DNA of 32,000 nucleotides from Delftia acidovorans NBRC 14950 (GTDB lineage Bacteria > Pseudomonadota > Gammaproteobacteria > Burkholderiales > Burkholderiaceae_C), in contig NZ_BCZP01000015.1 of the NCBI RefSeq assembly GCF_001598795.1, forward strand, positions 30,001 to 62,000, in the 5' to 3' direction. A model generated the notes under the pieces. The model was not told the origin of the DNA. It saw only the letters and a list, made by a program, of their open reading frames with translations, and did not search any database. This document shows positions 1 to 32,000 of this stretch, piece after piece. The number at the start of each line of letters is the position of its first letter. Positions within the stretch are counted from its first letter, which is position 1. Position numbers and translations under genes: made by a program.

Positions 1-361
1 TGCCCGGAAAGTTCAGCGCAATCTCCTGCAGCACGGGCGGCAGCATGTTGTCGGCCGCGTCGTGGGGTGCGCCAATGCGCACCAGGCCCTGCACCTGGCG
101 GAGCTGCAGGTTGCGCAGCGCCTCGTCGTGGATGGCCAGCATGTGGCGCGCATAGCCCAGCAGGCGCTGGCCATGATCGGTGAGGCGTTTTTGCCGGCCC
201 TGCTTTTCGAACAGCGCGTGGCCGATCTTCTCCTCCAGCCGCTGCATCTGCTGGGTGATGGCCGATTGCGTGCGCCCCATCTGCACGGCGGCGGCGGCAA
301 AGCTGTCGTGGCTGGCAATGGCGGCCAGGGTGCGCAGCAGGTCCAGGTCAAGCGTCTCCAT
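1..361 (-). CDS. LysR-family transcriptional regulator, N-terminal part (gene runs off the left window edge)
   Basis: Absent from the ORF track because it is open at the edge. My reverse-strand translation from the ATG at 361-359 gives [85 protein letters not shown]..., a canonical LysR winged-HTH N-terminus. It is divergent from the operon starting near 458. Confidence 0.85.
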
Positions 362-381
362 ACTTCAATTTTATTGAAGTA
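361..381. promoter_or_regulatory. Perfect 9-3-9 palindrome TACTTCAAT-TTT-ATTGAAGTA, putative LysR operator (T-N11-A type) in the divergent promoter region
   Basis: Read directly from the sequence. Both arms are exact reverse complements. It is AT-rich in a GC-rich background and abuts or overlaps the LysR start codon (359-361). Confidence 0.5.
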
Positions 382-457
382 TTTATTGGGCATGCGTGGA
401 TTGTTGCGGGCCGGGCGCCTCACTACAGTGGACTTCAACGACGACAAGGAGCCCCCT

Positions 458-1060
458 TTGAACACCATCACCAACACCATCACCGAACAGCGCAGCGCCG
501 CCGTGACAGCAGCCATCGACAGCATGAAGCAGGCCATTGGCGAGGACGCGGCCACGCGCGCCAGCCTGGACGCCGTGCTCCAGCAACTGCTGGGCCTGGC
601 CGCGCGCCGCGACTTCTGGCAGCAGGCCGACTACGCTGCGCCCGAAGAGGGCGAGCACCAGGCGCGCTACCTGATCGCCGAGGACGCCGACCAGAGCTAT
701 GCGCTGTACCTCAACGTCATGCGCCCGGGCAAGCGCATCGTGCCGCACAACCACACGACCTGGGCCTGCATTGCCGCCGTGGAAGGCACGGAGCACAACC
801 GCGTCTACGAGCGCACCGACGACGGCTCCGTCCCCGGCAAGGGCACGCTGCGCGAGACGGAACTTGTGGTGGTCGCACCAGGCCAGGGCATCGCCCTCAT
901 GCCCGAGGACATCCACTCCGTGGAGATCCAGGGCGAGCAGGTCATCCGCCACCTGCACATGTACGGCCGCGCGCTGGAGACGCTCAACGAGCGCACCAGC
1001 TACGACCTGGCCACCGGCACCTGCCAGACCATGGCCATCGGCGTGCAGACGCGCCGCTGA
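458..1060 (+). CDS. Cupin-fold thiol dioxygenase (cysteine dioxygenase type I / 3-mercaptopropionate dioxygenase-like)
   Basis: This is the C-terminal 200 aa of ORF 62..1060. It has a cupin His triad pattern ([16 protein letters not shown] ... EDIHSVEI) and a size and layout like bacterial CDO/3MDO homologues. Start chosen at the in-frame TTG 458, preceded by AAGGAG (446-451). Alternatives are ATG 392 or ATG 524. The part of the ORF upstream of 392 is antisense to the LysR gene. Confidence 0.7.
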
Positions 1061-1191
1061 GCCCAGGCCTTCCGGCCGCTACCTTCCGCTTCCTGCCTTT
1101 TCACTGTCCATGCCGCAGCGCGCCCCACGGGGCGCGCGTGGCACGGCTTTGCCCGAAATTCCTTGCCGATCTTTTTCCCGGACCGCATGCA

Positions 1192-2772
1192 ATGACCGCA
1201 TCCATTGACGCCCACACCCTCAAATCCTGGCTGCACGACGGCCAGGAGATCGCGCTGCTCGACGTGCGCGAGCACGGCCAGTACGGCGAGTCGCACCTGT
1301 TCTACGCCACGCCCCTGCCCTACAGCCGGCTGGAGCTGGATGTGCCCCGCCTGGTGCCGCGCAGGCAGGTACGCGTCGTCACCTACGACGGTGGCGAGGG
1401 CGATGCCAGCGCGGGCGTGGCCGAGCGTGCCGCGCGCCGCCTCGAAGCCCTGGGCTATACCCATGTCGCCGTGCTCGAAGGCGGTGCCAAGGCCTGGAGC
1501 GCTGCGGGCTACACGCTGTTCGCCGGCGTGAACCTGCCTTCCAAGACCTTTGGCGAACTGGCCGAACACGCCTATGGCACGCCGCGCATCACGGCACAGC
1601 AGCTGGCGGCGCGCCAGGCGGCGGGCCTGCCCCTGGTGGTGCTGGACGGCCGGCCCGTCTCCGAGTTCCACAAGATGAACATCCCCGGCGCCATCTGCTG
1701 CCCCAATGGCGAGCTGGCGCTGCGCGTGAGCCGCCTGGTGCCCGATGCGGCCACGCCCATCGTGGTCAATTGCGCGGGCCGCACGCGCTCCATCATCGGC
1801 GCGCAGACCTTGATCAACCTGGGCATTCCCAACCCCGTCTACGCGCTGGAGAACGGCACCCAGGGCTGGTACCTGGCCGACCTGCCGCTGGAGCACGGCG
1901 GCACGCACCGCTATGGCGACGACTCGGCCAGCAGCGCGCTGCAAGCCCAGGCCCGCGCCCTGGCCGAACGCTTCGACGTGCCCGAGGTCGATGCCGACAC
2001 CGTGCGCGCCTGGAGCCAGGATGCTGCGCGCACGCTGTTCCTGTGCGATGTGCGCACGCCCGAGGAATTCAAGGCCGGTTCGCTGCCCGGCGCCCAGCAC
2101 ACGCCCGGCGGCCAGCTCATGCAGGCCGGCGACCAGTACGTGGGCGTGCGCGGTGCGCGCCTGGTGCTGTTCGACAGCGATGGCGTGCGCGCCCCCGTGG
2201 TGGCCAGCTGGCTGCGCCAGCTCGGCCATGACGCCTGCGTGCTGCGGGGCGGCCTGCAAAGCGGCCTGGACCTGGCACCGGCCCAGCCGCTCCAGGTCCC
2301 CGCACTGGCAGGCATCACGGCGCAGGCCCTGCATGAGCGCATGCGCCAGGGCGAGGTGGCCGTGGTCGATCTGCGCGCGGGCATGAAGTACCGCGCAGGC
2401 CACATCGCCGGGGCCCGCTGGTCCATCCGCCCGTGCCTTGCCAGCGATCTGGCCGGCGAGACGCGCCAGATCGTGCTGGTGGCCGACGAGCCCGGCATGG
2501 CGCAATGGGCCGCGCTGGAGCTGCAGGGCGCCGCGCCGCTGCTGCTCGAAGGCGGCCTGGCCGCATGGCAGCAGGCCGGCCTGCCCGTCGAGGCCACGCC
2601 CGACAGCCCCACCGACGCCGAGTGCATCGACTACCTGTTCTTCGTGCACGACCGCCACGACGGCAACAAGGAAGCGGCACGCCGCTACCTGGCCTGGGAG
2701 ACGGGCCTGGTGCCCCAACTGGACGCGCAGGAACTGGCCGCCTTCCGCCTGCCGGAGCCGGCAATGTCCTGA
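1192..2772 (+). CDS. Multi-domain rhodanese-like sulfurtransferase (four rhodanese repeats plus a C-terminal tail)
   Basis: ORF 1138..2772 from the ATG at 1192 (MTASIDAHTLKSWL...). Four roughly 100-aa rhodanese-like repeats. Only the second has an active-site loop, VVNCAGRTRS (Cys codon 1771-1773). The others have Asp or Ala at that position (YDGGEG, FDSDGVRA, VADEPGMA). Confidence 0.85.
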   Translation: MTASIDAHTLKSWLHDGQEIALLDVREHGQYGESHLFYATPLPYSRLELDVPRLVPRRQVRVVTYDGGEGDASAGVAERAARRLEALGYTHVAVLEGGAKAWSAAGYTLFAGVNLPSKTFGELAEHAYGTPRITAQQLAARQAAGLPLVVLDGRPVSEFHKMNIPGAICCPNGELALRVSRLVPDAATPIVVNCAGRTRSIIGAQTLINLGIPNPVYALENGTQGWYLADLPLEHGGTHRYGDDSASSALQAQARALAERFDVPEVDADTVRAWSQDAARTLFLCDVRTPEEFKAGSLPGAQHTPGGQLMQAGDQYVGVRGARLVLFDSDGVRAPVVASWLRQLGHDACVLRGGLQSGLDLAPAQPLQVPALAGITAQALHERMRQGEVAVVDLRAGMKYRAGHIAGARWSIRPCLASDLAGETRQIVLVADEPGMAQWAALELQGAAPLLLEGGLAAWQQAGLPVEATPDSPTDAECIDYLFFVHDRHDGNKEAARRYLAWETGLVPQLDAQELAAFRLPEPAMS

Positions 2773-2827
2773 TCCACGCAAAGAGCATCCGAACAGCCCA
2801 ACACCACATAACGACAGGAGACAAGAC

Positions 2828-3826
2828 ATGTTCGCAACTCTCAACCTTGCCAGGATGCTGGCCGCCAGCCTCGCGGCCCTGGCCATGCTCTCGCAGGCCA
2901 CGGCCGAGCCGCTGGCTGCGCGCAACGGCTATCCGGGCCAGCCGATCCGCTTCATCTCGCCCTTCCCGCCGGGCGGCGGCAACGACGCCAGCACGCGCTG
3001 GGTCACCACGCGGCTGACCGAGGCCACGGGCCAGCCCTCCGTGGTGGAAAACCGGGGCGGCGCAGGCGGCAACATCGGCGCAAAGGCCGTGGCCGAGGCC
3101 AAGCCCGATGGCTACACCGTGCTCACGGGCCAGGTCTCGCTGATGGCGGTGAACCCCGCGCTCTACAGCGCGCCGGGCTTCGATCCGCTCAAGAACTTCG
3201 TGCCCATCACGCAGATCAACGCGGCTCCGCTGGCCATCGTGGTCGCCTCGGCCTCGCCCCTCAAGAGCTTTGCCGACCTGGTGGCGCGCAGCAAGGGCGA
3301 GCCGGGCCGCGTCACCTATGCCACGCCCGGCAACGGCACGCTGTCGCACCTGGTGGGCGTGGTGCTGTCCAAGGAAAACGGCGTGCCCATGACCCATGTG
3401 CCCTACAAGGGCGCGGGGCCGGCCATCAACGATCTGCTGGGCCAGCAGGTCGATGTGCTGATCACCTCCACCTCGTCCGTGGCCGGCATGATCCAGGCGG
3501 GCCAGGTGCGTGCGCTGGCCGTCACCAGCCCGCGCCGCATCGGCGTGTTCGGCAAGGTGCCCACGCTGGAGGAACTGGGCCTGCGCAATGCGCGCTTCGA
3601 GGACTGGTACGGCTTCTTCGCTCCCGCCGGCACGCCGCCCGAGCGCGTTGCCTTCTTGCACGACGCCATCGTGCGCACCCTGCAACTGCCTGAAGTGACC
3701 AAACTCGTCGTCGATGGCGGCAGCGAAGTCGTGGCCAATACGCCCGAGGCCTTTGCCGCCCAGCTGCGCCAGGACATGGAGCGCTGGTCGCGCGTGGTCA
3801 AGCTCTCGGGCGCGAAGATCGACTGA
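2828..3826 (+). CDS. Bug/TctC-family periplasmic solute-binding protein (tripartite tricarboxylate transporter receptor)
   Basis: Starts at ATG 2828 behind AGGAGA. Signal peptide MFATLNLARMLAASLAALAMLSQATA. Family hallmarks are PFPPGGGNDA, VENRGGAGGNIGA, KPDGYT, HVPYKGAGPA and DWYGFFAPAGTP. Confidence 0.9.
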   Translation: MFATLNLARMLAASLAALAMLSQATAEPLAARNGYPGQPIRFISPFPPGGGNDASTRWVTTRLTEATGQPSVVENRGGAGGNIGAKAVAEAKPDGYTVLTGQVSLMAVNPALYSAPGFDPLKNFVPITQINAAPLAIVVASASPLKSFADLVARSKGEPGRVTYATPGNGTLSHLVGVVLSKENGVPMTHVPYKGAGPAINDLLGQQVDVLITSTSSVAGMIQAGQVRALAVTSPRRIGVFGKVPTLEELGLRNARFEDWYGFFAPAGTPPERVAFLHDAIVRTLQLPEVTKLVVDGGSEVVANTPEAFAAQLRQDMERWSRVVKLSGAKID

Positions 3827-5028
3827 TGGCTGCCGAACACGCCCCCGTGCCTGGCGCCCCCGCGCTGGACCTGCAGACCCGGCTGCTGCATGCGGGCAAG
3901 CGCCCGGCCTATGCGGGCGGCACGGCCGTCAACCCGCCCCTGGTGCGCGCCAGCACCGTGCTGTTTGAGAGCACGGCACAGCAGCGCGAGATGCGCGAGC
4001 GCCGCGCCGGCGAGCGCATCTTCAGCTACGGCGCGCGCGGCACGCCCACCGGCTTTGCGCTGGAAGATGCCGTCAGCGAGCTGGAAGGCGCCCACCGCAC
4101 GCGGCTGCTGCCCACCGGCCTGGCGGCCATCGGCATGGCCCTGCTCAGCTACCTGCGCCCCGGCGACCATGTGCTGCTGACCGACAGCGCCTACCAGCCT
4201 GTGCGCCACCTGGCCGGGCAATGGCTGCGGCCCTATGGCATCGAGTACGACTTCTTCGCGGCCGATGGCAGCGACGCCCAGGCGCGCATGCGCCCCAACA
4301 CCCGCATGGTCTATGCCGAATGCCCGGGATCGCTGGTCTACGAGATGTGCGACCTGCCCGCGCTGGCCGCCATGGCCCATGCGCGCGGCGCCCTGGTCGT
4401 GGCCGACAACACCTGGGGGTCGGGCTGCCAGTACCGGCCGCTGGCGCTGGGGGCCGATGTCTCGGTGATGGCAGCCACCAAGTACCTGTCGGGCCACTCC
4501 GACGTGATGATGGGCACGGTGGCCACCACCGAGGCCGCCTGGGAGCCGCTGGCCGCGCGCTGCGATGCCTTCGGCATGGCGGTCAGCCCCGACGATGCCT
4601 GGCTGGTGCTGCGCGGCATGCGCTCGCTGGCCGCACGGCTGCAGATGCATGAGGCGCATGCGCTGGAGGTGGCGCACTGGCTGCAGCAGCACCCGGCCGT
4701 GGCCACCGTGTTCTGCCCCGCGCTGCCCACGCATCCCGGCCATGCGCTGTGGCTGCGCGACTGCCAGGGCACCAACGGCCTGGTGTCGCTGGAGCTGCAG
4801 CCCGGCACCGCCGAGGCCGCCGTAGACCGCTTCATCGACGGCCTGCGGCTCTTCGGCATCGGCGCCTCCTGGGGCGGCTACGAAAGCCTGGCGACGGCCG
4901 CGCACATGGCGCAGGCGCGCAGCGTCACCGACTGGAGTGCGCGCGGGCCCGTGGTGCGCCTGCACATCGGCCTGGAGTCGCCGCGCGACCTCATCGCCGA
5001 CCTGGAGCAGGGGCTGGCGGCACTTTAG
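3826..5028 (+). CDS. metC: Cystathionine beta-lyase-type PLP-dependent C-S lyase
   Basis: 400 aa, colinear with my recollection of E. coli MetC: YGARGTPTGFALEDAVSELEG, PLP-lysine motif ATKYLSGHSDVMMGT, SWGGYESL, VRLHIGLESPRDLIADLEQG. Its ATG overlaps the upstream TGA (ATGA at 3824-3828), suggesting translational coupling. Confidence 0.85.
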   Translation: MAAEHAPVPGAPALDLQTRLLHAGKRPAYAGGTAVNPPLVRASTVLFESTAQQREMRERRAGERIFSYGARGTPTGFALEDAVSELEGAHRTRLLPTGLAAIGMALLSYLRPGDHVLLTDSAYQPVRHLAGQWLRPYGIEYDFFAADGSDAQARMRPNTRMVYAECPGSLVYEMCDLPALAAMAHARGALVVADNTWGSGCQYRPLALGADVSVMAATKYLSGHSDVMMGTVATTEAAWEPLAARCDAFGMAVSPDDAWLVLRGMRSLAARLQMHEAHALEVAHWLQQHPAVATVFCPALPTHPGHALWLRDCQGTNGLVSLELQPGTAEAAVDRFIDGLRLFGIGASWGGYESLATAAHMAQARSVTDWSARGPVVRLHIGLESPRDLIADLEQGLAAL

Positions 5029-5041
5029 TGGATAACACGCT

Positions 5042-6115
5042 CTAGCGGCCTGCCTGAGCGCTCGCCAGCTCGCCGGCCAGCGTCTGCACCAGCGCGGCGG
5101 CCGGCATCTCGCGCGCCAGCGGCGCACCCTGGCCGGCCCAGTGGGCTGCGTAGTCGGAGCTGCCCTGGGCGGACGCCGCCTGGTGCAGCGCCTTGCCTGC
5201 GTCGTAGACGCGCGGGTAGTCGGGCAGGGGCTGGCCATGGCTGGCGCCCAGCGCATGCAGTCGGTTGACCATGCCGCGCGCCGGCCGGCCCGAGATGGCG
5301 GCGGTGATGCCTGTGTGGTGGGAGCGTTCGCTGCGCAGCTCGGCACGGTAGGCCGGGCTGGCGGACGATTCAGGGCAGAGGATGAAGGCCGTGCCCAGTT
5401 GGGCCGCGCAGGCGCCCAGGCCCAACGCGGCCGCAATGCCCTCGCCGTCCATGATGCCGCCCGCTGCGATCACCGGCAGGGCCGTGTTGCGGGCCAGCAC
5501 ACGCACCAGGGCGAAGGTGCCCATCATGCGGTCCTGCGCGGGATCGAACGTGCCGCGGTGCCCCCCGGCCTCCACGCCCTGGGCCACGATGGCATCGACA
5601 CCGGCCTGCTCCACCTGGCGCGCCTCGTCCAGCGACGTGGCGCTGGCCAGGGTCACGACGCCGGCCGCGCGCAGCGCGTCGATGAAGCCCTGCTCAGGCA
5701 GCCCGAAATGAAAGCTCACCACGGCGGGCCGCTCCTGCAGCAGCATGGCCTGCAGCGCCGCGTTGCCGACGGCGGTGGCGTAGATCTCGTTCAGCGTGGC
5801 AGGCGGCGCGGCGCCGAAGCGTGCGAACTCGGGCGCCAGATGGGCCAGCCAGGCGGCCTCGCGCTGCGCATCGGCCCGGGCCGGCCGGTGGCAGAACAGG
5901 TTGACGTTGAAGGCGCCTGAGGTCAGCGCGCGCGTCTGCACGATCTGCTGGCGTGCCTGCTCCGTGCCGCTGGCACCAATGCCCAGCGAGCCCAGGCCGC
6001 CCGCATCGGTGACGGCTGCCGCCAGCGCGGGCGTGGACGTGCCGGCCATGGGGGCCTGGATGATGGGATGGCGCATGCCCAGTCGGGCCATCCATGCGGT
6101 CTTTGCGGTGCTCAT
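5042..6115 (-). CDS. Nitronate monooxygenase (NMO / 2-nitropropane dioxygenase family, FMN-dependent)
   Basis: 357 aa. N-terminus [34 protein letters not shown] and later [10 protein letters not shown] are typical of the NMO family. AAGGAG Shine-Dalgarno upstream (reverse complement of 6119-6124). Confidence 0.85.
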
Positions 6116-6149
6116 ACGACTCCTTGTTTCCTGTCTCGAATCCGCGCAC

Positions 6150-7373
6150 TCATGCGGCGGCCTGTCGGCGCGCGCTGGCGCGGCTGGCGGCGATCATGAG
6201 CGTGCCCAGCAGCAGCGACACGCTGCCGATGACGAACAGACGCTGGTACGAGCCCAGGCCCGCATAGCTCCAGGCCATGAAATACCCCGACACGGCCTGC
6301 ATCAGAGCAAAGGCCGCCGTCGCATAGCCCCACATGCGCTTGTGCTGCGCGGGGCCGATCAGCTGCATCAGGTAGCCCGAGGTGATGGCCGCCATGCCCG
6401 GCGACAAGGCGCCCACCAGAAAGGACGAGGTCGCATGCCCCGCAAATCCCACCCAGAACAGCGGCATGGCAATGGCCAGGGTCTTGACCGCATAGGCGCC
6501 CGTGGTCGTGCCCCACCAGCCAAAGCGCGTGGCGCACAGCGAGGCCACCAGCGGCCCGGCAATGGCGCCCAGGCCGAACACGGCCCACTGCGTGGAGGCA
6601 TAGGCATCGCCCAACTGCAGCTCGCGCGCCAGGTAGTCCACCCAGAACACCGTGTGCGGCACAAAGCCGAAGGCGTCCGTCATATAGGCCAGCATCACCA
6701 GCACCACGGGCAGCGTCCACAGGGGGGCGGCGGGCGAGGGCCGGGCATGGGGCGTGATGGCGATGGGCGCAGGCACCGGCAGCCGCCGCACATGGCGCCA
6801 GCCCAGCCAGCCGGCCCAGGCGCAGACCGCCGCCAGCGCCCACCAGACGGCTCCCAGGCTCTGGCGCGCCAGCAGCGGTATCAGCGTGGCCGACAGCAGG
6901 GCGCCGGCACCTATGCCGCAGAACATCAGCGGCCCCAGGGCCGCGCGCCGCTGCACGGGCGTGGCCGCCAGGGCCACGGAGGGGCCCAGCACCATCAGGA
7001 TGGCGCCGCCAATGCCCGAGATGCAGCGCCAGGCAAAGAACCAGGGCATGGGCAGCGGCCAGGCGCAGGCCGCAAAGCTCAGCGCCAGGGCCACCCAGCA
7101 CCACAGCAGCACGCGCAGCGCGCCCAGGCGTTCGGCCAGCGGCGCGGCGGCCAGCGCGCCGATCAGATAGCCCAGCAGGTTGGCCGCACCCAGGTAGGCC
7201 ACCTGCTCGCCGCTGAACCAGCCGGCATGCACCATCTGCGGCATCAGCGCCGTGTAGGCAAAGCGCGCCAGGCCGACGCCGCTGAGCGTGGCCATGAAGC
7301 CGGTCAGCAGCAGGGAAGTTTCGTTGCGTTGGATCACGGGAGTGGGCGCCATGCGGGGAGGATGGGCATACAT
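6150..7373 (-). CDS. YbfB/YjiJ-type MFS transporter
   Basis: 407-aa polytopic protein. [43 protein letters not shown] resembles the YbfB/YjiJ (DUF1228) MFS subfamily. Lies 34 nt upstream of the NMO gene on the same strand. Start uncertain (7373 or ATG at 7352). Confidence 0.72.
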
Positions 7374-7388
7374 TAGGCGCTGCCGCCC

Positions 7389-7413
7389 ATCATGTCCAAT
7401 GATTCAAAATGAT
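7389..7413. promoter_or_regulatory. ATCAT-N5-ATGAT dyad plus an extra ATGAT repeat, putative LysR box
   Basis: Sequence ATCATGTCCAATGATTCAAAATGAT in the 81-nt divergent intergenic region between the MFS gene and the LysR gene. This is a motif-level argument only. Confidence 0.3.
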
Positions 7414-7454
7414 GGCGTCGATCTCGATTGAAGATGGATGTCACTGGAGCCGCG

Positions 7455-8372
7455 ATGCAACTGAAGTCCCTGCGCATGTTCCTGGCCGTCTGCGACAGCG
7501 GCAGCTTCGGCGCCGCCGCGCAGCAACTGCACACCGTGCAGTCCAACGTGACGGCCCATGTGAAAAAGCTCGAGGACGAGGCCGGCGTGCAACTGCTGGA
7601 ACGCAGCGCGCCCGTGCACGCCACGCCTGCCGGCCGCCTGCTGGAGCAATACGCGCGGCGCATGCTGGCCGACCATGACGAGGCGCTGGCCCTGCTGCAA
7701 GGCAGCGCCCGGGCCGCAGGCGCGCTGCGCATAGGCTCCATGGAAACCACGGCCGCGCTGCGCCTGCCGCCGCTGCTGGCGCGCCTGCACCAGGCCCAGC
7801 CCGGCCTGGACCTGGAGCTGCGCACGGCCACCACGGCCGAGCTGCTGGCCGATCTGCTTGCCGGGCGGCTGGACTGCGCCTTCGTCTCCGGCATGCCGCC
7901 CCAGTCCCGCCTGCAGGGCTGGCGCGTCTTCGAGGAGGAACTGGTCCTGGTCACCGCCTTCGCGCTGCCGCGCTTTCCCGATGCCGCCCAGCTCAGCGCC
8001 GTGCCCTTCCTGGCCTTCCGCCAGGGCTGCAGCTACCGCCAGCGCATCGAACTGCTGCTGGCCGCGCGCGGCGTAGCGGCACGCATCATGGAAATGGGAT
8101 CGCTGGACGCCATCCTCGGCTGCGTGGCCGCCGGCATGGGCTACGGCCTGCTGCCGCGCAGCGTGGTCCAGGCACAGCAGCACCGCTTCGGCGTGCACAT
8201 CACGGCCCTGCCCGGCGCACTCGCCCAGGAAGTCGCCCGCGTGGAAACCTGGTTCGTCGTGCCCGCGCGCCAGGGCTGGTCGCCTGCGCTGCATGCGTGC
8301 GTGGAGGTGCTGGGGATCGACCAGGGGGTTGCGGCTGTCGATGCGCAAGGCCTGGTGCCTGCCGGCTCATGA
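7455..8372 (+). CDS. LysR-family transcriptional regulator
   Basis: ORF 7428..8372. The start at ATG 7455 (GGAG 5 nt upstream) gives MQLKSLRMFLAVCDSGSFGAAAQQLHTVQSNVTAHVKKLEDEAGVQLLER, a textbook LysR HTH. Divergent from the MFS-NMO pair. Confidence 0.9.
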   Translation: MQLKSLRMFLAVCDSGSFGAAAQQLHTVQSNVTAHVKKLEDEAGVQLLERSAPVHATPAGRLLEQYARRMLADHDEALALLQGSARAAGALRIGSMETTAALRLPPLLARLHQAQPGLDLELRTATTAELLADLLAGRLDCAFVSGMPPQSRLQGWRVFEEELVLVTAFALPRFPDAAQLSAVPFLAFRQGCSYRQRIELLLAARGVAARIMEMGSLDAILGCVAAGMGYGLLPRSVVQAQQHRFGVHITALPGALAQEVARVETWFVVPARQGWSPALHACVEVLGIDQGVAAVDAQGLVPAGS

Positions 8373-10025
8373 CGGCAACCGCAACACCCTCCGATACTGC
8401 ATGGCCTCGGCCACATGCCCGGTCTCCACTGCCGCGCTGCCCGCCAGATCCGCAATGGTGCGCGCCACCTTGAGCGCGCGGTGGGTGCTGCGGGCCGACC
8501 AGCCCAGGCGTGCGGCGGCCTTGTGGGCGAAGGCCAGGGCCTCGGGCGACAGGCCCAGGTGGTCGTCCAGGGCCTGGCCCTGGAGCTGGTGGTTGGCACT
8601 GCCCTGGCGCTGCACGGCCAGCGCGCGGGCCTGGACCACGCGCCCGCGCACGGCCTCGCTGGTTTCGCCCGAGCGCGCGGCCAGCAGCTCCTGCGGGGGC
8701 AGGGCGCCGACTTCCACATGCAGGTCGATGCGATCCAGCAGCGGGCCGCTGATACGCGCCTGGTAGCGCGCCACCTTGTCGGGCGTGCAGCGGCAGCGCT
8801 GCACCGTCGACCCCCAATGGCCGCAGGGGCAGGGGTTCATGGCCGCGACGAGCTGAAAGCGCGCGGGGAATTCGCAGCGCTGGGCGGCTCTGGCGATGGT
8901 GATCTGGCCGGTCTCCAGCGGCTCGCGCAGCGCCTCCAGCGCACTGCGCGCGAACTCGGGGAATTCGTCCAGAAACAGTACTCCGTGGTGGGACTGCGAA
9001 ATCTCGCCGGGACGCGGTGGCGAGCCTCCTCCGACCAGGGCCACGGCACTGGCCGTGTGATGCGGGCTGGCCGTGGGGCGCTGGCGCCAGCGCTCCGGCG
9101 TGAAGCGGCCGGCCAGGCTGGCGATGGCGGCGGCCTCCAGCGCCTCGTCATCGCTCATGGGCGGAAGCAGGTCGGCAAAGCGCTGGGCCAGCATGGACTT
9201 GCCCGAGCCCGGCGGCCCCACCAGCAGCAGGCCGTGGCCTCCGGCCGCAGCGATTTCCAGCGCGCGCCGCGCCTGCGCCTGGCCGCGCACCTCGGCCAGG
9301 TCCAGGCTGCTGCGCACTGGGGCAGCGGGCTGAGGCTGCACCGCATGCCAGCCCGGGCCGGGGCAGGACCGGACATCGCTGGCTGCCGACAGATCGTCGG
9401 TGCTGTCGATGTCATGGGCGCCATCGACTCCATCGGCATCCTCGCCGTTGTCCGTGTCGTCGGCACCGTCCGTGTCCTGCTCCGTCTGCACCAGGGCATT
9501 GGCCGAGCGAGTGATGAAGCGGCGCACCACGTCCAGCAGGTGGTGCGCGCAGAAAACCTGGGCCGACGGCACGAAGGCCGCCTCCTGCGCGCTGCCCGGC
9601 GGCAGCACCAGGCGGGCGCCGTCCTGCTGGCGGTGCAGGGCCAGGGCTGTGGCCAGCGCGCCGCGCACGGGCCGCAGCGCACCCGACAGCGACAGCTCGC
9701 CCGCGAATTCGTAGTCGGCCAGCGCATCGCCATTGATCTGGCCGCTGGCCGCGAGAATGCCCAGAGCAATGGGCAGGTCGAAGCGCCCCGAATCCTTGGG
9801 CAGGTCGGCGGGCGCCAGGTTGACGATGATGCGTTTGTTGCTCGGGAACTCCAGCCCGGAGTTCAGCAGCGCCGAGCGCACGCGTTCACGCGCTTCCTTG
9901 ACCTCGACATCGGCCAGACCCACCAGCGTGAACGACGGCAGGCCGTTGGCCAGATGCACTTCCACAGTGACACGCGGGGCGGCCAGCCCCAGCAGCGCAC
10001 GACTTTGAACCAGGGCCAGACCCAT
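8367..10025 (-). CDS. comM: YifB/ComM-family Mg-chelatase-like AAA+ ATPase
   Basis: ORF 8367..10157 trimmed to ATG 10025 (MGLALVQSRALLGLAAPRVTVEVHLANGLPSFTLVGLADVEVKEARERV...). Lon-like N-domain, Walker A GPPGSGKSML, VLFLDEFPEF, the Cys cluster NPCPCGHWGSTVQRCRC, and a C-terminal ChlI-like tail. Confidence 0.9.
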   Translation of the reverse strand: MGLALVQSRALLGLAAPRVTVEVHLANGLPSFTLVGLADVEVKEARERVRSALLNSGLEFPSNKRIIVNLAPADLPKDSGRFDLPIALGILAASGQINGDALADYEFAGELSLSGALRPVRGALATALALHRQQDGARLVLPPGSAQEAAFVPSAQVFCAHHLLDVVRRFITRSANALVQTEQDTDGADDTDNGEDADGVDGAHDIDSTDDLSAASDVRSCPGPGWHAVQPQPAAPVRSSLDLAEVRGQAQARRALEIAAAGGHGLLLVGPPGSGKSMLAQRFADLLPPMSDDEALEAAAIASLAGRFTPERWRQRPTASPHHTASAVALVGGGSPPRPGEISQSHHGVLFLDEFPEFARSALEALREPLETGQITIARAAQRCEFPARFQLVAAMNPCPCGHWGSTVQRCRCTPDKVARYQARISGPLLDRIDLHVEVGALPPQELLAARSGETSEAVRGRVVQARALAVQRQGSANHQLQGQALDDHLGLSPEALAFAHKAAARLGWSARSTHRALKVARTIADLAGSAAVETGHVAEAMQYRRVLRLPS

Positions 10026-10070
10026 GGGCACCTCGCAGAAACGACAGACACAAAGCCAGACACAAAGGAA

Positions 10071-10096
10071 GAGGCCGCCAGCGGTGCGGCGGCCTC
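10071..10096 (-). terminator. GC-rich hairpin (GAGGCCGCC-N8-GGCGGCCTC) followed on the minus strand by a T-rich tract; possible terminator of the mvaA operon
   Basis: Perfect 9-bp stem read from the sequence. The minus-strand downstream sequence is TTCCTTTGTGTCTGGCTTTGTG. Located between the permease stop (10192) and the comM start (10025). Confidence 0.35.
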
Positions 10097-10191
10097 GGTG
10101 ACCCAGTATGGCAACGGCCTTGGACCTTGTGGGCGGCGGGTGCGGCGCTGCCCCCAAATCTCAGAATGTTCTGACCCTTGCGGCGCAAAAA

Positions 10192-11574
10192 TCAGAACAG
10201 CTTCACCAGCGCCGGAACGCTCAGCACGGCCGTGTAGTAGCCCATGAACTGCACGCCGGTGTTGAAGCCGAAGCCGCGTGACAGCAGGCCGCCGAGCAGG
10301 CCCATGGTCAGGATCACGAGCAGGCCCAGCAACTGGCCTTCCCAGACGCTGATGACGATGATCAGGCCCACGAAGGTGGCGATGATGGCCTCGTGGCTGA
10401 CCCGGCGCGAGACGAACAGCGCCGCGCTGCGCGCGAAGTTCATGGCGAAGGGGTAGGACACGAGGGCCGCCAGCAGCACGGCCAGCATGCCGTATCCCAG
10501 GAACTCCCAGTGGCTGAGCAGGTTGTGCAGGTTGTTCACCTGGCCCGTGGCGGCATCGACGGTGAAGCGCGGCGGCGCGTTGAACAGCGGCGCGGCGGGG
10601 CCGGCGGCCACCGGGCTCAGCGGCAGGCCGAAGGCGATCAGCGGGATCAGCGCCTCGGCGATGTAGGTGGCCTCGGTCACGCCGTTGCGCGCGCTCAGCA
10701 CCGTGGTCAGGCGGTGGTAGGCATGCTTGATGCGCGAGCCCACCAGCTCGCCCAGTACCACGGTCATGGCCACGGGGCTGAAGACGAAGGTGGCGCTGGA
10801 GATGGTGGCCGTGGCCAGGGTCCAGCGCGTCTGCACGCGGTCAAGCACCTTGAGCGGGTTGGGGAAGTAGCCCGACCAGCCCTTCACGTCGGGCGCCAGG
10901 TTGAACTGGCGCACCTTGTCGCGCAGCATGCGCTGGCGGCCGGCCGGCGAGATCACGGTGAACAGGTCGGCGATCAGCGGCCCGATGGCAATGCCCAGGA
11001 AGTAGCTGATGCTGAGCTTGACCTCGTACTTGGCGGTGAGGCTTTGCAGCGCAATGATGACGACCACGAACGGAATCAGCAGCATCACCGAGGCCCAGCG
11101 CCCCGCCGAGAAGTAGGCGATGAGGAGGGCGGCGGCCAGGAAGATCCAGGGCGCCGTCTTGGTGATCATGCTGCCGAAGGGCGCCAGCATCACGGCGAAC
11201 AGCACGGCCAGCGGCACGGCGACAAAGGCCGCGACGATGCCGCCCGAGACCATCTTGCGCAGCGCGATGTGGGGCACGCCCAGCTTGCGCAGCATGTTGG
11301 CGTCCTGCAGCAGCGGCGTGGCCAGCGTGTCGCCGGGAATGCCCAGCAGCGCCGTGGGCACGGCATGCGTCATGTGCTTGGCCACGGCACCGGCCAGGAA
11401 GAAGGTGAACACGCCGGCGGGCGGCACGCCCAGCAGCACCACCAGCAGGGTGAGCGGGGCCAGCGTGGTGGTCTCGTCCGTGCCGGAGACCAGGCCGATG
11501 GCGGCGAACACCACGGCGCCTATCAGTCCCATGGCGGCTGCGACGGCGATGTCATTGGTCAGCAGGGTTTCCAT
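10192..11574 (-). CDS. TctA/DUF112-like polytopic permease (large subunit of a tripartite-tricarboxylate-type transporter)
   Basis: 460 aa, highly hydrophobic with about 10-12 predicted TM segments. Gly/Pro-rich motifs typical of the family (GLVSGTDETTTLAPLTLL, LLGIPGDTLATPLL, PLSPVAAGPAAPLF). GGGAGGG Shine-Dalgarno sits inside the preceding gene, 1 nt after its stop. The family call is from memory and should be confirmed by HMM. Confidence 0.62.
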   Translation of the reverse strand: METLLTNDIAVAAAMGLIGAVVFAAIGLVSGTDETTTLAPLTLLVVLLGVPPAGVFTFFLAGAVAKHMTHAVPTALLGIPGDTLATPLLQDANMLRKLGVPHIALRKMVSGGIVAAFVAVPLAVLFAVMLAPFGSMITKTAPWIFLAAALLIAYFSAGRWASVMLLIPFVVVIIALQSLTAKYEVKLSISYFLGIAIGPLIADLFTVISPAGRQRMLRDKVRQFNLAPDVKGWSGYFPNPLKVLDRVQTRWTLATATISSATFVFSPVAMTVVLGELVGSRIKHAYHRLTTVLSARNGVTEATYIAEALIPLIAFGLPLSPVAAGPAAPLFNAPPRFTVDAATGQVNNLHNLLSHWEFLGYGMLAVLLAALVSYPFAMNFARSAALFVSRRVSHEAIIATFVGLIIVISVWEGQLLGLLVILTMGLLGGLLSRGFGFNTGVQFMGYYTAVLSVPALVKLF

Positions 11575-11575
11575 C

Positions 11576-12001
11576 TCATGCCCTCCCGGCCTTGTCGGCG
11601 AACAGCTCGTAGAGCTTGAGCTCCTTGAGTTCCTGCACCACGGCGGGCGGCAGGTCCTGCACCGTGCCCAGACCGCCGGGCTGGCGGGCCAGTTCCTCCA
11701 GCACTTCGCGGCGCCATTCGGGGTCGTTCGAGGTGTCCAGCTCGGTCACTTCCCGCTTGGGCGGAAAGGCGCGTGCGCAGATCACGCCGGCGATCACGCA
11801 GCCGGCAAGGCCCGCGAGCATGGCGTAGGCGTGGGCCAGCTGGCGCGACTCGACCACCGTGGCCAGCCAGCGGCTGGCCAGGTAGAAGCCCAGCACGCTG
11901 ATGCCGGTGCCGATGGCAATCGCCCAGGCCAGGTGGCGCAGGTCCACGGTGTCGCCCCAGACCTCGGCCAGCCGCCAGTCGGCGGGATCCTTGCTTGTCA
12001 T
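11576..12001 (-). CDS. Small two-TM membrane protein with an acidic soluble C-terminal tail (unknown family)
   Basis: This is the real, C-terminal part of the artefactual 844-aa ORF 11576..14110. ATG at 12001 is preceded by AAGGAGA. Sequence MTSKDPADWRLAEVWGDTVDLRHLAWAIAIGTGISVLGFYLASRWLATVVESRQLAHAYAMLAGLAGCVIAGVICARAF..., then a charged tail (PEWRREVLEELARQ...VVQELKELKLYELFADKAGRA). Confidence 0.6.
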   Translation of the reverse strand: MTSKDPADWRLAEVWGDTVDLRHLAWAIAIGTGISVLGFYLASRWLATVVESRQLAHAYAMLAGLAGCVIAGVICARAFPPKREVTELDTSNDPEWRREVLEELARQPGGLGTVQDLPPAVVQELKELKLYELFADKAGRA

Positions 12002-12042
12002 GTGTGTCTCCTTGGGTTTTTGTTTGTGGGGCCGCGCGCTGG

Positions 12043-13332
<1,290 letters not shown>

Positions 13333-13369
13333 GGAAGACATCTCCTCGGATCAAAACTCTGGTCGCCGG

Positions 13370-13422
13370 ACTGTAGGAAAACTGTACCGCTTTCAAAAGG
13401 TACAGTTTCGGGGAACAGTACC
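13370..13422. promoter_or_regulatory. Four copies of an ACTGTACC-like 8-mer (putative MocR operator array) in the mvaA/mocR divergent region
   Basis: ACTGTAGG 13370-13377, ACTGTACC 13381-13388, GGTACAGT 13399-13406 (inverted) and ACAGTACC 13415-13422. Boxes 2 and 3 are the core of a perfect 10-nt inverted repeat, AAACTGTACC-N10-GGTACAGTTT (13379-13408). Confidence 0.5.
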
Positions 13423-13450
13423 ATCGCACTGCAACATGAACGGAGGGCGC

Positions 13451-14866
13451 ATGGCAGACACCAGAGGGCGCTCGGCCCCCATTGCCGAGAAGCTGGCCGA
13501 CCTGATCGGCCAGCAGATCGCCGACGGCGTGTACCGCCCTGGCGACAAGCTGCCCTCGCTGCGCGAGCTGGCGCAGCTGCACCGCTATGCCAAGAACACC
13601 GTGGTCTCGGCCTTCGATCTGCTGGTCTCGCGCGGCATCGTGGAGCCGCGCCGGGGCTCGGGCTTTTACGTGCTGGGCTCGGGCCGCGGTGCCCAGCGCA
13701 CCGATGAGGACGCGGGCCAGCTGGGCCGCGCCATGGACATCGTCTGGCTGATGCGCGAGCAGCTCAAGACCCAGCCCGACTGCGTGGGCGTGGGCGACGG
13801 CTTTCCGCCCGTGGAATGGCTGGCCGACATGCGGCTGGACCGCTACCACCAGAAGGTGGTGCGCACGGGGCTGGGATCGCTGTTCCGCTACGGCAGCCGC
13901 TACGGCTATGCGCCGCTGCGCGACAGCCTGGTGCGCAAGCCGGGTGACTTCGGCCTGCAGGCCACGCCGGGCCAGCTGGTGCTGACCCACGGCGCCAACG
14001 AGGCCATGGACCTGGTCATCCGCTACTTCGTGCCGCCGGGGGCCACCGTGCTCGTGGACGAGCCCGGCTACTACCCGCTGTTCGGCAAGCTCAGGCTGGC
14101 CGGCGCCCATGTGGTCGGCGTGCCGCGCCTGGCCGACGGGCCCGACGTGGCCGCGCTCGAATCACTGCTGGCCCAGCACCGGCCGCGCCTGTTCTTCACG
14201 CAGTCGCTGGCCCACAATCCCACGGGCTCGGACATCTCGGCCGCCAAGGCCTACAAGGTGCTGCAGCTGGCCGAGCGCCACAACCTGCTCATCGTCGAGG
14301 ACGACCCGCTGGCCGACTTCAAGCCCACCTCGGCCGTGCGCCTGTCCACGCTGGACCAGCTGGAGCGCACCATCTACATCGGCAGCTTCTCCAAGTCCTT
14401 CTCGGCCGCGCTGCGCGTAGGCTTCATCGCCTGCAACGATGCGCTGGCCAGCGACCTGGCCGACCTCAAGGCACTGATCCACGTCAGCGGCTCCGAGTAC
14501 TGCGAGCGCATGGTGGACGTGATGCTGCGCGAGGGCCACTACGAGCGCCACCTGGTGCGCCTGCGCCACAAGCTGGGCCAGGCCACGGCCCAGGCGCTGG
14601 GCTGGCTCGATGCCCACGGCTGCGAGGTCTTTGCGCGCAGCCCGCAAAGCCTGTACCTGTGGGTGGCCTTCCCCGGTGTGCAGGACTCGCTGCGGCTGGC
14701 CGAGCAACTGGTGCCGCGCAAGCTCAGCATGGCGCCGGGCCGTGTCTTCCACGTCGATCCCTCGGCCGTCTCGCGCTGGTCGCGGTGCAACGTCAGCGCC
14801 ATGCTCGATCCGAGGTTCCAGGCCGCGATGGGGCAGGTGCTGGCAGCAGACGGCCGAGTACAGTAA
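13451..14866 (+). CDS. MocR-subfamily GntR regulator (wHTH fused to a PLP-dependent aminotransferase-like domain)
   Basis: ORF 13049..14866 trimmed to ATG 13451 (GGAGGG upstream; ATG 13436 is an alternative). GntR HTH: KLPSLRELAQLHRYAKNTVVSAFDLLVSRGIVEPRRGSGFYV. Fold-type I aminotransferase domain with the PLP-lysine motif YIGSFSKSFSAALRVGF. Confidence 0.9.
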   Translation: MADTRGRSAPIAEKLADLIGQQIADGVYRPGDKLPSLRELAQLHRYAKNTVVSAFDLLVSRGIVEPRRGSGFYVLGSGRGAQRTDEDAGQLGRAMDIVWLMREQLKTQPDCVGVGDGFPPVEWLADMRLDRYHQKVVRTGLGSLFRYGSRYGYAPLRDSLVRKPGDFGLQATPGQLVLTHGANEAMDLVIRYFVPPGATVLVDEPGYYPLFGKLRLAGAHVVGVPRLADGPDVAALESLLAQHRPRLFFTQSLAHNPTGSDISAAKAYKVLQLAERHNLLIVEDDPLADFKPTSAVRLSTLDQLERTIYIGSFSKSFSAALRVGFIACNDALASDLADLKALIHVSGSEYCERMVDVMLREGHYERHLVRLRHKLGQATAQALGWLDAHGCEVFARSPQSLYLWVAFPGVQDSLRLAEQLVPRKLSMAPGRVFHVDPSAVSRWSRCNVSAMLDPRFQAAMGQVLAADGRVQ

Positions 14867-14944
14867 CGCGTTGCCCGAGGAACAGGCCAAGCTGCGCCTG
14901 GATCAGGGTATTCGTATTGATCAGGCGGATGACTGGACGGAAAG

Positions 14945-16054
14945 ATGCGCGGAAACCCATATTTCTTGCTGCTGGCCTGGCTCCTCGCAGCCTGTGCAAT
15001 GGCTCCAGTCCAGGCGGGCCAAACGGACTCATCTTCAATATTGCAGCCCCTGGCGCGCCAGCAAGAGCCATTGGTGGGCAGCTACATGCATGTACTGGTC
15101 ACCATGGAGGTGGCAGGTTCGAGCCAGGCTCTCAAGAAGGGTCCCGAGCCGGCTTTCAGGAGCCAGCAAGAAGAGATTCTTGCTGGGATCGAGGGCGAGT
15201 ACATCCCTGCGGCGGTTTGGCGTGGTGCTGCGGGCCACATGGCTCTCTATGTCACGGATTCCGGACTCAAGAAGCTGTCTGAAAGTGGCTTGGTCAGTGC
15301 GATAAAGCCGGTGGTGGGCAACTTGGATATCTTCGATCCCGATGAGGAGCTCAAGAAGATCGAGCGGGAAATCAGGAAAAAGGGATCTGCCCTGATCAGC
15401 GTGGTGCCCGCATGCGTACAGGGCAAGGAGTCCGCGGGGGGCGCCGCTGGGCCTGACCCCTGCGGAGATATCGAAGTGAGGAAGCGCGCATTCATTGGCT
15501 CTTTGCATCCTGGGCACTTCAAGGGCTTTTGGATGGAGGGAACCATGGCCATGGGCCAGATGTGGGGCAAGGCCTATCCGCAGGGAAATCCGTCCGTCGA
15601 CCTGGATGCACGAATCGAGGGGCTGTACGAACTGAAAAGCAGAAAGGATGTCCTGAGCCTCAATCTGGTCAACAGGGATTTGAAGCGTCTGGATGCCGAC
15701 GTCCATATTCCCCGTGTTGCCTGGCATACCGCCGCTCTGGACTCCTTTCCGCATGGTGCGGGCGCCGTCGTCCGTATCGGCTTGAGGTCCTATCCTGGTT
15801 ATGCACCAAGGATTTCCATGCTCACGGGAACGGAGCTCAGGGAACAGGAGGCGAGCGTACGCCGAGTGTTCATCGAGATCATGGAAGATCTTGAGCCCGG
15901 GTCCACCGAAGCACTTGACCTGAAACCTCAGATGTCTGGCCTTCTTCCGGTCGCAGAAGTACGTCTCAAGCGAGAGTCTTTCTTGCGCATGCATGCACAT
16001 CCGGATCCTCGAATTGCGCGCGTTGACTGGGATACCTGGGTGCCCTTTCCCTGA
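14945..16054 (+). CDS. Hypothetical exported protein, probable lipoprotein (no recognisable family)
   Basis: 369 aa. N-terminus MRGNPYFLLLAWLLAACAMAPVQAG has a lipobox-like LAAC. Codon usage is atypical for the window (AGG, AGA, TTG, ATA, AAA), and hand counts of single 60-nt lines give about 50-55% G+C versus about 70% in neighbours. The signal peptide favours this strand over the antisense ORF 15035..16000. Confidence 0.6.
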   Translation: MRGNPYFLLLAWLLAACAMAPVQAGQTDSSSILQPLARQQEPLVGSYMHVLVTMEVAGSSQALKKGPEPAFRSQQEEILAGIEGEYIPAAVWRGAAGHMALYVTDSGLKKLSESGLVSAIKPVVGNLDIFDPDEELKKIEREIRKKGSALISVVPACVQGKESAGGAAGPDPCGDIEVRKRAFIGSLHPGHFKGFWMEGTMAMGQMWGKAYPQGNPSVDLDARIEGLYELKSRKDVLSLNLVNRDLKRLDADVHIPRVAWHTAALDSFPHGAGAVVRIGLRSYPGYAPRISMLTGTELREQEASVRRVFIEIMEDLEPGSTEALDLKPQMSGLLPVAEVRLKRESFLRMHAHPDPRIARVDWDTWVPFP

Positions 16055-16086
16055 GGCGGGTTTGTCATTGCAACCGGCTCGCCAAC

Positions 16087-17049
16087 TCAGTGTCCGCTGG
16101 CCTGCGCGCGCAGCAGCGCGATGAAGCGCTGCTGCTCCTGCGTGGGCGCGTCATCGGTGCGGGTGAGGATGCCGAAGGGCGCCATGGGCACGTCGATGCA
16201 GACCGGCAGCGCCCTGACCAGGCCCATGCGCAGATAGTCCTTGAGCGCGGATTCGGACAGCAGCATCACGGCGTCGGTCAGTTGCACCAGTTGCTGCATG
16301 GAGTACACCGAGCTGCATTCGATGATGTCGGCGGGCGCGGGCAGCTCCAGGCGCTGCAGCAGCTGGTCGAGCGCGATGCGCGCGGGGCTGGTGGCCGGCT
16401 GCAGTATCCAGGGCCAGTCGCCGACAAGCTCTTGCCAGCCCAGCTTGCGCCGGCGTGTCAGCGGATGGCCGCTGCGCACGACGACCAGCAGCCGCTCGTT
16501 GCCCAGTTCCTCGAAGCTGTAGCTGCTGCTGTGGGCCGCAGGGCTGCGCCGCGCAATGGCCATGTCGATGCGGCGCTGGTCCAGCAGACGCAGCACCTGG
16601 TCGCTGGTGTCGCCCATGATGCGTAACCGCAGCTGCGGGCTTTGCGCCTTCATGCGGGCCACGGCCGTCATCACCAGGTCGGGTGCGGCGCCCATGATGG
16701 TGCCGATGGACAGGTAGCCGTAGCCGCCCTGGCGGCGCGCGGCCAGGTCTTCGGCGCAGCGGTCCAGGCTGTTGAGCGAAGCCTCGGCAAACCGCACCAG
16801 CTGCGCGCCCAGCGCCGTGGGCCGCATGCCGCGCGGCAGGCGCTCGAACAGCTGGCAGCCGAACATGTCCTCGATCTCGCGCAGCATGCGCGTGGCCGCA
16901 GGCTGGGACATGGCCAGGCTCAGCGATGCGCGGTGCAGGTTCAGGCTCGATCCCAGCGCCACCAGCATGTGCAGGTGCTTGTAGCGCAGACGGTTGAGCA
17001 GGCTGCGGTGCAGCACGGGCGGGTCGGATTCGGGCGTGTTCGCAGGCAT
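16087..17049 (-). CDS. LysR-family transcriptional regulator (probable regulator of the rhamnonate cluster)
   Basis: HTH region LRYKHLHMLVALGSSLNLHRASLSLAMSQPAATRMLREIEDMFGCQLFERLPRG plus a LysR substrate-binding domain. Divergent from 17299. Start ambiguous (ATG 17049 or 17094); neither has a clear Shine-Dalgarno. Confidence 0.85.
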   Translation of the reverse strand: MPANTPESDPPVLHRSLLNRLRYKHLHMLVALGSSLNLHRASLSLAMSQPAATRMLREIEDMFGCQLFERLPRGMRPTALGAQLVRFAEASLNSLDRCAEDLAARRQGGYGYLSIGTIMGAAPDLVMTAVARMKAQSPQLRLRIMGDTSDQVLRLLDQRRIDMAIARRSPAAHSSSYSFEELGNERLLVVVRSGHPLTRRRKLGWQELVGDWPWILQPATSPARIALDQLLQRLELPAPADIIECSSVYSMQQLVQLTDAVMLLSESALKDYLRMGLVRALPVCIDVPMAPFGILTRTDDAPTQEQQRFIALLRAQASGH

Positions 17050-17298
17050 AAGCACAAGGTATCGGATGTGACCGAAATTCGATTTGTTGAGCATCGATCA
17101 TGCGCCGTACATTGGCCCTGCGACAAGAAAAAACAGACCCAATCCAGGAGACAAGACATGCACAGCCCATCGCCTGTTTCATGACGCGCTGATGCGGCCG
17201 GCACCAACGCCGCGGCCGCGCTCGCACCTTCACAAAGCACGCCTTCAGCGCTCCGGACGACCGGGCGTGGTGGCCTCTCATTGCCTGCAAGGAAAGTC

Positions 17299-18594
17299 AT
17301 GAAAAAACTCCCCGCTCCCCTGCTGGCCAGGATCTCCTGGCGCCTGCTGCCCTTTTTGCTGCTCATGTACATCATGGCCTTCCTGGACCGGGCCAACGTG
17401 GGCTTTGCCAAGGTGGCCTTCCAGGCCGACACCGGCATCAGCGATGCGGCCTTCGCCTTTGGCGCGGGCGTGTTCTTCGCGGGCTATGCGCTGCTGGAAG
17501 TGCCCAGCAACCTGATCATGCACCGCGTAGGCGCACGCATGTGGATGTGCCGGATCATGGTCACCTGGGGCCTGGTGTCGGCGGCCATGATGTTCGCCCA
17601 CGACCAGACCACGTTCTACGTGCTGCGCTTTTTGCTGGGCGTGGCCGAGGCGGGGTTCTTCCCCGGCGTCATCCTGTACCTGACCTACTGGTTCCCGGCA
17701 GCGCACCGCGCGCAGGCCATGGGCTTTTTCTACTTCGGCGCGCCGCTGGCATTCATCTTCGGCAGCCCGCTGTCGGGCCTGCTGCTGGAGCTGGACGGCA
17801 TGGGTGGCTGGCACGGCTGGCAGTGGCTGTTCGCAGTGGAGGGGCTGATGGCCGTGGCCGTGGGCATCTGGGCGTATTTCCACCTGGACAACCGCCCCGC
17901 CGACGCCACCTGGCTCAGCCGCGAGGACAAGGCGCTGCTGCAGGACATTCTCGACAGCGAAGAGCGCGCCAAGGGCGGCCACGGCCACAGCCTGCTGGCC
18001 GCGCTGTGCCAGCCGCGCGTGCTCTACCTGGCGCTGATCTACCTGCTGATCCAGGCCAGCGTCTATGGCGTGGTGTTCTACCTGCCCAGCCAGGTGGCGG
18101 GCCTGCTGGGCACCAAGGTGGGCCTGCTGGTGGGCGTGGTCTCGGCCATTCCCTGGCTGTGCGCGCTGCTGGCCGCCTGGTGGATTCCGGGCCATGCCGA
18201 GCGAACAGGCCAGCCGCGCGGCATCGCCAGCTTGACGCTGGTGATGGCTGCCGTGGGCATGGCTGCATCGGTGAGTTTCTCCAGCCCCCTGCTGGGTGTG
18301 GCCGCGCTGTGCCTGGCGGCGGCCGGTTTCATCGCCGTGCAGCCCGTGTTCTGGACCTTTCCCGCCAACACGCTGGCCGGCGCTGCGGCCGCTGGCGGCA
18401 TCGCCTTCATCAACTCCCTCGGCGCCGTGGGCGGCTTCATCGCCCCCATCGTCAAGAACTGGGCCGAGGGCTTTTTTCACTCCCCGGCGGCCGGCCTGTA
18501 CCTGCTGGCCGGCACCACGCTGCTGGCTGCGGCCCTGGTGCTGGGCGTGCGCGCACGCCTGGCGCCGGCCCTGGCCGCACCGTCGGCCGCCTGA
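17299..18594 (+). CDS. rhmT: MFS (anion:cation symporter family) sugar-acid transporter, L-rhamnonate transporter-like
   Basis: ATG 17299 after AAGGAAAG. Long colinear similarity to my recollection of E. coli RhmT/YfaV: [94 protein letters not shown]. Confidence 0.78.
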
Positions 18595-18623
18595 ACCACT
18601 TGCACACGGAGAAAAGCCATCCC

Positions 18624-19811
18624 ATGACACAGATCCCCACCATCAAGCAGGTGCGCGCCTTCACGCTCAAGGGCGGCGGTGCCGACTACCACGACCAGTC
18701 CGACGGCCACTGGATCGACGACCACATCGCCACGCCCATGGCCAAGTACCCCGAGTACCGGCAAAGCCGCCGCAGCTTCGGCATCAACGTGCTGGGCACG
18801 CTGGTGGTGGAGATCGAGGACAGCGCCGGACGCGTGGGCTTTGCCGTGACCACGGGCGGCGAGCCTGCGGCCTACATCGTCGAAAAGCACCTGGCCCGCT
18901 TTCTCGAAGGCGCCCGGGTGACCGACATCGAGCGCATCTGGGACCAGATGTACCTGTCCACGCTGTACTACGGCCGCAAGGGCATCGTCATCAACACCAT
19001 CTCGGGCGTGGACCTGGCGCTGTGGGACCTGCTGGGCAAGGTGCGCGGCGAGCCCGTGCACCAGCTGCTGGGCGGCGCCGTGCGCGACGAGCTGCAGTTC
19101 TACGCCACGGGCGCGCGGCCCGACCTGGCACAGAAGATGGGCTTCATCGGCGGCAAGATGCCGCTGCACCACGGCCCGGCCGAAGGGGAGGAGGGCCTGC
19201 GCCGCAATCTGCAGGAACTGGCCACCATGCGCGAGCGCGTGGGCCCGGACTTCTGGCTCATGCTGGACTGCTGGATGAGCCTGGACGTGAACTACGCCAC
19301 GCGCCTGGCCCATGGTGCGCAGGCCCATGGCCTCAAGTGGATCGAGGAAGCCCTGCCGCCCGACGACTACTGGGGCTACGCGGCCCTGCGCAGGAACGTG
19401 CCCACTGGCATGCTGGTGACCACGGGCGAGCACGAGGCCACGCGCTGGGGCTTTCGCCAGCTGCTGGAGATGGGCTGCTGCGACATCATCCAGCCCGACG
19501 TGGGCTGGTGCGGCGGCATCACCGAGCTGCTCAAGATCTCGGCCCTGGCCGATGCCCACCAGGCTCTGGTCATCCCGCATGGCTCCAGCGTCTACAGCTA
19601 CCACTTCGTGGCCACGCGCCACAACAGCCCGTTTGCCGAGTTCCTGATGATGGCCCCCAAGGCCGACGAGGTCGTGCCCATGTTCCATCCGCAGCTGCTG
19701 GGCGAGCCCGTGCCCGTCAACGGCCGCATGCGCCTGTCGGCGCTGGACAGGCCTGGCTTCGGCGTGGAGCTCAATCCCGAGTGCGCCCTGCACCGCCCGT
19801 ACACGCACTGA
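18624..19811 (+). CDS. rhmD: L-rhamnonate dehydratase (enolase superfamily)
   Basis: ATG 18624. Near-continuous match to remembered E. coli RhmD/YfaW: [151 protein letters not shown]...RPYTH. Confidence 0.92.
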
Positions 19812-19822
19812 AGGAGCCCGCC

Positions 19823-20623
19823 ATGCAACTGCCTGCCAACCCCTTCAAGGCCGCGCTGCGGCGCGCCGAGCCGCTGTACGGCATCTGGGCCGGCTTTGCC
19901 ACGCCCTATGCGGCCGAGATCATCGCCACCACGGGCTACGACTGGATGCTGGTCGACGGCGAGCATGCCCCCAACACCGTGCCCACGCTGCTGGGCCAGC
20001 TGCAGGCCGTGGCGCCCTACGCCACGCACCCGGTGGTGCGCGCCGTGCAGGGCGACACCGTGCTCATTAAGCAATTGCTGGACGTGGGCGTGCAGACGCT
20101 GATGGTGCCCATGGTGGAGACGGCCGAACAGGCGCGCGAACTGGTGCGCGCCATGCGCTACCCGCCCCACGGCGTGCGCGGCGTGGGCGGCGGCCTGACG
20201 CGGGCCACGCGCTGGGATGCCGTGCCCGACTACATCCGCACGGCGCATGAACAGCTGTGCCTGATCGTGCAGATCGAATCGCCCCGGGGCGTGGCCCATG
20301 CGGCCGAGATTGCGGCCGTCGATGGCGTGGACGCCGTCTTCATCGGCCCGGCCGACCTGTCCACGGGCATGGGCCATGCGGGCGACGCCAGCCAGGGCGA
20401 GGTGCAGGACGCCATACGCCGTACCGTCGAGGCCACGCTGGCCGCCGGCAAGGCCTGCGGCATCCTCGCGCCGCGCGAGGAGGATGCGCGCCGCTATGCG
20501 GACTGGGGCTGCCGCTTCATCGCCGTGGGCATCGATATCAGCCTGCTGCGCCAGGCTGCGCTGGCCAACCTGGGCCGCTATCGCGGCACCGAACAGCCGA
20601 CCTCGGCATCCCGCACCTACTGA
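19823..20623 (+). CDS. rhmA: 2-keto-3-deoxy-L-rhamnonate aldolase (HpcH/HpaI class II aldolase)
   Basis: ATG 19823 after GAAGGAG. HpcH/HpaI signatures: GYDWMLVDGEHAPN, VRAVQGDTVLIKQLLDVGVQTLMVPMVETAEQA, RYPPHGVRGVG, IVQIESPRGV, VDAVFIGPADLS. Positioned directly after rhmD. Confidence 0.88.
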   Translation: MQLPANPFKAALRRAEPLYGIWAGFATPYAAEIIATTGYDWMLVDGEHAPNTVPTLLGQLQAVAPYATHPVVRAVQGDTVLIKQLLDVGVQTLMVPMVETAEQARELVRAMRYPPHGVRGVGGGLTRATRWDAVPDYIRTAHEQLCLIVQIESPRGVAHAAEIAAVDGVDAVFIGPADLSTGMGHAGDASQGEVQDAIRRTVEATLAAGKACGILAPREEDARRYADWGCRFIAVGIDISLLRQAALANLGRYRGTEQPTSASRTY

Positions 20624-20639
20624 CACCAAGGAGAACTCC

Positions 20640-22073
20640 ATGGCATCCCTTCCTGTGCTGCGTAATTTCATCGCCGGCAGCTTCACCGACAGCGCCGAAC
20701 TGCATGAGGTGACCAACCCCGCCACGGGCGCGGTGCTGGCGCGCTCGCCCCTGTCCAGCCAGACCGATGTGGACCGTGCCATTGCCGCCGCGCGTGGCGC
20801 CCACAAGGCCTGGGCGCGCCGCCCGGCCGTGGAGCGCGCACAGTACCTGCGCCGCGTGGCGGCCCGCATCCGCGACAACGCCGCGCGCATTGCCCGCACC
20901 ATCACCGAGGAGCAGGGCAAGGTCCTGGGCCTGGCCGAGGTGGAGGTGAACTTCACCGCCGACTATCTGGACTACATGGCCGAATGGGCGCGCCGCATCG
21001 AGGGCGAGGTCATCACCAGCGACCGGGCCAACGAGCAGATCTTTTTGCTGCGCAAGCCGCTGGGCGTGGTCGCGGGCATCCTGCCCTGGAACTTTCCCTT
21101 CTTCCTGATCGCCCGCAAGATGGCGCCGGCCCTGCTCACGGGCAACACCATCGTCATCAAGCCCAGCGAGGAAACGCCCATCAACTGCCACGCCTTCACC
21201 GAGCTGCTGGCCCAGTGCGAGCTGCCGGCCGGCGTGTTCAACGTGGTCTATGGCCAGGGCGGCACGGGCGCTGCGCTGGCCGGCCATGCGGGCGTGGACA
21301 TGGTCAGCTTCACGGGCAGCGTGGGCACGGGCGAGCGCATCGCGGCAGCCGCCGCGCCCCACATCACCAAGCTCAACCTGGAGCTGGGCGGCAAGGCCCC
21401 GGCCATCGTGCTGGCCGATGCCGACCTGGACCTGGCCGTGCGCGCCATCCGCGACTCGCGCATCATCAACACCGGCCAGGTCTGCAACTGCGCCGAACGC
21501 GTCTACGTGCAGCGCCAGGTGGCCGACGAGTTCACGGCCCGCATCGCCCAGGCCATGGCCGCCACGCGCTACGGCGACCCGATTGCGCGGCCCGACGTGG
21601 AAATGGGCCCGCTGATCAACCAAAAGGGCCTGGACAGCGTGCAGGCCAAGGTGCGCCAGGCCATCGCCGACGGCGCGCAACTGGTCACGGGCGGGCAGGC
21701 CGCAGACCTGGGCGCGGGCTTTCACTTCCAGCCCACGGTGCTGGCCGGCTGCCATGCCGGCATGGAGATCATGCGCAAGGAAATCTTCGGCCCCGTGCTG
21801 CCCATCCAGGTGGTGGAGGACCTGGACGAGGCCATCGCCCTGGCCAATGATTGCGAGTACGGCCTGACCTCGTCGCTGTACACGCGCGACCTGTCCAAGG
21901 CCATGCAGGCCATGCGCGAGATCGACTTCGGCGAGACCTACATCAACCGCGAGAACTTCGAGGCCATGCAGGGCTTCCATGCGGGCGTGCGCAAGTCCGG
22001 CGTGGGCGGGGCCGACGGCAAGCACGGCCTGTACGAGTACACGCACACGCATGTGGTGTACCTGCAGGGGTGA
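20640..22073 (+). CDS. aldA: NAD-dependent aldehyde dehydrogenase, lactaldehyde dehydrogenase-like
   Basis: ATG 20640 after AAGGAGA. ALDH motifs: ILPWNFPFF, VIKPSEETP, FTGSVGTG, ELGGKAP, and the catalytic Cys in NTGQVCNCAERVYV. The C-terminus GETYINRENFEAMQGFHAGVRKSGVGGADGKHGLYEYTHTHVVYLQG matches the distinctive remembered E. coli AldA tail. Confidence 0.88.
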   Translation: MASLPVLRNFIAGSFTDSAELHEVTNPATGAVLARSPLSSQTDVDRAIAAARGAHKAWARRPAVERAQYLRRVAARIRDNAARIARTITEEQGKVLGLAEVEVNFTADYLDYMAEWARRIEGEVITSDRANEQIFLLRKPLGVVAGILPWNFPFFLIARKMAPALLTGNTIVIKPSEETPINCHAFTELLAQCELPAGVFNVVYGQGGTGAALAGHAGVDMVSFTGSVGTGERIAAAAAPHITKLNLELGGKAPAIVLADADLDLAVRAIRDSRIINTGQVCNCAERVYVQRQVADEFTARIAQAMAATRYGDPIARPDVEMGPLINQKGLDSVQAKVRQAIADGAQLVTGGQAADLGAGFHFQPTVLAGCHAGMEIMRKEIFGPVLPIQVVEDLDEAIALANDCEYGLTSSLYTRDLSKAMQAMREIDFGETYINRENFEAMQGFHAGVRKSGVGGADGKHGLYEYTHTHVVYLQG

Positions 22074-22086
22074 GCCAACGGTTCGC

Positions 22087-23070
22087 CTATCGCTTCACGG
22101 TGGCTGACGTTATGAACCGGGCAATGGTGCTGGAAACCCCGGGCACTAGCGGCAGCCCCTCCTTGTCATAGGTTGCAAGATTGGCAGCGCGATCGTTGGT
22201 CTCCACCTTCTTGAGCACATGGTTGGTGGCGGGCAACAGCACAAGCTTGGCGTTCGGTGCAGCCTTGGCCAGACGCTGAGCATCCTTTGGCTTGATCTGC
22301 AGGTCGCGCTCACCTTGAATGATGAGCACGGGTTTGGAATAGCCCGCTATCAGGCGAGCGGGGTCCAGCGCGAAGGTGTTGATGAGAAAGCCTTGTACGC
22401 TGGCATGGAACATGGTGTTGAGCGGCCTGTCCATCTGGCGGGTATCCACGCGCCTGCCTGCTTCCAGAGCATCGATGACCGGTAACGCCTGGTCCAGGAT
22501 CGGTGCATTGGCGGGGTCTTCCTTGAGCTGTTCCCGAAGCGTCTGCCCCATTGGGCGACCAGGAGCTGCTACCAATATCAGTCCGCAGATATCGGAGCGG
22601 CCCTGGCCAGCCTCCAGAGCGACCAGTCCACCTTCACTGTGTCCCAGCACCCAGACGCATTGGGCACCGGTCTCGCTGCGGATGGCGTCCACCCAGTGGT
22701 GCACATCTTCGGCATAGGCCTGGATGGTCACGGCATTGGGGTCCTCCACGGCCTTGTAGCTTTCGAACATGCCACGTTTGTCGATGCGTACGGTGGCAAT
22801 GCCCTGGGTGGCCAGTTCCTGTGCGAGCAGTTGGTAGGTCGAGGCTTTGAGGCCGAACGGGCTGTTGCCGTTGCGGTCAGTGGGGCCTGAGCCGGGGACG
22901 ATCAGTACGACCGGCGGCGCGCTTTGGCTCGGCGTCAGCAGAACTCCCCGCAGTGGGTCAAGTGGCCCCGTTGCCTGCAGCGGCTTTTCGCCAAGGACGG
23001 CCGTGGCCGGTGCGGCCATGGTGGTACTTGCGCAGATGGCAGCCGCCAGGCCGAGGAGTAGAGCTTTCAT
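22087..23070 (-). CDS. Secreted alpha/beta-fold serine hydrolase
   Basis: ORF 22087..23310 trimmed to ATG 23070. Signal peptide MKALLLGLAAAICASTTMAAPA. Nucleophile elbow VLGHSEGGLV, late Asp/His region (GERDLQ ... ATNHVL). Noticeably lower G+C than neighbours (one 60-nt line hand-counted at about 57%). Confidence 0.75.
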   Translation of the reverse strand: MKALLLGLAAAICASTTMAAPATAVLGEKPLQATGPLDPLRGVLLTPSQSAPPVVLIVPGSGPTDRNGNSPFGLKASTYQLLAQELATQGIATVRIDKRGMFESYKAVEDPNAVTIQAYAEDVHHWVDAIRSETGAQCVWVLGHSEGGLVALEAGQGRSDICGLILVAAPGRPMGQTLREQLKEDPANAPILDQALPVIDALEAGRRVDTRQMDRPLNTMFHASVQGFLINTFALDPARLIAGYSKPVLIIQGERDLQIKPKDAQRLAKAAPNAKLVLLPATNHVLKKVETNDRAANLATYDKEGLPLVPGVSSTIARFITSATVKR

Positions 23071-23128
23071 GGGAAAGGCCGCAGAGTTGATCTGCGTGCC
23101 ATTGGAGCATGCTTGTCTGTCGGCCCTG

Positions 23129-23644
23129 TCAGGTCGAAGCCGTGCGCTTGCGGTTGCGCGGCGCCTTGGGCGGCGGGCTGCTGGCCTCCAGCTCCCGCGC
23201 CCGCGTGCGGATGCGCGCAAAGGCGCTGGCCATGGCCTGCAGCTCGGGCTCGGGCACGGCGTCCATGAGCTCGCGGTTGATGGCCTGCACCTGCGGGAAC
23301 AGCTCGGCATGCAGGGCGCGGCCCGTGTCGCTCAGGCGCAGCAGCGCGCGGCGCGCATCGCCCACCTGGCTCTCTTTCCACAACAGCCCCTTGGCCAGCA
23401 GCGCCGTGACCGCGCGCGAGGTGCGCGTGCGGTCCAGTTGCGCCTGCTCGGCCAGCTGCGAGGGCTGCAGCTGCCCGGCCTCGGCCAGCAGGCAGAGCAT
23501 GCGCCACTCGCGCCGCGTAATGCCGTAGCGGCCCTCGCACAGGCGCACCACGCGGCTGCCAGCGGCCGCCTGCAGCCGCGCCAGGTGGTAGAGGAACATG
23601 TCGTCGAGCACGGCGGGGTGGCGCCAGCGGTGGAGGTCGGTCAT
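23129..23644 (-). CDS. MarR-family transcriptional regulator
   Basis: 171 aa. wHTH core ITRREWRMLCLLAEAGQLQPSQLAEQAQLDRTRTSRAVTALLAKGLLWKE...DARRALLRLSDTGRAL. Divergent from the Bug/sulfatase genes and upstream of the hydrolase on the same strand. Confidence 0.85.
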   Translation of the reverse strand: MTDLHRWRHPAVLDDMFLYHLARLQAAAGSRVVRLCEGRYGITRREWRMLCLLAEAGQLQPSQLAEQAQLDRTRTSRAVTALLAKGLLWKESQVGDARRALLRLSDTGRALHAELFPQVQAINRELMDAVPEPELQAMASAFARIRTRARELEASSPPPKAPRNRKRTAST

Positions 23645-23746
23645 GGACTCGCGGGCCGGTTTCGGGTTTACGCTAGGGATGATGGATTAGATGCATTGTC
23701 GGCGGCCTGCGTACATTGGCCGCAAGACAACGACAAGGAGACAAGT

Positions 23747-24724
23747 ATGCCCAGCCCCCTCGCAGCCCTGGCGCGTGCCGCCCTGGCTTTGGTCGCCGCC
23801 GGCCTGTGCGCGGCGCCCGCCCTGGCCCAGGAATGGCCCAAGGCCAAGCCCATCCGCATCGTCGTGCCCAATCCGCCGGCCGGCCCGTCCGACATCTCGC
23901 TGCGCCCCGTGGCCGCCGCCATGCAGGCGGCGCTGGGCCAGGCCGTGGTCGTGGACAACAAGCCCGGCGCCAACGGCAACATCGGCGCGGCCGAGGTCGC
24001 GCGCTCCGCGCCCGATGGCTACACCTGGCTGTGGGCCATGGACCCAGTGCTCACCGTCAACCCCCATGTCTACAAGAACATGGGCTACAAGGCCGACGCG
24101 CTGGAAACCCTGGTCGTGGCCGCGCGCTTCTCGCAGACCCTGGTCTGCGGCCCGGGCACGGGCTTCAAGTCCGTCAAGGACATGGTGGCCGCCAGCAAGA
24201 CGCGCGAGCTGACCTATGCCTCGGGCGGCGCGGGCTCGCCGGGCCACCTGGTCATGGAATCGCTGCTGGCCACCTCGGGCGCCAAGATGGTCCACGTACC
24301 CTACAAGGGACCGGCGCCGGCCATGCAGGACCTGCTGGGCGGCCAGGTGGACTGCGGCTTCCTGGCTGGCCCCACGGTCTTCCCCCAGGTCCAGAGCGGC
24401 AAGCTGATCGCCCTGGCCACCTCGGGCAAGACGCGCTCGGCGCTGGCGCCCGAGCTGCCGACCATCGCCGAATCGGGCTTTCCCGAGTTCGACGGCACCT
24501 TCTGGATCCTGCTGGCCGCACCCAAGGGCGTGCCGCCCGCTGTGCAAAAGCGCTTTGTCGATGCCATGAACGAGGCCATCCGCGCGCCCGAGCAAAAGGA
24601 ACGCGCCAAGGCCCTGGACATCGAGATGGTCGGCTCCACCGTGGCCGAGGCCCAAGCGCGCGCCAAGGGCCAGTCCGCGCAGTGGGCCGCCCTGGTCAAG
24701 CGCATCCACCTGACCAACGACTGA
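23747..24724 (+). CDS. Bug/TctC-family periplasmic solute-binding protein
   Basis: ATG 23747 after AAGGAGA. Signal peptide MPSPLAALARAALALVAAGLCAAPALA. Family motifs: VDNKPGANGNIGA, APDGYT, HVPYKGPAPA, FWILLAAPKGVP. Confidence 0.9.
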   Translation: MPSPLAALARAALALVAAGLCAAPALAQEWPKAKPIRIVVPNPPAGPSDISLRPVAAAMQAALGQAVVVDNKPGANGNIGAAEVARSAPDGYTWLWAMDPVLTVNPHVYKNMGYKADALETLVVAARFSQTLVCGPGTGFKSVKDMVAASKTRELTYASGGAGSPGHLVMESLLATSGAKMVHVPYKGPAPAMQDLLGGQVDCGFLAGPTVFPQVQSGKLIALATSGKTRSALAPELPTIAESGFPEFDGTFWILLAAPKGVPPAVQKRFVDAMNEAIRAPEQKERAKALDIEMVGSTVAEAQARAKGQSAQWAALVKRIHLTND

Positions 24725-24809
24725 AGCCGCCACTAGGGCCTGTGGCCCTGAGGCACCGCCGTTTTGGCGATACTCCCTTTCCCAACGCATCCACTGTCTT
24801 CTGGCTCCC

Positions 24810-26138
24810 ATGGCAACCCAGCGCCCCAATCTGATCTTCATCCTGGCCGATGACCTCGGCTATGCCGACCTCGGCTGCACGGGCGCGCGCGATGCGCACA
24901 GCCGCGCCACCGATGTCTCGCCCCGCCTGGACGCCATGGCCGCGCAGGGCATGCGCTTCACGCGCGGCTATTCCAACTCGGCCGTGTGCTCGCCCACGCG
25001 CTTTGCCCTGGCCACGGGCCGCTGGCAGTACCGCCTGCGCGGCGCGGCCGAGGAGCCGATCGCCAGCGTCCACGGCGACAAGGTGCTGGGCCTGCCGCCC
25101 GACCATCCCACCGTGGCCTCGCTGCTGCGCGACGCCGGCTACGCCACCGCCCTGGTCGGCAAATGGCACCTGGGCTACCCGCCGCATTTCGGCCCGCGCA
25201 TGTCGGGCTACGAGGAGTTCTACGGCTTTCACGCAGGCGGCGCCGACTACTTCGCCCATTGCGACCCGCGCGGCCGCCCCGACTTCTGGATCAACGAGGA
25301 GCCGCACGAGGAAGAGGGCTACCTCACCGACCTGCTGAGCCGCCGCGCCGTGGACTTCGTCGAGCGCCAGACCGCCGACAAGCCCTTCTACCTGTCCCTG
25401 CACTACAGCGCCCCGCACTGGCCCTGGCTCACGCGCGACGACCTGGAGGAATCGCGGCGCATCGGCGGCTTCGGCAAGCACACCGACGGAGGCACCATCG
25501 AGACCTACCAGCGCATGATCCACCACATGGACGAAGGCATTGGCTGGGTGCTGGACGCGCTCGAGAAAAAGGGCATGGCCGAGAACACGCTCATCGTCTT
25601 CACCAGCGACAACGGCGGCGAACGCTTCTCCAACAACTGGCCCTTCATCGGCCAGAAGATGGACCTGCTCGAAGGCGGCATCCGTGTGCCCCTGGTGGCG
25701 CGCTGGCCCGAGCGCATGCCGTCGGGCATCGTCAGCGATACGCCCAATCTCACCATGGACTGGTCAGCCACCTTCCTGGCCGCCGCCGGCGTGCACGGCC
25801 ACGCCGACTACCCGCTGGACGGCATCAGCCTGCTGCCCCTGATGGAAGACGGCACCTGGAACCCCGAGCGCGACCTGTGCTGGCGCATGAAGCACCGTGC
25901 CCAGCGCGCCCTGGTGCGCGGTGACTGGAAATACCTGCAGATCGAAGGCGTGGAATACCTCTTCAACGTGGCCCAGGACCCGCGCGAACGCGCCAACCTG
26001 CGCGACCGCGAGCCCCAGCGCCTGGCTGAACTGCGCCAGGCCTGGCAGCAATGGGATGCTTCACTGCCGCCCATTCCGGAAGAAGCCAAGGTGTCGCTGG
26101 TGTTCAGTCGGCAGGATCTGCCTTCGGCCACCTTCTGA
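24810..26138 (+). CDS. Cys-type sulfatase (arylsulfatase family), apparently cytoplasmic
   Basis: 442 aa. N-terminus NLIFILADDLGYADLG and the formylglycine signature CSPTRFALATGR (C-x-P-x-R). Also GKWHLG and FTSDNGG. No signal peptide at the N-terminus. Confidence 0.9.
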   Translation: MATQRPNLIFILADDLGYADLGCTGARDAHSRATDVSPRLDAMAAQGMRFTRGYSNSAVCSPTRFALATGRWQYRLRGAAEEPIASVHGDKVLGLPPDHPTVASLLRDAGYATALVGKWHLGYPPHFGPRMSGYEEFYGFHAGGADYFAHCDPRGRPDFWINEEPHEEEGYLTDLLSRRAVDFVERQTADKPFYLSLHYSAPHWPWLTRDDLEESRRIGGFGKHTDGGTIETYQRMIHHMDEGIGWVLDALEKKGMAENTLIVFTSDNGGERFSNNWPFIGQKMDLLEGGIRVPLVARWPERMPSGIVSDTPNLTMDWSATFLAAAGVHGHADYPLDGISLLPLMEDGTWNPERDLCWRMKHRAQRALVRGDWKYLQIEGVEYLFNVAQDPRERANLRDREPQRLAELRQAWQQWDASLPPIPEEAKVSLVFSRQDLPSATF

Positions 26139-26172
26139 GGCCCGGACGGCGCAGGCAGCAAGTAGGTGGTGC

Positions 26173-26691
26173 TCAGCCTTGCGCCGCCTTGTCTTCTTCC
26201 TGGATGGCGTCGTTGTCCATCGTCAAATAGACCAGCACCAGCAGCAGCGTGATGAAGAAGCGGAAGGCATCGGGCACGCCATTCCACTGCTTGGACATCC
26301 ACATGCCGAACCACTCGCCGCCCACGGACATGAAGCCGACCTGCCAGGTCAGAAAGCCCAGGGTCAGCCCCGCCACCGCCCATGACTTCGCGGCGCGGAA
26401 GGCCCGGGTGCCGGCCTGTCGCGCCTGCAGCAGCCGCCAGCCGCCGATCCAGCACAGGACGGCGGTCGTCGTCTCCAGTGCAATGATGCCGATATAGCCC
26501 GCATGGTGCACCCAGGGCGTCTGGATGGCGCGGTACATGATCCCGTTGCCGGGGAAGGTCGTGTCCATCAGGAAGACGTGGTGCACGAAGGCGAAGTTGG
26601 TTGCGTAGTCGGTGATGTTGCCGAAGGCGACCAGGGACGCGGAAAAGGCCATGGCAAGCACCATGGCGGATTTGGACAGGCGAATAAACAT
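26173..26691 (-). CDS. Small integral membrane protein, DUF2165-like
   Basis: ORF 26173..26934 trimmed to ATG 26691 (ACGGAG upstream). MFIRLSKSAMVLAMAFSASLVAFGNITDYATNFAFVHHVFLMDTTFPGNG... with four hydrophobic segments. It resembles my recollection of DUF2165 proteins. Confidence 0.62.
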   Translation of the reverse strand: MFIRLSKSAMVLAMAFSASLVAFGNITDYATNFAFVHHVFLMDTTFPGNGIMYRAIQTPWVHHAGYIGIIALETTTAVLCWIGGWRLLQARQAGTRAFRAAKSWAVAGLTLGFLTWQVGFMSVGGEWFGMWMSKQWNGVPDAFRFFITLLLVLVYLTMDNDAIQEEDKAAQG

Positions 26692-26980
26692 GAGGAACTC
26701 CGTATGGGCGGGCGCGCGCAGGCCTGCATGCCGGCGCACCGGCACGCATGGAGGCGACCCGTAGACAGGGGATGACGCCAGCCGTGGTGGGGGCTGGCAA
26801 ACAGACGTGCGGACGCACGAAGGCGCGGAGATCGGGACTGGAAAACCTGAAGCCGGCAGTGCGTCTGGGAAACGCCCACACCAACTGGATCGAGTGCCAC
26901 GCCAGGAGGGAGCCGCAATTGTGGGGGGTGGCATTGATGCGCGTCAATCTGGCGCTGCCGGCAAGCACATCGGATCTGGC

Positions 26981-26997
26981 TGCACTGTTTTGGTGCA
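26981..26997. promoter_or_regulatory. NtrC (NRI) binding-site candidate TGCACTGTTTTGGTGCA
   Basis: Matches the TGCAC-N7-GTGCA dyad of enterobacterial NtrC sites. Lies about 140 bp upstream of the sigma54 promoter of the porin-glnK-amtB operon. Confidence 0.55.
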
Positions 26998-27052
26998 ATA
27001 CGCCATTGCAGCCATGTGAGCGACCGCTATCACCGTAACGGTGCAGAATTTC

Positions 27053-27069
27053 TGCACAAAGCCGGTGCA
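27053..27069. promoter_or_regulatory. Second NtrC binding-site candidate TGCACAAAGCCGGTGCA
   Basis: Same TGCAC-N7-GTGCA dyad. Overlaps a separate perfect 8-1-8 palindrome GTGCAGAATTTCTGCAC (27041-27057). Lies about 70 bp upstream of the sigma54 promoter. Confidence 0.5.
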
Positions 27070-27130
27070 TGCGAGGATGCTGCGGTGCCGCATTGGTGAG
27101 TCGGAAGGCGCACCACCGAGCAAAAAAGAC

Positions 27131-27146
27131 TGGCACGGTCCGTGCT
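27131..27146 (+). promoter_or_regulatory. Sigma54 (-24/-12) promoter TGGCAC-GGTCC-GTGCT
   Basis: GG and GC elements at the canonical spacing (TGGCAC-N5-TTGC consensus, one mismatch). Located 41 nt before the porin ATG and upstream of nitrogen-regulated genes. Confidence 0.6.
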
Positions 27147-27186
27147 TAACCCGGTTGTCACGAAATTTTTCAAACCGGAGGATCCC

Positions 27187-28280
<1,094 letters not shown>

Positions 28281-28311
28281 GTTTCAACCCCTCGTTTCCC
28301 GAAAGACTGCC

Positions 28312-29685
28312 ATGACCAAACGACTTCTTTCCATGGGCCTGGGGCTGGGCCTGCTGGCCGCAGGCGCCGCTGCCCTGGCACAGGAGCCCGCCGCCGCTGC
28401 AGCCGTTGCCGATGCGGCCGCTGCAGCTGCCCCCGCCGCCGCGGCCGCAGCCGAGGCGCCGGCCCCCGCACTCAGCGCCGGTGACACGGCCTGGATGCTG
28501 ACCTCGACCATGCTGGTGATCCTGATGGTGATCCCGGGCCTGGCACTGTTCTACGGCGGCCTGGTGCGCACGAAGAACATGCTGTCCGTGCTCTGCCAAG
28601 TGTTCGTGATCTTCTCGCTGATCACGCTGCTGTGGGCCGTCTACGGCTACTCGCTGACCTTTGCGGGCGAAGGCAACTTCTTCGGCGGCTTCAGCAAGAT
28701 CTTCCTCAAGGGCATCGCGCCCGACACGCTGGCCGGCGCGCTGCCGACCATTCCCGAGTACGTGTTCGTGGCCTTCCAGTCCACGTTCGCCGCCATCACC
28801 GTGGCCCTGATCGTCGGCGCCTTCGCCGAGCGCATCAAGTTCTCGGCCGTGATCCTGTTCTCGGTGCTGTGGTTCACCTTCAGCTACATCCCCATGGCCC
28901 ACATGGTCTGGGGCGGCGGCCTGCTGGGCAAGGACGGCGCGCTGGACTTCGCCGGCGGCACCGTGGTGCACATCAACGCCGGTATCGCCGGTCTGGTGGG
29001 CTCCTACATGCTGGGCAAGCGCATCGGCTTCGGCCGCGAGGCACTGCCTCCGCACAGCCTGACGCTGACCATGGTCGGTGCCTCGCTGCTGTGGGTCGGC
29101 TGGTTCGGCTTCAACGCCGGCTCGGCAGGCGCTGCCAACGGCATTGCCGGCCTGGCCTTCATCAACACCATCGTCGCCACGGGCGCTGCCACCATCTCCT
29201 GGCTGGCCGCCGAAGCCCTGCACAAGGGCAAGGCCTCGATGCTGGGCGCCGCCTCGGGCGCCGTGGGCGGCCTGGTGGTCATCACCCCGGCGGCCGGCCT
29301 CGTGGGCCCCATGGGCGCCATCGTCATGGGCCTGATCGCCGGTCCCGTCTGCCTGTGGGGTGTGTCGGGCCTCAAGAAGCTGCTCAAGGTCGATGATGTC
29401 TGCGACGTGTTCGGCGTGCACGGTGTGGGCGGCATCCTGGGTGCCATCCTGACCGGCGTGTTCTGCGCCTCCAGCCTGGGCGGCATCGAGCCCGCAGACT
29501 TCAACATGGGTCATCAAGTGTGGGTGCAGGTCAAGAGCGTGCTGCTGACCATCGTCTGGTCTGGCGTGGTGGCTGGCATCTCCTACAAGATCTGCGACCT
29601 GGTCGTCGGCCTGCGCGTCAGCGAAGAGTCCGAACGCCAGGGCCTGGACATCACCACGCACGGCGAGGTGGCGTACTACCGCTGA
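28312..29685 (+). CDS. amtB: Ammonium transporter AmtB
   Basis: ATG 28312. Amt family motifs: DTAWMLTSTMLVILMVIPGLALFYGGLVR, FQSTFAAITVALIVGAFAER, DFAGGTVVHINAG, WFGFNAGSA, DDVCDVFGVHGVGGILG. Confidence 0.93.
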   Translation: MTKRLLSMGLGLGLLAAGAAALAQEPAAAAAVADAAAAAAPAAAAAAEAPAPALSAGDTAWMLTSTMLVILMVIPGLALFYGGLVRTKNMLSVLCQVFVIFSLITLLWAVYGYSLTFAGEGNFFGGFSKIFLKGIAPDTLAGALPTIPEYVFVAFQSTFAAITVALIVGAFAERIKFSAVILFSVLWFTFSYIPMAHMVWGGGLLGKDGALDFAGGTVVHINAGIAGLVGSYMLGKRIGFGREALPPHSLTLTMVGASLLWVGWFGFNAGSAGAANGIAGLAFINTIVATGAATISWLAAEALHKGKASMLGAASGAVGGLVVITPAAGLVGPMGAIVMGLIAGPVCLWGVSGLKKLLKVDDVCDVFGVHGVGGILGAILTGVFCASSLGGIEPADFNMGHQVWVQVKSVLLTIVWSGVVAGISYKICDLVVGLRVSEESERQGLDITTHGEVAYYR

Positions 29686-29713
29686 TCGGTTTTCAGGGAG
29701 TTCATTGCGGATT

Positions 29714-29743
29714 GGCCTCGGTGCTTGCACCGGGGCCTTTTTT
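29714..29743 (+). terminator. Rho-independent terminator after amtB
   Basis: GGCCTCGGTG-CTTG-CACCGGGGCC (10-bp stem with one U-G pair) followed by TTTTTT, 29 nt after the amtB stop. Confidence 0.7.
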
Positions 29744-29877
29744 GCTTTGGAGCCGCTGCAGAGATAGCGTCTTTGCTTTTTCGTCCCGGCTGTTTTGCGC
29801 CGCCCGCAGAACTTCAAGCACACCGTTCAAAAAATTCACGGGTCCGTACCGAGGCGCAAAAGGGCCCAGCCGCTACG

Positions 29878-31032
29878 ATGCAGGCCATGGATTCAGCCCA
29901 AAGCCACCTCCTCCAGATCGCCCAGCGCGTGCGCGCTGCTGCGGCCGACGCCACGCCGCTGCGCATACGCGGCGGCGGCACCAAGGATTTTCACGGCCTG
30001 GCCCTGCAGGGCGAGCTGCTGGACACGCGGGCGCTGGCCGGCGTGGTCAGCTATGAGCCCAGCGAGCTGGTCGTGACCGTGCGCGCCGGCACGCCGCTGG
30101 CCGAGGTCGAGGCCCTGCTCGCGGCACAGGGCCAGTGCCTGGCCTTCGAGCCTCCGCATTTCGATGGAGACAGCCGCAACGCCACCGTGGGCGGCATGGT
30201 GGCCAGCGGCCTGTCCGGGCCTTCGCGTGCCAGCGTGGGCGCCGTGCGTGACTTCGTGCTGGGGCTGGAGATGATCAACGGCCAGGGCGAGCTGCTGCGC
30301 TACGGCGGGCAGGTCATGAAGAACGTGGCGGGCTACGACGTCTCGCGGCTGATGGCGGGCTCCTGGGGCGCGCTGGGCCTGATCACCGAGGTCAGCCTCA
30401 AGGTGCTGCCCGTGGCGCCGGCCGAGGCCACGCTGCGCTTCGAATGCACTCAGCAGCAGGCGCTGGACTGGCTCAATGCCTGGGGCGGGCAGCCGCTGCC
30501 GCTCAATGCCAGTTGCTGGCTGCAGGAGGAGGGCGCAGCCCAGGGCGTGCTGTACCTGCGCCTGCGCGGCGCACGTGCCGCCGTGCAGGCGGCCTGCGAG
30601 CGCCTGGGTGGCGAGCGTGTGCAGCGCATGGACCCTGTGCATGTCGCTGCCGACTGGCAGGCCTGCCGCGAGCAGCAGCTGCCCTGGTTCACCGCACGCG
30701 CGCCGGGCCATGCGCTGTGGCGCCTGTCCGTGCCGCAGACGGCTCCGGTACTGGCGCTGCCGGACGGCTGCACGGGGCCGCTGATCGAATGGCACGGCGC
30801 ACTGCGCTGGGTACAGGCGCCGCGTGCGCTGGGCCATGCGCTGCGCGCGCTGGCAAAAGCAGCGGGCGGATCGGCCACCTTGTTCCGCTCCGAGGCCGCA
30901 GACCAGCCCGGCGCCGAGCCCGATTTCGACGCCCAGGCGGCCGACGCCACGGCCGCGCTGCATGCGCGGCTCAAGCAGGCCTTCGATCCTGCGGGCATCT
31001 TCAACCGCGGCCGGCTGGCCGCCGCCTGGTAG
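29878..31032 (+). CDS. glcE: Glycolate oxidase FAD-binding subunit GlcE
   Basis: Colinear with remembered E. coli GlcE: YEPSELVVTVRAGTPLAEVEALLAAQGQCLAFEPPHF, GGMVASGLSGP, VRDFVLGLEMINGQGELLRYGGQVMKNVAGYDVSRLMAGSWGALGLITEVSLKVLP. Start is ATG 29878 or 29887. Confidence 0.88.
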   Translation: MQAMDSAQSHLLQIAQRVRAAAADATPLRIRGGGTKDFHGLALQGELLDTRALAGVVSYEPSELVVTVRAGTPLAEVEALLAAQGQCLAFEPPHFDGDSRNATVGGMVASGLSGPSRASVGAVRDFVLGLEMINGQGELLRYGGQVMKNVAGYDVSRLMAGSWGALGLITEVSLKVLPVAPAEATLRFECTQQQALDWLNAWGGQPLPLNASCWLQEEGAAQGVLYLRLRGARAAVQAACERLGGERVQRMDPVHVAADWQACREQQLPWFTARAPGHALWRLSVPQTAPVLALPDGCTGPLIEWHGALRWVQAPRALGHALRALAKAAGGSATLFRSEAADQPGAEPDFDAQAADATAALHARLKQAFDPAGIFNRGRLAAAW

Positions 31033-31057
31033 GCCGGGCCAACGCCTGGCTCCGCCC

Positions 31058-31840
31058 ATGCGCATGCGCCACCACCTGCACCTGCTCACGGACCGGCACC
31101 GCACGGTGGCCAGCAACCGCACGCTGGGCCTGCTGCTGGCCTTCAACGCGGGTGCGGTGAATGCGGGCGGCTTTTTGCTGGTGCACTCCTATACCTCGCA
31201 CATGACGGGCTTTGTCTCGCTGCTGGCCGACAACCTCGTGCTGGGCAATACGGCGCTGGTGCTCAGTGCCTGCGGCGCGCTGCTGGCCTTTCTGTGCGGC
31301 GCGGCCGCGACATCGCTGCTGGTCAACTGGGCGCGCCACCACCGGCTGCGCAGCAGCTATGCGCTGCCGCTGCTGCTGGAAGCCGCGCTGATGCTGCTCT
31401 TCGGCGTGCTGGGCGCGGCCATGCTGGCCTGGCCCACGCCGTTCGCCGTGCCGCTGGCCGTGCTGCTGCTGTCCTTCATCATGGGGTTGCAGAACGCCAC
31501 GGTGACCAAGATGTCGTCCTCGCAGATCCGCACTACACACATGACGGGCGTGATAACGGACCTGGGCATGGAGCTGGGTCGAGCCCTCTACTGGAATCGC
31601 CACGGCAGCCCGCCCGAGCACAGGGTCCACGCCAACCATGTGCGGCTGCGGCTGTTCGCAGGGCTGCTGTCCATGTTCCTGCTGGGCGGCATTGCGGGTG
31701 CGCTGGGTTTCCGGCACCTGGGCTTTGTGTTCGTCGTGCCGCTGGCCGTGGTGCTGTGCCTGCTGTCCCTGCCGCCGCTGTGGGCCGACCGTGCGCGGCT
31801 GCCCCTGCTGCTGGGCCGGCGGGCCGCGCCTCGCGCGTGA
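31058..31840 (+). CDS. YoaK/DUF1275-family inner-membrane protein
   Basis: ORF 30824..31840 trimmed to ATG 31058. LLLAFNAGAVNAGGFLLVHSYTSHMTGF ... IMGLQNATVTKMSSSQIRTTHMTGVITDLG is typical of DUF1275 proteins. Six hydrophobic segments. Confidence 0.75.
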   Translation: MRMRHHLHLLTDRHRTVASNRTLGLLLAFNAGAVNAGGFLLVHSYTSHMTGFVSLLADNLVLGNTALVLSACGALLAFLCGAAATSLLVNWARHHRLRSSYALPLLLEAALMLLFGVLGAAMLAWPTPFAVPLAVLLLSFIMGLQNATVTKMSSSQIRTTHMTGVITDLGMELGRALYWNRHGSPPEHRVHANHVRLRLFAGLLSMFLLGGIAGALGFRHLGFVFVVPLAVVLCLLSLPPLWADRARLPLLLGRRAAPRA

Positions 31841-31901
31841 CCGCCGCGTCCGGCTGCCGTGCCTGACCGTTCCCCGATACCCATACAACAAGAGCCCCAC
31901 C

Positions 31902-32000
31902 ATGCAGACCCAACTCGCACCCCAGTACCGCGCCACGCCCGAGGGCCAGGAGGCCGAAGCCATTCTGCGCAAGTGCGTGCACTGCGGCTTTTGCACGGCC
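31902..32000 (+). CDS. glcF: Glycolate oxidase iron-sulfur subunit GlcF (N-terminal fragment; continues past the right edge)
   Basis: My translation from ATG 31902 is MQTQLAPQYRATPEGQEAEAILRKCVHCGFCTA..., the CxxCxxC ferredoxin-type start typical of GlcF. Context with glcE supports the call. Confidence 0.75.
   Translation, partial: MQTQLAPQYRATPEGQEAEAILRKCVHCGFCTA

What the first reader, a model, noticed from the sequence alone, without database searches (positions are those of the whole stretch)
10192..14866. Orphan degradative HMG-CoA reductase operon with its own atypical transporter: candidate minimal mevalonate-scavenging system
Seen in sequence: mvaA (12043-13332), a 141-aa 2-TM protein (41-nt gap, AAGGAGA Shine-Dalgarno) and a 460-aa TctA/DUF112-like permease (1-nt gap) form a compact minus-strand operon. 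It is divergent from a MocR regulator across a repeat-rich 118-bp region. MvaA retains the catalytic Glu (VEEPS), Lys (THNKGIMNG), Asp (GNDWRA) and His (QRGHMALHA) motifs of the P. mevalonii enzyme. The window has no HMG-CoA synthase, mevalonate kinase or decarboxylase, and no HMG-CoA lyase. Established, from memory: oxidative class II HMGRs occur in proteobacteria that make isoprenoids by the MEP pathway (enzymes from Burkholderia and Delftia have been studied). To my knowledge their physiological role and the uptake route for mevalonate are unresolved. Inference: importer plus one oxidoreductase would suffice to feed external mevalonate, or a related 3-hydroxy acid, into HMG-CoA. The leucine-pathway HMG-CoA lyase would then take it to acetoacetate and acetyl-CoA. 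That would assign both a function to the orphan HMGR and a substrate to a new TctA-type carrier.
Basis: partly seen in the sequence, partly recalled or inferred. Interest (0 to 1): 0.7.

Follow-up and report, generated by a model that had tools for sequence, protein, structure and literature searches.

The report
Candidate bacterial mevalonate importer beside HMG-CoA reductase
Next to the already crystallised Delftia HMG-CoA reductase sit two membrane-protein genes that, judged by gene neighbourhoods across several phyla, most likely form a previously unrecognised two-subunit mevalonate uptake system, which would explain why bacteria without a mevalonate pathway keep this enzyme.

Summary
The window is Delftia. 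mvaA (12043-13332) is 99% identical to the crystallised D. acidovorans reductase (PDB 6DIO). It is followed by a 141-aa two-helix membrane protein and a 460-aa divergent TctA-family permease, and it faces a MocR regulator across 118 bp.

- The block mocR<->mvaA-small-permease is conserved in 76 of 80 genome loci across about 15 Burkholderiales genera, while the flanks differ.
- HMG-CoA lyase joins the block in several lineages.
- Other lineages keep mocR<->mvaA but put TRAP or ABC transporter genes in the permease slot.
- Relatives only 33-43% identical keep the small+large pair. It sits next to HMG-CoA reductase in Fusobacterium, Anaerococcus and a Planctomycete. In two other loci it sits next to mevalonate kinase; in the one contig that continues, phosphomevalonate kinase, the decarboxylase and IDI2 follow. 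In another it sits next to HMG-CoA lyase.

Mevalonate and HMG-CoA metabolism is the only theme shared by these neighbourhoods.

The pair is not a classical tripartite system. The small subunit is a new family, not TctB, and no TctC binding protein travels with it. Public annotation calls the genes only "tricarboxylate transporter permease" and "hypothetical protein".

The parts
10192..11574 (-). Large membrane subunit: a 460-aa divergent TctA-superfamily permease and the candidate mevalonate carrier
   Evidence: Pfam PF01970 at 66 bits against a cut-off of 28.9; no NCBIfam hit. Only 227 relatives at E<=1e-3 among 1.84 billion cluster representatives. Invariant [P/S]GTDET motif. AF2 model has pLDDT 84.7 and pTM 0.86 and is almost entirely helical. 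No solved structural match.
11576..12001 (-). Small membrane subunit: 141 aa, two transmembrane helices, a new family that is not TctB
   Evidence: No Pfam family even at E<=10. Two hydrophobic segments. Homologues sit directly upstream of the permease in every clade examined. W15, D17, L24, P81, K82 and R83 are invariant, within EVWGD and PKR motifs. The 1-nt gap or overlap with the permease start is conserved.
12043..13332 (-). mvaA: class II NAD(H)-preferring HMG-CoA reductase, 429 aa
   Evidence: 99% identical to PDB 6DIO (D. acidovorans). Close to 6P7K (B. cenocepacia, 690 bits) and 1QAX (P. mevalonii, 671 bits). TIGR00532 at 424 bits. Catalytic E, K, D and H residues and the NAD-specificity Asp146 equivalent are retained.
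12007..12013 (-). Shine-Dalgarno AAGGAGA of the small-subunit gene
   Evidence: Read directly from the sequence, 5 nt upstream of the ATG at 12001.
13333..13450 (.). Divergent control region with the candidate MocR operator: inverted repeat 13379-13388 / 13399-13408 plus half-site-like copies at 13370-13377 and 13414-13422
   Evidence: Perfect 10-nt inverted repeat. The core CTGTAC-N12-GTACAG is exact in 49 of 74 Burkholderiales intergenic regions. In 24 more, one half-site is exact; in the 12 of these printed, the partner is a near-match. No Rfam family in the region.
13451..14866 (+). MocR-type (GntR wHTH + PLP aminotransferase-like) regulator, orthologue of Daci_0288
   Evidence: Pfam GntR and Aminotran_1_2; below cut-off for every named NCBIfam MocR subtype. 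Paired divergently with mvaA in beta- and alphaproteobacteria whatever transporter follows. PLP lysine invariant. Listed with an mvaA regulon in PMC5320631 suppl..
10071..10096 (-). Terminator-like hairpin about 96 nt downstream of the permease stop; possible end of the operon
   Evidence: Consensus scan: 10-bp stem with 8 GC pairs and a T-rich tail. The region's count is not above shuffles, so this is weak evidence.

Best explanation
The three minus-strand genes form one operon for taking up and oxidising external mevalonate.

1. The 141-aa two-helix protein and the 460-aa TctA-superfamily protein form a two-subunit secondary carrier in the inner membrane. It imports (R)-mevalonate, most likely without a periplasmic binding protein.
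2. MvaA then converts mevalonate + CoA + 2 NAD+ to HMG-CoA.
3. An HMG-CoA lyase encoded elsewhere in Delftia cleaves HMG-CoA to acetoacetate and acetyl-CoA. In other lineages this lyase is encoded inside the operon.
4. The divergent MocR regulator controls the operon through the CTGTAC-N12-GTACAG operator.

What is shown: gene identities, operon anatomy, conservation of the block, the conserved operator, and the metabolic neighbourhoods. What is inferred: the substrate, the import direction, independence from a binding protein, the inducer and the energy coupling.
For: (1) The block mocR<->mvaA-small-permease is conserved in 76 of 80 genome loci from about 15 Burkholderiales genera. Only these four genes are shared; the flanks differ. 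B. cenocepacia has it too.

(2) HMG-CoA lyase is recruited into the operon in varying positions. It follows the permease in Comamonas L012, Variovorax L050, Roseomonas L083, Lichenicola L084 and metagenome L095. It lies between mvaA and the small gene in Paraburkholderia L054. It lies beside mocR in Rhizobium etli L082. In Aquabacterium L069 the operon also carries CoA-transferase A/B subunits and a secreted lactonase-like protein.

(3) Non-orthologous displacement. Ruegeria, Tistrella and L103 have mocR<->mvaA followed by TRAP DctPQM. Azospirillum, Brucella and L104-L106 have ABC binding-protein genes in the same neighbourhood.

(4) Permeases only 42-44% identical keep HMGR-small-permease under a sigma-54 activator in Fusobacterium, Anaerococcus and a Planctomycete.

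(5) Permeases 33-34% identical sit as small-permease-mevalonate kinase in L174 and L176. In L174 the operon continues with diphosphomevalonate decarboxylase, phosphomevalonate kinase and IDI2; the L176 contig ends within the kinase gene. All reach NCBIfam equivalog cut-offs. Another clade sits between a CoA transferase and ECH + HMG-CoA lyase.

(6) Biosynthetic HMGR operons (HMGR-thiolase-HMGCS-DUF35) lack the permease.

(7) No TctC, DctP or ABC binding-protein homologue was found in ten loci from the other clades (myxobacteria, Fusobacterium, Anaerococcus, Planctomycete, an archaeal-looking contig, L134, L136). TctC genes in Burkholderiales flanks are no more frequent than expected from their abundance (21 of 80 loci, variable position).

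(8) The enzyme is the NADH-preferring D. acidovorans HMGR.
Against: - No experiment of any kind supports the claim. Neighbourhood evidence cannot give direction, affinity or stereospecificity.
- The window has no HMG-CoA lyase, and its presence elsewhere in this genome was not checked.
- The MocR regulator keeps its PLP lysine in all 23 sequences aligned (the window's and 22 orthologues). Known MocR effectors, from my knowledge, are amines or PLP, and mevalonate has no amino group, so the inducer is unclear.
- Delftia and relatives carry many orphan TctC genes, two of them in this window, so help in trans cannot be excluded.
- All characterised TTT and TRAP systems need their binding protein (PMC5812351).
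- The distant contexts were sampled by eight look-ups, not systematically.
- One clade (L177) sits with a CoA transferase, ECH and lyase but no reductase in the 6.5 kb seen. Some members may therefore carry 3-hydroxy-3-methylglutarate or a similar acid.
Confidence: 0.75

Rival explanations
1. The substrate and pathway are the same, but the carrier is a true tripartite system. It depends on one of the many orphan TctC (Bug) binding proteins encoded elsewhere, so the operon is not self-sufficient.
For: All characterised TTT systems use a TctC protein, and orphan TctC genes far outnumber TctAB pairs in Bordetella and relatives (PMC5812351). This window alone has two TctC genes, within ORFs 2438-3826 and 22847-24724. 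Some Achromobacter and Cupriavidus loci have a TctC gene just downstream, on the opposite strand.
Against: No TctC gene belongs to the conserved block in 80 loci. None was found in ten loci from myxobacteria, Fusobacterium, Anaerococcus, a Planctomycete, an archaeal-looking contig and two metagenome contigs. No transporter binding-protein family appears in the Pfam listings of the mevalonate-kinase loci. The block moves between genomes and onto IS-flanked plasmids as a unit. The partner subunit is not TctB.
Confidence: 0.17
2. The carrier takes a related compound rather than mevalonate itself. Candidates are mevalonolactone, 3-hydroxy-3-methylglutarate, 3-methylglutaconate or another 3-hydroxy acid. 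MvaA would then act on a product made inside the cell.
For: The L177 clade sits with a CoA transferase, an enoyl-CoA hydratase and an HMG-CoA lyase-like gene, with no reductase in view. Brucella, L105 and L106 combine mvaA with a CoA transferase and a hydratase (Brucella also with HMG-CoA lyase). Aquabacterium has a secreted lactonase-like gene in the operon. The PLP-type regulator hints at a different inducer.
Against: The only metabolite common to HMG-CoA reductase and to mevalonate kinase (followed in L174 by the rest of the lower pathway) is mevalonate. In Delftia the operon has no enzyme other than MvaA, whose substrates are mevalonate, mevaldehyde and HMG-CoA.
Confidence: 0.06
3. The system runs in reverse. 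HMG-CoA from leucine breakdown is reduced to mevalonate as an electron sink or as an exported metabolite, and the carrier is an exporter.
For: HMG-CoA reductase is reversible. The TIGR00532 'degradative' label also falls on biosynthetic enzymes (Listeria and Enterococcus), so the label says nothing about direction.
Against: The operon recurrently contains HMG-CoA lyase and acetoacetate-activating CoA transferase, which are catabolic. The same carrier family precedes mevalonate-consuming kinases. The Burkholderia enzyme is described as oxidative in the title of Schwarz et al. 2014, as cited in PMC13370337.
Confidence: 0.02

Closest known systems
TctCBA tripartite tricarboxylate transporter (TTT family, TC 2.A.80; Salmonella citrate system, Bordetella BctCBA)
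   Same: The large subunit belongs to the same Pfam family (PF01970). A small membrane protein is encoded next to it. It is presumably an ion-gradient-driven uptake carrier for an organic acid.
   Different: No TctC binding protein travels with it. The small partner has 2 helices, not 4-5, and is unrelated to TctB. The gene order is small then large. The TctA signature G-Hy2-P-G-Hy-G is replaced by G-x-x-[P/S]-G-T-D-E-T, and the second (TM7) copy is not recognisable. A single-sequence search returned only 227 relatives in 1.84 billion representatives. The inferred substrate is a monocarboxylic hydroxy acid.
Pseudomonas mevalonii mvaAB mevalonate catabolic operon (HMG-CoA reductase + HMG-CoA lyase; from my knowledge of Rodwell-laboratory work)
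   Same: MvaA matches the P. mevalonii enzyme closely (671 bits) and has the same catalytic and NAD-specificity residues. Relatives of the Delftia operon carry the lyase, and Paraburkholderia L054 has the same mvaA-lyase order.
   Different: Delftia has no lyase in the operon. As far as I know, the transporter genes were never described for P. mevalonii. No close relative of that strain was found (best 75% identity), so its own locus could not be inspected.
Orphan archaeal and bacterial TctA homologues proposed to work without a binding protein (Winnen et al. 2003, as reviewed in PMC5812351)
   Same: A TctA-family protein without TctB or TctC nearby. One member of this family lies on an archaeal-looking contig (L088).
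   Different: That proposal named no substrate and no partner subunit. Here a conserved small partner and a specific metabolic context are defined.
MocR group 'Daci_0288' regulon (Suvorova & Rodionov 2016, PMC5320631 supplement)
   Same: It is the same regulator and operon. It is listed for D. acidovorans SPH-1 as 'MvaA, hypothetical protein, hypothetical protein', and with TRAP FcbT1-3 in Rhodobacterales and Bordetella petrii.
   Different: It is a table entry only. The terms searched (HMG, hydroxymethylglutaryl, mevalon, mvaA, TctA, tricarboxylate) are absent from the main text, the group carries only a locus-tag name, and the two membrane genes are listed as hypothetical.
TRAP DctPQM transporters encoded after mvaA in Ruegeria pomeroyi and Tistrella mobilis
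   Same: They occupy the same position after mocR<->mvaA, and each has a large permease plus a small membrane subunit.
   Different: They are an unrelated protein family with an obligatory DctP binding protein.

Membership tests
TTT / TctCBA transporters | Large subunit matches the TctA family model (Pfam PF01970) above the curated cut-off over its full length | tested here: met
   66 bits against a cut-off of 28.9. Residues 16-433 match profile positions 4-413 of 423. The score is weak, and no NCBIfam model matches.
TTT / TctCBA transporters | Signature G-Hy3-G-Hy3-G-Hy2-P-G-Hy-G in TM1 and again in TM7 (as given in PMC5812351) | tested here: not met
   TM1 reads G19-AVV-F23-AAI-G27-LV-S30-G31-T-D33-E-T. 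The second Gly is absent, and an invariant Asp replaces the last Gly. The family consensus is IPGTDET. Around the second half, only F263, S266 and P267 are conserved, and no second copy is seen.
TTT / TctCBA transporters | TctB-type small subunit with 4-5 transmembrane helices | tested here: not met
   The partner has two hydrophobic segments. Neither it nor eight homologues hit TctB or any other Pfam family in a scan at E<=10, although HMMER's filters drop most matches above about 0.1.
TTT / TctCBA transporters | TctC periplasmic binding protein encoded with the membrane genes | tested here: not met
   None in the conserved block of 80 loci. None in ten loci of other clades. Two TctC genes in the window lie about 6 and 11 kb from the cassette, next to unrelated genes. 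Use of a TctC in trans could not be tested.
TTT / TctCBA transporters | Demonstrated binding-protein-dependent, ion-coupled uptake | not testable with these tools
   Needs transport assays.
Class II NAD(H)-dependent HMG-CoA reductase (P. mevalonii type) | Family models, catalytic Glu/Lys/Asp/His, and Asp146 for NAD specificity | tested here: met
   PF00368 at 374 bits and TIGR00532 at 424 bits. 99% identical to 6DIO. Motifs and the Asp146 equivalent align with 1QAX. The TIGR00532 label alone does not give direction.
MocR/GabR-type PLP-dependent regulators | N-terminal GntR wHTH, C-terminal fold-type-I aminotransferase-like domain with the PLP lysine, and repeats in a divergent promoter | tested here: met
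   Pfam GntR and Aminotran_1_2. Lysine invariant in the S/T-F-S/A-K motif in all 23 aligned sequences. Conserved inverted repeat. Below cut-off for every named NCBIfam subtype, so it is an unnamed subgroup.
Mevalonate catabolic operon (mvaAB type) | HMG-CoA lyase encoded with mvaA | tested here: not met
   There is no lyase in the 32-kb window. It is present in the operon of relatives.
Mevalonate catabolic operon (mvaAB type) | Growth on mevalonate and induction by mevalonate | not testable with these tools
   Needs culture experiments.

The most novel reading that the evidence does not exclude
The small two-helix protein and the PGTDET-type TctA relative define a new two-subunit mevalonate transporter family that needs no binding protein and is spread across bacteria and some archaea. 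It is used in two opposite ways. In MEP-pathway bacteria (Burkholderiales including B. cenocepacia and Achromobacter, some alphaproteobacteria, Fusobacterium) it feeds mevalonate into HMG-CoA for carbon and energy. In low-GC bacteria it feeds scavenged mevalonate straight into the lower mevalonate pathway, which implies isoprenoid-precursor cross-feeding or auxotrophy. The linked MocR would be a natural mevalonate-responsive regulator with a non-amine effector.
Probability: 0.45. Interest if true: 0.8.

Novelty: new variant of a known kind. Interest (0 to 1): 0.7.

Why it matters
As far as I know and could find, no bacterial mevalonate transporter gene has been named.

- **Orphan reductases.** This candidate would give a physiological role to the 'orphan' oxidative HMG-CoA reductases of Burkholderia and Delftia. 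These enzymes have been crystallised and kinetically studied without a known purpose.
- **Transporter family.** It would provide the first defined substrate and partner subunit for a TctA relative that appears to work without TctB or TctC. That bears on how the poorly understood TTT family functions.
- **Metabolic engineering.** It would offer ready parts: a mevalonate importer, and a natural regulator-operator pair that could serve as a mevalonate sensor.
- **Microbial ecology.** The link to the lower mevalonate pathway in other bacteria suggests that mevalonate is exchanged between microbes, or taken from hosts.

Tried and rejected
- **Subunit docking.** I modelled a 572-aa small-permease fusion found in a metagenome (P0426). 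The small part had pLDDT below 50, so the model is uninformative. An alignment meant to add small-subunit homologues was mis-aligned by MAFFT and dropped.
- **P. mevalonii locus.** A metagenome scan with its MvaA sequence found nothing closer than 75% identity. The name is not in the taxonomy copy.
- **Remote homology of the small protein.** Only noise, even at E<=10.
- **A canonical TctA in the fetched flanks, for direct comparison.** A family HMM found none.
- **Literature.** No paper in the library links mevalonate to TTT or TctA, to a bacterial transporter, or to MocR. The Burkholderia enzyme papers (Schwarz 2014, Peacock 2019) are not held, so I could not check whether they comment on the neighbouring genes.
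- **RNA elements.** No Rfam family in 9800-16200.
- **Spurious ORFs.** The 844-aa ORF 11576-14110 and other long overlapping ORFs are artefacts of 70% G+C. Third-position GC picks out the genes listed here.

Full report
**What is in the window.** The window is Delftia DNA. The small protein is 100% identical to a 'MULTISPECIES: hypothetical protein [Delftia]'. The permease matches D. tsuruhatensis and D. acidovorans contigs at 99-100%.

On the minus strand lie three genes:
- mvaA, 12043-13332
- a 141-aa gene, 11576-12001
- a 460-aa gene, 10192-11574

The gaps are 41 nt and 1 nt, with AAGGAGA ahead of the small gene. A MocR-type regulator starts at 13451 on the plus strand, 118 bp from mvaA. 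That spacer carries a perfect 10-nt inverted repeat and two more half-site-like copies.

MvaA is 99% identical over all 429 residues to the crystallised D. acidovorans HMG-CoA reductase (6DIO). It is close to the B. cenocepacia (6P7K) and P. mevalonii (1QAX) enzymes. All four catalytic motifs and the Asp that sets NAD specificity are conserved. A 2026 preprint cites the Delftia enzyme as NADH-preferring and the Burkholderia enzyme as NADH-only.

The 460-aa protein matches Pfam TctA over its whole length, but weakly: 66 bits against a cut-off of 28.9. It matches no NCBIfam model. The 141-aa protein matches nothing and has two hydrophobic helices. The rest of the window has no mevalonate-pathway or HMG-CoA lyase gene.

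**How unusual the permease is.** A search of 1.84 billion cluster representatives found only 227 relatives at E<=1e-3, most of them fragments. About a dozen were full-length clusters at 26-42% identity. The very numerous ordinary TctA proteins were not reached.

The family has an invariant motif [P/S]-G-T-D-E-T at the end of the first helix. Canonical TctA has P-G-Hy-G there, and the second copy of the TctA signature is not recognisable (motif as given in PMC5812351).

An AlphaFold model is confident (pLDDT 84.7, pTM 0.86) and almost entirely helical. It has no counterpart among solved structures by Foldseek.

**Conservation of the block.** A scan of one genome per species found at least 575 stretches encoding a relative. 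The 80 best (79-100% identity) come from Delftia, Acidovorax, Comamonas, Diaphorobacter, Xenophilus, Variovorax, Lampropedia, Aquabacterium, Bordetella, Achromobacter, Pandoraea, Cupriavidus, Paraburkholderia and Caballeronia, plus two myxobacterial genera.
- In 76 of the 80, mvaA lies directly upstream of small-permease.
- One of the other four is a truncated contig. Three are myxobacteria with small-permease only.
- Clustering all flanking ORFs showed that only these four genes are shared. The Delftia flanks are not conserved outside Delftia.
- B. cenocepacia, source of the other studied 'orphan' reductase, has the same block.
- The operator core CTGTAC-N12-GTACAG is exact in 49 of 74 intergenic regions. 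In 24 more, one half-site is exact; in the 12 printed, the partner is a near-match.

**Evidence for the pathway.** HMG-CoA lyase (PF00682) has been recruited into the block repeatedly and in different positions:
- after the permease in Comamonas L012, Variovorax L050, Roseomonas pRo-1, a Lichenicola plasmid and metagenome L095
- between mvaA and the small gene in Paraburkholderia L054, which is the mvaA-lyase order known from P. mevalonii
- next to mocR in Rhizobium etli pRsp8C3a

In Aquabacterium the operon continues with a signal-peptide-bearing SMP-30/gluconolactonase-like protein, the lyase and both subunits of a CoA transferase (PF01144). My reading from sequence is that this is an acetoacetate-activating enzyme. 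The alphaproteobacterial copies sit on plasmids between IS elements. Between Delftia and Roseomonas the permease is more conserved (75%) than the reductase (52%).

**The transporter slot.** Many reductases of this clade are not followed by this permease.
- Of 38 plasmid or chromid records with a homologue, only 6 have it.
- In Ruegeria pomeroyi and Tistrella mobilis, the same mocR<->mvaA pair is followed by TRAP DctP-Q-M.
- In Azospirillum it is followed by an ABC binding protein.
- In Brucella intermedia it is followed by CoA transferase, hydratase, HMG-CoA lyase and ABC binding proteins.

In an independent metagenome sample, 15 loci had a reductase at least 65% identical to the P. mevalonii enzyme. 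Nine have the small gene downstream, followed by the permease wherever the contig continues; one has TRAP, three have ABC binding proteins and two have neither. Different transporter families in one conserved slot is the classic sign that the slot encodes the uptake step.

More distant reductases in that sample mostly sit in HMGR-thiolase-HMG-CoA synthase-DUF35 biosynthetic operons, without any of these transporters.

**The decisive contexts.** I looked up eight distant members of the permease family, 33-44% identical to Delftia's. Identities were computed for seven of them.
- Fusobacterium hwasookii, Anaerococcus and a Planctomycete MAG have: sigma-54/PAS activator, AtuA, AtuA-ferredoxin-like, HMG-CoA reductase, small, permease.
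- Two low-GC contigs begin small, permease, mevalonate kinase. One (L174) continues with diphosphomevalonate decarboxylase, phosphomevalonate kinase and type-2 IPP isomerase; the other (L176) ends within the kinase gene. Each gene is above its NCBIfam equivalog cut-off.
- One has CoA transferase, small, permease, enoyl-CoA hydratase and an HMG-CoA lyase-like gene.
- One has small-permease about 1 kb upstream of HMG-CoA synthase, thiolase and DUF35.
- One, on an archaeal-looking contig, has small-permease alone.
- A metagenome contig (L136) has sigma-54 activator, small, permease, lyase, mvaA.

The small proteins of all these clades are homologous. They share EVWGD...PKR motifs, and W15, D17, L24, P81, K82 and R83 are invariant. 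They always abut or overlap the permease start.

A catabolic reductase and an anabolic kinase share only one metabolite, mevalonate. This is the strongest argument for the substrate, and it is independent of the Delftia operon.

**Is it tripartite?** No TctC gene is part of the conserved block. TctC genes occur in 21 of 80 Burkholderiales flanks at variable positions. That is about what their abundance in these genomes would give by chance, by my rough estimate.

No TctC, DctP or ABC binding-protein homologue was found in the myxobacterial, Fusobacterium, Anaerococcus, Planctomycete, archaeal-looking, L134 or L136 loci. The gene after the Fusobacterium permease has no signal peptide. The partner protein is not TctB.

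I therefore favour a two-subunit carrier that needs no binding protein. This runs against all characterised TTT and TRAP systems and cannot be settled without assays. The window itself holds two orphan TctC genes.

**Prior knowledge.** Public names for these proteins are 'tripartite tricarboxylate transporter permease', 'DUF112 domain-containing protein' and 'hypothetical protein'.

A supplement to Suvorova & Rodionov 2016 lists the regulator group 'Daci_0288'. Its regulon is 'MvaA, hypothetical protein, hypothetical protein' in D. acidovorans SPH-1, and MvaA plus TRAP in Rhodobacterales and B. petrii. No function is assigned in the table, and the searched terms are absent from the main text.

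Ten full-text searches found no paper connecting mevalonate with this transporter type. The two Burkholderia enzyme papers are not held.

**Open problems.**
- The MocR regulator keeps its PLP lysine in all 23 sequences aligned (the window's and 22 orthologues), yet mevalonate has no amino group. The inducer and sensing chemistry are unexplained.
- The Delftia operon needs an HMG-CoA lyase from elsewhere, which I could not check.
- The direction of flux in the anaerobe clusters with AtuA is unknown.
- The distant contexts are a small sample.

**Verdict.** It is a new variant of a known kind and is readily testable.

Noticed in passing
L085:3552-8365, L087:3552-8374, L089:3463-8380: In Fusobacterium hwasookii, Anaerococcus and a Planctomycete MAG, HMGR-small-permease is preceded by AtuA (PF07287) and an AtuA-ferredoxin-like gene (PF23544). 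A sigma-54/PAS activator gene lies upstream. AtuA has no assigned activity that I know of. Its fixed place beside a reductase and a mevalonate carrier suggests an anaerobic route acting on HMG-CoA or mevalonate.
   Followed up: partly
L174:5760-11400 and L176:5751-8204: L174 is a low-GC contig carrying small-permease directly ahead of mevalonate kinase, diphosphomevalonate decarboxylase, phosphomevalonate kinase and IDI2. L176 shows small-permease-mevalonate kinase up to its contig end. This points to mevalonate scavenging for isoprenoid synthesis and possibly mevalonate auxotrophy. Whether these genomes lack HMG-CoA synthase and reductase was not checked.
   Followed up: partly
L069:11451-16026: The Aquabacterium operon has a signal-peptide-bearing SMP-30/gluconolactonase-like protein between the permease and HMG-CoA lyase. 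CoA-transferase subunits A and B follow. The lactonase-like protein could open mevalonolactone outside the cell.
   Followed up: partly
L052:9432-11386, L053, L057:9456-11386: Cystobacter fuscus and Archangium minus carry small-permease at 83-85% identity to Delftia's, without mvaA or mocR. In Cystobacter the pair follows a CheA-like kinase gene. This looks like horizontal transfer of the transporter pair alone into bacteria that, from my knowledge, use the mevalonate pathway.
   Followed up: partly
window 13451-14866 and orthologues: The PLP-binding lysine (S/T-F-S/A-K) is invariant in all 23 aligned MocR sequences paired with mvaA, although the presumed inducer, mevalonate, is not an amine. 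How this regulator senses its signal is unexplained.
   Followed up: partly
window 2438-3826 (+) and 22847-24724 (+): Two orphan TctC (Bug-type) binding-protein genes. One lies next to rhodanese and Cys/Met PLP-enzyme genes, the other next to a sulfatase gene. Neither is linked to the mvaA block. The listed ORFs are over-extended at the 5' end.
   Followed up: partly
window 14945-16054 (+): A 369-aa ORF with no family match in a stretch of lower G+C (0.58, against about 0.69). It is present in the D. tsuruhatensis locus L001 (97%) but gave no hit in the D. acidovorans locus L002. It may be a strain-specific insertion beside mocR.
   Followed up: no
L091:7019-14160, L105, L106: In Brucella intermedia and two metagenome loci, mocR<->mvaA is followed by a family-III CoA transferase, an enoyl-CoA hydratase and ABC binding-protein genes (Brucella also has HMG-CoA lyase). 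This suggests a wider regulon that also handles free 3-hydroxy-3-methylglutarate or 3-methylglutaconate.
   Followed up: no
P0426 (572 aa, metagenome protein): A single Fusobacterium-like sequence fuses the small subunit, minus its C-terminal tail, to the permease in one reading frame. It may be a natural fusion or an assembly artefact. The join is consistent with both termini of the small protein being cytoplasmic.
   Followed up: partly
plasmid hits H24, H25, H28, H30, H32: Several haloarchaeal plasmids (Salinigranum, Halalkalicoccus, Halocatena, Halomontanus, Natronosalvus) carry a class II reductase 51-55% identical to Delftia's. Their neighbourhoods were not examined.
   Followed up: no
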